From assembly GCA_045542435.1 (NCBI GenBank), contig JAZQLD010000002.1, positions 33,867-97,866 on the forward strand: a stretch of 64,000 nt of DNA. Direction: 5' to 3'. The DNA comes from Butyribacter sp. (GTDB taxonomy: Bacteria; Bacillota; Clostridia; Lachnospirales; Lachnospiraceae). The translations under genes and the position numbers were made by a program. This document shows, piece after piece, positions 1 to 64,000 of the stretch (position 1 is the stretch's first letter; each line of letters starts with the position of its first letter). The notes beneath the pieces are model-generated. The model searched no databases, was not told where the DNA came from, and saw only the letters and a list, made by a program, of their open reading frames with translations.

Positions 1-6
1 TCCCGA

Positions 7-498
7 GCAACTTCCCATAATATTCATTATCAAAAACTTGCAGAAATGATTTTTCGTCAAAACACTATGTAAAGAAAAAGATTTTTGGCATTGCTTTTTT
101 GATGACAACACAGGTCTTTTGAAGGACTTTGCTTTCTATGCTTTCTACATGGCGTACCGCAGCAGCACTGTCTGAACAGGATGGATGAGAGATGCAGTTG
201 TCCTTCGCAGAACGCTTGCGCTGCAGGTGATAACGCAGCGGTGCATAATGTCTCGAAATACGAGACATAAGCACCGGCGTTATCAATGCCCTGCTTAAGG
301 AAAACTGCACTCCATCCATCTCTGTGAGTTTGCGGAGGCGGTACGTAATCACCAGTAGAAAGCAGAAAGCAATTAGTCCTTCTTAAGACCGTAGAAGTTG
401 CGAAAAAAAGCAATCCAAAAACTTTTTCTATTATTTAGTTGTCTTAATCGAAAAATCATTATTGTAAAATATACATAATGAATATTATGGGAAATTGC
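7..498. repeat. Long imperfect palindromic repeat, family A copy 1. The conserved core is about 44..460, and locus-specific inverted arms lie at 7..29 and 476..498.
   Basis: The core closely matches 4473..4895 (inverted), 23985..24402 and the centre of 49908..50166. The two halves are reverse complements, for example gcattgctttttt / aaaaaaagcaat and ggatggatgagag / ctccatccatc. The outer arms gcaacttcccataatattcattat and ataatgaatattatgggaaattgc are not found in the other copies. Confidence 0.85.
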
Positions 499-533
499 AT
501 CTTCTTTATTCGTGAGAAGTTTTGTTTCCATAA

Positions 534-830
534 ACAAAAAAACGCCTTTAAGTACATGTTCTTAAAGACCAGTATTTCCCGTGTTACCACTTTAATTCAT
601 CTACACCTCACGATGCAGACCTTATCCACTGCTCCCAGTCAAAGTTTACAGTGAGACGCTTTAACGGGCGCACCCGTCGTAGCCTAGCAGAATCCTCTGA
701 AATTCTGTGTCGGTACGCAGCTCCAAGACCATCTTCCATGCCACCGTCATACACCCTTTCTCAGCCACCGGGTTCTCTGTAATACACAATGTCATGTACT
801 CTTCTCTTCATTGCCTTTTGCTATTTTCCT
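534..830 (-). promoter_or_regulatory. T-box leader (tRNA-sensing riboswitch) with an intrinsic terminator at its 3' end.
   Basis: The minus strand reads cagagaacccggtggctgagaaaggg (AGAGA box and GNUGNGA-like stem I element) and cgcccgttaaagcg (F-box-like CCGTTA). It also reads aattaaagtggtaacacggg, close to the T-box consensus AANNNGGGTGGTACCGCG. This is followed by the hairpin ggtctttaag-aacatgt-acttaaaggc and then gttttttt. The specifier codon was not determined. Confidence 0.65.
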
Positions 831-932
831 ATTTTAGCCTCCTTGCCAGGATTTGTCAACCGCCTGCCACTCTAACAAAAAGAAAACCCTCCAACCAATT
901 TTTAAAGGGCTTTCTCTCATAAATCTCTTTTC

Positions 933-2585
933 TTATTCCCAAACCACTACATTACAGTCAACATACTTCTTATACTCTTCCACCTGCTCTGCAGGTACAT
1001 GCAGGGTAATCCCCGTCGGCAAAACTCCTTTTATGGTAGCACTGACGCCTCCACACTTCAGATACACATCTGTTATACTGCTACACTCCTGAAACCAGTA
1101 CGGTTTTCCTGCAAAACAAGTCCACTCTGGAGTCAGAGGTGTCTCGATTGTTAATGACTTCAGCTTCGGACAAAATCCCATTCTATCAGCATCCATTTCT
1201 GATATATTTCCTCTTATCACAACATTTTCCAGCTGAGTTTTCATGCTAATGTTCGGTATTGTATCCTCTTTTTCGATTCCATCAATTACAATGATTTCAA
1301 CATCTTTTGGAATGCCTGCATAGCTTGCAAATTCAATCTGTCCGATATTTTTTGCATAATAATATTTTGCCTTCACCAGAGAAAAGCACTCATCTAATAC
1401 CTTTATATTTTCTACTGTCAGGGTGGTAAATTCACAATCATAAAAAGCAAAAGGAGATATTTTACCCACATTTTGAACGCTGCACTCCGCCGCCTTATTA
1501 TTTTCAAATGCCTTTCCACTGATTACTTCCATATTTTTAATGGTTATTTTATTTAAATTACTATTGGCATATGCAATTCCAGAAATTCCTCGGATTATAT
1601 TCCCCTCGACTCCCTGAGTTCCATCTATCTCAAGCTCTCCTGCAACCTCTCCATAGGTTTCTAAAAGAAGTCCATTAATAATACAATAGTTTCCTATTTT
1701 TGCTTTTTCTAGAAATGGTGTCCCAGAAAATGCATTTTTTTCGATTTCATCAACCGCTCCCTCAAATATCACATTTTCTAATGCTTCACAACCGGTAAAT
1801 GCTTCTTCCCGAATCACTTCTGTTTTTTCCGGTATTACAATTTCATTTAACTGGGTGCATCCTTCAAAGCAGCGAGGACGAATCTCTTTTATCTGTTTGC
1901 TAAGTGTCACCTTCTTCAAGGCCTTACAATCTTCAAACGCAGAATCCCAAAGGTTCTCCATTTTGTCTGGTAATACGATTTCTTCCAAGCCAGAAGAAGA
2001 AAATGCACTGTGGGAAATAAAGTGCAAATTCTTTGGTAAAGTTATCTTCTTAAGCGAAGCGCAGTTGGCAAATACAGTGTCCCCAATACTAACCAAAGAG
2101 TTTCCTTTAAACTTCACTTTGGACAAATTAACACATCCTGCAAAAGCACCATCGCTAATCACTTTTATATTCTTTCCAATGGTAATGCTGGTCAGCTTTT
2201 TCCGTGAACTAAATTCGCTACCATCTACCTTCACTACCTTTTTTCCTTTAAATTTAGCTGGTATCACAACTTTTTTCTTCTTTAACTTTCCTGCGGAAAC
2301 TACCCATTCCTTCTTGGTTGTTACCTCTCCATCCTCATCCTTGGGATAGGTGTACACCAGCCCCTGGGAATCCTTTACTTTCTTTTGCTCTGATGATTTC
2401 TTTTTTTCTGATTTTTTCTTTGCAGACACCTTCTTCACTCCAGAATATGTGAGTTTCTCCTGAATCACATCACGACTCTGAATCTCTTTTGCTTCGGATT
2501 TTTTCACTCCATTTTTTACGGCTCCTACGTTGGCACACAGAGCCACCACTAAAATCCCTGTCAAAACTACTTTTACTTTTCTCAT
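933..2585 (-). CDS. Secreted or cell-surface leucine-rich-repeat protein (BspA-like LRR family).
   Basis: There is an N-terminal signal peptide (MRKVKVVLTGILVVALCANVGA) and a Lys-rich linker. Repeated units of the form I.IP..V..I...AF.GC..L..V then follow, which are typical of BspA-type LRRs. An RBS ggggaga lies upstream. Confidence 0.75.
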   Translation of the reverse strand: MRKVKVVLTGILVVALCANVGAVKNGVKKSEAKEIQSRDVIQEKLTYSGVKKVSAKKKSEKKKSSEQKKVKDSQGLVYTYPKDEDGEVTTKKEWVVSAGKLKKKKVVIPAKFKGKKVVKVDGSEFSSRKKLTSITIGKNIKVISDGAFAGCVNLSKVKFKGNSLVSIGDTVFANCASLKKITLPKNLHFISHSAFSSSGLEEIVLPDKMENLWDSAFEDCKALKKVTLSKQIKEIRPRCFEGCTQLNEIVIPEKTEVIREEAFTGCEALENVIFEGAVDEIEKNAFSGTPFLEKAKIGNYCIINGLLLETYGEVAGELEIDGTQGVEGNIIRGISGIAYANSNLNKITIKNMEVISGKAFENNKAAECSVQNVGKISPFAFYDCEFTTLTVENIKVLDECFSLVKAKYYYAKNIGQIEFASYAGIPKDVEIIVIDGIEKEDTIPNISMKTQLENVVIRGNISEMDADRMGFCPKLKSLTIETPLTPEWTCFAGKPYWFQECSSITDVYLKCGGVSATIKGVLPTGITLHVPAEQVEEYKKYVDCNVVVWE

Positions 2586-2808
2586 GGTATCTCCCCTTTT
2601 TATCCTTATTATAAATTAATAGCATTTTATAACGTCTTAAATTCATCTCCATCCCACATCTCTTTCTCTTCACCTATTTTGCAACTTTTGTATGGCAAAA
2701 ATATGGCATATCAGGAAATACATGGAATTTTTTATTACGATATTATTACAAAACAAAAGAGGAAACAAGATTTCTCTCATTTCCTCTTTAAATTTACATA
2801 TTCAATTC

Positions 2809-4182
2809 TTAACCCACAATACGACGTGCGCACGCTGGCTGATTATAATACATATTTGATGTGGTAATACCTGTACGGGAAGACTGTGCGTGAACAACTC
2901 TTCCGCCACCAATGTAAATTGCAACGTGTCCGATACGGCTGCCATGCTTATAGAAAATCAAATCTCCTGGCTGTACAGAGGATAAACTTACTGCTCGTCC
3001 ATATCCTGCCTGTGCAGCAGAGGAATGTGGAAGGCTGTATCCGTACTGAGCATAAATACTCATAACAAATCCTGAACAGTCCGCACCATTTGTAAGACTT
3101 GTACCGCCCCATCTATATGGATTTCCAACGAAGTTTAATGCATATTTTGCAATATCTGAACCAGTAGAACCGCTCGGTCTTGCGGAACTTCCATTGGAAG
3201 GTCTGCTGGAACTTGAGTTTGAACTTGAACTGCTGGAAGAACTGCTGCTTGAACTAGAACTTGAGCTTGAACTACTAGAATTTCTAGCTGCCTGTTCTGC
3301 TGCCAGCTGACGTAAACGCTCCTGCTCTGCCTCTCTTGCTCTTCTTCTTCTTGCTCTCTCTGCCTTCTCTTCTGCAATAGAAACAGCTTTCTTAAAACGA
3401 ACACGAAGGCTTACATATTCTTTCTTAACAAATCCCTTGGTATCTCCATCAATCTCAATCTTATACCAATTCTTTGTTTCATTTAATACATCATAGCTTT
3501 CATCCTCAGGGATCTGAGTCAGAATCGGACCATTCAAATCCTTTTCCTCACGGACATTCATGGTAACGACACCCTTCTTTACACGGATGTACTTCTGTCC
3601 AAAATCGTCCACTAGCTTCTTAGCATCATCACCAATAGCCAGATAACTCTTCTTAATATAACCTGTTACATTACCAGAAGAGATCTTTGCCCAGCCATTG
3701 TCAATCTTTATTACTTCTGCTACACAGCCTCTGTAAAGCTTACCTTTAATCTTGCTGGTAGTGTTTGGTTTCTTACGTACATTAACATAATCACTTGCAA
3801 TAGAAAGTGCTTTATGTTCGAAGTCAGTCACTAAGCCTCTATCTACACGCTTTGGCTCACTGCTCTCTTCCTTTTCCTCTGTCTTTTCGGAAGTTTCTTC
3901 CTGCTTACTATCACTGTCGTCTTCTGAAGTAGAAGTTTCCACCTCAATCTCTCTAACAGCAGAAGAGGTAGCACTTGTGGAATCTGTGGATATCACAGAA
4001 TCAATAATAGAATCCTCTTTTTCTGTTGCATACTTATCTAAGGAAAGAGAAATACCTGCCAGATTCAATTCGCGGCAAATCGTAGTTGCTGTTGGTGCTA
4101 CAAATGTTACGGCAAATCCTGCGGCTAACACTGCCGTCATGCTCAGACAGATTGTTTTCTTGTTTAAAAATCTCTTTAACAT
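2809..4182 (-). CDS. Cell-wall hydrolase with SH3b domains, a poly-Ser linker and a C-terminal NlpC/P60 endopeptidase domain.
   Basis: There is a signal or TM segment, then SH3b-like segments (YVNVRKKPNTTSKIKGKL, VTMNVREEKDLNGPIL) and a run of about 25 Ser. The C-terminus reads NPYRWGG...DCSGFV...GDLIFY...HVAIYIGGGRVVHA, which carries the NlpC/P60 Cys-His signature. Confidence 0.85.
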   Translation of the reverse strand: MLKRFLNKKTICLSMTAVLAAGFAVTFVAPTATTICRELNLAGISLSLDKYATEKEDSIIDSVISTDSTSATSSAVREIEVETSTSEDDSDSKQEETSEKTEEKEESSEPKRVDRGLVTDFEHKALSIASDYVNVRKKPNTTSKIKGKLYRGCVAEVIKIDNGWAKISSGNVTGYIKKSYLAIGDDAKKLVDDFGQKYIRVKKGVVTMNVREEKDLNGPILTQIPEDESYDVLNETKNWYKIEIDGDTKGFVKKEYVSLRVRFKKAVSIAEEKAERARRRRAREAEQERLRQLAAEQAARNSSSSSSSSSSSSSSSSSSSSNSSSSRPSNGSSARPSGSTGSDIAKYALNFVGNPYRWGGTSLTNGADCSGFVMSIYAQYGYSLPHSSAAQAGYGRAVSLSSVQPGDLIFYKHGSRIGHVAIYIGGGRVVHAQSSRTGITTSNMYYNQPACARRIVG

Positions 4183-4342
4183 AATTCGTTCCTTTCTGTA
4201 TAGTATTTCTATTCATAAATTGTATTTGTTACATAATTGTTACATTCTTTTAACAATTATAGAGAGGTCTTTCCAATTTGTCAATAGAAATTCCGTTGAC
4301 AAATTGTGTTAATTTCCCTCGATTTTATTTATCTTTTCCGTC

Positions 4343-4376
4343 AAAATGCCAAAATGGTGCATTTTCATGCACCATT
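4343..4376 (-). terminator. Candidate intrinsic terminator downstream of the DHHW/MBOAT operon and of repeat copy A2.
   Basis: A perfect 10-bp stem aatggtgcat / atgcaccatt has a 4-nt loop. On the minus strand it is followed by ttttggcatttt. Confidence 0.5.
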
Positions 4377-4409
4377 TCATCCTTTCTACTTCCGTAGACC
4401 TGTATTTAT

Positions 4410-4959
4410 TAACTCAAACTTCACACACTTAAAATTCAACCAACTTCTCACAATATCAATTATATATATTTCGAAAAATGATTTTTCGCCTAAAAAGCAA
4501 ATATAGAGAAAAAGTTTTTTCATTGCTTTTCCTTGCAACTTCTACGGTCTTAAGAAGGACTACTCGCTTTCTGCTTTCTACTGGTAATTACGCAACCGCC
4601 TTCGCAAACTCACAGAAATGGATGGAGTGCAGTTTTTCCTACGCACGAGCGTTGCTGACGTCGGTGCTTATGTTTCGTATTTCGAAACATTATGCACCGT
4701 TACGCCAGCTCCCGGAGCGCAAGCGTTCTGCGTAGGAAAACTGCAGCTCTCATCCATCCTGTTCAAACAGTGCTACGGCGGTGCGACATGTAGAAAGCTT
4801 AGAAAGCGAAGTCCTTCAAAAGACCTGTGTTGTCTTCGAAAAAGCAATGCTAAAAATTTTTCTCTACATAGTACAAATTGCCGAAAAATCATTTTGCAAA
4901 TTCTGCTAATTGATATTGTGAGAAGATATTCCAATTTCAAGTGTGTGAAATTTGAGTTA
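4410..4959. repeat. Long imperfect palindromic repeat, family A copy 2, inverted relative to copies 1 and 3. Locus-specific inverted arms of 53 bp flank the core.
   Basis: The core at 4473..4895 is shared with the other copies. The outer arm 4410..4462 (taactcaaacttcacacacttaaaattcaaccaacttctcacaatatcaatta) is the reverse complement of 4907..4959 at about 46 of 53 positions. It is absent from the other copies. The element ends 5 nt from the stop codon of the 4965..6089 gene. Confidence 0.9.
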
Positions 4960-4964
4960 CTGCA

Positions 4965-6089
4965 TTAACGTATGACTCCGCTTAGGTTTTCGTCCTGGGC
5001 AAAGTTACTCATTTCATATAATACTAGCACTTCCTCCGCCTGATACTCCTCTGCCATCTCCTGCACAGACCCTTTATAATAACGCATATCCAGCATTTTT
5101 ATCTGACTGTACTCCTCCAGTAGAAATGGCACCATGCTATTAGCGAAGGAATCCTTAATAATTAACAATCGCTTCTGAGATGAAGCATTTTCATTAATAA
5201 TATCTACTTCGCCATAGTTACCGCCGAAGAAATACGCATATTGATCCTTCTCTTCCAGCTTGGCAATATCATAAATGCTTTCTTTTTCTCTTCCATCGCA
5301 GTAGACTTTTACCGGTGGCAGTTCCATAGGAGCATCAATTTCATCCGGTATGGCAGAGCGGTCCAATGCCTTAGAATATAAAGTACCATAAAAGGAATTG
5401 CTTACAGCCTTCACTCCATACTCTTCATAGCTTTCTCCATTGCTTCCTACACTTTCATAATAATTCATAGCCCCTGTATAGGCTCCATACAGACTCCAGT
5501 GGTGATCTGTTTTGTAATAAATCTGTCTCTTTTTACTTATTTCCTGAAATTCCTCCCGCAAATCAATAAAATTCACGTCCTCCAGTAAGTCCTGTGCTTC
5601 CTGATACATTTCATCTGAATCGTACAATGTCCCATGCTTTGGCAAATACTCCTCAAGTATGGTTCCTGGCGAAGGCACCAGCATCAGAGAAACCTCTGAC
5701 TCCTGCTGGCTTGCTGCCAGATAATTCACAAATCGTAGATTCTGAAAATAGTTTGTCTGAGAAATATCCTGATTCATTATTTTTTCAAAGTAATAATTTT
5801 CTTTTCCAATATATACTCCACCGATATCTTTATGTCCCAATGCTTTCTTAACACTGGTGGCACTCTGAGTCCACAAATCTCTTTGGATAAATTGGTCATT
5901 AAATGCATTTGTCATATCTTCCTGCCAGTCCCCAGATACAAAATCAGACCAGCTAAAGCTTGGAAACTGGGTTAAATACCGATTTTCATTGGCAGAAAAT
6001 TCCCGTTTGCCAAAAGCCACTGCCGAAACTCCTCCCGCAGTCAGCAAGGCAAGTATCCCGATAAAAAATACCAGATATATTTTCTTCAC
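4965..6089 (-). CDS. DHHW-family protein (AlgX/AlgJ-like SGNH-type accessory protein of an MBOAT O-acyltransferase).
   Basis: It has an N-terminal TM anchor and a YKTDHHWSLYGAY motif. It starts at GTG behind the RBS gaggagg and lies directly downstream of the MBOAT gene. Confidence 0.75.
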   Translation of the reverse strand: MKKIYLVFFIGILALLTAGGVSAVAFGKREFSANENRYLTQFPSFSWSDFVSGDWQEDMTNAFNDQFIQRDLWTQSATSVKKALGHKDIGGVYIGKENYYFEKIMNQDISQTNYFQNLRFVNYLAASQQESEVSLMLVPSPGTILEEYLPKHGTLYDSDEMYQEAQDLLEDVNFIDLREEFQEISKKRQIYYKTDHHWSLYGAYTGAMNYYESVGSNGESYEEYGVKAVSNSFYGTLYSKALDRSAIPDEIDAPMELPPVKVYCDGREKESIYDIAKLEEKDQYAYFFGGNYGEVDIINENASSQKRLLIIKDSFANSMVPFLLEEYSQIKMLDMRYYKGSVQEMAEEYQAEEVLVLYEMSNFAQDENLSGVIR

Positions 6090-6128
6090 GGCGTCCTCCT
6101 CTCTTCCATTTTTGCATGATTTCCCTTT

Positions 6129-7577
6129 CTAAAAACGGAAATACAAGAATGGATTGTAACTACCACTTACCAAAAATGCCATACAAACCAATAAAATTAC
6201 AAAAGTATACACGGCCATTAATCCAAAAGATAATTTCTCTTCTACGGTAGAAGCTTCGGATTTCTTTAATGAAGCTGCCAGTTTTTTGCAAAGCATTCCT
6301 GCCACCTTCTTTGGCAGTTCCAGACTTGCCAGCACCAGCACAATCAGGAAAATTCCATAACCACACCAGTAGTACACCGAAATATCATTGCTCCATGCTG
6401 CCCCTACACCAAACATCGTCTTCATATACCGTATTAACAGCTCCATATTATCACAGGCAAAAATAGCCCAGCCTATGACAATAAGCACTGCCGCGTAGAG
6501 ATGTTTTCCTACACTGTGCCAGTTTTCCATCTCTTTTAATAGGTATAATTTTTCAATCAATAGAATAACAAAGAAATACAATCCCCATAATATAAAGTTC
6601 CAACCGGCGCCATGCCATAGTCCTGTCAGAAACCAGACTACCAGCATATTGAATATGTGGCGAAGGATTCCCTGGCGGTTTCCACCCAATGGAATGTATA
6701 AATATTCTCTAAACCAGACTCCAAGGGTAATGTGCCAACGTCTCCAAAATTCTGTAATACTTTTCGACTGATATGGATATCTAAAATTCTCTGGGAAATG
6801 AAAACCAAACATTTTTCCCAAACCAATTGCCATATCCGAATATCCAGAGAAATCAAAGTAAATCTGGAAGGTATATGCCAAAGCTCCCAGCCAGGCAGCG
6901 GATACCGTCAGATCATCCTGTGGAAGACTGGAAATTTCCGTCCAAAGCAGTCCAATCTGATTGGCAAAGATAACCTTCTTTCCCAAACCAATCAAAAATC
7001 GCTGCATGCCCTCTGCGCATTCCTTTGCCTTCACCTTACGTCCTGAAATATCTTTTTCTACGTCACAGTAGCGCACAATTGGTCCTGCAATAAGCTGTGG
7101 AAATAAGCACACATACATTCCAAAATTAATAATATTTTTCTGGGCTGGCACTTGATGACGATATACGTCAATGGTATAAGACAGGGTCTGGAAGGTATAA
7201 AATGAAATTCCAATTGGAAGAGCCAGCTCCAGAAGTTCTATTCCGCTTCCAGTAAACTGGTTAATACTTTCCAGCAAGAAGTCCGTGTATTTAAAGAAAC
7301 ACATAATTCCCAGATTAATTGCTACGGAAAGTACCAGAACTATCTTTCTCCCTTTCCTGTTTCCCTTGGTGTCCAGATATTCCAGCATCCGCCCATTACA
7401 ATAGTCAAATACTGTAGAAAAAAGCATGATGCCTATGTACTTTGGCTCTCCCCATGCATAAAAAAATAAGCTTGCTATGAGCAAAAAGAAATTGCGGAAT
7501 CGACCTGGGCAAAGATAATAAATTATCAATACCAGAGGAAGAAATCCGCAAAGAAAAACCATACTGCTAAAAACCAT
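6129..7577 (-). CDS. MBOAT-family membrane-bound O-acyltransferase (AlgI/DltB/PatA-like).
   Basis: It is a 482-aa polytopic protein. The N-terminus MVFSSMVFLCGFLPL and the internal segments FWRRWHITL and WHGAGWNF (conserved His) are typical of MBOAT proteins. Confidence 0.85.
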   Translation of the reverse strand: MVFSSMVFLCGFLPLVLIIYYLCPGRFRNFFLLIASLFFYAWGEPKYIGIMLFSTVFDYCNGRMLEYLDTKGNRKGRKIVLVLSVAINLGIMCFFKYTDFLLESINQFTGSGIELLELALPIGISFYTFQTLSYTIDVYRHQVPAQKNIINFGMYVCLFPQLIAGPIVRYCDVEKDISGRKVKAKECAEGMQRFLIGLGKKVIFANQIGLLWTEISSLPQDDLTVSAAWLGALAYTFQIYFDFSGYSDMAIGLGKMFGFHFPENFRYPYQSKSITEFWRRWHITLGVWFREYLYIPLGGNRQGILRHIFNMLVVWFLTGLWHGAGWNFILWGLYFFVILLIEKLYLLKEMENWHSVGKHLYAAVLIVIGWAIFACDNMELLIRYMKTMFGVGAAWSNDISVYYWCGYGIFLIVLVLASLELPKKVAGMLCKKLAASLKKSEASTVEEKLSFGLMAVYTFVILLVCMAFLVSGSYNPFLYFRF

Positions 7578-7631
7578 ATTCAGCCTCCATGCTATGACCC
7601 GTTAAAAATATAAAAAGCTTACCAGCACAGA

Positions 7632-8777
7632 CTATTGAATCTGTGCCAGCTTTCCAATTAAATACGCATTTCTTGTCATAGATATATTGTTTATAAAAAC
7701 CACATCCTGTACTTTATTCTTCTTTACAAAGTTCTTGATACTTCCTTTCCAGTAACGGTAGTCTACTACATATACCTTCTGATAATGATCTGCCAGATAT
7801 GGCACAAAGGCATTTCCATAGGACTCCTTAACTACCAGACAGGAGGAACCATCTTTTTTCTTTTTATTACGTACCACAGTATAATGATTATCTCCTGCTA
7901 AAAAAGCACAATATTTTAACTGGGTACTATAATTAGTTCCATCACAAATCACGGATGCATTATATTTTCCACCATTTTCATGGTGATAAGTCATACTAAT
8001 TTTTTTATTGTTCACTGGATAATACGCTTTTACCTTATCCTTTTTCAAAGCTTTGCTTTTATTGGTATCTGTATAAAAGCTTCCTAAATATCCACCAAAA
8101 GTCTTTGTCTTATAATCTGAAAGCTCATTTGCCTCTATGCCTTTCGCTTGGCAAAACTGCTGGTAAGCATAGTAAGCACCCTTGCTGGTCCAATGATGGT
8201 CGGTACGGAAATAAATATACTCTGTACGATGCTGCATCAATGTATCATAAAGTGAAACCCCTGTTACATTTTTATTCAGGTTCTTATACATAGACTTAAT
8301 GGCTTTATTCTGATTGGAAGAATTTACTTTATCCGCCTTATTATCTGGAAGGGTAATTCCTACACTGGTAGGTACAATAATGTCATAAACATCTGCCTTA
8401 CCCTTTAGAGCATTTGCGGTTCGATTCACTACAGAGGTATATTTCTTTCCAAGACTTTCTACATAACTGTAGAGTTCATAACCAGATTCTCCAATCTGAA
8501 TGGTTCCTCCAAAGGTTTTAATCTTCGCCTTAGAGGTAATCTTTTCATAAGAATACTTCTTACCTTTCTTTCCGTCCTTCTCCTCTGTCTCCTGGGAGTC
8601 CTCAGAATCACCTTTGCTGGTATCCGGCTCCGAAGAAGGGGCTTGGGTGGCCTCTGTGGCAAATACAATCTCATTTACACCCCGGGATGAATCCGCATTA
8701 TCTTTATTCTTATCTCCACACGCCACACATAGCATACAACTAGTAAGCACGGCGCAAAGTGCTACTCTTTTTCTCAT
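7632..8777 (-). CDS. DHHW-family lipoprotein, a second paralogue in the operon.
   Basis: It has a lipobox-like signal (LCVAC-G) and the motif FRTDHHWTSKGAYYAY. It lies adjacent to the MBOAT gene. Confidence 0.75.
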   Translation of the reverse strand: MRKRVALCAVLTSCMLCVACGDKNKDNADSSRGVNEIVFATEATQAPSSEPDTSKGDSEDSQETEEKDGKKGKKYSYEKITSKAKIKTFGGTIQIGESGYELYSYVESLGKKYTSVVNRTANALKGKADVYDIIVPTSVGITLPDNKADKVNSSNQNKAIKSMYKNLNKNVTGVSLYDTLMQHRTEYIYFRTDHHWTSKGAYYAYQQFCQAKGIEANELSDYKTKTFGGYLGSFYTDTNKSKALKKDKVKAYYPVNNKKISMTYHHENGGKYNASVICDGTNYSTQLKYCAFLAGDNHYTVVRNKKKKDGSSCLVVKESYGNAFVPYLADHYQKVYVVDYRYWKGSIKNFVKKNKVQDVVFINNISMTRNAYLIGKLAQIQ

Positions 8778-8796
8778 TTGGCTGCCTTCTCTCTTG

Positions 8797-9360
8797 TTAT
8801 TTTAACTGCTCCTCAATGACCTTTTTGGCATTCTCTGCATCAGATGTTACACATGCCACAATATAATTTCTTGTCTGCAATATTACAGCATCATCAATTT
8901 TCTTCGCTTCCTTTGGCAAGTAATCTTGGAAGGACTGCTGCATATCGCTTAAATGCTGCTGTACGCTTTCTATCTCCGCGTCAATCTCCTCTTCACTGGC
9001 GGCAGTTATAATTAACAATTCATCAGCACAAGTCCCTTCACCCATATACAACTGCACCTTGGTATTTTCTCCCGCAGTAGCAATCATGCTCTCCGCCACA
9101 GAAGATTCCATCAGAGCCAGTTCCGTATCGAAAGCAATATTTTCCAACGCCTTCTTAGCTAAAGTCTCCGTATTCAGCTTCTTTCCTTCTTTTGTCTCTC
9201 CCTCTGTCTTAACTTCTCCACCAGACATGCCACTCTGGGTTACCCTCTTCTGACCAGGAGCCGTAACGCCCTGTACAAATGCCCAGACAGATATAGCCAG
9301 CACAACTATAGCTAACACAACCACAGAATAAAACTGTCTTACTTCCTTCTTCCCATTCAT
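8797..9360 (-). CDS. Membrane-anchored extracytoplasmic protein of unknown function, tentatively DUF4358-like. It is the first gene of the O-acylation operon.
   Basis: It has a single N-terminal TM helix and an acidic C-terminal domain. The family assignment is from memory of typical DHHW/MBOAT neighbourhoods and is not verified. Confidence 0.45.
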   Translation of the reverse strand: MNGKKEVRQFYSVVVLAIVVLAISVWAFVQGVTAPGQKRVTQSGMSGGEVKTEGETKEGKKLNTETLAKKALENIAFDTELALMESSVAESMIATAGENTKVQLYMGEGTCADELLIITAASEEEIDAEIESVQQHLSDMQQSFQDYLPKEAKKIDDAVILQTRNYIVACVTSDAENAKKVIEEQLK

Positions 9361-9511
9361 CTTAGCCCTCTTTTCAATCTATTATAAATTCAAATTAAAC
9401 GCATTTTACCAACTAGATTATATATTCCCTATTTCATAGAAGTCAATAGATTTTCGCATTCTGCGACAAAATTCGTCATTTTTAACTCTTTCTTTACCAA
9501 TTTTCTTGATT

Positions 9512-10522
9512 TTACTGGCACTTAGTAAGTTCTTCCACCCAGAATGCTGCTTCATCAGAAAGTCCTGCTGCTTCATAGCATCTTACCAGTCCCTGCCGTG
9601 GCAAAGTGGTGGATGTACGGATATCCAAAATACTTTCTGTTTCTGTGGCCGCATTAAGATACCATGTAACTGCCTCCTGAAGCTCACCAATTTCTTCATA
9701 ATAGCTTCCCAGTTCACAGCATAGCTCGGCGCAGGAACCGGTTACTGCATCCTTTAAGGCATAGGTAAGAAAATGAGGAATATCGCCTTTTAAATGGAAG
9801 GTCTTTGCTAATACGCAAACAGCCTCCTTCACTTCATCTATGCTCCTATCGTCTTGGGACATAGTAGCCAGAAAAGCCTCTTCTGCCTCTAGAAAATCTT
9901 CCCTTTCTCCTGATATAAACAATTCCATGGCATACATATGGTGAAGCTTTTTGGAAAGCCGGATTCCATTACTATGTACGCGCTTTAATGCCGCCAAATC
10001 TCTGGAAGCATGGTTTCCCTCTGGCAAATGCAATATTTCAATATCACTGTCAAAAACCACCGGGTCCAGCCGAAGGGTTTCATGTATGGCATCAATCCAG
10101 ACAAATTCCCGCAGCCTCCGGTAAAGCTTAGGACGATATTCTTTTTCAAAATTGTACACTGTATTATTTTCCTGTGGAGTACAGTAATACATCTGTACCA
10201 TTTCCACTTCCGGCAAAAGCACCTGCTTCAAATCCCAAAACCGCCTGCGGTTTTCCTCATCCAACATCTCATCTGCATCCGCAGTATAAATATATTCCAT
10301 GCTCGCTTTAGACGCTGCAAAATTTCTCGCAGCAGAAAAATCATTAATCCACTGGAAATCATATATTTTATCTGTGTATTCCTTAGCGATTTCTTTCGTT
10401 CTGTCTGTGGAACCTGTATCCACAATAATGATTTCGTCCATTAAATCTGCAATAGAATCAAGACAGCGCGCCAATACCTTCTCTTCATTTTTTACAATCA
10501 TGCAAAGACTTACTGTAGTCAT
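9512..10522 (-). CDS. Family 2 glycosyltransferase with a C-terminal TPR-like domain.
   Basis: The segment SLCMIVKNEEKVLARCLDSI...IIVDTGSTDRT is a GT2 signature including the DxD-like motif. The start was moved to the ATG at 10522, which follows the RBS aggagg. Confidence 0.75.
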   Translation of the reverse strand: MTTVSLCMIVKNEEKVLARCLDSIADLMDEIIIVDTGSTDRTKEIAKEYTDKIYDFQWINDFSAARNFAASKASMEYIYTADADEMLDEENRRRFWDLKQVLLPEVEMVQMYYCTPQENNTVYNFEKEYRPKLYRRLREFVWIDAIHETLRLDPVVFDSDIEILHLPEGNHASRDLAALKRVHSNGIRLSKKLHHMYAMELFISGEREDFLEAEEAFLATMSQDDRSIDEVKEAVCVLAKTFHLKGDIPHFLTYALKDAVTGSCAELCCELGSYYEEIGELQEAVTWYLNAATETESILDIRTSTTLPRQGLVRCYEAAGLSDEAAFWVEELTKCQ

Positions 10523-10591
10523 ATGTCCCTCCTTTCCTTGTCTGATCACAATCTGACTGGATTTCTCAATAGTAAATTTACTCCGTTCTTC

Positions 10592-10918
10592 TTACAAAAC
10601 CGGCACCCAAAGCAGTGCCACTTCCACCAGAAGCGCTGCAACACAAGCACCTACTGCTACCTTCAAAAGACTTTGCCGGCGAAATGCCAACACCAATGCC
10701 ACTATAGTTCCTGCCAGGCCGGATACTAATCCACCTGTAGAAAAGAGAATCGCCGGAAAAGTCATGGAACCAAGCACCGCATAAGGTACATAAGCCAAAA
10801 AAGACCTTAAGAATTTATTTTCCAGTTTTCCTCTGCACAGCACCAGCGGAATCATACGTACCAGATACGTCACTCCCGCCATAACTGCCAGATAGCAAAA
10901 AAAACTTATTACATTCAT
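10592..10918 (-). CDS. azlD: Branched-chain amino acid transport protein AzlD.
   Basis: It is a 108-aa protein with four TM segments, immediately downstream of azlC. Confidence 0.75.
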   Translation of the reverse strand: MNVISFFCYLAVMAGVTYLVRMIPLVLCRGKLENKFLRSFLAYVPYAVLGSMTFPAILFSTGGLVSGLAGTIVALVLAFRRQSLLKVAVGACVAALLVEVALLWVPVL

Positions 10919-10971
10919 ATCTCATTTGCCTTTCTTCGAGAATTTTCTTTATTAAAACCTATCTTTTTGCA

Positions 10972-11685
10972 TTAATTTTCTTCTATCATATCGTCCTCTA
11001 TTGGGTATAAAAATGCTCCTATGGCAGACGCTGCTACTGCACAAATAATAATTACAAATCCTGAGGACAGTTTATTGAGTCCTGGCACCCAATGGAAACA
11101 GCAGCTCATAACTACTGCAATCAGTATAACCTTCAAACATGGAAGGTCATCTCTGGCTTGAGGAATAATAATTGCCAGAAACATTCCATAAATAGCAATT
11201 CCCAGAGCATTGCTTACCATATCCGGAAGAACCCCACCCAAGAGGGCTCCCATGGCAGTTCCACCAGCCCATCCGATATATGGTATGGCAATCAATCCAT
11301 ACATATAATACTTACTTACCGCTTTTTTACGGCTCATGGACACTGCAAAGATTTCATCCGTAACACCAAAGCTGGTAATCAGACGATTTAAGGTATCCAT
11401 AGTTTTGTCCACTTTTTGGGACAGAGACAAGGACATCAATGCATAGCGCAGATTAATCACCAGCTGAGTCAACGCCATTTCCACCAATGCACCGCCTGCC
11501 ACCATAATCTCCAATCCAGCAAACTGACCAGCGGAGGTAAGATTTGTCATAGATATCAATACCGCCTGCCACCAATTCAGACCAGAAGCCACTGCCATCA
11601 ATCCAAAGGTGAAGCTTACGGACACATATCCCAACGCAATAGGAATTCCATCCTGTATTCCCAGTTTAAAATCCTTTATTTTCAA
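10972..11685 (-). CDS. azlC: AzlC-family branched-chain amino acid permease subunit.
   Basis: It is a 237-aa polytopic protein. The segment GIPIALGYVSVSFTFGL...LTSAGQFAG is typical of AzlC. Confidence 0.8.
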   Translation of the reverse strand: MKIKDFKLGIQDGIPIALGYVSVSFTFGLMAVASGLNWWQAVLISMTNLTSAGQFAGLEIMVAGGALVEMALTQLVINLRYALMSLSLSQKVDKTMDTLNRLITSFGVTDEIFAVSMSRKKAVSKYYMYGLIAIPYIGWAGGTAMGALLGGVLPDMVSNALGIAIYGMFLAIIIPQARDDLPCLKVILIAVVMSCCFHWVPGLNKLSSGFVIIICAVAASAIGAFLYPIEDDMIEEN

Positions 11686-11781
11686 TGTTTTATCCTGCCT
11701 TAGTTTCTTAATTTCTTTTGAATCTCATATAATCCTTATTTACATTTACGTTATAAGAATTTCCAGAAGCACTCTGACAAA

Positions 11782-12558
11782 TTATAACTGTCCACACAAT
11801 GAATATTTCACCACAGCAAACGCTTCCCGGACATACATATTTGGCACTGTGTACCATACCGTAGAAGCACCCAGCCCATCTACGTTTTCAAAACCTTTAT
11901 TCTTTGCAATTCGAAGGGCACGGAAAATATGAAAATCATTGCTGACAATAACCACTTTTGCATCCGGATTGTCTATTTTTGCTTTACTAAATTCCAGATT
12001 TTCGTCGGTATTTGTGGACTCATCCTCTAAAATCATACGGGATTCTTCGATACCACATTGAACCAGATAACGCTTCATGGCTTCTGCCTCTGAAACATCT
12101 TCGCCCTTTCCCTGACCGCCGGACAGAATCACCTTTGTATCGGGATTCTCTTCCAGATACTTTGCTGCCACCTTTAAACGTCTTGCTAAAAGGCCAACTA
12201 CTTTTTCACCCCTTACTCTGGCTCCCAATACAATCACATAATCTGCTCCTGGTTCTGGGACAGACTTTCCATATCCTATCAGAATTCCTTCTATAATCAA
12301 AAATCCCAGCAGACAAATCCCAAGAAAAATCAATCCGCCTCTGCGAAACCAGAGAGGAAAGGTTTTGTGAGTACAGGGGCACCACCTTAGAAAAATTCCA
12401 CCTGCGATTCCTGCCACTCCTAAAATCAACCAGAAATAAGTAAATACATTATTTAAGTCTACCATACAGGCATATAGAAAAAAATACCCTGTGCTTAAAA
12501 TTCCTAATACGAAAATTATCACTGACCAGATAGTCATGCCACCACTCCTTTTAACCAT
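11782..12558 (-). CDS. YdcF/ElyC-family (DUF218) membrane protein.
   Basis: N-terminal TM helices are followed by YVIVLGARV...LSGGQGKGEDVSEAEAM..YL...ILEDESTNTDEN, the DUF218 signature. The exact start codon is uncertain. Confidence 0.7.
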   Translation of the reverse strand: MVKRSGGMTIWSVIIFVLGILSTGYFFLYACMVDLNNVFTYFWLILGVAGIAGGIFLRWCPCTHKTFPLWFRRGGLIFLGICLLGFLIIEGILIGYGKSVPEPGADYVIVLGARVRGEKVVGLLARRLKVAAKYLEENPDTKVILSGGQGKGEDVSEAEAMKRYLVQCGIEESRMILEDESTNTDENLEFSKAKIDNPDAKVVIVSNDFHIFRALRIAKNKGFENVDGLGASTVWYTVPNMYVREAFAVVKYSLCGQL

Positions 12559-12673
12559 ATTTATCCGCTTCCCTTCTAATCAAACAACAGGGAACGAATT
12601 GGAAAATCCAAAACATTCCCTGTATCGTTTTGCCACCGTGTAAATTTATCAGAACAACCTTCTGTCTGCTGTG

Positions 12674-15001
12674 TTACTGTGTAACATTACCTACATCCTC
12701 GGTAATGACTTCATCTCCTACATCTTCGTAACTGCCATCTTCACCTGCTGGTGGTGCAGGAGGCTCTGTTGCAACAGGCTCCTCCACAATCGGCTCCTGA
12801 GTCGGTTCTGTTGTCTCTCCAATTGGATCATCTATTGGAATCTCTGGCTCAGCTGCTTCCGGATCCATAGTCTCTTCTGGCTCCTCTGTAGGCTCCAGAT
12901 TCTCTACGGTCTCTTCCACTTTACCACCTTTGTTCTTATCCTTATATTTCGCCTCTGCGAATCCCACATCTTCTAAGCCGACGTGGATTTCTTCCATAAA
13001 CTGTCTCCAGATATATAATGGATAGGTGCTTCCATAAAGGTTATCCAGAGTTCTTGGGGTGTCATAGCCTACCCAGACTGCTGTAGAATAATATGGTGTA
13101 TAACCACAGAACCATCCATCCTTTTTATCACTGGTGGTTCCCGTCTTACCAGCAGAAGACATATTGGTCAAACCTTTTCCTGCTGCCGTACCACGAATCA
13201 TTACACCTTCTAGAATGTTGGTCATAGTATTTGCAGCATCTTCCTGATATACCTGCTTCTCAGCAGTCAGTAACTTACTTCCAACGATTACATTTCCCTC
13301 AGAATCTGTAATTTTTACAACACAGGTCGGATTACGGAATGTACCTGAATTTGCTAATGCTGCATAAGCAGATGCCATCTCTACTGTGCTGGCACCCTTA
13401 GTAAGACCACCCAGAGCTGCCGCCGGTACAAAGTCATCATCCACAATCTTTGAGAAATTCATATTCTGAATATATGCCAGACCTACTGCCGGAGTCAATT
13501 CCTCAAACAGCTTCCATGCAATGACATTCTTGGACTGCTCCACTGCACTACGCAGAGGAATCTTTCCAGAATACTTTCCATTGGAGTTCTTTGGACCTCC
13601 TTCAAAGAAAGTATCATCTACAATAGAATTTGGCGTATAATCTCTTTCCAGCTGCGGAGTATATACCGCAATCGGCTTAAAGGAACTACCTGGCTGACGG
13701 AAACTTAAAAAAGCACGGTTTAATGTAGATGCCTTTTCCTTTTTCTGCTGACGTCCACCAACGATAGCCACCACCTTACCGGTCTTGTTATTAATACAGG
13801 TAGCTGCTCCCTGAAGGGCATATACACCTTTTTTCTTCTCTGTAAATGCTGCCAGCTGGTCATTTACAGCCTTCTGCAATTTCTTCTGCTTCTTCTTATT
13901 TAAAGAAGTATAAATATGATAACCGGAATTGTATAACGATTTATTGCACTCATCGTAAACTTCACTATATTCTTCATCATATGCCGCACGGTCTGCATTA
14001 CTGCTAAAAGCATAACGGAACTGGAAGTCCTGTTTCAGCATCAGTGCCTTAGTAGCACAACTGATCGCATAGGAAGTCATATAATCCTGCTGCTGTAATT
14101 CTTCTGCCGGATTCAACACCACGTCTACATAATATGCATCACTGTACTCTGCCGCAGAAATATAATTTTCAGATAAAAGCTGCTCCAAAATACGTTCTTT
14201 TCTCTTCTTAGTATTATCGAAGTGTTCAAAAGGATCATATAATGTTGGTCTATTTGGAATAGAACATACAAATGCAATTTCTGACAAGGTCAGCTTAGAT
14301 GCCGACTTGTTGAAATAACCGCGGCTTGCTGCTTCGATTCCATAATATCCGTTTCCAAAATAAATGTTGTTAATATAAAATTCCAAAATCTGGTCTTTGT
14401 CATATTTCTTTTCTAATTCCATGGCAATAAAGATTTCTTTAATTTTTCTGGAATAAGAACGATCTGTGTAATCCAAAACTTTAGGAAATGCATTTCTTGC
14501 CAGCTGCTGGGTAATGGTACTGGCGCCTCGTGATGCATCCTGCCCTTGCAGTTTATTTCGGATTAAGGTTACGCCTGCACTGACAATAGCCTTTAAATCA
14601 TATCCGGAATGTTCATAAAAATCTCTATCCTCTGTTACTACGAAAGCATCCTTTACTCCCTGTGGAATTTCTTCAAACTCCAGATAAAAAGAATCCTTTT
14701 CTCCTTTTAATTTGGCAATGGCCTTTCCTTTCGAATCATAAATGAAGCTGGCCTCAGAGGTTTTAAAGGTATCCTCTGTAGTTTTGGAAACCAACTCCGC
14801 CGCATCCGCCTGCCATTGAAGAAGGGTATCTCCATATTTGTAATAGAAAAATCCCATAGCTCCCAAAATCGCTAAAAGGAATAATAAAAATATTATTTTA
14901 AATGCAAGACGAAGTCTTGGATGCTTCCTCCGTCTTTTTGTTTTTTTCTTCGGAGCGGAAGGATTCGACCGCTTTACTGGTTGTTTATTTGTACTCGCCA
15001 T
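12674..15001 (-). CDS. Class A penicillin-binding protein (bifunctional glycosyltransferase/transpeptidase, PBP1A type).
   Basis: GT51 motifs EDRDFYEHSGYD and RGASTITQQLARN are present. The transpeptidase motifs SSFKP (SxxK) and KTGTT are also present. There is an acidic Pro/Glu-rich C-terminal tail. The ATG at 15001 is preferred over the upstream TTG. Confidence 0.9.
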   Translation of the reverse strand: MASTNKQPVKRSNPSAPKKKTKRRRKHPRLRLAFKIIFLLFLLAILGAMGFFYYKYGDTLLQWQADAAELVSKTTEDTFKTSEASFIYDSKGKAIAKLKGEKDSFYLEFEEIPQGVKDAFVVTEDRDFYEHSGYDLKAIVSAGVTLIRNKLQGQDASRGASTITQQLARNAFPKVLDYTDRSYSRKIKEIFIAMELEKKYDKDQILEFYINNIYFGNGYYGIEAASRGYFNKSASKLTLSEIAFVCSIPNRPTLYDPFEHFDNTKKRKERILEQLLSENYISAAEYSDAYYVDVVLNPAEELQQQDYMTSYAISCATKALMLKQDFQFRYAFSSNADRAAYDEEYSEVYDECNKSLYNSGYHIYTSLNKKKQKKLQKAVNDQLAAFTEKKKGVYALQGAATCINNKTGKVVAIVGGRQQKKEKASTLNRAFLSFRQPGSSFKPIAVYTPQLERDYTPNSIVDDTFFEGGPKNSNGKYSGKIPLRSAVEQSKNVIAWKLFEELTPAVGLAYIQNMNFSKIVDDDFVPAAALGGLTKGASTVEMASAYAALANSGTFRNPTCVVKITDSEGNVIVGSKLLTAEKQVYQEDAANTMTNILEGVMIRGTAAGKGLTNMSSAGKTGTTSDKKDGWFCGYTPYYSTAVWVGYDTPRTLDNLYGSTYPLYIWRQFMEEIHVGLEDVGFAEAKYKDKNKGGKVEETVENLEPTEEPEETMDPEAAEPEIPIDDPIGETTEPTQEPIVEEPVATEPPAPPAGEDGSYEDVGDEVITEDVGNVTQ

Positions 15002-15347
15002 ATATCTCTCCAATCATAATCTAAACCACACGCATTTTGCTGCGCTTAAACTCCAACACTTTGCCTATCATAGCATATTTTCCCACAAAATGCACTATTT
15101 CCATATTTCTTTCACAAAATCATAAGAATTCCTTCAGAATTTATTCTCGCGAAGGCAAAGTGAAGACAAACCAATATATTGGTTACAAATTTAATTGCGT
15201 CATCCAAGCGCGACCGCGAGGCTAAATAGTTGGAATAAAATTCCAAAAATCTGTCAACACTTCCATTATCGGCAAAACATAGCGGTTTTTAAACGTTTTG
15301 CACAATAAAATATTACATAGGTGCTTTTGCACAGAAATGAGGTTATT

Positions 15348-16202
15348 ATGTATTCTTTTAAAAAAGCAATAAACACATCTTTTACATCCAATAATCAAAA
15401 GCTGTTTTCATCAGAACGTTTTCCACGTATTCTCACGCCAAAGCTTCTGGCATTGGTCTTTCTATATTCATTAGCATTTACTCTATTACTTTTCGGATGG
15501 AAAATGCTGAGACTGGAGCATCAGGCAGCCACTTCTGCTTCCCGATTGGTGTCTACCTTTTCCCAATTTCCATCTGATAACTCGCAATTGACAGTTCTGA
15601 ATCGTCAGTCACCAGAAGCTTCCTTTCTGTACCAGCAGAAATCGGACGAAGAAATTCAACAAAGCATTGCATCCCAGATTATCCGTCTTCATGTTATCGC
15701 CAATAGTGATACCAATAGCGATCAAAGCCTGAAACTAAAAGTCCGGGATTCCATTATCCAGGATATGCAGTCCGCTTTAAAAGATGCTTCTTCTATTGAA
15801 GATGCCCGTAGTATTCTCACGGAAAAGATGCCTCAAATTCAGAAGAAAGCCCAGAAAACCATTCAAAAAGAAGGCTATGACTACCCTGTGTCCATTTCCC
15901 TGAACCAACGGTATTTTCCTGTAAAGGTCTATGGAGATCTGACCTTTCCAGCTGGTGAATACGAAGCCCTTTGTCTGGAAATCGGCAAAGCCTCCGGCCG
16001 CAATTGGTGGTGTGTCCTATTCCCTAGTCTTTGCTTTGTAGACGAAACTTATGCAGTGGTTCCCGAGGAATCCAAGGAAAAATTGCAGGATTCTTTGTCA
16101 GAGCAGGAATATGCTTCCCTAGAAAACGAATCGGAAGGCGAAGATTCCAGTACAGATGTACAGTTGCGCTCCGGAATTTTGGATTGGCTTAGTGAACAAT
16201 AG
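15348..16202 (+). CDS. spoIIR: Stage II sporulation protein R.
   Basis: The segments IRLHVIANSDTNSDQSLKLKVRD and GRNWWCVLFPSLCF are SpoIIR hallmarks. The start is set at the ATG that follows the RBS gagg. Confidence 0.85.
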   Translation: MYSFKKAINTSFTSNNQKLFSSERFPRILTPKLLALVFLYSLAFTLLLFGWKMLRLEHQAATSASRLVSTFSQFPSDNSQLTVLNRQSPEASFLYQQKSDEEIQQSIASQIIRLHVIANSDTNSDQSLKLKVRDSIIQDMQSALKDASSIEDARSILTEKMPQIQKKAQKTIQKEGYDYPVSISLNQRYFPVKVYGDLTFPAGEYEALCLEIGKASGRNWWCVLFPSLCFVDETYAVVPEESKEKLQDSLSEQEYASLENESEGEDSSTDVQLRSGILDWLSEQ

Positions 16203-16280
16203 ATTGTTTGTAATGCTATAAATTATTTGTTACAATACTTTCATAACTATAATCCAAAAATCATAGAAATGAGGATGTTT

Positions 16281-16709
16281 ATGAAAGAAAAAGTACTTGT
16301 AACCATTACTGGCTCTCACGAAACCGATGGAGAAACAGAATCCATCGAAACTCTGCAGCCAGGCAATTATAAATTCCTTCATGGAAAACATTTTATCCAA
16401 TACGAAGAAGTTTTGGAAGAATCCTTATCTGGTAAACCCGTTTCAGCAAAATGTCTTTTGAAGGTTTCCGAAAATAATGTAACTCTATCCAAAAAAGGAC
16501 CTACCCAGACAGAAATGTACTTTAAGACAGGAGAATCATACACTACCATTTACGAAACGCCGTTTGGCTCCTTACAGATGAAGCTATATACCACAGCCCT
16601 AAAAATCCAGGAGACCGAAGATTCTCTGACAATCCAAATTGATTACAGCATGGATATGAATTATAGTCATGTTAGTGACTGCAATATAAAAATCCATATC
16701 ACCTCGTAA
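16281..16709 (+). CDS. DUF1934 (YwiB-like) beta-barrel protein.
   Basis: It is about 140 aa and begins MKEKVLVTITGSHETDGETESIE...HFIQYEE, the typical DUF1934 pattern. An RBS gagg lies 6 nt upstream of the ATG at 16281. Confidence 0.6.
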   Translation: MKEKVLVTITGSHETDGETESIETLQPGNYKFLHGKHFIQYEEVLEESLSGKPVSAKCLLKVSENNVTLSKKGPTQTEMYFKTGESYTTIYETPFGSLQMKLYTTALKIQETEDSLTIQIDYSMDMNYSHVSDCNIKIHITS

Positions 16710-16731
16710 TTACTTGTCATATCTATATTAA

Positions 16732-16769
16732 AAAATGCCCCACAAAGTTAAACTTTGCGGAGGCATTTT
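16732..16769. terminator. Bidirectional terminator hairpin between convergent genes.
   Basis: The arm aaaatgcc-c-caaagtt pairs with aactttg-gg-ggcatttt. A and T runs lie on both sides. Confidence 0.6.
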
Positions 16770-16773
16770 GACT

Positions 16774-17277
16774 TTATTTCTTGTTCTGCATAGTATTCAG
16801 CTTGTCCTGAAGCTTATCCCGGAAAGATTTCTTCTTCTTTGGAGCAGACTCTAAATTACCACGAAGACCCTTTACTTCAATAATGTAAATACCACTGATT
16901 CTGGCACGAACTTCCTTCTTTACTGGAATCTGCTCGAAAATCTTCTCATCACAAATCAAAGACATTACTCTTGGACCAATCTTTGCCTTAACAATTGGCA
17001 CCTTCTGACCACGGAAACGCTTTGGTGTCTGGTCGATAACAATCTGAGGAAGCCCGGATTCTTTCAACTTCATTCTTTTCTTGTCAATAACCAGAAGAGA
17101 TGCATTCTGTGCTGCTGCCTGCAGCTCTTTCTGTGACTGCTCCTGACGATCCTGAAGCTTCTTTCCATAAATACTCAGTGCGACTAACGCTGCAACCATT
17201 ACCACAATAACAACAATCATAACGATTACGCTTGTTTTTACGCCTAATACAGGCACTAACATTAACATTTCATTCAT
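16774..17277 (-). CDS. Hypothetical single-pass membrane protein.
   Basis: It has an N-terminal TM helix and a basic C-terminal domain. No family was recognised. The ATG at 17277 follows the RBS ggagga. Confidence 0.5.
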   Translation of the reverse strand: MNEMLMLVPVLGVKTSVIVMIVVIVVMVAALVALSIYGKKLQDRQEQSQKELQAAAQNASLLVIDKKRMKLKESGLPQIVIDQTPKRFRGQKVPIVKAKIGPRVMSLICDEKIFEQIPVKKEVRARISGIYIIEVKGLRGNLESAPKKKKSFRDKLQDKLNTMQNKK

Positions 17278-17379
17278 GTTTCTATCCTCCAACCTTTTAA
17301 ATTATTTACTCAAACTTCGCATTTGCAAATGTATTTTCCTTGAGAATCATATCATATTTTTTACTATCTGCAAATCATT

Positions 17380-18108
17380 TTATAACTCTGCTTTGTTTCT
17401 TTCCAGAGTTTCAGTAATGATTCCACGTACGGTTTCACCCACATGCTTCTTCTCATCCCGGGTCATTTCTTCCATATAAAGTGGCTCACAGTATTCTACA
17501 ATTACATGTGCTTTGTGAATCCATGGAAGATGATTTTCAAAAATAGCATCATTATTGCTCATTGCCACTGGCACAATAGGACACTTTGACTTCTCCGCCA
17601 GTTTGAAACTCGCCTGATGGAATGGAAGCAGCTCATCCTTATGATTTCTGGTTCCTTCAGGAGCAATAAAAACAGAATGTCCAGATTTCAGCAGTTCTAC
17701 ACCTTCCAAAATGGTCTGCATTCCCTTTTTTATATCTTTTCTATCCAAAAATAAACAATGCATTGCTCTCATCCAGCGACTAATTAATGGGATATGAGCC
17801 AAAGAATCCTTTGAAACAAATGCCATTGGCATTGGTCCTGTAGTATAACCCACTAAAATATCAAAAAAACTGCGATGGTTAAATGCATACATTGCGCCCT
17901 GTCCCTGCAGCACATTTTCTTTACCCTTCACCGTCACCTTTACGCCAGAAATAAATAATATAACCCTAAAAGCGCCTGAAACCAGTGTTTGGGCAAATAT
18001 CGGCTTCATCTTTGGATTGATTTTTCCGATAATCCAGCTTACCACAAACATAGGCAAACTAAAGATATAATACAATAATAAATAGATTCCTACTAATATT
18101 AAACGCAT
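17380..18108 (-). CDS. plsC: 1-acyl-sn-glycerol-3-phosphate acyltransferase.
   Basis: The HX4D motif (NHRSFFD) and the APEGTR motif are present, with an N-terminal TM anchor. Confidence 0.85.
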   Translation of the reverse strand: MRLILVGIYLLLYYIFSLPMFVVSWIIGKINPKMKPIFAQTLVSGAFRVILFISGVKVTVKGKENVLQGQGAMYAFNHRSFFDILVGYTTGPMPMAFVSKDSLAHIPLISRWMRAMHCLFLDRKDIKKGMQTILEGVELLKSGHSVFIAPEGTRNHKDELLPFHQASFKLAEKSKCPIVPVAMSNNDAIFENHLPWIHKAHVIVEYCEPLYMEEMTRDEKKHVGETVRGIITETLERNKAEL

Positions 18109-18224
18109 TTCATTTCTCCATTCTTTGGTATGTATATCCTATTCCAGATTTTCCTAGAAAATTCCTCCCTTACCACTATTTGCACGCCATCTTTTATAAT
18201 ACCCAAATACTGGGCAAAAAACAA

Positions 18225-18260
18225 GCCTATTTCTTCATTTCAGCAAAGAAATAGGCTTGT
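18225..18260 (-). terminator. Intrinsic terminator after the VanY-type peptidase gene.
   Basis: A 15-bp stem acaagcctatttctt / aagaaataggcttgt is followed on the minus strand by tttttt. Confidence 0.75.
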
Positions 18261-18277
18261 TTCCGCGTGATTTCAAT

Positions 18278-19438
18278 TTATTGGACTGTTTCTTCTGTAG
18301 AAACAGTTTCGGTTGCTTCTTTCGTTGAAGAATCCTGCGCTGGAGTTTCCTGAGTGGACGCCTGAGTCTCCTGTGGAACAGCATCTTCTGGTGCTGCCGT
18401 CACTGGTGGTTCTGTCACTACCGGCTCCACACTCGGTTCTTCCGATGCCACTGGTTCTTCTGTAGCAGCTGGCTCTTGTGTCTCCACCGGTTTTTTCGTT
18501 TTCTTTGGCTTCTTCGTAGCTTTTGGTGTCGGCTTTGGAGTCTTCGCTGGTGCTGGAGTTGGTGCAGTAGTAATCTGCTGCTGTTCCAAGCTCTCATCCT
18601 CTACATCCTGTACCTCTGGCAGAGGTTCTGTAATCTTATCCTCTTCCGCTGTAATCTGATAATACTCCTCAAGAGTAAGTTCCTTCTTATATAAATGCTT
18701 CGCCAGACGTTTACCAACATAACGGATATGCCATGGCTCATAGGTATAACCTGTAATATGTGTCTTTTCCTCTGGATAACGGATAATAAATCCAAACTTA
18801 TAGCAATTTCTTTCAAGCCACTTACCTTCGACGGTATCACCAAAGCTTTGCTCCAATGTACACCCTACCGCAGATGTAGACACATCAATTGCCAGTCCCG
18901 TCTGATGCTCACTGGAACCAGGCATTGCTGATACCAGATCTGTCGTTTCTTTTCCTCTGGTATTTACATTGTTATTGTAAATCTGCTCCTGTCTTGCATA
19001 AGACCGGTATCCGGAAACACCCTTAAGCAAAATTCCTTCCAGCTCTGCCTGAGCAAACAAATCCTCTAACGGACCTGCCATCACCTGTCTTACATAACTC
19101 TTTTCATAAGTTCCATAAAAACTAAAGGAAATCCCAGGTATTACAAGATCCGTAGGCACGTAGTCCTCTGGCAATCGATATTCTCGGTTTACCAAAACTG
19201 TAATACTATCCGGCTGGGTATCTACTTTTATCATCTTTTTTGGTGTTGACGTTGGTTCTGGAGTTATCACAATTATCTCTTCCTGATCCTCATCCTCACT
19301 TGTATAATATTCATATCCACTATCTTCTGTGTCAGAAGTTACATTCGTTCCTGCCTGAAAATGTCCCAGCTGATGAGACAACAATCCTGCAAACACAGCA
19401 ACTAATGTGCAAAATACGATAACCGCTCGTTTTATCAT
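18278..19438 (-). CDS. M15B (VanY-type) D-alanyl-D-alanine carboxypeptidase with a Pro/Thr/Glu-rich C-terminal tail.
   Basis: The motifs SGYRSY..Q, SEHQTGLAIDV and EPWHIRYVG (zinc ligands of the VanY family) are present, with an N-terminal TM anchor. Confidence 0.85.
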   Translation of the reverse strand: MIKRAVIVFCTLVAVFAGLLSHQLGHFQAGTNVTSDTEDSGYEYYTSEDEDQEEIIVITPEPTSTPKKMIKVDTQPDSITVLVNREYRLPEDYVPTDLVIPGISFSFYGTYEKSYVRQVMAGPLEDLFAQAELEGILLKGVSGYRSYARQEQIYNNNVNTRGKETTDLVSAMPGSSEHQTGLAIDVSTSAVGCTLEQSFGDTVEGKWLERNCYKFGFIIRYPEEKTHITGYTYEPWHIRYVGKRLAKHLYKKELTLEEYYQITAEEDKITEPLPEVQDVEDESLEQQQITTAPTPAPAKTPKPTPKATKKPKKTKKPVETQEPAATEEPVASEEPSVEPVVTEPPVTAAPEDAVPQETQASTQETPAQDSSTKEATETVSTEETVQ

Positions 19439-19690
19439 GCGCCTCGCCCCTTTTTATAACAACATCTTGTTACATGCTCGACTAATTATACCACATCTAG
19501 ACAAAAAATCCAGTGTATCTTCATAAAAAAATATGAAGTTTCTATTAAGGTTTCTAAGCAATGATTATTCCAAAAGGTTAAGTTTGAATTATATAAAAAT
19601 ACTTGTTAAAATGTAACTACTTGCCAACGAAATACGTTGTGCATTCTAATTCTATCTTTGGCTGCATTTGCAGCAGAAATGAGGTATACA

Positions 19691-20593
19691 ATGAACAATA
19701 TGTCAAATTCCATCAAAATAAAAGCACCTGCAAAAATCAATCTGACTCTGGATGTCACTGGCCGCCGTCCAAATGGTTATCATGACCTTCGAATGATTAT
19801 GCAGACCATTGACCTTTACGATGAAATTACCATTACGCGAATTCCTGAAGAGGAAATTCGCCTTTCTATGAACAAAGACCTTCCAGATAAGATTCCAGCC
19901 GAAAAAAATCTAGTATGGAAAGCTGCAAATTTAATAAAAGAAAACTGTAATATAGATGGTGGATTCTCTATCTTTTTAGAAAAAAATATTCCTGCAGCTG
20001 CCGGACTGGCCGGTGGCAGTTCTGACTGTGCTGCTACCCTGTTGGGAATCAATGAGCTTTGTGAGTTGAAGCTTTCTATTGAAAAGCTTTGCGACCTTGG
20101 GGTTACTCTTGGCGCAGACGTTCCTTTCTGTATTCGCAAAGGAACCATGCTTTCGGAGGGAATTGGAGAAATTCTTACTCCACTTCCTGCGTTGACTCCT
20201 TTATGGACATTATTGATTAAACCGAATATCTCCGTTAGTACTGCCTATGTCTACACCCATCTGAATCTGGCAGGACTTACCAGCCATCCTGATACAGAAC
20301 ATGTGCTGGACTGCATTTCCCGCAAGGATGATGCCGGACTGGCCAAAAGTCTTGCCAACGTACTGGAAACCGTAACGATACCTGAGTACCCGGTTCTTGC
20401 AGAATTGAAGCAGTTCTTTCTGGAGGAGGGTGCCATTGGTTCTCTTATGAGTGGCAGCGGACCTACTACCTATGGACTTTTCCAGGACGAAATCCTTGCC
20501 CGGATGGCACTTAAAAAAGCTCAGGAAATATACCCTGAATATGATGTAATTCTCTGCCAGACCAAATTACCAGATGTGGAATGTTTGAGTTAA
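19691..20593 (+). CDS. ispE: 4-diphosphocytidyl-2-C-methyl-D-erythritol kinase.
   Basis: The segments KAPAKINLTLDVTGRRPNGYHDL and IPAAAGLAGGSSDCAA form the GHMP kinase motif. The ATG at 19691 follows the RBS gagg. Confidence 0.9.
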   Translation: MNNMSNSIKIKAPAKINLTLDVTGRRPNGYHDLRMIMQTIDLYDEITITRIPEEEIRLSMNKDLPDKIPAEKNLVWKAANLIKENCNIDGGFSIFLEKNIPAAAGLAGGSSDCAATLLGINELCELKLSIEKLCDLGVTLGADVPFCIRKGTMLSEGIGEILTPLPALTPLWTLLIKPNISVSTAYVYTHLNLAGLTSHPDTEHVLDCISRKDDAGLAKSLANVLETVTIPEYPVLAELKQFFLEEGAIGSLMSGSGPTTYGLFQDEILARMALKKAQEIYPEYDVILCQTKLPDVECLS

Positions 20594-20617
20594 AGTATTA
20601 GGGAAAGCTGCCGATAT
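20591..20617 (+). promoter_or_regulatory. Sigma-D/FliA (sigma-28)-type promoter.
   Basis: TAAA (20591..20594), exactly 15 nt, then GCCGATAT (20610..20617). This matches the consensus TAAA-N15-GCCGATAT and lies about 85 nt upstream of the 20702 start. Confidence 0.65.
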
Positions 20618-20701
20618 ATTCTATACAAGGAACTAGCTCAAGGATGAGCTGCGTGATTTCGGAAACTTAGTGATTGATTAAGAAAATGGAGGTTCGATAT
20701 T

Positions 20702-21337
20702 ATGGATTTGACAGGTGTAAACAATAAAGTTAATAATTATGCCGCTTCTACTGTTACAGAGAATACAAAGGAAGCTGCTACCAAGAAGAATGCAGAAGAT
20801 ACCATTGCTGATTCTGCAGCGGTATTCGAAAAGAGCACAGAGACAAAGAAAGATAGTGCTAATCAGATTTACAACAAAGACGCTATTGTTGCTAAGCTGA
20901 AAATGGATCAGCAGAGTCGTATTGACAGTATGAACAGCTTAGTTCAGAAGTTATTAGGTAAGCAGGCCGAGAAGTTTGATTTAGCTAATTTAACTAGCGG
21001 AAGCAATTTGGCAGCAACCTTCCGTGAAGTTGCTGATAAGGTTGACCAGGCAACTATTGACGAGGCAAAGGCTTCTATTTCAGAAGACGGATACTGGGGT
21101 GTTAAGCAGACCTCTGACCGTCTGGTAAGTATGGCAATTGCTTTATCCGGTGGAGATACAGAAAAAGCGGATGAAATGATGTCAGCAATTGAAAAAGGAT
21201 ATGAGAAGGCAACAGAAGCCTGGGGCGAAGAACTTCCTGAGATTTGTAAGGATACTTTGGAAGCAACCCGCGAGAAGATGGAGTCATGGAAAAATGGTTT
21301 GACTACCGCAGAAGATTACGCAGCATACTTGAGCTAA
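20702..21337 (+). CDS. Hypothetical acidic soluble protein, probably sigma-D dependent.
   Basis: The RBS is ggagg. No family was confidently recognised. The C-terminal half (GYWGVKQTSDRLVSMAI..GGD..KADEMMSAIEKGY) may correspond to a DUF family, but this is not verified. Confidence 0.55.
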   Translation: MDLTGVNNKVNNYAASTVTENTKEAATKKNAEDTIADSAAVFEKSTETKKDSANQIYNKDAIVAKLKMDQQSRIDSMNSLVQKLLGKQAEKFDLANLTSGSNLAATFREVADKVDQATIDEAKASISEDGYWGVKQTSDRLVSMAIALSGGDTEKADEMMSAIEKGYEKATEAWGEELPEICKDTLEATREKMESWKNGLTTAEDYAAYLS

Positions 21338-21351
21338 TCACGCAAAATCAT

Positions 21352-21397
21352 AAAAGAAGAAGGCAGCATCGCAAGAGCGGTGTTGCCTTCTTCTTTT
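21352..21397 (+). terminator. Intrinsic terminator.
   Basis: A 12-bp stem aagaagaaggca / tgccttcttctt is followed by tt. Confidence 0.7.
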
Positions 21398-21465
21398 ATG
21401 TTTCATTTTTTTATTAATCAATATTCTTATCAACTTATATATTTTAGTCCATGTTAAAATCAACA

Positions 21466-22413
21466 TTAATTTAAAGCATCCGGATACGATGCAATGGCGC
21501 CATGCTGCATGACACTTCTACCACAATATTCATTCGATAAATCAAGATATTTTTTCAGTTGTGCCTGGGTTAAATTCTCCAAACCATCCCTGCCAACTCC
21601 ATCTCTGGTCAATTGATACAGAAAAGAACCGATAAACGCATCTCCAGCTCCCGTAGTATCTACCGCCTCTACCCTTTTTGCTAATGAAGCCGCTTGCGTC
21701 TGCAGCGTAAAGGCTTGTGCCCCCTTGCTTCCTTCTGTATACAGAACTAATTTTACATTTCCCTGAAATAATATATCCCTTGCCTCTTCTACCGTTTTAT
21801 ATCCTGTGATAAACTCCAGCTCTTCATCAGAAATCTTTAAGATATGTGCCTTTGGCAAAAATTCCTTCACAGCCTCATATAACTCCTGTTCCTTTTCCCA
21901 AAGGGCAAACCGCAGGTTTGGATCAAAGCTTACCAGACAATCTTCTTCCAAAGCATATTCAATGGCTTTTTCATGTGCCTGCTTCATCGGAAACTCTCCC
22001 AAAGATACCGAACAAAAATGCAATACATCTGCTGATACAAACCATTCTTTCTTCACCGCTTCTGGCTGCAAAAGCATATCCGCTCCTGGCTTCCTGTAAA
22101 AGGAAAACTCCCGGTTTCCATCCTCTTTCAGTGCCACAAAAGCAAGAGAAGTATTTGCCTGGCTTGTACGCTGGATACATTCACATCCAATGCCAAATCC
22201 CATGAATTCTTCCACAATCTTATCCCCAAAAGGATCCTCTCCCAGCTGAGTTATAATCTGGGACTGCTGCCCCAGTCTGGCAAAAACACCACAAACATTG
22301 GCAGGAGCCCCTCCCACCTTTGGCACAAAGCCTGTCACCTGCTTAATTGGTTTGCCACTTTCTTCTGGAATAAAATCAATCAACGCTTCCCCAATAGCTA
22401 CTAATTTACTCAT
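21466..22413 (-). CDS. scrK: PfkB-family fructokinase.
   Basis: The sequence MSKLVAIGEALIDFIPE...GGAPANV...DTTGAGDAF matches the ribokinase/PfkB signatures. It lies downstream of the GH32 gene. Confidence 0.8.
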   Translation of the reverse strand: MSKLVAIGEALIDFIPEESGKPIKQVTGFVPKVGGAPANVCGVFARLGQQSQIITQLGEDPFGDKIVEEFMGFGIGCECIQRTSQANTSLAFVALKEDGNREFSFYRKPGADMLLQPEAVKKEWFVSADVLHFCSVSLGEFPMKQAHEKAIEYALEEDCLVSFDPNLRFALWEKEQELYEAVKEFLPKAHILKISDEELEFITGYKTVEEARDILFQGNVKLVLYTEGSKGAQAFTLQTQAASLAKRVEAVDTTGAGDAFIGSFLYQLTRDGVGRDGLENLTQAQLKKYLDLSNEYCGRSVMQHGAIASYPDALN

Positions 22414-22477
22414 ACGCCTCTCCTTCCTATACTTTCAAAGCAAATAGTTCAAATCTATTCGCCGATTATAAATCTGT

Positions 22478-23896
22478 CTAGTCTACAGCTAAACCGTTCC
22501 ATTCCCAAATCCTTCCTTGGAAATTACCCTTTAAAGCCTTCATTATAAATGGATTATTTTCTTCGTCTTTATCACATTCTATATAATATCGGCTGGTAAG
22601 AACCACTTCACCTTCGTTTAGATAAATTTCCACCAAAGAAGTATCCAAAAGAATCCGGCAGCTCTCCAGCTTGTCCAAAATCACTTGACGAATCTTCCGT
22701 CCTCTTCCGATTTCCTTTGCTGATTTACCATAAAATTTCATAGAAAATATCCCTGACTTATAATTCAAACAAAATCCCGACCCTATCTGGTCAAAATCAA
22801 TTTGAAATTCCTTCGATTCAATATCCTCTAATAAAATCTCATAAGCTTGTCTGCTCTCCCCAGATAAATTTCTATAAAGTACAAATTCACTGTCTGGCTC
22901 CAGCTTCCTTTCCCTTTGGCGAAGCTGCTCCAGTTCCTTCACTGGAGTTTGATGCACTCTTCCATTTTTCCACGTCAGCACCCTTGGCACTGTCAAAGCA
23001 TGCTGCCAGCCAGTTTGGATCGTAGGCTCATTGTCGTATTCTTCGTCTGCCAGCCCTGCCCAGCCAATGAGAATCCTTCTTCCCTGTTCATCGACAAAGG
23101 TCTGGGGTGCATAGAAATCAAATCCCATGTCCCATTCAATAAATTCTCCTAATGAGGGTTTGTCCAATATTTCACCCTCAACTAAAAAATACCCCGACTG
23201 ATAAATATTCTGATAACGATATTCCTCTGCCATCAGTCCTTGAGGAGATAAAGAAAGGATTCCCTTCCCAGTAGGCAAAGTAAAATAATCTGGACATTCC
23301 CACATAAAACCAAAATCATAATCTGTAGTAATGTCCTTCAAAAACTCCCATTTCACCAGATCCTTTGACTGAAAAATCAAGACTGCTCCCTTATCTCCCA
23401 CAAGTCTGCCGCCTTGAATCATATAAAAGGTATCATCCTGCTGCCACACCTTAGGATCTCTGATATGACAGGTATATTTTGACGGATAATCCTCATTCGT
23501 CATAACACACTGCTTAGCACTAAACTGCCTTCCATCTGTACTTGTCACCAGAATGGTATTGGCTTCCCGGCCGGTATGTACATAATCATGGACACCATCC
23601 TGCTCCACATTTCCAGTGTAATATAAATACATCTTCCCTTTATGCAAAAACGCACTGCCAGAAAACACTCCATCCTTATCAAACACCTGGTCTGGCTTTA
23701 AAGGTTCCCCCTCATATTTCCAATAAATTAAATCCTTACTGGTATAATGTCCCCAATACTTATTCCCGCCTTTGGGATTATCAGGTGTGTATTGAAAGAA
23801 AACATGATACACCCCCTGAAACTGACAAAGTCCATTTGGGTCATTCATCCACCCCAGAGGTGGCATCAAATGAAATAAAAGCCGGTTCCCATCCAT
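22478..23896 (-). CDS. scrB: GH32 sucrose-6-phosphate hydrolase / beta-fructofuranosidase.
   Basis: The motifs WMNDPNG, IRDPKV (RDP motif) and WECPD are present. The start is set at the ATG (MDGNRL) that follows the RBS ggagg. Confidence 0.85.
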   Translation of the reverse strand: MDGNRLLFHLMPPLGWMNDPNGLCQFQGVYHVFFQYTPDNPKGGNKYWGHYTSKDLIYWKYEGEPLKPDQVFDKDGVFSGSAFLHKGKMYLYYTGNVEQDGVHDYVHTGREANTILVTSTDGRQFSAKQCVMTNEDYPSKYTCHIRDPKVWQQDDTFYMIQGGRLVGDKGAVLIFQSKDLVKWEFLKDITTDYDFGFMWECPDYFTLPTGKGILSLSPQGLMAEEYRYQNIYQSGYFLVEGEILDKPSLGEFIEWDMGFDFYAPQTFVDEQGRRILIGWAGLADEEYDNEPTIQTGWQHALTVPRVLTWKNGRVHQTPVKELEQLRQRERKLEPDSEFVLYRNLSGESRQAYEILLEDIESKEFQIDFDQIGSGFCLNYKSGIFSMKFYGKSAKEIGRGRKIRQVILDKLESCRILLDTSLVEIYLNEGEVVLTSRYYIECDKDEENNPFIMKALKGNFQGRIWEWNGLAVD

Positions 23897-23920
23897 TTTC
23901 CTTCCTCCATTTCTCAAAAT

Positions 23921-24468
23921 ACTTACTCCTACTTCGCATAAAAAATGTTCTTCACCTTCCGATAATAATATCTATTAGAAATTTAAAATGATTTTTCATC
24001 AACATACTAAGTAAAGAAAAAGATTTTCGGAATTGCTTTTTCGAAGACAACACAGGTCTTTTGAAGGACTTCGCTTTCTAAGCTTTCTACATGGCGCACC
24101 GCCGTAGCACTGTCTGAACAGGATGGATGAGAGATGCAGTTGTCCTACGCAGAACGCTTGCGCTGCGGGAGATAACGCAACGATGCATAATGTCTCGAAA
24201 TACGAGACATAAGCACCGGCGTTATCAACGCCCATGCGTTAGGAGAACTGCACTCCATCCATCTCTGTGAGTTTGCGAAGGCGGTTGCGTAATCACCAGT
24301 AGAAAGCAGAAAGCGATTAGTCCTTCTTAAGACCGTAGAAGTTGCGAGAAAAAGCAATCCAAAAACTTTTTCTATATTTTGTTTTTTATATGAAAAATCA
24401 TTCTTAATAGTTGGTATAGATATTATTATCGGAAGGTGTAACATTTTTTATGCGCGAAGTAGAGTATT
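23921..24468. repeat. Long imperfect palindromic repeat, family A copy 3. It fills the whole intergenic region.
   Basis: The core is at 23985..24402. The locus-specific arms include caccttccgataataatatctat / atagatattattatcggaaggtg, and further out acttcgc-ataaaaaatgtt / aacattttttatgcgcgaagt. The element reaches the stop codon of the M56 gene at 24469. Confidence 0.9.
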
Positions 24469-26622
24469 CTACTCCTCCAGCTTTCTTGTGTAGGTCAGAT
24501 TGGAAGTCTGTCCTGTAGAAATCACATAATCATATCTTCCTGAGAGTAGAATCCCTTCTCCTGCATTTGCTGCAAATCCAATGGTAATATTGTCTCCATC
24601 CTGCAATTCCATAACGCTATAGACCGCAGCACTTCCTTCTGCAAAGGAAATTTCACTATCGTCATAGTTCTTTAAAATATCTTCCAAAGCATGATAGTCC
24701 TTGCTCTGTCGATAGATTTCCTTCTGTTCCTTCATATCATAAAGAATAAATCCCTGACCGGTATCATCCCCATACCCCAATACTCCATACCGAAATCCAT
24801 TCGCTTCTTCGTCTGCCACAGTCACCCAGTCAAAAGAACGATAATAACCATCAATATCTTTAAATCTTTTTATTTCTGTCCCTTCATTGGAGCTGTAAAT
24901 TCTCAGCTGCACAATCTTTTCTTTGCCTGTTTTGTCAAGCTTTGTAACTACCTCTGCTGCCATGGATTGACTATCATTTATCAAAGTATGCTGATTTTTC
25001 TTTCCTATCTGAGGCTTATCCTCCTCTGGCACCTTTCTGGCATCTATCTCTTCCTGAGTAATATGCTGCCGGCAATATTTTTTCTGTAATTCATCCCATA
25101 CATAACTGGCAATCCCATCTCCAATCATTGTAGTAATGACTCCCTTTGCCTCCTGCACATAAGAAAATGCCATAGAACCAGTCTGAAGGCTGGTCACGCC
25201 TGATATATATATGGGTTCGCTGATAATATTTAGTGATTCTTCCTCAATATTAATCAAATAATACATATGCAAGGCCTCTGCTTTTACCGCACTCCCACTG
25301 GCCACTTCTATCAGTTCATTTTCGGATAATTCAGGCTTTTGTCCTAATGACAACTCCATGACTCCATCTTCATTATAATCCTCTAAGGTCAAAGTCAAAG
25401 TTTCCTCAAACTGCTGCTTTGTTTGTCCCTTAAAAATCTCCGAAAGTAGCAGTGTATCAATGGTTCCTCCGCTCACATCCTTCATACGAAGCATGCACTT
25501 CCCAGTATATCCCTCCCCTTCCTGAAAGCTTCCCTGTGTCATTACCAATTCCAAATCTACAATCTCGTCTTTTGGATTTGTAGTTTCACATTTCCCAATG
25601 ATTTCATTAGTAATGGTCTTTTTTTCGGACACCTCAAAAAGAGGCTCTTCCTCGGAAGTCTCTACACGACTCCATGTTCCACCATTCCATATATTGTAAA
25701 ATGCAGAAAGTCCAAACCAACCAAAGAAACAGACCGTCAAAACAAAAGACGCTAGTCCTTTTTTCAGGACACTGTTTCTCTCCAGATAAATTAAATGCTC
25801 CGCCCGGCGCTCCAGACGATTTTCGACAAACAATGCAAAAGGTACACTGCCTCCTCTTCCCTCCTTCTTCATATTCATGATATCCTGTGCATAAAGTTCC
25901 TTTTGTTCCCAGCCGATTTCACCCACCACGGCTTCATCACAGGCAGTTTCCATATCCACACCCGACAGATACCATGCCAGCCAGATGAAAGGATTCCACC
26001 AATGTACACAGGAAATCAACAATTCTATCAGGCGTATCAAATCATCTCTACGTCTCCCATGCATCTGTTCATGCAAAAGAATATTCTTGGTTTCTCTAGC
26101 CGATAAATGATCCGGCAGATAGATTTTGGTTTTTAAAATCCCCGTCCGCACCGGTGTCTGTATTTTCTCTGACTGATATACCCTGTCAAAAAGCAATGTA
26201 GCATCCTTGAGGCTTTTCTCCACAGCTCTCTGTTTCCAGAACACAAACGACAAGATAGACACGATACCGACCATCCAAAATATGGTACACACTATATAAG
26301 GTGTGGTAACAATGATGTCACTTTCGTAAACCAGTCGCCAACCACTCATTAATCCAGCGTTTTCCTGAGTCGTAAGACCAATGGAACGTAGTAAAAGATG
26401 AAATTCACGATTATGTTTCTCCAAAAGACATAAAGGACTGGTAATTCCTATTGGAGAAATAGCTCGCAGATAAAACAATCCCCATAATGCACAGGAATAC
26501 TTCCGCGGAAGTTTTCCAAAAGCCAGCCGTAGTACCAATACCACTGGTAATATAGCCAAAAGCATCATACTCATCGAAAAACTCGTATAAAAAAGTCTAT
26601 ATAAAATATCCATTATCATCAT
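24469..26622 (-). CDS. BlaR1/MecR1-like M56 peptidase-domain membrane sensor with an uncharacterised C-terminal extracytoplasmic domain of about 400 aa.
   Basis: TM helices are followed by the HEXXH motif (LLHEQMHGRRRDD). A further TM segment and a large domain of unknown family follow. No penicillin-binding motif (SxxK, KTG) was seen in the sensor part. Confidence 0.7.
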   Translation of the reverse strand: MMIMDILYRLFYTSFSMSMMLLAILPVVLVLRLAFGKLPRKYSCALWGLFYLRAISPIGITSPLCLLEKHNREFHLLLRSIGLTTQENAGLMSGWRLVYESDIIVTTPYIVCTIFWMVGIVSILSFVFWKQRAVEKSLKDATLLFDRVYQSEKIQTPVRTGILKTKIYLPDHLSARETKNILLHEQMHGRRRDDLIRLIELLISCVHWWNPFIWLAWYLSGVDMETACDEAVVGEIGWEQKELYAQDIMNMKKEGRGGSVPFALFVENRLERRAEHLIYLERNSVLKKGLASFVLTVCFFGWFGLSAFYNIWNGGTWSRVETSEEEPLFEVSEKKTITNEIIGKCETTNPKDEIVDLELVMTQGSFQEGEGYTGKCMLRMKDVSGGTIDTLLLSEIFKGQTKQQFEETLTLTLEDYNEDGVMELSLGQKPELSENELIEVASGSAVKAEALHMYYLINIEEESLNIISEPIYISGVTSLQTGSMAFSYVQEAKGVITTMIGDGIASYVWDELQKKYCRQHITQEEIDARKVPEEDKPQIGKKNQHTLINDSQSMAAEVVTKLDKTGKEKIVQLRIYSSNEGTEIKRFKDIDGYYRSFDWVTVADEEANGFRYGVLGYGDDTGQGFILYDMKEQKEIYRQSKDYHALEDILKNYDDSEISFAEGSAAVYSVMELQDGDNITIGFAANAGEGILLSGRYDYVISTGQTSNLTYTRKLEE

Positions 26623-26778
26623 TCCAATCTAATCAATCATTCGTAAAATCTTCCTTTCATGATACAAAAAATGTAACAAAAAGAAAAGTGCAAAACACAC
26701 TTTTCATGTATTTTACACTTTCTGATTATAGGATTTTCCTCGTTTCTACATGATGTATATCAAATTCCATTACATCTT

Positions 26779-27594
26779 TTAATACTTAAAAATCACCTCT
26801 TTTACACCGGAAATATCTTCTTTATTTACTTCAACCAAGGTAACATACTCTACCATTACACATGCATGCATTTCTCCATCGTGACAGAGATGAACCGTAA
26901 TTTCCAACTTGTCTGCAGATTCTGCTGGTATTCTAATGCCGCCAAGAACCTGCTCAAGTCCATCAGTGGCATAAGCAGTTCCAATACACAAAGCTTTCTG
27001 TTCAAAAAAATCTTTCGTATAATTAGAAAACGCTGCTTCCATTTCTGATACAGCATATGGAGACATCTTGGAACGTATTTTTGTCAGATATTCATCTAAT
27101 TCTTCCTTAGTTCTAATAATTACATTTGGTTCAGGATTTTCGTAATACCAAGAGTATCCCTTTATTTCACCATTAATAACAACGTCTATCGTAAGTTTTT
27201 CTGCCTCACTTGGTACTTCTGTCTCATTTGGCATCTTTGTATTAGTAACAAATTCTGGTACTACTTCAACCTTACATTTGGCAATAAACGTTTTACCATT
27301 TTTTAATTTAACCACTGCAGAAATATTTGTTTTTCCTTCACTGACACCAATGACCTTCCCTTTACTATTTACCGTTGCAATTTCCTTGTCCGCACTTTTC
27401 CATCTTTTTATTTTCTTGATTTTTTTCATAGCCTTCTTAGCAAAGCTTAATTTTTTGCTATCCCCTACATTCAAGGAAATCTCTTTTGTTTTTAAATCAA
27501 TTGTTGAACTTTTCTTGGCATCTACAGAAGTACCAGAAGCCAACAATCCAACAGATGTAAAAACAGTTATAAAACGAATTATACTTTTTTTCAT
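26779..27594 (-). CDS. Secreted protein with a bacterial Ig-like (Big_2) domain.
   Basis: There is a signal peptide. The segment LNVGDSKKLSF...WKSADKEIATVNSKGKVIGVSEGKTNISA matches the Big_2 pattern. The C-terminal domain is unassigned. Confidence 0.6.
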   Translation of the reverse strand: MKKSIIRFITVFTSVGLLASGTSVDAKKSSTIDLKTKEISLNVGDSKKLSFAKKAMKKIKKIKRWKSADKEIATVNSKGKVIGVSEGKTNISAVVKLKNGKTFIAKCKVEVVPEFVTNTKMPNETEVPSEAEKLTIDVVINGEIKGYSWYYENPEPNVIIRTKEELDEYLTKIRSKMSPYAVSEMEAAFSNYTKDFFEQKALCIGTAYATDGLEQVLGGIRIPAESADKLEITVHLCHDGEMHACVMVEYVTLVEVNKEDISGVKEVIFKY

Positions 27595-27647
27595 GATAAA
27601 TCCCTCCCATAATAATCTTAGTTTTTCTCCTACTTAACACTAACTCA

Positions 27648-28895
27648 TTAAGATTCTCTCCGATATTGATACAAGCTATCCTTCCGTTTTCTTCCCTGAC
27701 CGTTTCTCAACACCTTAAAACCACCAATATAAAATTCCTTATCCGACGCAGCTTTTATTACACTAGGATGTCCCAGATACTGTTCTCCACTATCATCCCG
27801 ACCGATATCGCTGACGATACTACATTCATTGTAAGATAAGATTTGCTTAAACTCACTATCTGTCAGTTTCGCCTGAAATACCCCAAATACATTTGCCAAA
27901 AAGATTTTATCATTTTTAATGTCAAATACAGTATCTCTTGCGTATTCCTCTTTCAGACTACTTCGAATCGAATTATTCTCTTCTACCGGAATTGGGATTT
28001 CGTTGATTCGATTTCCTTTTAAATACTCAACCACTAAATAATCATAATTCGTTTCACTATCGAATCCCTCTCCTACTTCATCAAATCCTATCAGGTATTT
28101 TTTATACACCATCTTTACCCACATGTCAGAGTAGTCCTTCGAAAACACTGACTTGCCATTTTTCATATTAATACCTATAATCTGTTTATATTTGTCATAT
28201 TTCTCATAGACTCCAGAAGCATTTTGTTCTTCCACCAAAACAGATACATATATATATACAATATTTTTTCTTACCCCCAGTATACTGGTTGAATAAGAAA
28301 GCGCATTCGGATATTGTTCCAAATCAATAAACTTGTCCAGACAAATCGTTTTACAAACCTTTCCTTTTTTATTTATTTTAACAATAAATTCAGGAGTCAT
28401 AAGATATGTATTGCATAATTCCACTATGCTATATATATTATCTTTAGAATCTACACAAACCTGAGACTTATTCTCTCCTTCAACAACCCATTCATCCTTA
28501 GAATAACCGGAAGGATACTTCCACGGAATTGTTTTTTTATCCCCCATGATAAGCTTATTCTTTTTATTTTTCACTTCATACAGATAACATCCCGAATCTC
28601 CCCATGAACACTTCATAATTTTATTTTTCCATAAAATCAGCCCATGCTCTGCATCATAACATGAACGAATGGTATTCTTTACCTTTTTTTCTCGATATAA
28701 CTTCACATCTTCGCCAAGGTCTTTCATCTGATTATTCTGTTCCGTCTCCTCCTCCGGCATCCCCTTCTCTTTTTCTATCATTTTTTTATCAGTAGACGAT
28801 GCACTTGTGTTACTTGAAGAATTTCCAAGACACCCTGTTAATATAGTCATAATTAATAGTATACATATTCTAAAATAGCATTTTTTGCTTCCCAT
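27648..28895 (-). CDS. Hypothetical lipoprotein.
   Basis: It has a signal peptide with the lipobox LTGC. No recognisable domain was found. Confidence 0.55.
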   Translation of the reverse strand: MGSKKCYFRICILLIMTILTGCLGNSSSNTSASSTDKKMIEKEKGMPEEETEQNNQMKDLGEDVKLYREKKVKNTIRSCYDAEHGLILWKNKIMKCSWGDSGCYLYEVKNKKNKLIMGDKKTIPWKYPSGYSKDEWVVEGENKSQVCVDSKDNIYSIVELCNTYLMTPEFIVKINKKGKVCKTICLDKFIDLEQYPNALSYSTSILGVRKNIVYIYVSVLVEEQNASGVYEKYDKYKQIIGINMKNGKSVFSKDYSDMWVKMVYKKYLIGFDEVGEGFDSETNYDYLVVEYLKGNRINEIPIPVEENNSIRSSLKEEYARDTVFDIKNDKIFLANVFGVFQAKLTDSEFKQILSYNECSIVSDIGRDDSGEQYLGHPSVIKAASDKEFYIGGFKVLRNGQGRKRKDSLYQYRRES

Positions 28896-29047
28896 AATTT
28901 TTTCCTCCTCTTATTCTTTAGCAGCCACTTTCCGTCATTCTGACATCTTAAGATATTTCTGCCATAATCTTACAATTTTTATATGGCAAAAATATGGCAG
29001 AAAATAACAAAACAGGTATTCATTTCTTTCAATTTTCTTACTATTGT

Positions 29048-29126
29048 TATTTAGAAATTTTTCTAAATAGACCTTGACACTTCAGAAAATGGTGATACAA
29101 TGTATTTAGAAAATTTTCTAAATACA
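29048..29126 (+). promoter_or_regulatory. Promoter flanked by two copies of a palindromic operator, upstream of the ArsR/SdpR-like gene.
   Basis: The operators are tatttagaaatttttctaaata (29048..29069) and tgtatttagaaaattttctaaataca (29101..29126). They bracket TTGACA (29074..29079) and tg-a-TACAAT (about 29092..29100). Confidence 0.65.
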
Positions 29127-29149
29127 TTCATGAAACGAGGTGACTGTCC

Positions 29150-29413
29150 TTGGCATTTGCTGAAACCTTTAAAGCACTTTCCGACCCAGTTCGTCGTGAT
29201 ATTCTTCAGCTATTAAAAAACGGACGCATGCCTGCCGGAGATATTGCCGGACATTTTGAAATGACAGGTGCTACCGTATCTTATCATTTAAAGATATTGA
29301 AAAAGGCAGATTTAATCCGGGAAGAAAAAGAAAAGAATTTTATTTATTATGAATTAAACGCTTCTGTACTGGAAGAAATCATGTTATGGATTACAGATTT
29401 AAAAGGAGAATAG
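29150..29413 (+). CDS. ArsR-family winged-helix repressor (SdpR-like).
   Basis: The segment FKALSDPVRRDILQLLKNGRMPAGDIAGHF.MTGATVSYHLKILKKADLI is the ArsR HTH signature. It starts at TTG behind the RBS gagg. Confidence 0.8.
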   Translation: MAFAETFKALSDPVRRDILQLLKNGRMPAGDIAGHFEMTGATVSYHLKILKKADLIREEKEKNFIYYELNASVLEEIMLWITDLKGE

Positions 29414-29512
29414 AACGAAAGATAAATCTTTCGTTCAACAAGTTTGTGCCTGTGCGCTGCTTGACACAAACATTGCTAAATAGATATAAGTAGCGCAGAA
29501 AAGAGGGATGCT

Positions 29513-30145
29513 ATGATAAAAAAGAATCGTAAAACATTAATTATTACAAGTATTGTGACATTACTTCCTATATTAGCCGGACTGATTTTATGGAACCGGC
29601 TTCCAGCAGAGATTGCCACTCATTTTAATGCCAGCGGAAAAGCAGATGGATGGTCTTCTAAGGAATTTACCGTTTTTGTTATGCCGTTCATCCTTTTGGT
29701 TTGTCAATGGATTAGCGTCGCAGCTACCAAAACCGATCCCAAAAACGAAGGAATTTCAGAAAAGATTATGACGTTGATTTTATGGATTATTCCTAGTGTA
29801 AGTGTGATTTTATTTTTCTGCTTATATACTACTGCTTTAAATTATCAAATTAATATCACTAGAATCATTATGATTTTTTGTGGTTTGATTTATATTATTA
29901 TTGGAAATTATATGCCAAAAATGAAGCAAAGCTATACCTTAGGAATCAAGCTTCCATGGACATTAAACAGCGAAGAGAACTGGAACCGCACTCACCGTCT
30001 GGGCGGATGGCTCTTTGTCTTTGGCGGTATCGCTACCATGGCAATCGCATTTACCAGCCAGCCACTTTTATTCCTGGCGGTTATGATAGTTATTGTAATC
30101 GTGCCTACGATTTATTCCTATGTACTTTACAAAAAAGGGATTTAA
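29513..30145 (+). CDS. SdpI/YhfL-family membrane protein (DUF1648 plus SdpI domain).
   Basis: It is polytopic and its N-terminus contains the ATHFNASGKADGW motif. It is paired with an ArsR-type gene, as in B. subtilis sdpRI. Confidence 0.7.
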   Translation: MIKKNRKTLIITSIVTLLPILAGLILWNRLPAEIATHFNASGKADGWSSKEFTVFVMPFILLVCQWISVAATKTDPKNEGISEKIMTLILWIIPSVSVILFFCLYTTALNYQINITRIIMIFCGLIYIIIGNYMPKMKQSYTLGIKLPWTLNSEENWNRTHRLGGWLFVFGGIATMAIAFTSQPLLFLAVMIVIVIVPTIYSYVLYKKGI

Positions 30146-30152
30146 TGTACAC

Positions 30153-30202
30153 AGCAGAACACGGTCTTGGTTTTTATTTTAAAGCAAATACCGTGTTCTG
30201 CG
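30153..30202. terminator. Hairpin between convergent sdpI-like and ldh genes. It is also the minimal member of the palindromic repeat series.
   Basis: The stem gcagaacacggt / accgtgttctgc has a 24-nt loop. The outer bases cacagcagaa...ttctgcgt resemble the termini of the repeats at 34461..34632 and 49908..50166. Confidence 0.55.
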
Positions 30203-30234
30203 TTATATATCTTTTTTCTGTGTCGTTTCCAATA

Positions 30235-31173
30235 TTACAGGCATCCTGCCAGTACATCCCCTAGTACCTGAATGGAATTTTCTAGTCTCTTCTGTTCATC
30301 GTCATTTAAATCAATCTGAATTGTTTGCTCCAGTCCCCGGTTTCCTACGATACAAGGCAGACTCAGAGCCATATCATAAGCACCATACTGACCGTCTACT
30401 ACACTGGATACCGTCAATATTGAATGCTCATTCCTCATAATACATTCGCAGATTCTTCGCACAGCCATGGCCACTCCATAGTAGGTAGCCTTCTTTCCTT
30501 CAATGATTTTATATGCACTATCCTTAACATCCTCATGAATTCGCGCAGTATCTTCATGGTACTCATCCGGCTGACACATATCATAAAAATCTCTCAAATC
30601 GATTCCCGATACATTAGCACTACTAAATACAGCCAATTCACTGTCTCCATGCTCTCCGATAATAAATGCATGCACGCTTCTTGCATCCACACCCAGCTCC
30701 TCACCCAGCATACATTTCAGTCTGGCAGTATCCAAAACTGTACCAGAGCCAATGACACGATGCTTTGCAAGTCCGGAAAACTTCCATGCCACATAGGTCA
30801 GGATATCCACCGGATTGGATACAATCAGCAAAATACCTTCCACCTTACGCTTTGCAATCTCTCCCATAATCTGCTTATAAATCGCTACGTTTTTATTCAC
30901 CAGATCCAATCTGGTTTCATCCGGCTTCTGATTACATCCTGCTGTCACAATGATAATAGCACTGTCCACAATATCATCATAATCTCCTGCATAAATCTTC
31001 ATAGGTGTAGAAAATGGCATACCATGGCTGATATCCATAGCCTCCCCCTCTGCCTTTTTCCGATCCACATCTAAAAGAACCATTTCGGAAAAAAGTCCAC
31101 TCTGCATCAAGGAAAATGCAGTGGCAGAACCAACAAAGCCACATCCGATAATAGCAACCTTACGATTAATCAT
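30235..31173 (-). CDS. ldh: L-lactate dehydrogenase.
   Basis: The NAD fold VAIIGCGFVGSATAF and the segments GEHGDS and DTARL are present. The ATG at 31173 follows the RBS ggagga. Confidence 0.9.
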   Translation of the reverse strand: MINRKVAIIGCGFVGSATAFSLMQSGLFSEMVLLDVDRKKAEGEAMDISHGMPFSTPMKIYAGDYDDIVDSAIIIVTAGCNQKPDETRLDLVNKNVAIYKQIMGEIAKRKVEGILLIVSNPVDILTYVAWKFSGLAKHRVIGSGTVLDTARLKCMLGEELGVDARSVHAFIIGEHGDSELAVFSSANVSGIDLRDFYDMCQPDEYHEDTARIHEDVKDSAYKIIEGKKATYYGVAMAVRRICECIMRNEHSILTVSSVVDGQYGAYDMALSLPCIVGNRGLEQTIQIDLNDDEQKRLENSIQVLGDVLAGCL

Positions 31174-31413
31174 ATTCTCCTCCATTCCGATTTCTGTTTT
31201 ATTATCCTATTCTGATATAAACCAAAAATACATGATTATTCTTCTTACTTACTGTTTCCCAAAAAAGAATGGTTATGCAAAAAACGTATTATTTGTTGAT
31301 TTCGACGTAAAATATTTCGTAGAAGCTTAAATTTCTTTTTATTAAAATTATGAATACCAACTCTCGTTTAATCTAAGAATTTTAAGGCTAAAAAAAGAAA
31401 AGAGGGAAAATCA

Positions 31414-32037
31414 ATGGATGAAAGAGTCATGTTTAAATTATCCTATGGATTATTTGTGCTTACCGCAAGAACTAAAGAAAAAGATAATGGATGTATTATT
31501 AATACTGGAATTCAGGTGACAGTAGAGCCAAATCGTATTGTGTTTGCAATAAATAATAGTAATTTTACACAGGAAATGCTTCAGGAATCCGATCAATTCG
31601 CCTTATCAGTACTAAGTCAGGATGCAAATTTTGCCTTATTTCAGCAGTTTGGATTCCAGTCAGGACGAGACATGGATAAATTCGCAGAGTTTTCAGACTT
31701 TGCCAGAGCAGAAAACGGCGTTGCTTATATTACTCAAGGTACCAATGCTTATATCGCAGGAGAAATAAAACAGCGGATTGATTTAGGTTCCCATACTTTA
31801 TTTATGGCAACAGTAAAAGACGGTCAGATACTAAGTGACACACCTTCCGCAACCTATGAATATTATCATGCAACCATTAAGCCAAAGCCGTCAAATCCAT
31901 CAGACAAGGTAGAAGGAAAAACCGTATGGCGCTGTAAAATCTGTGGTTTTGAATATGAAGGCGAAGAGCTTCCAGAGGATTATATCTGTCCGATTTGTAA
32001 ACATCCAGCAAGTGACTTCGAGAAAGTTATCGTCTGA
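31414..32037 (+). CDS. Flavin reductase-like domain fused to a C-terminal rubredoxin (high-molecular-weight rubredoxin type).
   Basis: The N-terminal domain is FMN-binding split-barrel-like. The C-terminus WRCKICGFEYEG...YICPICKHP carries two CxxC pairs. Confidence 0.75.
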   Translation: MDERVMFKLSYGLFVLTARTKEKDNGCIINTGIQVTVEPNRIVFAINNSNFTQEMLQESDQFALSVLSQDANFALFQQFGFQSGRDMDKFAEFSDFARAENGVAYITQGTNAYIAGEIKQRIDLGSHTLFMATVKDGQILSDTPSATYEYYHATIKPKPSNPSDKVEGKTVWRCKICGFEYEGEELPEDYICPICKHPASDFEKVIV

Positions 32038-32087
32038 ATTTTGCGTTTTGGTGTAAAATCATAAAATAATTACTTTCATGTGCCAAA

Positions 32088-32258
32088 GCACAGTAGGAAA
32101 AGCCCTTCATTTTCTGCATGAGTGGCGTTTGAACTCGCCGGTGCTTGAATGCTAGCAAGTGTTTTACACGACGCTGGCATTCTATGCATCCGTTGCGTAG
32201 TTCATCCCGAGCCGCAAGGCGTCCACGAATCAGAAAATGAAGGACCTTTCCTACGTCA
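32088..32258. repeat. Palindromic repeat, family B copy 1.
   Basis: The core gagtggcgtttgaactcgccggtgcttgaa...gcatccgttgcgtagttcatcccgagccgcaaggcgtccacgaa is shared with 34489..34602. It is flanked by the complementary arms gtaggaaaagcccttcattttctg / cagaaaatgaaggacctttcctac. Confidence 0.85.
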
Positions 32259-32277
32259 CTTCACCATGAATATTTTA

Positions 32278-34224
32278 TCAAAGTTTCTTCTCAATCTTCT
32301 CTATATCCTGCATCCACATCTGTACAGAGGCATCACTTGGCATACGCCAGTCCCCTCTCGGAGAAAGAGCCACGCTTCCCACCTTTGGACCATCCGGCAG
32401 ACAAGAGCGCTTAAACTGCTGAGAGAAAAATCTCCAATAGAACGTGCGAAGCCATTTATAAATTGTCTGCTTATCATAATGTCCCTCAAAGGTATAGCAA
32501 GCCAGACGAAAAATCTTGGAAGGTGTATAGCCAAAACGCATCATATAGTAAAGATAAAAATCATGCAATTCATATGGCCCTACTAAATCTTCTGTTTTTT
32601 GGGCGATTTCGCCATCCTTTGGTGGAAGAAGCTCCGGACTCACCGGAGTATCCAAAACATCCATCAAAACATTTTTCAATTCTTTATCTGTAGTAGTCTC
32701 TGCATAGTACTGTACCAAATAACGGACAAGCATCTTTGGAACAGATGCATTGACACCATACATCGACATATGATCTCCATTGTAGGTAGCCCATCCCAGT
32801 GCCAGTTCAGACAAATCACCGGTTCCAATCACCATACCGCCACACTGGTTGGCGATATCCATAAGCACCATGGTTCTCTGTCTTGCCTGAGAATTTTCAT
32901 AGGTTACATCATGGTTCTCTTTATCCTGTCCAATATCCTGAAAATGCTGCTCAACAGCCTTGTGAATCGGAACTTCTTTTAAGGTAGCTCCCAGCTTCTG
33001 CGTCAAAGTGCAGGCATTCTGATACGTGCGGTCTGTCGTACCAAAGCAAGGCATGGTAATTGCCTGAATGCCGGAACGCTCCAAGCCCAGCAAATCAAAA
33101 GCCTTGGCTGTAACCAAAAGTGCCAGCGTAGAATCCAGGCCACCAGAAATACCAAGCACGGCATTTTTGCAATTAGTATGAGCCAGACGCTTCTTAAGTC
33201 CCATGGCCTGAATATTTAAGATTTCGTCACATCGACGGTCACGGTCTGCCTTATCCATCGGAACGAAAGGTGTCCGTGAATACGTTCTGGTAAGCTTGGT
33301 TTTCTTCTTGGAAGAAAAGGAAAAATACTCTATTTCATATCCCATTTCTTCTGGGGAAGATATCTGAAATGTAGTCATACGGCGACGCTCGCTCATTAAT
33401 CTTCCTAAGTCAATTTCAGAAAGAATCATACCATTTTCAAAACGCTTAGACTCTGCCAGAAGAGTTCCATTTTCCGCAATCAGATTATGTCCGGCAAATA
33501 CTAAGTCAGTGGTAGACTCTCCCTCTCCTGCATCCGCATAAATATAACCACAAAGAAGACGGGCAGACTGGTTGCGCACTAGTTCCTTCCGATACATATC
33601 CTTACCTGTGGTTTCATCACTGGCAGAAGGATTAGCAATGACAGTAGCAGAAGCCATAACATGATAAGAGGATGGTGGAATCGGCATCCAAAGATCCTCA
33701 CAAATATCCAGTCCCAGAACAAATTCCGGCATATTTTCTGCTACAAAAAGCTGCTTTGCACCGAAAGTAACATATTCTCCCGCATCGCCCAAAGCTGGGA
33801 TATCAATCATAATATTCTCAGCCGGTGCCGATGTAAAATGTCTCGCCTCATAAAACTCTGCATAATTAGGAATATTCTGCTTTGGAACAAGACCCAAAAG
33901 GTCTCCGTCATGAATCACTGCTGCCACATTGTAAAGACGTCCCAGATAAAGAAACGGAAGTCCAACCACCGTCAGTAAATCCAAATCTTCACTAGCCTGA
34001 ATAATCTCCTTCAAGCCCGACAAGCAGCCCTGTAAGAGAATATCCTGCAAAAATAAATCCCCACAGGTATAACCGGAAATCACCAGCTCTGGAAAGACAG
34101 CAAGCTTTGCCCCTTGCCCGGAAGCCTCTTTCATCGCCTGAATAATCTGCTGGGTATTAAACAGAGGGTTTCCCACCTGAATATCCGGGGTAATAGCAGC
34201 CACCTTTAAAAATCCATGTTTCAT
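32278..34224 (-). CDS. nadE: Glutamine-dependent NAD+ synthetase.
   Basis: The N-terminal domain is nitrilase-like (CN hydrolase). The C-terminal domain carries the SGGLDS PP-loop. The ATG at 34224 follows the RBS gaggtgg. Confidence 0.9.
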   Translation of the reverse strand: MKHGFLKVAAITPDIQVGNPLFNTQQIIQAMKEASGQGAKLAVFPELVISGYTCGDLFLQDILLQGCLSGLKEIIQASEDLDLLTVVGLPFLYLGRLYNVAAVIHDGDLLGLVPKQNIPNYAEFYEARHFTSAPAENIMIDIPALGDAGEYVTFGAKQLFVAENMPEFVLGLDICEDLWMPIPPSSYHVMASATVIANPSASDETTGKDMYRKELVRNQSARLLCGYIYADAGEGESTTDLVFAGHNLIAENGTLLAESKRFENGMILSEIDLGRLMSERRRMTTFQISSPEEMGYEIEYFSFSSKKKTKLTRTYSRTPFVPMDKADRDRRCDEILNIQAMGLKKRLAHTNCKNAVLGISGGLDSTLALLVTAKAFDLLGLERSGIQAITMPCFGTTDRTYQNACTLTQKLGATLKEVPIHKAVEQHFQDIGQDKENHDVTYENSQARQRTMVLMDIANQCGGMVIGTGDLSELALGWATYNGDHMSMYGVNASVPKMLVRYLVQYYAETTTDKELKNVLMDVLDTPVSPELLPPKDGEIAQKTEDLVGPYELHDFYLYYMMRFGYTPSKIFRLACYTFEGHYDKQTIYKWLRTFYWRFFSQQFKRSCLPDGPKVGSVALSPRGDWRMPSDASVQMWMQDIEKIEKKL

Positions 34225-34460
34225 ATTCCACCTCATTTCTGTCAGAAAATTTAATTCTTCCACATAGTAGCTTTTTGACAAAAGCATCGTTCACTTCCTG
34301 ACTTTTCTACATATATTCTTAGTTTGTACTATGATATAACGACTTATTCCTAAGTCTAGTCTTTTTGGAAAAATCCGTCAACGGTTATCTTATCAAATCA
34401 CGATTTACTAAATCATAATTTGATATTATTCTGTATTAAATATTTATTATATAGCCAATG

Positions 34461-34632
34461 CACAGCAGAAAAAGGTCATATATTTTCCGATTGAGTGGCG
34501 TTTGAACTCGCCGGTGCTTGAAGGATAACAAGCATATTATGCGAAGTTATCCTTCTATGCATCCGCTGCGTAGTTCATCCCGAGCCGCAAGGCGTCCACG
34601 AAAAGGAAACATATATGACCTTTTTCTGCGTC
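34461..34632. repeat. Palindromic repeat, family B copy 2, in the same orientation as copy 1.
   Basis: It has the same core as 32117..32230. The arms cacagcagaaaaaggtcatatattttcc / ggaaacatatatgacctttttctgcgtc differ from those of copy 1 but are still mutually complementary. Confidence 0.85.
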
Positions 34633-34664
34633 ATTCTATCCACAATTTATATCATGAGAAATCA

Positions 34665-35012
34665 TTAATTCACCTTTGTTCCGCATTTATTGCAGAAGGA
34701 CACTCCCTCTGGTAAGGTTGCTCCACACTGAGGACAATTGCAGGCCCCCTGCATTTTCAAAACCTCTGCCTTCAAGTCTTCAATCTCATTGATTAAGGTA
34801 CTAATATTGACAATATCCTGTCCTGGCATTTCGCCTTCCTTATTCATTTCATAATACTTTCTGCCAAGCTCCATGTACTGCTTATTTAAAGCATCCTCCT
34901 TGGATTTAATATCCAGTTTCAGCTTCGCCACACCAGATACTTCCTTTGCCTTCTGGGAAACATCCCTACCGGCATTTACCAATTCATCCTTAATATCATC
35001 CCAAAATCCCAT
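34665..35012 (-). CDS. Zinc-ribbon domain protein with an N-terminal coiled-coil region.
   Basis: The C-terminus reads CPQCGATLPEGVSFCNKCGTKV, with two CxxC pairs. Confidence 0.6.
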   Translation of the reverse strand: MGFWDDIKDELVNAGRDVSQKAKEVSGVAKLKLDIKSKEDALNKQYMELGRKYYEMNKEGEMPGQDIVNISTLINEIEDLKAEVLKMQGACNCPQCGATLPEGVSFCNKCGTKVN

Positions 35013-35136
35013 AATCTTCCTCCAATCTGAGAACTCCTAAATCATAATATATGCACTTCTCTTTTAATAAACATATTCCTAGTATATCTTTTCTTAACCT
35101 TTGTAGCAACTAATACAATCCTTAATTTTTTGTAAA

Positions 35137-35853
35137 CTACACATAATAAATCTCTGCTGCTCCAAAGGCAACCTCACCAGTAATATGCAGTACCGGATTC
35201 CCTTCCTGATACTCACAGGTAGTAGGATTCTTAATCTCTAATGCACCAAAGGAAACACTGGTATTATCTACAATTTTCCAAGTCTTTGGAATGTAAAGAA
35301 TCATCGCTCCAAAGGATGCCTTAATATGCACCTGTGCGGTCCCCTGCTGAATCACTGCATTGTCAAAATACGCCTTCATTTCACCAAAGCTGGTTTCCAG
35401 ATTTGCCTTTTTAAAATTATCAGAATTAATATATTTGATAGTTCCACCAAAGCAATTAGAAAAATGAATGATATCTTCATCAGGTACATCAATCACTTCT
35501 TCGTCTTTTTGGGGATGGCTGTGGACATGCCACTTATGCTTTTTGGGAAACAAAAGATTCAGGCCAATAGTTCCAAGGAGTGCTGCACCCAAAACAGTCC
35601 ATGGTGTAAGCTCGGTGATTCCCAGCGGCTTTGCATACACGCATGCCAGCAATGCTACGGAGAAAAGAATCTCTCCAAAGTTAAGAGTTGCCAATCCCTT
35701 AATAAACATCCAAAGGAAAAGTATAGTCAGGAATACACTGATAATCGAGATATCCGTCAAATATCCTAACTTACTGAAAATCAGAGCTGCCGCTCCGCCC
35801 AGGAAACAAAATCCCCAGAAAATCTTGTCTGCATTAAAATGTCTTTTACTCAT
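35137..35853 (-). CDS. LiaF-like membrane protein, the putative partner or inhibitor of the adjacent LytTR regulator.
   Basis: Four N-terminal TM helices are followed by a beta-rich C-terminal domain (SFGEMKAYF...ASFGAMILYIP...VSFGALEI) that resembles the LiaF/DUF2154 repeat pattern. Confidence 0.55.
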   Translation of the reverse strand: MSKRHFNADKIFWGFCFLGGAAALIFSKLGYLTDISIISVFLTILFLWMFIKGLATLNFGEILFSVALLACVYAKPLGITELTPWTVLGAALLGTIGLNLLFPKKHKWHVHSHPQKDEEVIDVPDEDIIHFSNCFGGTIKYINSDNFKKANLETSFGEMKAYFDNAVIQQGTAQVHIKASFGAMILYIPKTWKIVDNTSVSFGALEIKNPTTCEYQEGNPVLHITGEVAFGAAEIYYV

Positions 35854-35875
35854 AGTTACCTCTTTTCTGCGCCGA

Positions 35876-36337
35876 TTATCTCTGGGCGCGTTTTTCTTCT
35901 AATTTGTCAATTAATGTTTTGTAATAATTTCTTGAAACATAAACCTGCTTATGGGAATTCTGAAACTCTACCACACTAGAAGACGTCAGATTCCTATTGA
36001 TAGCATAAACAAGGCTGGTATTTAAAATGGAGGATTTGGATATTCGCATAAAATGCCTTGGAAGAATTTCCTCCAACTCATAAAGTTTCAAACGGGTTTG
36101 AAACACATCCTGCGCCGTATGTGCTTCTACGCTTCCTCCCTCTGTCTCAAAGAAAAGAATCTCCTCCAGAGACAGATAATATTGCCTCTCTCCTTTGGTA
36201 AATTCCATCTTCCCTCCAGAAGATGTGGTATCTGATATGGCTCGCTGTAATTGCTGTACCTCATCAGAAAGACTACGACAACGGATGATGACTTCTTCCT
36301 CTTGTAGATTCTCATCCAGTTCGATTCGTATTTTCAT
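35876..36337 (-). CDS. LytTR-domain DNA-binding protein without a receiver domain.
   Basis: The segment ILFFETEGGSVEAHTAQDVFQTRLKLYELEEILPRHFMRISKSSILN is the LytTR signature. The N-terminal region of about 50 aa has no phospho-acceptor domain. The ATG at 36337 follows the RBS ggag. Confidence 0.75.
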   Translation of the reverse strand: MKIRIELDENLQEEEVIIRCRSLSDEVQQLQRAISDTTSSGGKMEFTKGERQYYLSLEEILFFETEGGSVEAHTAQDVFQTRLKLYELEEILPRHFMRISKSSILNTSLVYAINRNLTSSSVVEFQNSHKQVYVSRNYYKTLIDKLEEKRAQR

Positions 36338-36479
36338 TTTAACTCCATTCTTCTTTTCAATTCTTTGCAATATATACTTCACAAAGAATAATTAAAACAG
36401 TTTTTTCCGGAAAAGTAATTTGCTTTGCTGTTTGAACACATTATAGGGAAGGAAAAAGTAAATGTAAACCCTATTTCGC

Positions 36480-36513
36480 TAAGAGGTAAAAATCAGAGGG
36501 TAAGAGGTAAAAA
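36480..36513 (-). promoter_or_regulatory. Direct repeat pair with 21-bp phasing, a candidate LytTR binding site.
   Basis: taagaggtaaaaa occurs at 36480..36492 and again at 36501..36513, so the starts are exactly 21 bp apart. The pair lies about 150 bp upstream of the LytTR gene. Confidence 0.45.
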
Positions 36514-36541
36514 AGGCAACGTCAAAACATTGCCTTTTTAA
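36509..36541 (-). terminator. Intrinsic terminator closing the seven-gene agrD / ABC run.
   Basis: The stem aaaaggcaa / ttgcctttt has an 11-nt loop and flanking A and T runs. It lies 30 nt after the stop at 36571. Confidence 0.65.
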
Positions 36542-36570
36542 ATCTTTGCTATTCAAATACACATTCTATG

Positions 36571-37236
36571 CTAGGAAACCAGCTTTCCATCCCTCATCTG
36601 AATCCGTCTCTGACACCGAGAAGCAATTCCCTCATCATGAGTTACCAAGACAATAGTCTTTCCTCTTTTATGCAGATTCAGAAAAATTTGCAGGATCTCT
36701 TCTCCGGTAGCATGGTCTAAATTGCCCGTAGGTTCATCTGCCAGAATCAAATCTGCCCCGTTGATTAACGCCCGGGCAATAGCAACTCTCTGTTTCTGAC
36801 CTCCCGACAATTCCCCCGGCAGATGAGATTCTCTGTTTTCCAATCCTAGCATCCTTACTAATTCCTTATAAACTATTTCATCTACTTTCCTTTTAGCAAT
36901 TAAAACCGGCATAATAATATTTTCCCGTACATTCAGTTCTTCAATCAACTTAAAATTCTGAAATACAAAGCCAACATTTTCACATCGATATTCTGCTTTT
37001 TGATTTGCTGTAAATCTGCTGATATCTTTTCCCTGATAAAATATAGAACCAGAGCTTGGACTATCCATGGCACCAATCATATGCAGCAATGTCGATTTTC
37101 CACTTCCACTGGCACCGGTAATAGCAACCAGTTCATTTTTACAGATTGATAAATCCACTCCATTTAATGCATATACCATTCCTTCTCCCTTACCATAAGC
37201 TTTTACCAGATTAGATACCTTTAATAATTCTTCCAT
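36571..37236 (-). CDS. ABC transporter ATP-binding protein (MacB/FtsE-like class).
   Basis: Walker A GASGSGKST, the signature LSGGQKQR and Walker B ILADEPTGNLD are present. Confidence 0.9.
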   Translation of the reverse strand: MEELLKVSNLVKAYGKGEGMVYALNGVDLSICKNELVAITGASGSGKSTLLHMIGAMDSPSSGSIFYQGKDISRFTANQKAEYRCENVGFVFQNFKLIEELNVRENIIMPVLIAKRKVDEIVYKELVRMLGLENRESHLPGELSGGQKQRVAIARALINGADLILADEPTGNLDHATGEEILQIFLNLHKRGKTIVLVTHDEGIASRCQRRIQMRDGKLVS

Positions 37237-37255
37237 AGCCGACCTCTCCTCTATG

Positions 37256-40051
37256 CTATTTTCTTTCCTTAAATTGTGACAGATAAATCAAAACAATAAT
37301 ACTGATAAATGCCAGCATTCCCAGCACTGCTGCCAGCGTAGCCAAAACCACCGGCTGATTTCCATAATCAAAGTTTGGAATCAAATAAATCCATGGTTTC
37401 TCCTTGCTTAATTGTTCCATAGTTCCACTATAGAAAGCAACATTCCTCATCGTGCTGCACTGAATACATAATGCCAAAAAGGACATCACTGAAATAAAAC
37501 TCAAGCCCCCTCCCAGAAGTATCCATCTAACATATTTTCTTATGTTCATATATATTAACTGGCTCTTTTTCATTCCAATATAAGAAAGAGTTTCCATCTC
37601 TGACTGATTTTTCTGCATAGCCACCCAGACAATAACACAAATGGTAATTCCCCCAAGAAGAATCAGGTAGATAAACAGTGTATAAAATACAGCCATCACC
37701 TTTCTCTGTCCCTTTTCCTGTACATATATCAGTTCCCCTACGTCAAAGCATGTCATATATTTTGCCTGCGCAAGTGCCTGATACCATGTCCCTTGAAACT
37801 CTTCCGCCCCAGAAACATCATTTAAAAGAACGCCTACACGGGTGTCATTTCTATCCGGCAGCTGCCAGACGGAAAATGCCTCTTTTGATGTAAGTACATT
37901 AATGGTTGCTCCCAGATAATCTTCAAAATAGAAATTATCCTCATATTCATTCATATAAATAATCGCACTCACCTTTGGTGAAAATCTCTTTATCTTATAA
38001 TCACCTTCCGAAACGAAATCGCACAGAGGTAATTCTTCTCCCAGCGAAAAAGCATTTTTCTGTCGCTCATTTTTTATAATTACTGCTACTTCTTCTCCCG
38101 AAGCCATTTTTTTATAATCAAGTACTCCTTCCATTTTTATAAAAGAGTCCTCGTCCTTCACCCATTCATTAATCTGTTGAAGGTCATTTTCCTGTACACC
38201 AACGGTTGGCACATTAAAGAGTTTTTGATTCTTCTTCACCCCCAGCTCTTTGTACCACTTCCTCAATTCCTTTGTGCTGCGTATCTGTTCCTTCTGACTA
38301 TTTAAGTAAATACATTTGATATCATCCTTAGGATAAATCAGCGCACTGGACCGGTTAATGGTAAGACCATGTATCTGCTTTACTTGCGGACACTGCTCCA
38401 GCTTTTCAAAATGCTTCTGCGATACTCCTGTATCATGCGCTCCCTCCAAATAGCAATTCTCTTTCTCTATGGTCTCCTCTGTACGATCCATATAATAATC
38501 AAAATTTCCTACCCCGACATTTTCTATATGTTCTTCCAATTGAGAATAATCATACTCCGCCTTGCAACGGAAAAACAAATATCCAAAAACCGCCAAAACC
38601 ATGATGCTACAAATACAGAAGCATGGAATGCACCTGTTTATAAAGGATTCCCTTCCGAGATTTCGGTTTAATATTTCGTATAGGGTACTTCCTCTCTTCT
38701 TTTTCAATTTGTATACCTTAGAACGCTCTATTTCCAAAGGCATAATTCCCAGAACCGGTCCCACTCCTAACGCCAATGCCAAAACCTCTGCCACTGTAAT
38801 AACAACTCCCGGATAAATCCAAGGCTCTCTTGTCACTTCTTTAACATATGGCAGATAATATTGATATGCCTCATCCACATGCAAAGCAGAAGGCATACTT
38901 ACGCCAAGATTATTCCAGATTTTTAAGGAAAACTCATAGCCTTCACAACCAATCCAGTATCCCAACACTAAAGAAATCACATAACAAATAAAATAAAAAA
39001 ATAGCAAATGTTTTATAAGTACGGACTGTTTCATTCCCAGGCAAAGCAGCGTACTAAACTGCGTCTTTTTCCTCTCTACAATGATTCGTATTACATTATA
39101 TATACTAATCAGTGCCACAAAGCCAATCAAAAAGCAAAGAACCGGAATCATATATTCCGTGTAAATATCCTTTGCAGACTCATGGCTCTCCATTACGGAT
39201 GACAATTTCTGCTCCGATAAATTGTATTCCCCAAATGTCTTCTTATTTACCAAATCCATCTGAATCGTCAATCTGGCAAACAATTCAATCTCACTAGAAA
39301 AACAAAAATGAGAATCCCATTTCTCATTAAAATAATACTTAACTAAAAATTTTTCTCTATTATTATCATCCATAGACTTCAATGTCACAAAACAATGAGT
39401 CTTTTTTGTTGAAAGCTTTTGATAAGCTTCTTTATAAGAAAGATAAGCCATAGGAAAATCTCTTAGCTCACCGGTATCCGTTCCAAATCGGTATTTCGAA
39501 ACATCCTCTGTGGCTGTTTTTCGCAGACATCGAATGGTTCCTTCTGAATTACCTTGCCGTAATTCTATCACCCCGCATAAAGAATACTTTTTTATTTCCC
39601 CATCAACCTCTAACTGGATTTCCTCTCCTAACTCCCCTTGATATCCATTTTCCTTCAAAGTAATTCTATCCATACAGATTTCATGCTCTTCTCTAGGATA
39701 CTCTCCCTTTAACAAAGGAATCCATACTAATTCCTGTGTCGCTTTCCCCTCCATCGCACCAACAGAAATCTTATTTCCTGATTTATCTACCCGGTATTCC
39801 CCTAATTCATGCAGTAATCCCATCTTCTCCACTGTATTATCAGCTTCTAATGCCTCCAGACAAGTCTCTGACACCCCATAGAAAGAAAAGTCATAGTTTC
39901 CTCTCTCTTCTAACATCTCTGATAGTTCACACATCTTCATGGTGCGCACAAAAAGGAGAGCCATCATTAAACTGGCAACACCAAATATAACAATGGCTAC
40001 TAAGCTAATATGTATTTTTGATTGGTTGGTTTTCCACATGTTTTTTAACAT
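37256..40051 (-). CDS. Large FtsX-family ABC permease (931 aa, two FtsX-type TM modules with large extracytoplasmic domains).
   Basis: It has the MacB/BceB-like architecture. It lies directly upstream of its ATPase gene with a 19-nt gap. Confidence 0.7.
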   Translation of the reverse strand: MLKNMWKTNQSKIHISLVAIVIFGVASLMMALLFVRTMKMCELSEMLEERGNYDFSFYGVSETCLEALEADNTVEKMGLLHELGEYRVDKSGNKISVGAMEGKATQELVWIPLLKGEYPREEHEICMDRITLKENGYQGELGEEIQLEVDGEIKKYSLCGVIELRQGNSEGTIRCLRKTATEDVSKYRFGTDTGELRDFPMAYLSYKEAYQKLSTKKTHCFVTLKSMDDNNREKFLVKYYFNEKWDSHFCFSSEIELFARLTIQMDLVNKKTFGEYNLSEQKLSSVMESHESAKDIYTEYMIPVLCFLIGFVALISIYNVIRIIVERKKTQFSTLLCLGMKQSVLIKHLLFFYFICYVISLVLGYWIGCEGYEFSLKIWNNLGVSMPSALHVDEAYQYYLPYVKEVTREPWIYPGVVITVAEVLALALGVGPVLGIMPLEIERSKVYKLKKKRGSTLYEILNRNLGRESFINRCIPCFCICSIMVLAVFGYLFFRCKAEYDYSQLEEHIENVGVGNFDYYMDRTEETIEKENCYLEGAHDTGVSQKHFEKLEQCPQVKQIHGLTINRSSALIYPKDDIKCIYLNSQKEQIRSTKELRKWYKELGVKKNQKLFNVPTVGVQENDLQQINEWVKDEDSFIKMEGVLDYKKMASGEEVAVIIKNERQKNAFSLGEELPLCDFVSEGDYKIKRFSPKVSAIIYMNEYEDNFYFEDYLGATINVLTSKEAFSVWQLPDRNDTRVGVLLNDVSGAEEFQGTWYQALAQAKYMTCFDVGELIYVQEKGQRKVMAVFYTLFIYLILLGGITICVIVWVAMQKNQSEMETLSYIGMKKSQLIYMNIRKYVRWILLGGGLSFISVMSFLALCIQCSTMRNVAFYSGTMEQLSKEKPWIYLIPNFDYGNQPVVLATLAAVLGMLAFISIIVLIYLSQFKERK

Positions 40052-40081
40052 AGTAAACTCTCCTCTTGATTAAGTAACCAT

Positions 40082-40711
40082 CTACATTCTCTTCTCCCTA
40101 CCCCTATGGTACACTTCTCCAATGGCAAAAAACAGTACTCCTGCTGTCAAGTAAAAAAGAGAAGACTGCATTCCTTCAAATCCCAATGCTGTCACAATAG
40201 TTGAAATTCGATTTCCCGAAAATAAAGCGTAGATAAAAACTACTACAAACCCCACAGATACAGAAGCACACACCATACTTAACATATAAAAACAACCGGA
40301 AAACATAAAGCTTTGAAAAAGCAAAACTATCATGAGATCTTCGCTGTATGGTATGTTATTAATAATAAACAAGAATATTGGAATCAATGTCAGCAGATAA
40401 AAAAACAAATATAATAATGTATCAGCAATTTTACTGCTTTTCTCTATCCACAATAATTCCCTGCCCTCTCCTTCTATGTATTGCTGCATCAGAAGTAATT
40501 CCCACCATACTGCCAGAAGTGGAACAAAAAAAACTAATTGCTCTACAAAGTAGTCCATATAATATTCGGGATCCACCTGCATATATATCCACACGCTTAT
40601 AGGAATTATAATATAATTGATAAAGAGGGGAAGGTATTTCAGTATTCCCATACCTTTCCACTGAATCCTTATCCTGTCAATCCAATAATCTATTTTACTT
40701 TCAAAAGACAT
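40082..40711 (-). CDS. Hypothetical polytopic membrane protein, a possible permease partner of the upstream ABC-2-type ATPase.
   Basis: It has about six TM helices and overlaps the ATPase gene by 22 nt. Confidence 0.5.
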   Translation of the reverse strand: MSFESKIDYWIDRIRIQWKGMGILKYLPLFINYIIIPISVWIYMQVDPEYYMDYFVEQLVFFVPLLAVWWELLLMQQYIEGEGRELLWIEKSSKIADTLLYLFFYLLTLIPIFLFIINNIPYSEDLMIVLLFQSFMFSGCFYMLSMVCASVSVGFVVVFIYALFSGNRISTIVTALGFEGMQSSLFYLTAGVLFFAIGEVYHRGREKRM

Positions 40712-41529
40712 AAATATCCATCCTCCACCGTAGCTTCTACTGTTTCAACTTCCCTTTCCCTTAATAATACCCGGAATATCTTATTTCCATTTCTTAGGAA
40801 AGATTTTTCAACATACACAATCTTTTCATTGTCCAATTCAGCCTCAGAAACTTCTTTCACCCTGCCTGATGCATAATTTTGTATTTCTTCAATACTCCCA
40901 ATCCTTACGATTTCCCCCTGATCCAAAACAATAACCGAATCGCAGCAAGCCTCTACATCATCCACGATGTGGGTTGATACAATTACAATCTTGTCTTTAC
41001 TGAGATTAGAAACAATATCCTTAAAACGCATTCTTTCCTCTGGATCCAATCCCGCTGTAGGTTCATCAAATAATAAGATTGGAGGGTCTGCCAAAAGCGT
41101 CTGGGCAATTCCAAGCCTTCTTACCATTCCACCGGACAGTTTCTTTATCCGGGTATTTTTCTGGTCAAGAAGATTGACCTTCCTTAAACATTTTTCAATT
41201 TCTTCTTCTCGTAATTTTCTGTCTATTTTTCTAATATTACACATATACACCATCATCTCGTGTACCGTTAATTCTGGAAACAGACCAAATTTTTGTGGAA
41301 GATAGCCTATCTTTTGACATCCCTTTGCATTTACTTTTGTATTATTATACTTAATCTTCCCATGAAAAGAATATAAACCTGTGATACATCTCATTAATGT
41401 AGTTTTTCCTGCACCATTAGGACCTAATAAACCATATACCCCATTCTCCAATTTACATGTTATATTACATAATATTTCTTTCTTTTTTATCTTCTTTTGT
41501 AATTTTTCGATTTGTAGTATATTCTCCAT
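40690..41529 (-). CDS. ABC-2-type ATP-binding protein.
   Basis: Walker A GPNGAGKTT, the signature LSGGMVRR and Walker B LLFDEPTAGLD are present, with a C-terminal extension. Confidence 0.9.
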   Translation of the reverse strand: MENILQIEKLQKKIKKKEILCNITCKLENGVYGLLGPNGAGKTTLMRCITGLYSFHGKIKYNNTKVNAKGCQKIGYLPQKFGLFPELTVHEMMVYMCNIRKIDRKLREEEIEKCLRKVNLLDQKNTRIKKLSGGMVRRLGIAQTLLADPPILLFDEPTAGLDPEERMRFKDIVSNLSKDKIVIVSTHIVDDVEACCDSVIVLDQGEIVRIGSIEEIQNYASGRVKEVSEAELDNEKIVYVEKSFLRNGNKIFRVLLREREVETVEATVEDGYLCLLKVK

Positions 41530-41564
41530 ATGACCTCCCTAGTTATCTCTAATCCTAAATTTCA

Positions 41565-43322
41565 CTAATCCAGCATCTTTAATGCCGCCTCTAACTCCGC
41601 CTCATCCTCTTCGGTAGGAATATAATACGTATTCCCTTGCTTACAATACTTCTCATAATCTTGAGGAACCTTATACAATTGGTCAACAATCTGATTATTA
41701 CCAAAACATACATTATTATAATTTTCCTCAGGTGCCGCGAAGAAAATGACATTATCCCCCTGAAACTCTATCTCATTAAAAAAGTTTTTATAGGACTCAT
41801 ATATTTGAGGATCTTCTGGTGTATTTTCTTTATCCAGACAGGAATAGACTACCTTTACACCTTCAATATCCATATCTCTCAGAAAATAACTTCCCATAAT
41901 AGTCAATCCATTACTTGCACCGTTGTAATGAAGAATTTTCCTATTTCTTTCTACAACCGTCTTCTCTGTAGTTATATTCGTAAAAATTTTCATTTTTTTA
42001 GGAATTGATATCTTCAGCGAAAAGGTCATATTATCATCTGGCAGTTCTTGTGCAAAACAGATATTATATGAATCACGTATAAACACCGTTTTCCATCCTG
42101 CCATAGGATAATAGGCATAGTTCGCCGGCAAAGTGACTCCTTGAGAAGTACTATAAAAATATTGATTCGCACCTTCATACTCAAAGGTTATACTTTTTAA
42201 ATTCTTATTCTTATTTATGACTTCAACATAATCTCCATCCTGATAATATTCCAGAAGATTTCCATTTTGATCCTTTACTGCCTTTAGTTTATAAGAATGA
42301 TATAACGTAAACTGATAGGAATCCAAATCTTCTGTACTTAAATCAGCAGTGACCTCTGCTTTCAAAATATCCTTAATCTGTATATCCATATCATATCCTA
42401 ATATAGCAAAATCATTTTTATTTTTCTTCACATAATTTGCCTGATCTTCCTTTTGGCGGTCTACGGTATAATAATACTGCTCCCCCATCCACCTATCAAA
42501 ACCATTAACAACAGGTAATGCATAGGATGCACCGGAAGGCTGCCAAAACATAACAAAGCAAAGACAAGAAAGTATCAGACTGATTCCAAATCCAATCTTC
42601 TTCTTTGCCAAAAATAAAATAACTGCCAAAACTGCCAAAATCCAAAACATGACACAATAGATATGTATATTTTCTACTGACACAAAATAAAAGGGGTCTG
42701 TAATGGCACCGGTTGCCTGTGAATCAAATAGCGCAAATAAAGTTCCAAGTTTAAATAACATCTCATTATTAAGATTCCATCCTACTACACTTTGCAGAAA
42801 AGTAGTATCAAAGCAATAAAAACAAACAAAAAGCATACACATTGCAACGATTCTATTCTTTATACAGGAAATTAACCATCCTATTAGTTCTGCCAGAATA
42901 ATCGGCAAAACCACATAAATAATAGCAAATCTAATAAAATAGTTTTGTAATTCCCTCTGGGAATACCCCAGACCTTTACTCTGCATAATCAGGAAAAAAA
43001 ATATGACACCCGAAACCAGCATTCCATATATCGTAATCCATATCATGTCATATTTCTGGCTCTTTATATCTAAACATTTACAGCAAAGCAACTCATTAAA
43101 TTCATCCTTACGGAAAGAATATAATACTTCATAAGAAAAAAACATCATAAACAGAAAAATATACGGCATAACCTGAAAGGTAACACACATTCCACCTTGC
43201 AAAAATACACCAAATCCACTTTCTCTTATAAAAATAGAATATAGCAATGCCAATGAACAAATCAGCAGTAAAGACATCAATGCCGTTTTCCTATATATTT
43301 TTTTGAAATGTAAAATTAACAT
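41565..43322 (-). CDS. Large membrane protein with about nine N-terminal TM helices and a C-terminal extracytoplasmic domain of about 300 aa. Function unknown; it is a candidate immunity or export component.
   Basis: No family was recognised. The ATG at 43322 follows the RBS aaggaga. It sits between the small secreted protein gene and the ABC ATPase gene. Confidence 0.55.
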   Translation of the reverse strand: MLILHFKKIYRKTALMSLLLICSLALLYSIFIRESGFGVFLQGGMCVTFQVMPYIFLFMMFFSYEVLYSFRKDEFNELLCCKCLDIKSQKYDMIWITIYGMLVSGVIFFFLIMQSKGLGYSQRELQNYFIRFAIIYVVLPIILAELIGWLISCIKNRIVAMCMLFVCFYCFDTTFLQSVVGWNLNNEMLFKLGTLFALFDSQATGAITDPFYFVSVENIHIYCVMFWILAVLAVILFLAKKKIGFGISLILSCLCFVMFWQPSGASYALPVVNGFDRWMGEQYYYTVDRQKEDQANYVKKNKNDFAILGYDMDIQIKDILKAEVTADLSTEDLDSYQFTLYHSYKLKAVKDQNGNLLEYYQDGDYVEVINKNKNLKSITFEYEGANQYFYSTSQGVTLPANYAYYPMAGWKTVFIRDSYNICFAQELPDDNMTFSLKISIPKKMKIFTNITTEKTVVERNRKILHYNGASNGLTIMGSYFLRDMDIEGVKVVYSCLDKENTPEDPQIYESYKNFFNEIEFQGDNVIFFAAPEENYNNVCFGNNQIVDQLYKVPQDYEKYCKQGNTYYIPTEEDEAELEAALKMLD

Positions 43323-43424
43323 AATGTTCTCCTTGAAATCCGGCAACTGCCAATTATCCTTCCATTGGATAACAGCAATTGCCTTAATCAATATTTAAAT
43401 TGCTATACTAATAGTATGACTTGT

Positions 43425-43826
43425 CTAATAATTTGACAATATCACATTTGCATAGCATTGTTTTTTCGGATTGCTCTTTTTATTTCCATACATTACACTT
43501 TTCGCCACTGTATATGCATTTTGATTAATATAATAATATTTCGTAAATGCGGACATATCTGCATAAGAAAAATGAGAATGATACACATTACAAGACGAAC
43601 TATTTGGTCCCTTATAAATATAATACTCTACGTAATACTTTGAACTTGACGATACTGCACCAATCATCCTATATGTCCCTGTGGTATTTCCCAAAAGAGC
43701 CGTAGATTTGGATTTTTCATCAGTGGATAATACCGCCGATACACTTCCGGCTTTTGCAACCGGAACAGAAGAGCCGACCAGCATTAATGCTAATGCTGCA
43801 ATTAGTAATTTTTTCTTGTTTATCAT
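43425..43826 (-). CDS. Small secreted Tyr/Ser-rich protein (133 aa precursor), a candidate bacteriocin-like effector.
   Basis: It has a Sec signal (LLIAALALMLVGSSVPVAKA). The mature part of about 108 aa has two Cys. The RBS is aggaga. The call rests on context (agrD upstream, membrane and ABC genes downstream), and sequence similarity to known bacteriocins could not be established by eye. Confidence 0.5.
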   Translation of the reverse strand: MINKKKLLIAALALMLVGSSVPVAKAGSVSAVLSTDEKSKSTALLGNTTGTYRMIGAVSSSSKYYVEYYIYKGPNSSSCNVYHSHFSYADMSAFTKYYYINQNAYTVAKSVMYGNKKSNPKKQCYANVILSNY

Positions 43827-43908
43827 CTGTATTCTCCTTCTATTTTACGTTAAATTTTCTGGTTTCCTAATTAAGTTTTTCTTACAAATTTCTTTTTACA
43901 AAATCTTC

Positions 43909-44076
43909 TTATCTTTTGTATACACCTTCTTTCCTTAACTCCCGAATTCCTTCTGGTACCTCAGGTTCATAATAATTTCCTCTACAGCAAAATGGTGCTA
44001 TTTGTGATACAACCGCTACTAAAGCACATAACTTTGCTCCATTGCGAAATATTAGTGTTTTGATGAATGTTTTCAT
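43909..44076 (-). CDS. agrD: AgrD-like autoinducing-peptide precursor (55 aa), absent from the ORF track.
   Basis: The translation is MKTFIKTLIFRNGAKLCALVAVVSQIAPFCCRGNYYEPEVPEGIRELRKEGVYKR. It has an amphipathic leader, Cys residues, and then a YEPEVPEG tail resembling the conserved AgrD recognition tail (S. aureus DEVEVPKEL, C. perfringens HQPEEPKSL). The RBS aggagg lies 8 nt upstream of the ATG. Confidence 0.75.
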   Translation of the reverse strand: MKTFIKTLIFRNGAKLCALVAVVSQIAPFCCRGNYYEPEVPEGIRELRKEGVYKR

Positions 44077-44150
44077 TCATATCGCCTCCTTTTGTATTTT
44101 TACTTTCGCATTGTTACTATAACAGTAAAATTCTTCTTATAACTAAAATC

Positions 44151-44224
44151 AGGGACGAGTGGTAAAAAAAGGGGGACGAAATGCAAAAATGCATCTCGTC
44201 CCCCTTTTTTTACCACTCGTCCCT
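44151..44224. promoter_or_regulatory. Perfect palindrome (29-bp arms, 16-nt spacer) between the divergent agrD and agrB genes. It is a candidate dual LytTR-regulator operator.
   Basis: agggacgagtggtaaaaaaagggggacga (44151..44179) is the exact reverse complement of 44196..44224. Each arm contains GGGACGA twice with starts 21 bp apart. A TTGATT-18-TATAAT promoter (44229..44258) follows towards agrB. A TGtTATAGT extended -10 lies on the agrD side. Confidence 0.5.
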
Positions 44225-44288
44225 AGTTTTGATTATAGCTAGAAAAAAATATTATAATACATCATTATATATGACGGAGGAAAAAGCC

Positions 44289-44909
44289 ATGGTTGTATCA
44301 GATTATCTCAGTAAAAAATTAACAGAACAAATTATTCAATATAATTTTATTCCCGAAGAACAAAAAGCATCCTATGAGTATTGTTTTGACTTTGTTTTTG
44401 ATTTATTTTTTTATAATTCAAGTTTATTTTTGATTGGGTTGGCTTTTGATAAAGCATTTCTGTCCATCCTTTATATTATCACCCTTAGTCCACTAAAAAT
44501 GCTTGCAGGTGGATATCATGCAACATCCCGTTTAAGGTGCAGTTTCCTATCTTATTCAATTTTTATGATGGTTTTATTTCTTTCAGATAAAATACTTTCC
44601 TTTATTTCCACTCCGTTTTTGTTAGTTGGCTACATTATAATGAATACGTTAGTTATTGCGTTTTCACCAGTTGCACCACCACAACATCACTTCAATAATG
44701 TTGAAAAAAAGAAGCTTCGAACTTTGTGCTTGTTTTACTCTATATTGCTTCTCTTCCTATATATTATTCTTCTCTTGAAAACACAAACCATTTACTACAC
44801 TTGTATGACCTTATGCATTATGATAATATTGATAAGTCAAGTGATTGGTCACATCCAATATACTAAGAAAGGTGTTGAAAATTATGACTCTCAAAATCGC
44901 CCTTTGTGA
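44289..44909 (+). CDS. agrB: AgrB-family AIP-processing membrane peptidase.
   Basis: It is polytopic and about 207 aa. The segment SPLKMLAGGYHATSRLRCSFLSY matches the AgrB pattern R..AGG.HA....C. The start is set at the ATG at 44289 after the RBS ggagg. The track ORF start at 44181 lies inside the palindrome. Confidence 0.8.
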   Translation: MVVSDYLSKKLTEQIIQYNFIPEEQKASYEYCFDFVFDLFFYNSSLFLIGLAFDKAFLSILYIITLSPLKMLAGGYHATSRLRCSFLSYSIFMMVLFLSDKILSFISTPFLLVGYIIMNTLVIAFSPVAPPQHHFNNVEKKKLRTLCLFYSILLLFLYIILLLKTQTIYYTCMTLCIMIILISQVIGHIQYTKKGVENYDSQNRPL

Positions 44910-45627
44910 TGACAATACAGACATTCTTGATTTTTTATTTTCTACCTTGTGGAATTATCAGGTTGCTACAGACGTTAATCTTACTATAGATAAATACACA
45001 AATCCCAAAGAATTACTCAATGCATATAAAGAACCTGGAGCATATCATATCATTTTACTTGATATTGAAATGCCAGAAATGAATGGAATAAAAGTTGCTG
45101 AGATTATTCGAAAAATGAAAGATCGACAGGTAATTATTGTTTTTATTAGTAACTTTCCTCAATATATGCAGGATAGTTTTGCTGTCCACCCTTTTCATTA
45201 TTTACAAAAACCATTAAATGAACATACAATCTATGAGTTAATGCATGAGATTATAGAAGAAATCCAAGAGTCGCATATTTTGTATAGCATTGTCAGTACA
45301 GACACTTCGGAACAAACCATTAATATAAATGATGTTCTATATATAGAAGTAATCAATGGAAAAGCAAAGGAACTTGCATTTCATTTTTTTGATAAAACAA
45401 TACTCGCTCGCGGAACTTTGCTTCATTGGGAAAAAGAACTTACAGAATATAATTTTTATTTATGTCGAAGAGGTATTTTGTTAAATCTACAACATGTACA
45501 TTATTTTGATAAAAACAACATTGTTTTAGACAACGGCAAAAATATTCCTGTCAGCCGCACAAATTTAAAGAGATTAAAAGACTTATATATAAATCGTGTT
45601 GTTATTTTTCGAAATAATAAATTATAA
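44884..45627 (+). CDS. agrA: LytTR-family response regulator (AgrA-like).
   Basis: The receiver domain reads IALCDDN...ILLDIEMPEMNG. The C-terminal LytTR domain reads VLYIEVINGKAKELAFHF...RRGILLNLQHV. It overlaps agrB by 26 nt. Confidence 0.8.
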   Translation: MTLKIALCDDNTDILDFLFSTLWNYQVATDVNLTIDKYTNPKELLNAYKEPGAYHIILLDIEMPEMNGIKVAEIIRKMKDRQVIIVFISNFPQYMQDSFAVHPFHYLQKPLNEHTIYELMHEIIEEIQESHILYSIVSTDTSEQTININDVLYIEVINGKAKELAFHFFDKTILARGTLLHWEKELTEYNFYLCRRGILLNLQHVHYFDKNNIVLDNGKNIPVSRTNLKRLKDLYINRVVIFRNNKL

Positions 45628-45650
45628 CATCAAAGGAGGAGATTTCTATT

Positions 45651-46970
45651 ATGGAAAATTTTGTTTCAATCATAGCCTATATATTTGATTTCTTTATTTT
45701 ACTCATTTATTTAAGAGAAATTGTTGGTAAGCGAAAAACCACAGTTCCTTTGTTTTGTTATTACTGTTGCTTTGTTTTCGTAGAACTCCTTTTTATTTTC
45801 AACGAACACTTTATTACTTTTGCAAACGCAAATAGTTCGCTCTATTTCAACACCAGCATTAGTCTTGCTACCACTTTTCTGCTTTGCTTTCTTTTTGAAA
45901 GTTCTATAAAGCATAAAGTGTTTTCAACCATCTCTTTTCAGGTGTTTGTATTGCTAAGTGAGAATATTCTTACCTTCCTTGTAAAAACAATAAATCCTGA
46001 AATATTTAAATTAGGATTTCCTTTTCTTAATACTTTTTTTAACTTTGGTTCAAAATGCATTTTATTGTTGATATTAGGTGCTTTTATCAAATTTTGGAAT
46101 AGAAAAAGAAATAGTGATTCTTTGGAATATGCGATTTTGCTATTTTCTACACCAGTTATTTCATTGATAATTATGTTGGCAGCACCAGCAAAGCAAATTG
46201 CAAAATATGAAAGTGATTTCTTCTATAGCCTCCTTTTCTCTGCCTTAATTATTCTAAATTTGATTAATTATATTTTGCTGCTAAAAATAAATCAGAATAA
46301 TGAAATACAATTGAAATTTAAACAATCGCAACAACAGATTACTTTTCAAAAGGAAAAATACAAACAGCTAAATGCCGCCTATCGAAATACTAGAAGCGTA
46401 GTTCACGATACTAAAAATCACTATTTCGCTATACAGAAATTAATCGAAGAAGAAGCTTACGAAAGACTAAAAGGATATACATTTAGTGCCATCAATTCAT
46501 TAGAAAGCAAATATGCTGCTTACAATACCGGCAACTTGGTATTAGATTCCTTTCTGACAAATTATATTAACGTTACCGCAAATGAAGGAATTCAGTTTTC
46601 TTCCGAAATTAATGTCTCTGCTGATAGAATCCCTGTCAATGATTATGACTTATGTGTACTCCTTGGAAATCTTTTGGATAATTGCTTAAATGCCTGCCGA
46701 CAAAACATAGAGATGCCTAATTCCATTTCTATACAGATTACTACAGATGATTATGATTTATTTACAATTCATTCCACAAATACCTATAACCCATTATCCG
46801 AACCAAAAAAAGAAAAAAACTCCTTTTATCATGGATATGGCATGGATAATATGAAAAATGTTACAGAAAAATATCATGGAACTTTTGAAGCTATGGCAAA
46901 AGAAAAATTTCATGTATATATTATCATCCCTATCATTGAGGTAAAAAAAAGAATACAAAAACCAATATAG
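45651..46970 (+). CDS. agrC: AgrC-like sensor histidine kinase (HPK10 / GHKL type).
   Basis: It has about six N-terminal TM helices, the H-box VHDTKNHYFAI, the N-box GNLLDNCLNA and the G-box HGYGMDNM. Confidence 0.8.
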   Translation: MENFVSIIAYIFDFFILLIYLREIVGKRKTTVPLFCYYCCFVFVELLFIFNEHFITFANANSSLYFNTSISLATTFLLCFLFESSIKHKVFSTISFQVFVLLSENILTFLVKTINPEIFKLGFPFLNTFFNFGSKCILLLILGAFIKFWNRKRNSDSLEYAILLFSTPVISLIIMLAAPAKQIAKYESDFFYSLLFSALIILNLINYILLLKINQNNEIQLKFKQSQQQITFQKEKYKQLNAAYRNTRSVVHDTKNHYFAIQKLIEEEAYERLKGYTFSAINSLESKYAAYNTGNLVLDSFLTNYINVTANEGIQFSSEINVSADRIPVNDYDLCVLLGNLLDNCLNACRQNIEMPNSISIQITTDDYDLFTIHSTNTYNPLSEPKKEKNSFYHGYGMDNMKNVTEKYHGTFEAMAKEKFHVYIIIPIIEVKKRIQKPI

Positions 46971-47020
46971 CGAGGTTGCCTAGGCTTCCCCGCTATATTA
47001 AACTTTCTCTTTATCTCTCC

Positions 47021-47719
47021 CTACACATTCTGCCCATAATACGCATTCGCCCCATGCTTCCGGTAATAATGCTTATCCTGCAATTCCTGTGGAGCCGGTT
47101 GATTCTGTGGATTAATCATCTCACAGCGGGCAGCCATCTTCGCCACCTCTTCCAGCACCACTGCATTGTGTACCGCTTCCTCTGCGTCCTTGCCCCAGGT
47201 AAATGGTCCATGATTCTTGCAAAGAACCGCAGGAGTTGCCACGTAGTCCAGCTTCAGACGTTCAAATTCATCCGCAATCAGTACGCCGGTATTTTTCTCA
47301 TAGGCTTCGTCGATTTCTTCCGTGGTCAGATTCCGTACACAAGGTACTTCTCCGTAGAGATAATCTGCATGGGTCGTTCCATAGCAAGGAATTCCTCTTC
47401 CTGCCTGTGCCCAACTAGTAGCCCAGGAAGAATGCGTATGTACGATACCTCCTACATTTGGAAAACGATTGTAAAGAACCACGTGAGTTGCGGTGTCAGA
47501 AGAAGGATTATACTTTCCTTCTACCTTATTTCCTTCCAAATCAACAACCACCATATCCTCAGGAGTCAGCTTATCATATTCCACGCCGCTTGGCTTAATG
47601 ACAAAAAGTCCCTTCTCCCGGTCAATACCGCTGACATTCCCCCAGGTAAAAGTCACCAGACCATACTTTGGTAAAAGCATATTCGCTTCGTACACTTCTT
47701 TCTTTAATTCTTCTAACAT
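47021..47719 (-). CDS. araD: L-ribulose-5-phosphate 4-epimerase.
   Basis: It is near-collinear with E. coli AraD ([25 protein letters not shown]...PSSDT.TH...[24 protein letters not shown]). Confidence 0.9.
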
Positions 47720-47909
47720 CTCATTTTCATCCTTTCATCTCATTTATTCATCTCAATCTACCCGCATTAATAAAACACATGCATCCTACACTAATTTACT
47801 ATTTTTTCATATAATATAAATCATAGAAATAGTCTTTTACATCACTATGCTCAGCAATTTATATTAAGAATGTTCGACTTCCACTGTAAATTCTGCCAAG
47901 TTGTAAATA

Positions 47910-48153
47910 GAATACTTGGAAACAATCCCAACGAAGAGTATTGCCTTCGTCAGCACTTGGTTTCCGTTTTGAAGATAGTACAGGGACGAAGTCCCATATA
48001 AGCGTATATGGCTAGGGCAAATTGATTTGCACCTAGCCGTATACACTTATATGAAGCACGATTAGTGCCTGTACTATCGTAAGGAAACCTATGTACTGCT
48101 ACAGAAGGCACCTAAGCGAAAGCGTCTCTGAGTGGGATGCTTTCCAAGTATTC
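47910..48153 (-). ncRNA. 244-bp imperfect palindrome (long bulged hairpin) within the kinase-araD intergenic region. It is either a candidate structured RNA or a repeat element.
   Basis: The outer stem is gaatacttggaaa (47910..47922) / tttccaagtattc (48141..48153). The inner stems are gatagtacagg / cctgtactatc and atataagcgtatatggctagg / cctagccgtatacacttatat. It is unrelated in sequence to families A and B. The strand is assigned only from the flanking operon. Confidence 0.5.
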
Positions 48154-48174
48154 GCCCCCAAAACATATAGGGCT

Positions 48175-49767
48175 TTAAATTAGATTTTCAACAGCTGCCT
48201 GCTCGATAGCAATACCCTTCTTATATCTTTCAATAAACTGCTCAAAGCCTTCCACATCTTTACTGTCCGGATTTTCGGTCACACCTTCACTGCCTGCAAA
48301 TACAGTATCATTCAGATAATCCTGAAGATTTTCTCCCGTTCCATTTAACATATAGGATGCCAGAAGTGCCATACCCCAAGGACCTCCTTCACCGGCAGTT
48401 TCCATTACTGCTACTGGAGCATCTATAGCAGCTGCCAGAATCTTCTGTCCTACTCCCTTGGTCTTAAAGAGTCCGCCATGGCCAAGGATGCTGTCGATAG
48501 CCACTTCCTCTTCCTTCAAAAGAATATCCATTCCTACCTTTAATGCGCCCAGAGAAGTAAAAAGATGACTTCTCATGAAGTTCGCAAGATTAAAGTTACT
48601 CTTTGGAGAACGTACGAAAAGTGGTCTTCCTTCGCTTACTCCTGTAATATTCTCTCCGGAAAGATAACCATAGGAAAGCAGTCCGCCACAGTCTGCGTCT
48701 CCTTCCATTGCCTTATGATATAAGGTTCCAAAAAGCTCATTCATATCCACCTTCATGCCAAAGCTCTCTGCAAATTCCTTAAAGAGATTGACCCATGCAT
48801 TCAGATCCGAAGTACAGTTGTTTGCATGCACCATACCTACCAGACTTCCATCCGGTGTAGTCACTAAGTCAATTTCCGGATATACCTTTTTCAGGTCTTT
48901 TTCCAAAACAATCATAGCAAATACAGAGGTTCCTGCCGAAACATTTCCAGTGCGCACTGCCACACTGTTGGTAGCTGCCATTCCAGTTCCTGCATCACCC
49001 TCTGGTGGACAAAGAGGTACACCTGCCTGCAGATTACCGCTTTCATCCAAAAGCTTTGCGCCCTCCTCTGTCAATACACCGGCATTTTCACCAGCCAATA
49101 ATACCTTTGGAAGGATTTCACTTAATTTCCATGGATAGTTCTTATCTGCCACCAGTGCATCAAACTTTCCAATCATTTTCTCATCATAGTTCTTCGTTGC
49201 AATATCAATCGGGAACATACCGGATGCATCACCCACACCAAGCACCTTTTCCCCAGTAAGCTTCCAATGTATGTAACCGGCCAGAGTCGTGAAAAATGTC
49301 ACATCCTTCACATGCTCCTCCTGATTCAGAATCGCCTGATACAGATGGGAAATACTCCATCTCTCAGGGATGTTATACTGGAACAGCTCTGTCAGTTCCT
49401 TTGCAGCAGGTCCGGTAGTACTATTTCTCCAGGTACGGAAAGGAACCAAAAGCTCTCCATCCTTATCAAAAGCCATATAACCATGCATCATAGCACTAAA
49501 ACCGATAGCACCAATCTTCGTAATGGTCACACCATACTTCTCCTTCACATCTGCTGCCATATTCTTGTAACTAGTCTTCAAACCAGTCCAGATATCCTCC
49601 AAAGAATATGTCCAAAAACCATTCTCCAGACGATTCTCCCACTCATAATCACCAGAAGCAATCGGAGCGTGGGTATCATCAATCAAAACAGCCTTAATAC
49701 GGGTAGAACCAAACTCAATACCCAGTACCGCCTTACCAGACTCAATCATCTCTTTTGCATTCGCCAT
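48175..49767 (-). CDS. FGGY-family sugar kinase, probably ribulokinase (clostridial AraK type).
   Basis: It has an FGGY fold ([22 protein letters not shown]). The assignment rests on being co-oriented with and upstream of araD. The ATG at 49767 follows the RBS aaggaaagg. Confidence 0.7.
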
Positions 49768-49872
49768 ATTACAGTCCATCCTTTCCTTCATATACTTATT
49801 TTCTTACTATATTTTTCCTTTTTTATTCTTTACATATTATACAACTTTTGTTTTTTAACTTCTACTAATAAC

Positions 49873-50194
49873 CAATTTCAATAATGCCATCGTATGAACA
49901 ACCAATACACAGCAGAAAATAGTCTTTCGTTTTACCAATTCCTACAATGCGCACCTGCCTCACAGCTTGCAGAAAATGGATGGAGTGCAGTTCTCCTAAA
50001 GCAGGGCATTGATAACGCCGGTGCTTATGTCTCGTCTTTTGAGACATTATGCACCGCTGCGTTATCACCTGCAGCGCAAGCGTTCTGCGTAGGAAAACTG
50101 CACCTCTCATCCATTCCTTCAACATACTCCAAGGCGGTGCGCCATACAAAGACTATTTTCTGCGTCATGCGTCATAGCTGACATTATTGAAATT
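49873..50194. repeat. Palindromic repeat, copy A4. It has the family A centre inside family-B-like termini, plus locus-specific outer arms.
   Basis: The centre ggatggagtgcag...ctctcatccat closely matches the family A cores by eye. The termini cacagcagaaaatagtctttcg / caaagactattttctgcgt resemble those of 34461..34632. The outer arms are aatttcaataatgccatcgtatgaac / gtcatagctgacattattgaaatt. Confidence 0.85.
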
Positions 50195-50203
50195 CTTTTA
50201 TTT

Positions 50204-51232
50204 TTATTTCTTCTTCATGCTTGCAAATATAGATTGTAACACAATGAAGAAGCAAAGCAAAGCCGAAAGAACAATTCTTACCCACCAGCTGTTCAAAGTA
50301 CCCTGTGTGGTAATCAGACTAGTAATAGTTCCCTTAATCAATACACCAAAAAGGGTTCCAATCGGAGTACCGACACCACCACTCAACAGGGTTCCACCGA
50401 TTACAGATGCAGAAATCGCATCCATTTCCAAGCCCTTAGCCTGCTCTACGAAACCGGCACAGCTGTTCAGACAGAACAAGAATCCACCAAGACCTGCCAG
50501 AAGTCCATTTAATACATAAGCTTTAAATTTGATTTTCTTTACATTCAATCCCATCATCATTGCACTCTGTGCATTTCCACCTACTGCATATACCTCACGG
50601 CCAAATTTGGTATATTTCATAACCAGTGCCACAATGATTACCACCACTACAGCGATAATTACCGTCGGATAAATATATGCTGGCAGGAAATTGCCTCGCT
50701 TACTATAGGAACCAAATGGCATATTGATTCTGAATTTTGCCCATTTCAGGAAGGTCTCATTGGTGATAGCAATCATCTCTGTACTAATCATAGATGTCAA
50801 ACCTCTACCAAAGAACAAACCTGCCAAGCTGACGATAAATGGCTGGATTTCCAGATAGGAAACCAGAAATCCCTGCACGATACCAAATGCCAAACCAATT
50901 CCTAGTGCAATAGCAACTGCAGCATAGGCATTCATTCCATGATTTTCCATCTGATTTGCCATTGCCATACAAATTAAAGCAGTGACAGAACCTACAGAAA
51001 TATCAATACCACCTGTAATCATTACAATGGTCTGACCCGCTGCAATCACCAGCAAACCAGCATTGGAAATAAACAGGTTCAAAAACATCTGTGGTTTTGC
51101 AAAACCTTTATCCTGAAATACAATCATACCAGCTATGTACATTACAAAGAACAATACAATCGTAATCATGAGAAGGAAGCTGTTTCCGTTTAGTTTCTTT
51201 TTTGTACTTGTTTTTGATTCAAAAATTCCCAT
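50204..51232 (-). CDS. CUT2-family sugar ABC transporter permease (YjfF-like).
   Basis: It is a polytopic protein of the ribose/galactofuranose-type permease family and the last gene of the transporter operon. Confidence 0.8.
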   Translation of the reverse strand: MGIFESKTSTKKKLNGNSFLLMITIVLFFVMYIAGMIVFQDKGFAKPQMFLNLFISNAGLLVIAAGQTIVMITGGIDISVGSVTALICMAMANQMENHGMNAYAAVAIALGIGLAFGIVQGFLVSYLEIQPFIVSLAGLFFGRGLTSMISTEMIAITNETFLKWAKFRINMPFGSYSKRGNFLPAYIYPTVIIAVVVVIIVALVMKYTKFGREVYAVGGNAQSAMMMGLNVKKIKFKAYVLNGLLAGLGGFLFCLNSCAGFVEQAKGLEMDAISASVIGGTLLSGGVGTPIGTLFGVLIKGTITSLITTQGTLNSWWVRIVLSALLCFFIVLQSIFASMKKK

Positions 51233-51233
51233 A

Positions 51234-52295
51234 CTATTTGCCTCCTTCCACTGCTGCCGATGTCCGTTTTGCCTTCAGGTTTGCAATAAACTTCTTAAAT
51301 ACCGGACTCTGTAAAATAACGATGATAATTACTACAATTGCCTTATAAACCGGCAACTGGTCTGCGGATACATTCATAGCATAAAGAGTAGTTGTCAGTG
51401 CCTGAATGGTGTATGCCCCGATTACAGAACCCATAAGGCTGAACTTACCACCACCAAGTACATTTCCACCTAAAGCTACTGCCAGAATGGCATCCATTTC
51501 CAGGTTCAGACCAATATTATTTGCATCTGCAGAATAAATACGGCTGGAAGCAACTACACCTGCAACACCTGCCATCAAACCACAGATGACATAGGTAAGG
51601 AATTTTATCAATGTAGAATTTAAACCTACCAGTCTGGATGCTGTTCCATTAATACCAACACTTTCAATATAAAGTCCTAAAGTGGTTTTCTTTAATACCA
51701 AATAAACAATAAGTGTTACAATAATTGCCACAAAGATTGGTGTCGGTACTGGACAATTTCCAATATAACCACCCATTACTTTATAGTTATCTACACGAAC
51801 ATAAGTAATCTGTCCATTAGTAACCAACTGGGCAATACCACGACCTGCAGTATACAGAATCAGTGTTGCCACCATTGGCTGAATATTTAACTTCGCCACA
51901 AGGAATCCATTAAAAGCTCCACAAAGCATAGATACCAATAATGCTGCCACTACTGCTAATGCAATTGGCTGTGCCAGTTCTGTTACAGACACTTCCCCAC
52001 CGGAAAGAATCTGACAGCATACAGCACCAGCCACTGCCATTACTGCACCTACACTAATATCCTGACCACCGGAAGCCGCCGTTACCAGTGTCATACCTAC
52101 AGCCAGTATCACCAGCTCCGATGCACGGTTAATTACATCGATAATATATCCATACAATACACCATTATTAATAGAAACCTTGAAAAATCCTGGTGTTGTA
52201 ATTACATTGACCAGTAATACGGCAATCAGACATACGATTGGCAAGAATAGCCGCATAGATGTAATATTCTTAATAGTTGTCTTCGCATTACTCAT
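51234..52295 (-). CDS. CUT2-family sugar ABC transporter permease (YtfT-like).
   Basis: It is polytopic. The ATG at 52295 follows the RBS ggaggtgg and overlaps the end of the ATPase gene. Confidence 0.8.
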   Translation of the reverse strand: MSNAKTTIKNITSMRLFLPIVCLIAVLLVNVITTPGFFKVSINNGVLYGYIIDVINRASELVILAVGMTLVTAASGGQDISVGAVMAVAGAVCCQILSGGEVSVTELAQPIALAVVAALLVSMLCGAFNGFLVAKLNIQPMVATLILYTAGRGIAQLVTNGQITYVRVDNYKVMGGYIGNCPVPTPIFVAIIVTLIVYLVLKKTTLGLYIESVGINGTASRLVGLNSTLIKFLTYVICGLMAGVAGVVASSRIYSADANNIGLNLEMDAILAVALGGNVLGGGKFSLMGSVIGAYTIQALTTTLYAMNVSADQLPVYKAIVVIIIVILQSPVFKKFIANLKAKRTSAAVEGGK

Positions 52296-53805
52296 CACTA
52301 CCACCTCCTGCTATTGCCTTCATGATACCTTCCTGAGATAATTCATCCCCAGATAATTCTCCAACCTTTTTTCCATCTCTCATAATCCCCATACGTGAAC
52401 AGGTACGAAGCATTTCTTCTACCTCAGAGGAAATAAAGGTTACTGCCATCCCCTTATCTGCAAGATCCAGTACCAGCTTCTGAATTTCTGTCTTAGTACC
52501 GATATCAATACCTCTGGTAGGCTCATCCAAAATCAGGTATTCCGGATTGGTTAAAAGCCAGCGACCAATAATTACCTTCTGCTGATTTCCACCAGACAAG
52601 CTCTTAATTGGAGTTTCTCTGTTGGCAGTCTTAATCTGAAGCATTTCTATATACTTATCTGCTGCCTCTTCCATTTCCTTACGGCTCATTGGCTTAAACA
52701 TTCCCTTTTTCGCCTGAAGAGCAATAATAATATTTTCACGAACAGACAGGTCTGCAATGATTCCATCTTTCTTTCTATCCTCTGGAAGATATGCCATTCC
52801 CAGTTTCATAGCATCAATTGGAGCATTAATCTTTGCTTCCTTGCCATTTATCTTAATAGTTCCGCAATCTGGCTTATCTGCTCCATAAACAGCACGAACC
52901 AACTCGGAACGTCCAGAACCAAGCAATCCGGTAAGACCAACCACTTCTCCTCTGTTCACAACGAAGTCAAAAGGCTTAATACTTCCTTTGCGTCCAACGC
53001 CCTTTGCCTCTACTACTGGTTCAAACTTCTCCAATTTCTTATGATTACTCTTAATATCCGCTAAATCATCAAAGTTCTTACCCATCATCTTTGCCACCAA
53101 TTCTACTCTAGGCAAATCTTCCACGGTATATTCTCCTACCAGCTTACCATTTCGAAGTACGGTAATCCGGTCACACACTTCGTATACCTGCTCCAGGAAA
53201 TGAGTTACGAAGATGATTCCAACTCCTTCCCCCTTTAACTTTTTCATAAGAACAAATAACTTTGCTACTTCTTCGTCATCCAGAGAAGAAGTAGGTTCAT
53301 CCAGAATCAGAACCTGACACTTCATATCAACTGCTCTGGCAATAGCAATCATCTGCTGTTTTGCTAATGAACATTCTTCTAATTTATCTGTTGCTCTCGC
53401 ATCAATATCCAGCTTCTTTAAAAGCTCGGTTGCTTTCTTATTCATAGTCCGCCAGTCAATAAATCCCAGCTTCTTTGGTTCTCTTCCAATAAATAAATTC
53501 TCTGCTACGGATAAGTTTGGACAAAGGTTTACTTCCTGGTATACCGTACTAATGCCATGACTCTGGGCATCCTCTGGAGATTTGTTTATAATAGGAGATT
53601 CGCTTCCCGCCATTCTGATTTCACCACTTTGAAAAGAATGTACACCGGTCAGCACTTTAATCAATGTGGATTTGCCTGCACCATTTTCGCCCATCAGCGC
53701 ATGAATCTCGCCTTTACGCAAGGTGAAGTCCACATTCTGTAATGCTTTTACTCCCGGGAAGGTCTTTGATATATCTTTCATTCTTAATACAATATTATTT
53801 TCCAT
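52288..53805 (-). CDS. Sugar ABC transporter ATP-binding protein with duplicated ABC domains.
   Basis: It has two nucleotide-binding domains. The first carries GENGAGKST, and the second carries LSGGNQQK and ILDEPTRGID. Confidence 0.9.
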   Translation of the reverse strand: MENNIVLRMKDISKTFPGVKALQNVDFTLRKGEIHALMGENGAGKSTLIKVLTGVHSFQSGEIRMAGSESPIINKSPEDAQSHGISTVYQEVNLCPNLSVAENLFIGREPKKLGFIDWRTMNKKATELLKKLDIDARATDKLEECSLAKQQMIAIARAVDMKCQVLILDEPTSSLDDEEVAKLFVLMKKLKGEGVGIIFVTHFLEQVYEVCDRITVLRNGKLVGEYTVEDLPRVELVAKMMGKNFDDLADIKSNHKKLEKFEPVVEAKGVGRKGSIKPFDFVVNRGEVVGLTGLLGSGRSELVRAVYGADKPDCGTIKINGKEAKINAPIDAMKLGMAYLPEDRKKDGIIADLSVRENIIIALQAKKGMFKPMSRKEMEEAADKYIEMLQIKTANRETPIKSLSGGNQQKVIIGRWLLTNPEYLILDEPTRGIDIGTKTEIQKLVLDLADKGMAVTFISSEVEEMLRTCSRMGIMRDGKKVGELSGDELSQEGIMKAIAGGGSDE

Positions 53806-53855
53806 TTTTCCCTCACCTGCTTTCTACAGCATTATAATTACCTATTTTTACATCA

Positions 53856-53908
53856 AAAACGGCGTGGCAGCTTAATCAGGCCTTCTGCCTAGTATCGTCT
53901 ACCACGCC
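53856..53908 (-). terminator. Intra-operon hairpin (partial terminator or attenuator) between the binding-protein gene and the ATPase gene.
   Basis: The stem ggcgtgg / ccacgcc encloses a 34-nt loop. On the minus strand it is followed by gtttttgatg. Confidence 0.45.
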
Positions 53909-53959
53909 AGATATTTAATTTTTATGAGTACAATTAAGATATTTTTGGAGGCTTACTTC

Positions 53960-55033
53960 TTAATATGCACGGCCATCAACAACTTCCTGAGTTACTTCAG
54001 TTACTTCGTAATCAGTTCCGTCAATAGAAACAGATGCTACATCTGCACCATGTGCGAAAATTCCTTCTTCTACATATGCCTTCTTCTCAGGTGTTCCACC
54101 CTCTTCCAGAGTCTTAATAATCTCTTCTACACGAGGTCCATGAAGTGGGTTACACTCTGTGTTCAGGATAATCTTTCCATCTAATGTATCTGTGATACCA
54201 GCCTTTGTTGTATCGAAGGACATTACAAGGATGTCTCCATCAGGACCAACTGTCTTACCAGCTGCTTCGATAGCATCGATAGCACCAAATGCTTCGTTAT
54301 CATTCTCACAGTAAACAACGTTGATGTTGTCATGCTGTTTCAGCATAGACTCCATAACTTCCTGTCCTTTCGCCTGTGTAAATTCACCAGTCTGCTGAGC
54401 AAGTAAGTTCCAGCCATATTTCTCAACAGCGTCATCTAAAGCCTGTGTACGTCCAATCTGAGCGGAAGCACCGATTGTACCCTGAATATCAACAATGTTG
54501 ATTTCCTTCATTCCCTTAGCTTCTGCATATGCATTCAACCATTCACATGCCTTCTGTCCTTCTAACAAGAAGTCAGAGCCAACCCATGCGGTGAAGAGGC
54601 TTTCATCAGATACTTTAACCTCACGGTCAACAATGATTACAGGAATATCTGCATCCTTTGCTTCCTGAAGTACTGTGTCCCAACCAGTCTCTGTAACTGG
54701 AGCTAAAACGATGTAATCAACTTCCTGCTGGATGAAGTTACGAATTGCTGTAATCTGATTTTCCTGTTTCTGCTGGGCATCATCGAAAATCAGCTTGTAA
54801 CCATTTTCCTCTGTAAATGTTGATTTCATAGACTCAGAGTTTGCTGTACGCCAGTCAGACTCTGCACCTACCTGTGAGAAACCTACTGTAATAAGGTCGC
54901 CGCTTTCAGCACTTTCGCTGCTTGCTCCGCCTGATGTTGCAGCTTCTTCGCTGCCACCACCCCCACAACCAGCTAAAAGGCTAGCTGTCATTGCCATTGT
55001 AAGTGTTGCTGCTAATAATTTTCTTTTCATCAT
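53960..55033 (-). CDS. Periplasmic-binding-protein-type sugar-binding lipoprotein (YtfQ/RbsB-like).
   Basis: It has the lipobox LLAGCGG and a Ser/Gly/Glu linker, followed by a type I PBP fold sequence. Confidence 0.85.
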   Translation of the reverse strand: MMKRKLLAATLTMAMTASLLAGCGGGGSEEAATSGGASSESAESGDLITVGFSQVGAESDWRTANSESMKSTFTEENGYKLIFDDAQQKQENQITAIRNFIQQEVDYIVLAPVTETGWDTVLQEAKDADIPVIIVDREVKVSDESLFTAWVGSDFLLEGQKACEWLNAYAEAKGMKEINIVDIQGTIGASAQIGRTQALDDAVEKYGWNLLAQQTGEFTQAKGQEVMESMLKQHDNINVVYCENDNEAFGAIDAIEAAGKTVGPDGDILVMSFDTTKAGITDTLDGKIILNTECNPLHGPRVEEIIKTLEEGGTPEKKAYVEEGIFAHGADVASVSIDGTDYEVTEVTQEVVDGRAY

Positions 55034-55204
55034 ACTTTACATCCTCTCTTTCTTAATAATTGCTTCTGCTCTCCAACAGAAAACGATATGATGTTCACGT
55101 TTTTCAAGCTAGATATATCATAAAAGAAATTTAGAAAAGTAGAAACGGAATATTATTGGTAATTTTTGTTTTTTCTTTTTAAATTATATTTTTAGTTTGA
55201 TTTT

Positions 55205-55262
55205 TTCACGAAAAAAGTTGGAAAATTTTCACTTCCCTTTTGAAATAAATTTTCCAACTTTT
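55205..55262 (-). terminator. Intrinsic terminator after the histidine kinase gene.
   Basis: A perfect 15-bp stem aaaagttggaaaatt (55213..55227) / aattttccaactttt (55248..55262) is followed on the minus strand by a T run. Confidence 0.7.
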
Positions 55263-55278
55263 ACTTTAAATTTATTCT

Positions 55279-56760
55279 TTATTTTACATTTAACTTACAC
55301 CCAATATGCACCCTTGCTGTAGTGCCTTCCCCTGCTTCACTTTCAAAGAATACTCCATAGTTCTCTCCATAATAAGCATGAATTCTCTGGTTGACATTAA
55401 CGATTCCAAAGCCGCCATCTTTAGCAGAATAACTTTCATTTTTTTCAATACTGTTACGTAGCTTTTGTAATTCGTCTGTACTCATTCCACATCCATTGTC
55501 GATTACCTGAAATACAATTTCACCATCATCTATAGCTCCCGTAATCTGAATATGTCCCTTTCCACGCTTATTTCTAATTCCATGACAAATGGCATTTTCT
55601 ATTAGTGGCTGCAACATCAACTTTGGAATAGTAAATTCATACAATTCTTCATCAATAGCAATCTCATAATCCATTGTATCCTGATAACGGAAATGCTGGA
55701 TTTTTAAATAACTTTCTATATGAAGCTTTTCTTCCTCTACCGTAATAAAATCTTTTCCCTTACTTAATGTAGTACGGAAAAAGTCAGACAAATACGTAAC
55801 CATAGCCACAACTTCCTCTGTCTGCTTTGCCTCTGCCAGCCACACAATAGTATCCAAAGTATTATAAAGAAAATGTGGATTAATCTGTGCCTGCAAAAGC
55901 TGCATTTCTATCATATGAAGATTTTCCTGCTGCCGCTTCATATCTTCTATCAGAATACCAATTTCCTTAGTCATGTCATTGAAGTTCCGGGTAAGTACTG
56001 CAATCTCATCCTCTGCCATAACCTTAGTTTTTACTGTAAAATCACCTTCTGCCACCTTACTAGTTACATCACAAAGCTTACGGATAGGTACAGTCACACT
56101 CTTAGCTGCATAAACAGTCAGTGCTATTGCAAGCATAATTACTACAATGGTTGTCACCAGACAAACCCGTATTGTATGTTCTTTTTGTTTATTTAAATCT
56201 TCCTCCACAACATCAAAATTAGAAGTTTCCAGATAAATATAATCCTGTATTCCTTCCTCAATTAAGGCAGTAAGATTATAAATATCTTTATCCAGAATTT
56301 TCATATTATCCTCATAATTTCCCTCTCCCACAATACTCTCTTCGAGATTTCTAACAGCTTTTTTCAGCGACCCCAATGTATTTTTTAATCGGCTAATCTG
56401 ATTTTTACTACTATTTACCGTTGCCATATCAGATAATTCATCACAGGCTTTTTCTAATTCATAAATATAGGAATAAGGATTCACCGTTACAATACCATTA
56501 ATCGTTGTAGTTCCTACATCCAATTCGTTGATTCCCTGGCTCCGGATAACTGCCAGATACATAGTATAATCAATTCTTTCTTTAAAATCTCTTGCGTACT
56601 GGTTAGCATAAGAAACATTTCGGTTAATATCTGCATAAGCTGTGGTAGCATCTGTTAATTCCCATAAAATATAGGAAAGCAGAATCATCATAGGAAGAAT
56701 GGCAGCAATAGAAATTGCTGCCAGACGTTGATTTAATGATAATTTAAAGAATTTTTTCAT
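55279..56760 (-). CDS. YesM-type sensor histidine kinase (HAMP, His_kinase and HATPase domains).
   Basis: It has two TM helices, a HAMP domain (VPIRKLCDVTSKVAEGDF), the H-box QINPHFLYNTL and a GHKL ATPase domain. The ATG at 56760 is preferred. Confidence 0.85.
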   Translation of the reverse strand: MKKFFKLSLNQRLAAISIAAILPMMILLSYILWELTDATTAYADINRNVSYANQYARDFKERIDYTMYLAVIRSQGINELDVGTTTINGIVTVNPYSYIYELEKACDELSDMATVNSSKNQISRLKNTLGSLKKAVRNLEESIVGEGNYEDNMKILDKDIYNLTALIEEGIQDYIYLETSNFDVVEEDLNKQKEHTIRVCLVTTIVVIMLAIALTVYAAKSVTVPIRKLCDVTSKVAEGDFTVKTKVMAEDEIAVLTRNFNDMTKEIGILIEDMKRQQENLHMIEMQLLQAQINPHFLYNTLDTIVWLAEAKQTEEVVAMVTYLSDFFRTTLSKGKDFITVEEEKLHIESYLKIQHFRYQDTMDYEIAIDEELYEFTIPKLMLQPLIENAICHGIRNKRGKGHIQITGAIDDGEIVFQVIDNGCGMSTDELQKLRNSIEKNESYSAKDGGFGIVNVNQRIHAYYGENYGVFFESEAGEGTTARVHIGCKLNVK

Positions 56761-56765
56761 CCGGT

Positions 56766-58397
56766 CTATCCCTTTCTCTTGGAACGATATTCTTTTGGAG
56801 AACATCCCTGTATCTTTTTAAATATAAAACTAAAGTAATGTGGATCTTTATATCCCACTTCATAACCAACTTCCGAAGTCTTCATGGATGAGCATACCAA
56901 AAGCTCTCTGGCTTTTTCCATTCGTACTTCTGTCAAATACTCCACGAATGTCTTATCCATTTCCCGGCTAAAGATAGTGCTGAAATAACTTGGGCTCATA
57001 CCCACATGTGCCGCTACAGAATTCAAAGAAATATCCTCTGTCATATAATTTTCTTTAATTAAATTCTGCGCCATTTCCATAATATCCGAATATCTTCTGC
57101 CACTGGCAACATTTCTGATTTCAATGGCTTTCTCAATTAAATGCTCAACATATATTTCAATATCCTTCACAGATTCTGCTGTGCTGACAGCCCTCTTTAA
57201 TTCCTCACCATTCTCTTCCAGTTGTTTGCCTTCTTGCAAACTTCCATTTTCATTTTGCAGCTTTTCACCAAAGGACATTACAGCCACATAAATGTCCATA
57301 ATTATGTACTGACGAACCATAAGAGAACAAAAACTTTCTTCTGGTATTCCCTGAAGACAAGCTTTTACAAAGGATCTTACCTCCTCCAGAGTTCCATTGT
57401 TTAAGAACTTCTCTACTGCCTGATGAATCTGCTCCAAATCTCCAAAGCTATCGGTTGCAAAGTCTTCATTTCCTGCCATCCGTATTTCATTTGAAGAAAT
57501 AATCTGATTGGTTTTATAAGTAAATCTTCCCGAAAATGCCTTGTCTGCATCTGCAAAAGAATTTTTCAGTTCCCGCAGACGAAACACTGGCATACCAATC
57601 CCACCAAAATATTCAATCTCTTTATACTGTCTAACAATATCCTCTAATGTAGAAACAACCTGCGTCCTCCGGCTTTCCATTTCTTTTTCATCATCCGCCG
57701 TCAGCAAAAATGCCCACCCGTTAATACTTCTCTGGAAACGGCACACATAAGATAATTTACTCATTTCTTTTTCTAATTTCTGGTATGCCTCCACCTGCTC
57801 CTGAGATTGTTCCTGATCACTGGCCTGATTTAATAACTTAAATAAAATAATCTGATATACTCCTGCACTCAGATTCATTTCATAATTCTTTCCTTCCTTT
57901 ACAGCATCTGCTAAGGATAAATTTCCAGAAACCAGCTCTCCAAAAAATTTTATTTTTTTTAACTCAATATTTTCCTGCATTTCCTGCTTGTATACTTCTC
58001 TTAGGTCTTTTTCTTCCTTTTCCTGTTGAATAGTAGAAGCAACCTCTTTTAATGTCTCTAAAAGCTTTGCAGAAGAAATAGGTTTTAAAAGATATTCCAC
58101 TACTCCGATTTTAATAGCCTCTTTTGCATAATCAAATTCATCATATCCGCTGAGAATAATAATTTTAACATCTGGCAATTCCTGTCTAATCAGCTTACTT
58201 AACTCCAAACCATCCATAAAAGGCATCCGAATATCTGTAATGACAATATCCGGTTTCTCCTTTAGAATCATTGGCAGTGCCAGTTCCCCATCACCGGCTT
58301 CGCCAACAAACTCATAGCCTTCCTTTTCCCATTGAATGCTGTTTTTAACACCCTGTCGGATAAGCATCTCATCCTCAACCAAAAACACCTTAATCAT
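56766..58397 (-). CDS. YesN-type response regulator with an AraC-family HTH output domain.
   Basis: The receiver domain reads MIKVFLVEDE...VITDIRMPFMDG. The C-terminal domain is an AraC HTH (GYKDPHYFSFIFKK). Confidence 0.85.
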   Translation of the reverse strand: MIKVFLVEDEMLIRQGVKNSIQWEKEGYEFVGEAGDGELALPMILKEKPDIVITDIRMPFMDGLELSKLIRQELPDVKIIILSGYDEFDYAKEAIKIGVVEYLLKPISSAKLLETLKEVASTIQQEKEEKDLREVYKQEMQENIELKKIKFFGELVSGNLSLADAVKEGKNYEMNLSAGVYQIILFKLLNQASDQEQSQEQVEAYQKLEKEMSKLSYVCRFQRSINGWAFLLTADDEKEMESRRTQVVSTLEDIVRQYKEIEYFGGIGMPVFRLRELKNSFADADKAFSGRFTYKTNQIISSNEIRMAGNEDFATDSFGDLEQIHQAVEKFLNNGTLEEVRSFVKACLQGIPEESFCSLMVRQYIIMDIYVAVMSFGEKLQNENGSLQEGKQLEENGEELKRAVSTAESVKDIEIYVEHLIEKAIEIRNVASGRRYSDIMEMAQNLIKENYMTEDISLNSVAAHVGMSPSYFSTIFSREMDKTFVEYLTEVRMEKARELLVCSSMKTSEVGYEVGYKDPHYFSFIFKKIQGCSPKEYRSKRKG

Positions 58398-58434
58398 TGC
58401 AACACCATACCCCTCTCATAACTCTCCTTTTATT

Positions 58435-58641
58435 TTAGCCAAACCAATGAATCAAAACTCCAATAGCGATTAAATAATCTATCACTGCACAACTAAAAGC
58501 AATGATTGTTTCTGCTTTCATTCTACCACTCTGTTTTAAGATAATTCCCATAGTCAGACATGCACTACCTAAAATAAATAATACAATAGTAGATACAATC
58601 ATAGTTATAATCCTTGGTAGAACCAAAATTACATGAAACAT
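58435..58641 (-). CDS. Small hypothetical membrane protein (68 aa, two TM helices).
   Basis: The only support is the hydrophobic ORF and its co-orientation with neighbouring genes. Confidence 0.35.
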   Translation of the reverse strand: MFHVILVLPRIITMIVSTIVLFILGSACLTMGIILKQSGRMKAETIIAFSCAVIDYLIAIGVLIHWFG

Positions 58642-58714
58642 GCAATCTCCCCCCCTTTAAATACATGATATACTTCTTCATTATACATCGATATTTATAG
58701 AAGTGTAAATATCA

Positions 58715-59263
58715 TCATTTTCCACGCTTTTTTATATAAAGTCGATAATCCACTAATGTTCCTATGAAAAATGCCAAATCTCCCCACATAAAAAGCATAA
58801 TAAAATATGTAATGGTCATGCGTAATAACTGAATCGATGAACTATGACTAAAGAAACCAAATCCAAAAAACACAATAAAAATGGCTACAACTCCTACTAT
58901 CGCTAAAATACCTGTTAACTTTATTCTTTTCTTATATTCTAAAATCTTTTCTTGTTCGTTCTCTGCATACTCTTCATTTCCAATTTGTTGTCCTAGATTT
59001 TTTTCATCAATATATTTCTCACAATGACTTTGCTCATTATCTTCCTTCTTAAAATCCTCCTTTTTTTTCTCCCCGTATAACTCCCCTATACTTATCTCCA
59101 GCACCTTTGCAATCTCTGGCATTGCTAATGCATCCGGAATCTGTTTTCCTGTCTCCCACCTAGACACTGTCTTATCCGAAATTTCTAATTTTTCTGCCAG
59201 TTCCTTTTGAGTCATATTAAGTTCTTTTCTTTGTGAAACAATTTTTTCTGCAATTGTATTCAT
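58715..59263 (-). CDS. XRE-family HTH regulator with a C-terminal membrane anchor.
   Basis: The HTH reads MTQKELAEKLEISDKTVSRWETGKQIPD. Two C-terminal TM helices follow. Confidence 0.75.
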   Translation of the reverse strand: MNTIAEKIVSQRKELNMTQKELAEKLEISDKTVSRWETGKQIPDALAMPEIAKVLEISIGELYGEKKKEDFKKEDNEQSHCEKYIDEKNLGQQIGNEEYAENEQEKILEYKKRIKLTGILAIVGVVAIFIVFFGFGFFSHSSSIQLLRMTITYFIMLFMWGDLAFFIGTLVDYRLYIKKRGK

Positions 59264-59565
59264 ATTACTCCCCTTCCTTTTGTCGCAGTCTGAGTATTTT
59301 TGTATAGAAAAAATATTTTCTAACCTTTCATATTTTACTAGTTCATTCTAAATCTTTTTTCTTTTTTTGTACACATCGACCTCATTAAATGCATTCTCAT
59401 ATTTTGAGAATCCCTGTAAACATGGCTGTTTGAGACATTCTTTATAAAATTATTTCTTTGCAGACTATATCTTTTGAATCATTTCATAATGCAAAAAGCC
59501 ACCTATATTTCAAGGTGACTTTCTATTTGTTTTCTTATAATATATTGTTTTACTTTACAAGTATA

Positions 59566-62358
59566 TTATTTTAATTTCTTTAGACACAATCTTAACCTAT
59601 CAATGGCATCCCAGAACTCCTCTTCACTTTCTGCATAAATAGCCGCTAAAGAATAGTTGTTTATCCATCGGAACTTAGCTGAATCACCCTCTTCTACCAC
59701 TTCTCCATTTGTTGGGAATTCTTCATGGGATATAAAAGTATGCTTTTCTTTTTTTAGATATTCCTGCGGAGAATCATATCCTGTTTTCTCCTGCCAATCC
59801 TTTTCTATTTCGCTTGCATTGGCAAAGTTAAACTTCCATTCCTTTGCATTAAAGGTATCTCCTGCGGATTCAGGATTTGAAGAACCAAGAGCCAGAATAT
59901 AATTTGTAAATTGAAGCCTTCCACCCATATAATATTCCGGAATTTCATTTTCTGATACTTCCCCACTCTGTAATTGCTGTCCAAGTTCTGTCAGATAGGT
60001 ATTTCCTTCTTCATCATAATCCCAGCATTCTCCTTTTTTGCCATAATATATAGTGAGCATCCCCTCCGGAGTCGTCATATAATTTAACACTGCCATTGCA
60101 AGCTCTGGATATTTTGTGTCAGCGCCAATAGCATAAGTAAGCGGCAATGTCTGCTCAGAAAGCTGATAAATCACGGGCGACGCTTCATCCGGCTTTACTG
60201 GAGCCATAAATTTTCCTTCCTCTATGTGCATAGGATTGCTGTTATACTCATTGTCATAATTTGCAGGAATAAATAGTATGCTTCCGTTATTAAGTTTGTC
60301 TGTGATATCCTCATATTTCAATTCTTTGGATTCAGGATCTAGCAGACCTGCCCGATACATCTTATTATACCATTCCAATACTTTCAGATATGGTCCGTTT
60401 TTCTCCAACAAACTATATTCTTTTCCTGTCTCAGGATTATAGAAAACATCTCCTTTTTTTATCACTCCATAATACGCAGCACACATATGATGAATTCCAC
60501 TTAAAAATGAATTATCTAAATATTCACTATACAAAACCGTCGCATATGCTTTTTTTCCATTATCATCTAATGGCTGAAGCTTCTGCATATCCTGAAGTAC
60601 CTCAAACAAATCATCAAGATTCTTTATCTCTGGATAATCAAGCTCTTTATACAAATCCCAACGCATATCCCATTTGTAATAACAAGGAGCCATATCCCTC
60701 TCTGACAAAGTACATCCGCCTTTGATTCCGTAGATTCCAGCTTCCACCTTTAAATCCTTTGCCGAAGCTAGATAATTAGTATTCAGTTTCTTATTTGACG
60801 CAATATTTTTACTTAAATACGTATTCATATAAGTCCCATATGTATTTAATAATTCATTCTTTTCCCAATTATACAATTGTCCGCTTTTTAATGCCTTTTC
60901 ATATGAAGAATCCAATGCAAAAATTACAATATCTGCTTTATCCCCTTCTGAAAACTCGTTTTCTATGACCTGTTCATTCACTCCCGGAACAATATTTAAC
61001 TCCACATTGAATTTTTCTAATAATACATCTGCTATCCATCCTTCCTGAATCCCATTAAAACTAGTTAACTCATCATGTACAGTTAATGTTATAGTTTCAT
61101 CAGGCCTATCAATCTTTCCATATATAGCTTCATTATATTCTTCTGTCTCATTGCTATTAGTGGCTTGCTTTTCTTCTGAATTATCTCTGCTTCCATTTGT
61201 GAGACATAAAACAGCAGCCAAGACAATTGCCAGAATTCCCACTACCCCAATCCATTTCATAGGCTTCTTGAAATCCAGTACATGTTTGATTCTCTTCCTT
61301 GTATTCTTCTCCCCGAAGGTCAACATTCCTGGCGAAAGATTTCTACGATTTGTAGCAAATGCCAAAAGTAATTCGCTATATTGGCTTCTTATATCCTCAT
61401 TCATGCTAAGAATCACCTGCTCATCACAACTCATTTCCATGTCCTGTACCATGCAATAATAAGCCAGCCATACAAGAGGATGGAACCAATACACTGCAGT
61501 TATAAGAAATGCAATCAATTTTACAATATAATCTTTTCTTTTAATATGATATTTCTCATGTGCCAATATATAATCTTTTTCCTCCGATGTCATACGAAAC
61601 GGTATATAGATTCTTGGCTGGATAATTCCCCAAACAAATGGTGAAGAAATAGCATCACTTTCATATATATTCTCAGAGTCATGAACTGCCATTTCCAATT
61701 TTCCTTTTGTCCATAACACCAGACAAATATTCCATATCAGCACAACTAGAATACCTGCCATCCAGATTATTGTAAATATCTTCAGATTCTTCGCTGACAA
61801 TATTTTCTCTGATGCAGAAAGGAAAATTTGTTTTACATGAGAGAAAACATTCTCCTTTACATCTGTATTTTTTATAATTTGATTTTCTTTATCACTTTCA
61901 GAATTTATGACTTTTGCATTACTTTCTTTTATATTATTATTTTCTATTTGGTCGTTCTTAACCTCAGACTGTGAATCAATTTCTTCTATAGCTTCACTTT
62001 TCATTATTCCCGCATTTTCTGAATCTATCTCATTTTTTGTCTGATTCATTCCTTTTATACTTACATTGTTATTCTCATTTGACTCACTATTTTCTTTCCT
62101 AATATCAGACTGCACATAATCTGTAACGATTGTTGGATTTAATCCATCCGAATAAACCAGGCTAAATGGCAAAGAAATAACCACTGGGCATACCAGGCGG
62201 ATTCCCACAATCAGCCATAAAATGTAAGAATATTTTTTTGGCAATTTATTCATTGCACCTCTTACTAAAAGTACAAATACTATAATAAGAATTGCTGATA
62301 TACTCATATCCAATATCTTCGCAAATAATAAAATCAGATTCATTGTTTCCCACCTCAT
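59566..62358 (-). CDS. BlaR1-like M56 peptidase sensor fused to an extracytoplasmic domain of about 540 aa, tentatively resembling a solute-binding protein.
   Basis: The HEXXH motif is LAHEKYHIKRKD, and an extra Asn/Glu-rich insert of about 130 aa lies in the N-terminal part. After the last TM helix there is a large domain resembling large sugar-binding lipoproteins; this is judged by eye and not verified. It overlaps the blaI-like gene by 4 nt. Confidence 0.7.
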   Translation of the reverse strand: MRWETMNLILLFAKILDMSISAILIIVFVLLVRGAMNKLPKKYSYILWLIVGIRLVCPVVISLPFSLVYSDGLNPTIVTDYVQSDIRKENSESNENNNVSIKGMNQTKNEIDSENAGIMKSEAIEEIDSQSEVKNDQIENNNIKESNAKVINSESDKENQIIKNTDVKENVFSHVKQIFLSASEKILSAKNLKIFTIIWMAGILVVLIWNICLVLWTKGKLEMAVHDSENIYESDAISSPFVWGIIQPRIYIPFRMTSEEKDYILAHEKYHIKRKDYIVKLIAFLITAVYWFHPLVWLAYYCMVQDMEMSCDEQVILSMNEDIRSQYSELLLAFATNRRNLSPGMLTFGEKNTRKRIKHVLDFKKPMKWIGVVGILAIVLAAVLCLTNGSRDNSEEKQATNSNETEEYNEAIYGKIDRPDETITLTVHDELTSFNGIQEGWIADVLLEKFNVELNIVPGVNEQVIENEFSEGDKADIVIFALDSSYEKALKSGQLYNWEKNELLNTYGTYMNTYLSKNIASNKKLNTNYLASAKDLKVEAGIYGIKGGCTLSERDMAPCYYKWDMRWDLYKELDYPEIKNLDDLFEVLQDMQKLQPLDDNGKKAYATVLYSEYLDNSFLSGIHHMCAAYYGVIKKGDVFYNPETGKEYSLLEKNGPYLKVLEWYNKMYRAGLLDPESKELKYEDITDKLNNGSILFIPANYDNEYNSNPMHIEEGKFMAPVKPDEASPVIYQLSEQTLPLTYAIGADTKYPELAMAVLNYMTTPEGMLTIYYGKKGECWDYDEEGNTYLTELGQQLQSGEVSENEIPEYYMGGRLQFTNYILALGSSNPESAGDTFNAKEWKFNFANASEIEKDWQEKTGYDSPQEYLKKEKHTFISHEEFPTNGEVVEEGDSAKFRWINNYSLAAIYAESEEEFWDAIDRLRLCLKKLK

Positions 62359-62714
62359 TTCTTGTGTGCATCAATCATTTCTTTAATCTTTTCTGCTTCC
62401 TTTTCTGAAATTGTCTTTCCCCCCAAAAAAGCCGTTAAAAATTGTGGCAGTGAACCACCAAATGTTCTCTCCACAAAATACGCAGTCTCGTCTGCCTGAA
62501 CCTGCTCTTTTGGAATAATTACAGAAACCACAGCATTCTCATTCTGTATATATCCTTTCTCACAAAGCTTACGAATCGTCGTATAGGTAGTAGACTTTTT
62601 CCATCCAAGCTCTTGATTACATAACTTCACTAACTCCCCAGAATTCACTGGTGCATGCTCCCACACAATCAGCATAAACCGATAATCACTATCACATAAC
62701 TTTAAATATTCCAT
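62355..62714 (-). CDS. BlaI/MecI/CopY-family transcriptional repressor.
   Basis: It is a 119-aa winged-helix protein (SDYRFMLIVWEHAPVNSGELVKLC...WKKSTTYTTIRKLCEKGYI) and is translationally coupled to the M56 gene. Confidence 0.8.
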   Translation of the reverse strand: MEYLKLCDSDYRFMLIVWEHAPVNSGELVKLCNQELGWKKSTTYTTIRKLCEKGYIQNENAVVSVIIPKEQVQADETAYFVERTFGGSLPQFLTAFLGGKTISEKEAEKIKEMIDAHKK

Positions 62715-62794
62715 AAATTCTTCTCCATTTCGCTAGATTATATTACTTAACACTATTAGCTAAAATTAAAATATACATTATTCCAAAAATAATA

Positions 62795-62845
62795 GGTCGA
62801 TAATTATAAACCCCTTTGTTTGGTTCAAGTTTATAACTGCCGACC
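62795..62845 (-). terminator. Candidate terminator after the anti-sigma gene.
   Basis: The imperfect 17-bp stem ggtcgataattataaac / gtttataactgccgacc is followed on the minus strand by ctattattttt. Confidence 0.5.
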
Positions 62846-62874
62846 ATATTTGTCAAGTATTCTTCTATATTTAC

Positions 62875-63516
62875 TTATTCAATTACTTTAACTTCAATAG
62901 ATTGTTCCTCTCCAAAATCTTCTACACAGTATTTATATAATTTTCCATCTACTTGTACTTTTCCTTCTGCTTTTCCGTCTTCAATATCCTTTGTAATATC
63001 CAATATCTTCTTGCCATCTTTAACATTCAGATATACCTTTCCTTCCTTCTTTTCAACCTTCCATGGAAAATCACTTATCTCTATATTGGTATTACCTTTT
63101 TCATCAATATTTGTTTCTACAGATAAATTATTTTTTTCTAGAGAATCCATATCTGTTGTGATATGAACTTCTCCCTTCTGATCACCTTCAGCAACCTGCA
63201 TTTCTATATGCTCAGTTCCATTTTCATCAACATATCTCTTCACATCTGACTCATCTGCCTTCTTTCCATTAATGAATATAGAAATCTTTTCTACATATTC
63301 TTTCATATCCACTAATGGCTCACCTGTACCTGCATAAGAAATGGTATTACTTGAAATAAATATAGCTGCCATTGCTGCTACAACAATTCCTGCATATTTA
63401 AAATAGTTTTCCCTGTTCTTCTTATTTTCCCCTTCCAAACTTCGTATTCTCTCGAATGCCTCCTCAGACATAGTAATCTTATCAAAGGTTTCCTTATATA
63501 ATTTTTTATTACTCAT
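62875..63516 (-). CDS. Putative anti-sigma factor (single-pass membrane protein).
   Basis: It has a short cytoplasmic N-terminus, one TM helix and an extracytoplasmic domain. It overlaps the ECF sigma gene by 8 nt. Confidence 0.6.
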   Translation of the reverse strand: MSNKKLYKETFDKITMSEEAFERIRSLEGENKKNRENYFKYAGIVVAAMAAIFISSNTISYAGTGEPLVDMKEYVEKISIFINGKKADESDVKRYVDENGTEHIEMQVAEGDQKGEVHITTDMDSLEKNNLSVETNIDEKGNTNIEISDFPWKVEKKEGKVYLNVKDGKKILDITKDIEDGKAEGKVQVDGKLYKYCVEDFGEEQSIEVKVIE

Positions 63517-63997
63517 CCTTCCAATCCTCCTTAAGTTTCATTTTCAGTTTTTCTCTTGCCCGCATAAGCTGAGTTTGAACTGTAGTTTCCCTTAGCTTCA
63601 AAATCTCTGCAATTTCCTTTACCGCATAGTCCTCGTAATAATACAAATATGTTACAACTCGATACTTATCCGGTAATCCCATTACTGCATTATATAACTT
63701 ACTGCATTCTTCTTTCTCCGACCATAGCAATAAGTTTTCATGAGAATCCTCTAGGGGAACCATTTTTCTTTTCCAAAATGAGGTACATAAATTTTTTGCT
63801 TCATTGGCTGCTACCCGAATCAGCCATTTCCTCATATGCTCCTCATCGGTGAATTCTGTTTTTGTCTGAAATAGTTTTATATATACATTCTGGACAATGT
63901 CTTCTGAATTACTGGCATTTCTACAATAACTAAATGCAATGCGATATACTGTATTTCCATATGTATTTACTACCCTTATGTATTCTGATTGTTCCAC
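63509..63997 (-). CDS. ECF-type sigma-70 family RNA polymerase sigma factor. The 5' end may lie beyond the window.
   Basis: The region 2 segment is YGNTVYRIAFSYCRN..ED.VQNVYIKLF. The region 4 segment is YYYEDYAVKEIAEILKLRETTVQTQLMRAREKL. Confidence 0.8.
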   Translation of the reverse strand: MEQSEYIRVVNTYGNTVYRIAFSYCRNASNSEDIVQNVYIKLFQTKTEFTDEEHMRKWLIRVAANEAKNLCTSFWKRKMVPLEDSHENLLLWSEKEECSKLYNAVMGLPDKYRVVTYLYYYEDYAVKEIAEILKLRETTVQTQLMRAREKLKMKLKEDWKDE

Positions 63998-64000
63998 TAT

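Follow-up and report, generated by a model that had tools for sequence, protein, structure and literature searches.

A probable lineage-specific family of layered, strand-asymmetric hairpin repeats in a Clostridia-like chromosome

The 64-kb window (the whole stretch of DNA analysed here) holds at least seven, and perhaps eight, members of what is probably a lineage-specific family of interspersed, strand-asymmetric hairpin repeats, in which a conserved apical module is enclosed by palindromic shells that vary in number and sequence. Three members are long (~550 bp), one is 330 bp, two are 185 nt, one is a 65-nt mini copy and one is a possible distant relative (Table 1). An earlier note on this DNA had put the family at three, a count that the further members overturn. 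The family is a previously undescribed, layered variant of REP/ERIC/MITE-like repeats, and its 550-bp copies are, in the best-supported reading, composites that have spread recently, each as one unit.

Much is known of interspersed palindromic repeats in Proteobacteria; in gut Clostridia they are, to our knowledge, little described, and palindromes of 550 bp are normally unstable in bacteria. The present repeats combine in one family strong structural covariation, a near-invariant ortholog, strict post-stop placement and layers of up to 550 bp. Layers that come from nesting or fill-in would represent a new route of repeat evolution, and a conserved core that proves to bind a protein or to work as RNA would add a new regulatory element with effects on many operons. 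Lying within operons, in 3′ UTRs and behind a T-box leader, such hairpins could confound gene calling and assembly and may change the expression of neighbouring genes.

Members of the family and their genomic setting

Table 1. Family members in the 64-kb window and features that define their setting
Feature	Position	Strand	Setting and remarks
Long copy c1	1-525	+	Left end clipped by window start; covariance model match 175-331 (+), E = 1e-13
Long copy c2	4410-4959	-	550-nt imperfect hairpin; covariance model match 4606-4763 (-)
Long copy c3	23918-24468	+	551-nt insert from the stop of an M56/BlaR1-like gene to the GH32 ribosome-binding site; antisense to both genes
Copy c4 (~330 nt)	49871-50197	-	From ABC permease stop to xylB promoter; ~205-nt unit of c1-c3 inside short-type outer arms
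Short copy c5 (~185 nt)	32079-32261	-	17 nt past nadE stop codon, co-oriented with nadE
Short copy c6 (~185 nt)	34451-34636	-	~30 nt past stop of zinc-ribbon gene; upstream of nadE promoter
Mini copy	30145-30210	-	25 nt past ldh stop codon; ortholog at L016 4781-4868; short-type termini and basal stem, no apical module
Possible distant member	47910-48153	-	3′ of xylB; ~245-nt hairpin with short-type-like motifs and expanded apex; tentative
Terminator-like hairpin and T-run	4352-4377	-	Downstream of c2 on the minus strand
T-box leader (context for c1)	561-820	-	RF00230, 87.6 bits, E = 8e-20; terminator 569-544
Older loci			3′ of nadE, zinc-ribbon gene, xylB, permease, ldh, 167-aa gene and DHHW gene

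The three long copies described in the earlier note are all present and differ from one another at a minority of positions (84-89% pairwise identity by BLAST), with c2 inverted relative to c1 and c3. Each is a single long imperfect hairpin; c2 folds to -239.9 kcal/mol on the plus strand and -269.4 kcal/mol on the minus strand, compared with approximately -121 to -136 kcal/mol for shuffled sequences (z ~ -20, with none of 100 shuffles equalling c2). The arm asymmetry GGTCTTTTGAAGGACT / GGTCTTAAGAAGGACT was found again in the long copies, as was the absence of a credible open reading frame, the frames being broken differently from copy to copy. A coding role was rejected: the ORFs of the core end at different points (17, 37, 47 and ~85 aa) and do not occur in the short copies. 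A protein search with a spurious ORF taken from the element found no other copies.

Homology among the long copies reaches further than the proposed ~420-bp core with unique flanks, as BLAST aligned c1 11-497 with c2 4925-4441 and c1 8-463 with c3. When alignment significance was determined for the 66 nt outside that core, the flanks of c1 were similar to those of both c2 (p = 0.002 and <0.0005) and c3 (p = 0.024 and 0.006). Between c2 and c3, the inner 33 nt were similar in the left flank (p = 0.0045) and not in the right (p = 0.47), and the outermost 33 nt had no detectable homology (p = 0.95 and 0.17). Within a copy, flank complementarity is strong (score 37 vs 6-7 in shuffles). The idea of locus-specific palindromic flanks survives for the outermost ~33 nt of c2 and c3, c1 being clipped by the window edge, and falls for about half of each flank, which is homologous between copies. 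From these alignments a genuinely copy-specific arm pair does appear to exist, but it would span only ~30 nt, and as the copies compared are few and come from a single genome plus four or five relatives, such "copy-specific" arms may represent unsampled subfamilies. They are best read as fast-evolving or subfamily-specific terminal shells that would be carried by the element and would not derive from target DNA. The earlier argument that transposition yields direct and not inverted duplications was a fair one, but the supposed inverted target duplication is mostly element sequence.

A covariance model (R1), built from seven short copies only, recovered all short copies at about 150-200 bits (~190 bits on the forward strand vs about 17-20 bits on the reverse) and found the cores of c1-c4 at E-values of 1e-10 to 1e-13 on a single strand only. 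It also found two mini copies, each with short-type termini and a basal stem and with the apex missing. Short and mini copies share the termini ATGACGCAG ... CTGCTGTGCATTGG, which are conserved imperfect terminal inverted repeats, and the middle stems of the short copies are variable. Only the central 140-205 nt of c4 is common to c1-c3; the palindromic arms of c4 are its own, and the outer ones are asymmetric, 21 nt being unpaired on one side. The nesting order starts from an apical module present in all full members, continues with a next shell common to c1-c4 and further shells in c1-c3, and ends in copy-specific outermost arms. The copies fall into four size classes, namely mini copies (shell only), short copies of ~185 nt, a 330-nt form, and long composites of ~550 nt in which the ~205-nt unit sits in extra shells. 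The two short copies of the window were listed as a pair, D2, by the repeat finder. The tentative member 3′ of xylB contains a second hairpin in its apex (47995-48053), was not detected by R1, and may be a diverged or re-nested family member; relatives have an ordinary short copy there.

The window itself is ordinary Clostridia-like chromosome with genes mostly on the minus strand and a strong GC skew, and its xylulokinase has its nearest named homologs in Dorea and Faecalicatena (82-83%). Comparison of the window ORFs with Pfam (most ORFs ≥120 aa) revealed no mobile-element genes, transposase domains or integrase. At 7/7 independent older loci the element lies 0-30 nt past a stop codon and is co-oriented with the upstream gene. 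Judged from gene and terminator positions, long copies c1-c3 lie just past stop codons or a terminator, in intergenic DNA that would be transcribed. As stated earlier, c2 and c3 abut stop codons: c2 starts 5 nt past that of the DHHW gene (4965-4967), and c3 begins immediately past the M56 stop codon and ends 21 nt upstream of the GH32 start codon. The proposal that c2 is transcribed as a 3′ UTR is compatible with the terminator-like hairpin found downstream of it, after which comes a perfect promoter match (TTGACA-17-TATAAT) at 4284-4256. Copy c1 is located ~10-20 nt downstream, on the minus strand, of the T-box leader terminator, and would thus sit in the 5′ UTR of a gene beyond the window edge.

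The T-box leader scores just below the RF00230 gathering score of 93, which is why a default Rfam scan missed it. The gene it regulates lies off the window, past c1, and c1 occupies the gap between leader and gene.

Compensatory change, arm asymmetry and selection on the folded strand

Covariation was tested, and compensatory changes exceeded both slid and shuffled controls in short and long copies alike. Among the 71 consensus pairs of the seven short copies, 35 have changed on both sides; 92.3% of cells are paired, compared with 78% in shuffles and 33-43% with slid partners, and the covariation score of 0.453 (vs 0.18) was reached by none of 500 shuffles. The long copies have 184 pairs, 21 of them compensatory, where slid controls have 0-2 and shuffles 8.2 ± 2.2. 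Of these 21, nine fall among the 23 pairs of the helix outside the core that the earlier note had defined. Selection for an extended stem, one of three origins offered there for the outer palindrome, gains support from these changes.

The two arms of a hairpin are ~72% identical overall, rising from ~55% near the centre to 80-87% outside. Since the copies resemble one another more closely (84-89%) than the arms do, and have asymmetries, bulges and loops in common, the arms have not been homogenised, and gene conversion between them was rejected. The conserved unpaired features are a side stem-loop (GCC-N4-GGC), a bulge with the sequence A(G/A), and an internal loop, AUA/AA, that separates UGC/GCA from the apical stem; a kink-turn reading of this last loop was rejected by inspection. 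A specific imperfect fold is preserved. Pairing along the whole stem is kept by compensatory change while the asymmetries are kept as well, showing that the folded single strand is the object of selection.

Which nucleic acid is folded is a separate matter. In c1-c4, G.U pairs favour the transcribed genomic strand whatever the orientation of the copy (36 vs 13), a bias that could come from strand-biased mutation. The seven short copies have as many A.C as G.U cells (14 each), so an RNA-type wobble bias is absent there. Because nearly all genes are on one strand, orientation with transcription is inseparable from orientation with replication. The folded strand would most likely be read-through RNA that forms a 3′-UTR or intercistronic hairpin acting on mRNA processing, stability or termination. 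It is, however, also the lagging-strand template, and a single-stranded DNA hairpin for mobilisation would fit equally well. For the older, co-oriented copies the balance leans toward RNA over DNA. Of the three long copies, c1 and c3 have the antisense orientation relative to local transcription, which makes a sequence-specific RNA role impossible for them. A general terminator role is unlikely, as only the copies 3′ of xylB are followed by a U-tract.

Comparison with relatives showed that sites remain occupied across species while their occupants change. Short copies are carried by relatives 3′ of nadE, of the zinc-ribbon gene and of xylB. The c4 locus was compared in four genomes, in which the adjacent xylulokinase is 98-99% identical. 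The L019 ortholog of c4 is 95.7% identical (14 mismatches in 324 nt, of which one is in the central ~170 nt), where the flanking genes have a fourfold-site divergence of 0.21-0.28 and the spacer to xylB differs by 20% plus indels. The near-identity of c4 across species could reflect recent local recombination rather than constraint. In L024 and L025 the same outer arms enclose a different, shorter apex of the short type.

Several further observations concern turnover in this region. The copy upstream of nadE (c6) is 89% identical to the L016 copy downstream of nadE, against 66% for its positional ortholog; between the species, the repeats on either side of nadE have changed places (window 34451-34636 and 32079-32261 vs L016 284-468 and 2696-2880). 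A 160-nt tandem partial unit with its apex deleted occurs at L024 9770-9930 and is absent from L025, which differs from L024 by 2% at fourfold sites, a contrast that shows rapid structural change at these hairpins. Divergence is also mosaic when window 48175-55033 and 22478-23917 are each compared with L014, L016, L019, L022 and L025: the xylB, aldolase and ABC transporter proteins are 97-99% identical with fourfold divergence of 0.21-0.43, and GH32, at 73-77% identity in codon alignments, reaches a fourfold divergence of 0.56. Such a pattern suggests that the region has recombined or that constraint along it is very uneven.

These data bear on a tentative alternative, to which we give limited credence, that the repeats are a host-functional structured RNA family (a cis-acting 3′-UTR element, or a small RNA with a protein partner) with numerous paralogs, for which mobility is secondary. 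In its favour, paired and unpaired bases of c4 are extremely conserved in the ortholog, and bulges and internal loops are kept across short and long copies while the stems covary. Post-stop placement with co-orientation at all seven older loci and the occupancy of positions across species point the same way. However, the occupants of those positions were swapped between species (c6 resembles the L016 copy L016_a more than its positional ortholog), and between L019 and L022 the conservation of the element 3′ of xylB does not exceed that of the adjacent spacer (95.7% vs 97.9%). No internal promoter was detected in c2 or c3, c1 and c3 run antisense, and the short copies lack a G.U excess. Finally, Rfam 15 at gathering thresholds gave no match anywhere in the window, and c2 and c5 searched at E ≤ 10 returned only noise below 20 bits. 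The core thus matches no known structured RNA family in Rfam, and on this count the novelty claimed for it earlier stands.

Insertion at c3 and the origin of the layers

A clear insertion polymorphism is seen at c3, which separates two genes that almost adjoin in relatives. Homologs of the neighbouring GH32 gene are 68-75% identical (BLASTP), and the M56-GH32 spacing is 1-32 nt in L014, L015, L016, L017 and L018, representing three lineages, compared with 551 nt in the window. When the junctions are aligned to L018 and L014, the insert lies between the TAG stop codon and TTGAGAAATGGAGG, and the c3 palindrome (AATACT ... AAGTATT) spans the inserted segment end to end. Neither outer arm resembles the orthologous empty sites. 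Since relatives have 1-32 nt where the window has 551, the entire c3 palindrome was inserted, outer arms included, and the long form spread in this lineage as a whole unit with its outer arms.

This history speaks, at c3, against two further origins that the earlier note had offered. Outward growth of the palindrome by template switching on local flanks is not supported, given arms that are unlike the empty sites and a palindrome that is exactly the insert. Insertion into a pre-existing hairpin does not hold at c3 either, where the relatives have no hairpin, but a similar state is seen at c4, with its ~205-nt unit inside short-type arms. No direct repeat indicative of a target-site duplication was found at c3 relative to the empty sites of L014, L016 and L018, which are distant enough that 2-3 bp would be beyond resolution. 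With a transposase, a target duplication and an excision product all unseen, mobility rests on one insertion polymorphism plus copy number, and we can only infer how the family moves.

The state of c4 suggests an alternative history that is possible, if doubtful, in which the inner unit is mobile and targets the apex of hairpin elements or terminators, leaving outer arms that are the remains of the host hairpin. IS1397 and ISKpn1 insert into REP loops, providing precedent for apex targeting. At the site upstream of xylB, one and the same pair of outer arms surrounds the 205-nt unit in the window and L019 and a short-type apex in L024 and L025, and the c4 junctions are asymmetric, with an unpaired piece of the right arm left over. 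Mini copies would represent a shell without its apex, and the hairpin 3′ of xylB holds another hairpin in its apex. However, mini copies are equally explicable as apex deletions, and L024 has both forms in tandem, so that the two states could arise by differential loss of neighbouring paralogs. No solo outer-shell hairpins of the long-copy type were found in the window and the relatives' loci compared, and the empty sites at c3 are without any hairpin.

Layers could also accumulate from outside, like those of an onion, although we regard this as unlikely. Mobilisation of the single strand would carry a 5′ overhang of donor flank, polymerase fill-in would add a shell that is initially perfect, and repeated moves would repeat the process. 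In its favour, shells are shared hierarchically: all members have the apex, c1-c4 have the shell around it, c1-c3 add one more and share part of the inner flank, and the outermost ~33 nt are unique. Arm symmetry also climbs from the centre outward, outer mismatches in c2 are mostly transitions, and the outer arms at c3 arrived with the insert. The short copies show the opposite pattern, with conserved termini and variable middle stems, and the compensatory substitutions in the outer helix of the long copies indicate that it is inherited and evolving rather than newly copied. The outer arms of c4 are asymmetric, with 21 nt unpaired on one side, and a search of the window and the relatives' loci compared revealed no donor flank that matches an outer arm.

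A combination of these routes is a similarly long shot: a strand-specific module that was re-wrapped repeatedly, by apex nesting or donor-flank fill-in, such that the layers of a 270-bp stem record its history and the innermost 170-200 nt serve, almost unchanged, as a functional RNA or as a single-stranded DNA site recognised by a protein. Copy c4, the mini copies and the expanded apex 3′ of xylB suggest layering by nesting, and hierarchical shell sharing and the outward rise in arm symmetry suggest donor-flank fill-in. Least probable of all is an IS-derived MITE of the ordinary kind whose transposase gene lies at another place in the genome. Such a MITE would fit the conserved imperfect terminal inverted repeats of the short and mini copies and a multicopy, intergenic distribution with one clear insertion polymorphism, but not long copies that are least conserved at their termini (terminal sequence is not detectably shared by c2 and c3), the lack of a visible target-site duplication at c3 and of a transposase in the window ORFs scanned against Pfam (most ≥120 aa), or a covarying stem over the whole length with conserved asymmetries, which is foreign to MITEs.

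Comparison with known repeats and wider distribution

The composite hairpin family described here most resembles ERIC, REP/REPIN, Correia and bcr-type repeats. ERIC/IRU elements of Enterobacteria are ~127 bp long and occur in either orientation (Hulton 1991; Sharp and Leach 1996; Wilson and Sharp 2006). Like the window family, they are imperfect palindromes in transcribed intergenic DNA with no known transposase, size variants via internal insertions and centre deletions, and orthologs conserved beyond expectation. Unlike ERIC, the window family ranges from 65 to 550 nt with up to four nested shells, and its older copies strictly follow the orientation of the upstream gene; the two probably have no sequence similarity, and the hosts belong to different phyla.

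Some Correia-, BOX- or bcr-type repeats are cut by RNase III or alter mRNA stability, and some bcr groups have compensatory changes. Correia (NEMIS) elements of Neisseria, pneumococcal BOX, RUP and SPRITE (PMC3049150) and bcr of Bacillus cereus are likewise lineage-restricted, co-transcribed intergenic repeats that form RNA hairpins. Correia and RUP differ from the window family in having defined terminal inverted repeats and target duplications, the modules of BOX are arranged in tandem and not nested, and none of the Correia, BOX, RUP, SPRITE or bcr elements is known to have a 270-bp stem. Integron attC sites keep their structure with little conservation of stem sequence, and extrahelical bases mark one strand (Bikard 2010 review). 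The window family similarly has a single orientation right after ORFs, structure over stem sequence and conserved extrahelical bases, but its members are far longer, with no R′/R″ sites visible by eye and no integrase or cassettes. Their neighbours are core housekeeping genes in conserved synteny.

REP sequences are 20-40 bp stem-loops with an unpaired GTAG or CGTC tag, REPINs are ~100 bp, and RAYTs are the associated transposases (PMC3733652, PMC3116915). The survey in PMC3733652 includes no family from Firmicutes and does not mention Firmicutes in its text. REP, BIME and REPIN elements and the window family are hairpin repeats located mainly downstream of genes, between unidirectional or convergent ORFs, and they share a supposed role as RNA elements, larger hairpins (formed by REP dimers) and long vertical persistence (PMC3733652, PMC3116915). 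Unlike REP and REPIN stem-loops and their ~100-bp dimers, the window units of 65-550 nt are far longer and have a complex asymmetric apex. The 5′ terminus of the repeat does contain GACG, but inside a paired stem, and no RAYT gene was found in the window.

Searches for the family elsewhere returned little. No match to c2 or c6 was found by blastn in 72,556 plasmid or 50,697 phage records, and scanning IMG/VR for a long-copy 17-mer and for a short-copy motif turned up chance matches only. GTDB genomes and JGI metagenomes likewise gave only chance matches to GAACGCTTGCG-N72-100-GCACTCCATCC, a long-copy-core pattern that is blind to short copies.

Two other palindromic features were noted in the window. 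A 114-nt near-perfect palindrome at 44131-44244 (55-nt arms, 85% complementary, 4-nt spacer) lies directly upstream of, and overlaps, the start of an agrB-like gene; it is separate from the hairpin repeat family and has partial matches upstream of agrB at L024 15316-15397. The intergenic segment 29048-29124 contains two copies, 33 nt apart, of the 22-nt palindrome TATTTAGAAA(T/A)TTTTCTAAATA, which resemble operator sites.

Follow-up and report, generated by a model that had tools for sequence, protein, structure and literature searches.

Organization of the locus

Within the window (the whole 64-kb stretch of DNA that was analysed), the plus strand carries an agr-type cluster consisting of agrB, a response regulator gene and a histidine kinase gene, and a small ORF of the opposite strand, lying 212 bp from agrB and divergent from it, encodes an AgrD-type propeptide ahead of a series of co-directional, probable cargo genes (Table 1). 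The product of agrB matches PF04647 with an E-value of 2e-29 (102.5 bits against a gathering score of 23), shows about six hydrophobic segments and possesses H77 and C84, which are the catalytic His/Cys positions in S. aureus AgrB and, together with G74 and G75, are invariant among 37 relatives; a PDB sequence search with this protein gave no match. The regulator has the REC and LytTR domains of the AgrA type, and the kinase is of the AgrC type (HPK10), having a polytopic N-terminal sensor (about seven hydrophobic segments in residues 1–211), an H-box (VVHDTKNH at residue 252) and a HATPase_c_5 domain scoring 53.3 bits against PF14501. The coordinates that an earlier note, made by reading this DNA, had given for the three plus-strand genes are correct, the Pfam domains agree with the identities it had assigned to them, and the comparison with an AgrB-family HMM that it had proposed is the PF04647 match reported above. 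The canonical agrBDCA layout, however, is not the one seen here, as agrD lies upstream of agrB on the opposite strand, and the remaining genes run agrB-agrA-agrC.

Table 1. Coordinates of the genes and sequence elements of the locus (positions in the window)
Feature	Coordinates	Strand	Basis or details
Probable cargo genes co-directional with agrD	36571..43826	-	ORF and Pfam
Cargo: ABC ATPase	36571..37236	-	
Cargo: 931-aa FtsX-type permease	within 36571..43826	-	
Cargo: 209-aa membrane protein	within 36571..43826	-	
Cargo: ABC ATPase	40690..41529	-	
Cargo: 608-aa membrane protein	within 36571..43826	-	
Cargo: 133-aa secreted protein	43425..43826	-	
agrD, 55-aa AIP propeptide	43909..44076	-	ORF, TIGR04223 match, codon comparison and family alignment; predicted parts: leader, residues 1-29/30; ring, C31-R-G-N-Y35; follower, Y36-EPEVPEG... 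to end
agrD ribosome-binding site	44085..44090	-	AGGAGG, 8 nt before ATG; sequence read; conserved L001-L004
Putative agrD promoter	44116..44146	-	-35 TTAGTT 44141..44146; 19-nt spacer; -10 TATAGT 44116..44121
Palindrome	44131..44244		114 nt between the divergent genes; two 55-nt arms, 85% complementary
Left-arm box pair	44152..44183	+	GGGACGAGTGG 44152..44162 and GGGACGAAATG 44173..44183, 21 bp start to start; putative promoter-proximal operator for agrD, with 5 bp between it and the -35
Right-arm box pair	44192..44223	-	Reverse complement: GGGACGAGATG 44192..44202 and GGGACGAGTGG 44213..44223, 21 bp apart; putative promoter-proximal operator for agrB, with 5 bp between it and the -35
Putative agrB promoter	44229..44258	+	TTGATT, 18 nt, TATAAT
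agrB, membrane endopeptidase/cyclase	44289..44909	+	206 aa; PF04647; GGAGG at 44276..44280; H77 and C84 present
agrA-like response regulator	44884..45627	+	REC and LytTR (PF00072, PF04397); 26-nt overlap with agrB
agrC-like histidine kinase	45651..46970	+	PF14501 HATPase_c_5, GHKL domain

The divergent propeptide gene

The 55-codon minus-strand ORF is a genuine propeptide gene of the AgrD family, divergent from agrB-agrA-agrC. Its peptide reaches, by a small margin, the curated cut-off of 19 bits of TIGR04223, the curated AgrD-family model of NCBI (NCBIfam; 19.7 bits, E 7e-4, residues 17–45), and its codons, when compared with those of locus L004 (whose AgrB is 70% identical), differ by 17 synonymous and only 6 non-synonymous changes, none of the latter within residues 30–55, i.e., the gene is under purifying selection. 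As the cut-off is reached, the codon changes are biased toward synonymous ones and 15 further loci have a homologous small ORF at the corresponding place, the ORF is beyond what chance would produce. The ORF and its peptide, the AGGAGG at 8-nt spacing and the AgrD-type character of the product were all reproduced as the earlier note had described them, as was its remark that no propeptide gene lies among agrB, the regulator and the kinase: a second AgrD-like ORF was found neither in the window (regular expression over all small ORFs) nor within 38–50 kb (family HMM).

Two of its expectations fared worse. It had pointed to PF05931 as the family to be matched, whereas a Pfam scan of the 55-aa peptide, PF05931 included, found no family at E <= 1, and it is the NCBIfam AgrD model that matches instead; PF05931 was presumably built on staphylococcal sequences, so that the missing match excludes only the staphylococcal AgrD family. 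It had also regarded the gene as unannotated, whereas several clusters of the peptide family bear the NCBI name “cyclic lactone autoinducer peptide”, and the exact 55-aa sequence is already listed among the proteins predicted for an NCBI assembly. The word-indexed homology search with the single peptide, which returned two clusters only, missed that record because the representative of its cluster is an unrelated 401-aa protein.

Predicted ring and follower

The peptide has a Cys five residues before a follower containing Pro and acidic residues (C31-R-G-N-Y35, then Y36-E-P-E-V-P41-E-G), as is typical of AgrD. The A5 family alignment shows no variation at C31, R32 and P41 and at least 90% conservation of Y36, the pattern C-R-x-x-aromatic followed by Y-Q/E-P-x-x-P being present in 110 of the 113 clusters, and the peptides of the 16 divergent loci share the composition leader-x-C-R-x-x-(W/Y/F) followed by Y-Q/E-P-x-x-P. 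In the AgrD of C. thermocellum, verified by mass spectrometry, the ring spans S25–F29 and the follower Y30..P35, so the ring ends just before a Tyr situated five residues upstream of a conserved Pro (PMC5322536). Both the conservation seen in the family alignment and this ring boundary fit the predicted ring CRGNY and follower YEPEVP, which the earlier note had arrived at as a five-residue ring continued by YE-PEVPEG. The adjacent second Cys, however, which it had called unusual, is shared by about one third of the clade (36 of some 110 clusters); the other two thirds have T, S, V or another residue in place of C30, and of the two Cys residues, the invariant one in the ring is the second, C31.

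That the mature signal is something other than the simple five-residue thiolactone is possible, albeit rather doubtful. It could be a six-membered ring, either CCRGNY closed via C30 or CRGNYY, a tail-less peptide turned into a head-to-tail lactam by an S-to-N acyl shift, or a peptide whose N-terminal Cys exotail leads to ring expansion by native chemical ligation. The calculated [M+H]+ is 594.245 for cyclised CRGNY, 697.255 both for this ring with a Cys exotail and for cyclo-CCRGNY, 844.323 with Phe-Cys as the exotail and 757.309 for a CRGNYY ring. Such options gain some credit from R. cellulolyticum, whose AIP CWFWSY is six residues long, tail-less and becomes a homodetic lactam (PMC8251862), from the position of C30 directly before the ring Cys here and in the clusters mentioned above, and from an N-terminal cleavage site that is not readable from the sequence. 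They are opposed by C31, not C30, being the invariant Cys, and by the nearly invariant Y36, which groups with the conserved follower and corresponds in position to the residue with which the follower of the C. thermocellum peptide starts.

The intergenic palindrome

The palindrome between the divergent genes consists of four boxes of about 11 bp, two direct repeats per arm at a spacing of exactly 21 bp, and is conserved in L001–L004, where substitutions are paired in both arms. When nine-mer repeat pairs are counted over the 16 intergenic regions at spacings from 10 to 40, a spacing of 21 accounts for 64 pairs and none of the others for more than 4 (shuffled controls: mean 0.77, maximum 13). 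Under the strict 8/9 repeat criterion three of the 16 loci drop out, although the dyad is still visible in them by eye. Within the 64 kb, such paired boxes are unique to the agr intergenic region. Aligned across loci, the regions read as a box, 5 nt, a TTGGTT-like hexamer, 18 or 19 nt and a TATAAT-like hexamer. It is from aligned, oriented intergenic sequences that the putative agrD promoter is deduced, its position and spacing being the same in L004, L006, L008, L015, L024, L029 and L038; the putative agrB promoter is among the five best promoter-like sites in 43300..47100, each having 10 of 12 matches, and is close enough to consensus that activation may perhaps not be needed. In S. aureus, P2 and P3 are each immediately preceded by two direct repeats to which AgrA binds, and the spacers of these promoters are suboptimal, at 18 and 20 nt (PMC4227749). 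The direct repeats near the -35 elements and the over-long spacers found here have, as judged from the sequence from which the operator is predicted, the P2-P3 geometry of a LytTR/AgrA system.

The palindrome might instead act mainly as a nucleic-acid structure, be it a bidirectional intrinsic terminator/insulator or an attenuator hairpin in a 5' leader, rather than as a protein operator, which we regard as improbable. The inner arms do fold at -40.5 (plus strand) and -44.9 kcal/mol (minus strand), with z-scores below -12, and, being flanked by runs of A7 and T7, would form a very stable hairpin if transcribed; moreover, L001, L002 and L004 display paired substitutions from arm to arm, and most related loci also have the dyad. 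Both putative promoters, however, are located downstream of this hairpin, so that transcripts carrying the genes should not run through it, and L006 retains the agrD-proximal box pair alone, with its direct repeats and T-run spacer and without the second arm, and hence without a hairpin. It is these two points, the promoter positions and L006, that rank the terminator reading low; a phasing of exactly 21 bp and a constant distance of 5 bp to the -35 likewise fit a LytTR site and not a terminator, and a terminator scan made no call at the palindrome. An Rfam scan of 43000..47200 yielded only sub-threshold miRNA-precursor matches on the hairpin, which were judged artefacts, and detected no RNAIII-like RNA. 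The palindrome is best taken as a predicted protein operator.

Probable cargo genes and proposed mode of action

The genes downstream of agrD, with which it is presumably co-transcribed, vary from locus to locus: an all-against-all BLAST of cargo genes across loci revealed them to be mostly unrelated, Pfam recognized only ABC/FtsX domains among their products, and the small secreted cargo proteins matched no Pfam family. A small protein together with an FtsX/ABC module is nonetheless also found 3' of agrD in L004, L042 and L045.

Taken together, the locus probably represents a complete agr-type quorum-sensing system that works with an autoinducing peptide and is wired in a variant manner; its regulator would activate both agrD with its cargo and agrB-agrA-agrC. 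By analogy with characterised AgrB/AgrD pairs, AgrB would use H77 and C84 to remove the C-terminal follower (YEPEVPEG...) and to close the five-residue thiolactone between C31 and Y35, leaving the leader to be removed by a separate protease; the exported peptide would then be sensed by the AgrC-like kinase, leading to phosphorylation of the REC-LytTR regulator, which would bind the four boxes of the palindrome. One box pair is expected to drive agrD and the co-directional cargo (small secreted protein, ABC/FtsX transporters) and the other agrB-agrA-agrC, which would place agrD in the position held by RNAIII in S. aureus, with the signal gene heading the output operon.

One might argue that the small ORF is not a substrate of the adjacent AgrB at all, and is instead a leader/regulatory peptide or a bacteriocin-like cargo product, the actual AIP being encoded elsewhere, since it seems to be grouped transcriptionally with the cargo and not with agrB, scores marginally against the AgrD model and is deleted in two species (from gut metagenomes) that keep agrB-agrA-agrC intact. 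We consider this very unlikely, as the ORF and agrB co-occur in 16 loci whose cargo varies, the Cys and the Y-x-P-x-x-P follower are typical of AgrB substrates, and no other AgrD-like ORF was found in the window.

Conservation of the layout among relatives

A survey of agrD orientation in relatives, which the earlier note had suggested, found the divergent small ORF in 15 loci besides that of the window, the resulting 16 distinct loci coming from Lachnospiraceae, Eubacterium and Coprococcus MAGs and from gut metagenomes. The AgrB alignments of 37 and of 8 sequences were too divergent to give scan patterns, whereas a 4-sequence alignment gave working ones; a contig search with AgrB alone found nothing. 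The arrangement RR-HK-agrB-agrD on one strand was seen in L043 only, the weakest family match. A divergent agrD is thus the standard architecture of a whole AgrB/AgrD clade (16 loci) and the rule in a large group of gut Lachnospiraceae, and not a peculiarity of the genome at hand. A one-off inversion or assembly artefact confined to this genome, which the single-strand agrBDCA order of canonical systems might bring to mind, was rejected as next to impossible on the evidence of the other loci, since assemblies made independently show the same arrangement, and so do relatives as distant as some 30–40% AgrB identity.

No description of a divergent agrD was found in the literature searched, supplements and subscription journals being outside the search; the core strings CRGQW, CCRGQWY and CRGNYY did not occur among the literature matches listed, all of which were chance matches to another string.

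Significance

While agr signalling is well studied in pathogens, it is hardly so in the dominant Lachnospiraceae of the gut and rumen, and the present locus is one example of a conserved architecture that is widespread, with 113 peptide clusters and 16 distinct loci, and that seems to wire the autoinducer gene to an output operon rather than to the operon for processing, with four boxes in front forming a compact putative operator. For annotation, this means that the agrD of this clade should be looked for upstream of agrB, on the opposite strand. Testable predictions follow as well: peptide masses, the operator sequence, promoter positions and candidate regulated cargo genes.

More tentatively, one may envisage a Lachnospiraceae-wide agr variant in which the signal gene is the first cistron of an AgrA-activated output operon with interchangeable cargo, deletions give rise to listener-only strains and a Cys exotail possibly rearranges. 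If so, the cargo, in which a small secreted protein is often accompanied by an FtsX/ABC transporter, could amount to a weapon of the bacteriocin kind, encoded along with its export or immunity function; signal production being physically apart from agrB-agrA-agrC, simple deletions would create strains that make no peptide yet keep their cargo under peptide control, the two agrD-deleted alleles of the gut metagenomes being such cases; and in the Cys-Cys subgroup, the window included, an N-terminal Cys exotail could drive a rearrangement of the native-chemical-ligation type toward a new cyclic scaffold. Natural agrD-deleted strains would, furthermore, make signal cheating and eavesdropping in gut communities directly testable.

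Comparison with known systems

With the agr system of S. aureus the locus shares its four components (a His/Cys peptidase AgrB, an AgrD that has a Cys and an acidic follower with Pro, a kinase that is polytopic and of the HATPase_c_5 type, and a regulator combining REC and LytTR) and divergent promoters, each behind a direct-repeat pair and with an over-long -35/-10 spacer (PMC4227749). It differs in that agrD is outside the agrB operon and would head the divergent transcript, agrB is followed by agrA and then by agrC, the two repeat pairs adjoin to form one palindrome of 114 nt and an RNAIII-like RNA is missing from the Rfam results. The boxes, too, are GGGACGAGTGG-like here, whereas the S. 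aureus AgrA box is ACAGTTAAG.

Clostridial agr systems (agrBDCA of C. acetobutylicum, agrBD of C. perfringens and C. difficile, and those of R. cellulolyticum and C. thermocellum) likewise have a TIGR04223-type propeptide with a Y-E/Q-P-x-x-P follower and a ring predicted to end before Tyr, the C. thermocellum case being the verified one (PMC5322536). Their agrD, however, comes after agrB on the same strand (or is an orphan, in C. thermocellum) and is not divergent, and the invariant Arg at ring position 2 and the frequent second Cys at position -1 set the present clade apart.

The fsrABDC locus of E. faecalis is also agr-like with a non-canonical gene order, and its LytTR regulator activates the operon of propeptide, processing enzyme and kinase as well as effector genes; unlike agrD here, fsrD follows fsrB in the same direction and in frame, the first gene of the locus is that of the regulator, and the peptide is a lactone formed via Ser. 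In the LytTR three-component pheromone/bacteriocin loci ComCDE, BlpRH/BlpC and PlnABCD, direct repeats of 9–11 bp with 21-bp phasing precede the pheromone gene as well as each of the operons for the output (bacteriocins, ABC transporters), and the cargo often consists of small secreted proteins and ABC transporters, both of which recall the present locus, whereas their pheromones are linear double-glycine peptides released by a peptidase-domain ABC exporter and not cyclised by AgrB. What the window holds is, then, a known kind of system, agr, in a conserved variant architecture.

The divergent agrD gene and its neighbours

The 55-codon minus-strand ORF beside agrB, which the earlier note had proposed to be an AgrD propeptide gene preceded by AGGAGG at 8 nt, reads exactly so in the sequence, and its assignment is supported by a marginal match of the peptide to TIGR04223 (NCBIfam, AgrD family cyclic lactone autoinducer peptide; 19.7 bits versus a curated cut-off of 19), the Pfam scan, with PF05931 as the suggested AgrD family, giving no match. 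The same ORF occupies the same divergent position on L004, a related metagenomic contig whose AgrB is 70% identical to that of the window and whose right flank also carries araD and FGGY-kinase genes. Between the two agrD ORFs 23 codons differ (17 synonymously, 6 conservatively), all nine differences within residues 30-55 being synonymous, and this predominance of synonymous change, the signature of such a gene, argues that agrD is translated and under purifying selection. The earlier description of the gene as unannotated does not hold in general: an NCBI assembly has an identical peptide among its predicted proteins, and NCBI names its relatives. The peptides of the window and L004 (P0265, P0267) share a “90% identity” cluster with its 401-aa representative, P0266, whose sequence is unrelated to theirs, an artefact that hides the window peptide from word-indexed homology searches.

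Features of the agr locus and its surroundings (window coordinates)
Feature	Position	Strand	Remarks
agrD ORF	43909..44076	-	55-aa peptide, translation as quoted in the earlier note
agrD RBS	44085..44090	-	AGGAGG, 8 nt before ATG, read from sequence
Putative agrD promoter	TTAGTT 44141..44146; TATAGT 44116..44121	-	19-nt spacer
Palindrome	44131..44244		114 nt, between agrD and agrB
Box 1	44152		GGGACGAGTGG
Box 2	44173		GGGACGAAATG
Boxes 3 and 4	44192, 44213		reverse complements of the GGGACGAGTGG / GGGACGAAATG boxes
Putative agrB promoter		+	TTGATT, 18-nt spacer, TATAAT
agrB	44289..44909	+	PF04647, E 2e-29
Response regulator	44884..45627	+	Response_reg and LytTR; overlaps agrB by 26 nt
AgrC-type kinase	45651..46970	+	HATPase_c_5; about seven N-terminal hydrophobic segments; H-box at residue 252
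Genes after agrD, in order		-	133-aa secreted protein, 608-aa membrane protein, ABC ATPase, 209-aa membrane protein, 931-aa FtsX-type permease, second ABC ATPase

Coordinates and domain matches of the plus-strand genes, including that of AgrB to its family, agree with what had been described, and so does the lack of a propeptide gene among them, as these genes are too closely spaced to admit another and no second AgrD-like ORF was found, either by scanning every small ORF of the window for the motif or by family HMM within 38-50 kb. G74, G75, H77 and C84 of the window AgrB are invariant, H77 and C84 being the positions at which S. aureus AgrB has its catalytic His and Cys. The longest agrB ORF (242 aa, as in P0003 from an NCBI assembly) has its start at 44181, within the palindrome; RBS and homologues favour the tabulated start (206 aa). 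Contig L003 (positions 1-130), from a near-identical strain, agrees with the window as far as the agrB -10 element, agrD and the palindrome included, and diverges completely where the agrB RBS and start lie, the contig ending there; an insertion at the start of agrB, or a replacement of that end, could account for this.

Divergent orientation across related loci

An exhaustive phmmer search with the window AgrB returned one close relative, all the others being at most 40% identical; loci were retrieved from genomes and metagenomes with a small AgrB alignment, and more via members of the peptide family. The small ORF is conserved and divergent from agrB-regulator-kinase in 16 distinct loci (the window, L004, L006, L008, L009, L013, L015, L024, L029, L036, L037, L038, L040, L042, L045 and L047), with MAGs of Lachnospiraceae bacterium, Eubacterium sp. 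and Coprococcus sp. as named sources, and the one-strand order regulator-kinase-agrB-agrD was seen only in L043, the weakest family match. Divergent orientation is a character typical of the clade: the earlier observation stands, and the orientation is not peculiar to this genome. One locus (L029:357-2545) has a single agrD flanked by two agrB genes, the first convergent with it, the second divergent and followed by the regulator. Another adjoins relaxase and MobC genes (L038:1-725, L039:1-725), and therefore at least one family member lies on a mobilisable element.

Peptide core and predicted ring

A profile built from ten peptides retrieved 113 clusters, several named “cyclic lactone autoinducer peptide” by NCBI, with the common layout leader - x - C-R-x-x-[W/Y/F] - Y-Q/E-P-x-x-P-[E/D]-G-L; when the ten are aligned, C31, R32 and P41 do not vary and Y36 is conserved to at least 90%. 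The adjacent Cys, previously called unusual, is a common variant, since in 36 of about 110 clusters a second Cys directly precedes that of the ring (the rest having S, T, I, G, V or other residues there), and the predicted conserved nucleophile is the second Cys of the CC pair. In the LC-MS/MS-verified C. thermocellum AIP the ring (S25-F29) stops just before a Tyr that has the conserved Pro five residues further on (PMC5322536), a rule that predicts a C31-Y35 ring, CRGNY, and a Y36-EPEVP41 follower, the same division as the one proposed earlier. Tail-less clostridial AIPs rearrange into lactams (PMC8251862), so that the mature peptide here may depart from a simple thiolactone.

Back-to-back putative operators

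Each arm of the palindrome is a direct-repeat pair with a spacing of exactly 21 bp. When nine-mers at least 8/9 identical were counted at spacings from 10 to 40 over 16 intergenic regions, spacing 21 gave 64 pairs and every other spacing at most 4 (shuffled controls: mean 0.77, maximum 13). Box sequences vary between loci, as expected if they co-evolve with the regulator, and all share one geometry: a first box, some 10 nt including a T-run, a second box, 5 nt, TTGGTT-like element, 18/19 nt, TATAAT-like element, agrD. At P2 and P3 of S. aureus, where the promoter spacers are a suboptimal 18 and 20 nt, AgrA binds two direct repeats directly upstream (PMC4227749). As L006 keeps a single repeat pair, beside the agrD promoter, and has no palindrome, the common denominator of the loci would be a putative LytTR-type operator for agrD, and the capacity to form a hairpin would most simply follow from the placing of two such operators back to back. 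No paired boxes were found elsewhere in the 64-kb window. Only one locus of 13 (L012:1823-3000) was without the 21-bp repeat operator; upstream of its agrB lies a 288-aa ORF starting MDKYLDSFREMISLRGL, which appears integrase-like from its N-terminus.

Natural agrD deletions

Within one species (L015:300-910 versus L034:1400-1925), agrD has been cut out exactly by the loss of precisely 256 nt between two ATGAAGAAA repeats, which joins the agrD 5' UTR and start codon to the secreted-protein gene that comes next and leaves agrB-agrA-agrC and the four boxes intact; judged by its sequence, this naturally occurring allele lacks the signal and retains the receptor. In a human-gut species (L024:1950-3010 versus L018:2560-3010; also L016-L023, L025-L027, L031), agrD (core CCRGQW) is present on 5 contigs, and 12 have lost about 0.66 kb, starting after agrD codon 2 and extending through most of the following 165-aa gene, with promoter, boxes and agrB-agrA-agrC unchanged. 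Entry P0263 appears to be a copy of the latter agrD with a frameshift.

Genes downstream of agrD

An 82-nt gap with no obvious terminator separates agrD from the secreted-protein gene. What follows agrD differs from locus to locus, so the output of the system would be variable: L004, L042 and L045 again have a small protein with an FtsX/MacB-type ABC module, and L038 has a peptidoglycan-binding hydrolase-like protein there. The output plausibly consists of secreted proteins with transporters. In an Anaerobutyricum soehngenii transcriptome table, a “putative cyclic lactone autoinducer peptide” is co-regulated with the three following genes (PMC8914356), which would fit agrD heading an operon if that peptide belongs to this subfamily. 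In two distantly related loci (L004:7440-7510, L007:4605-4660), the stretch from the agrD position to the first downstream gene contains a similar hairpin, GCGTTCTTTTC...GAAAAGAACGC. At 35137..36382 (minus strand), directly downstream of the window's ABC transporter genes, a protein with a LytTR domain of its own (168 aa, PF04397, E 6e-20) is followed by a LiaF-like membrane protein (238 aa); the two may form a second LytTR regulatory pair close to the putative agr cargo.

Comparison with agr

The earlier identification of an agr-type locus with a divergent agrD is thus confirmed as an observation and supported as an interpretation, with corrections concerning orientation, the second Cys and annotation. 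No description of the divergent arrangement or of the peptide core was found in the open-access main texts searched; within that scope, this is a system of a familiar type whose architecture is a conserved variant not described earlier. It shares its components and predicted chemistry with agr, whereas the gene order, agrB-agrA-agrC, differs from the canonical one, the two putative operators are fused in one palindrome and, compared with S. aureus, no RNAIII-like RNA is detectable in the window locus: the position of RNAIII is held by agrD, which would there head the output operon.
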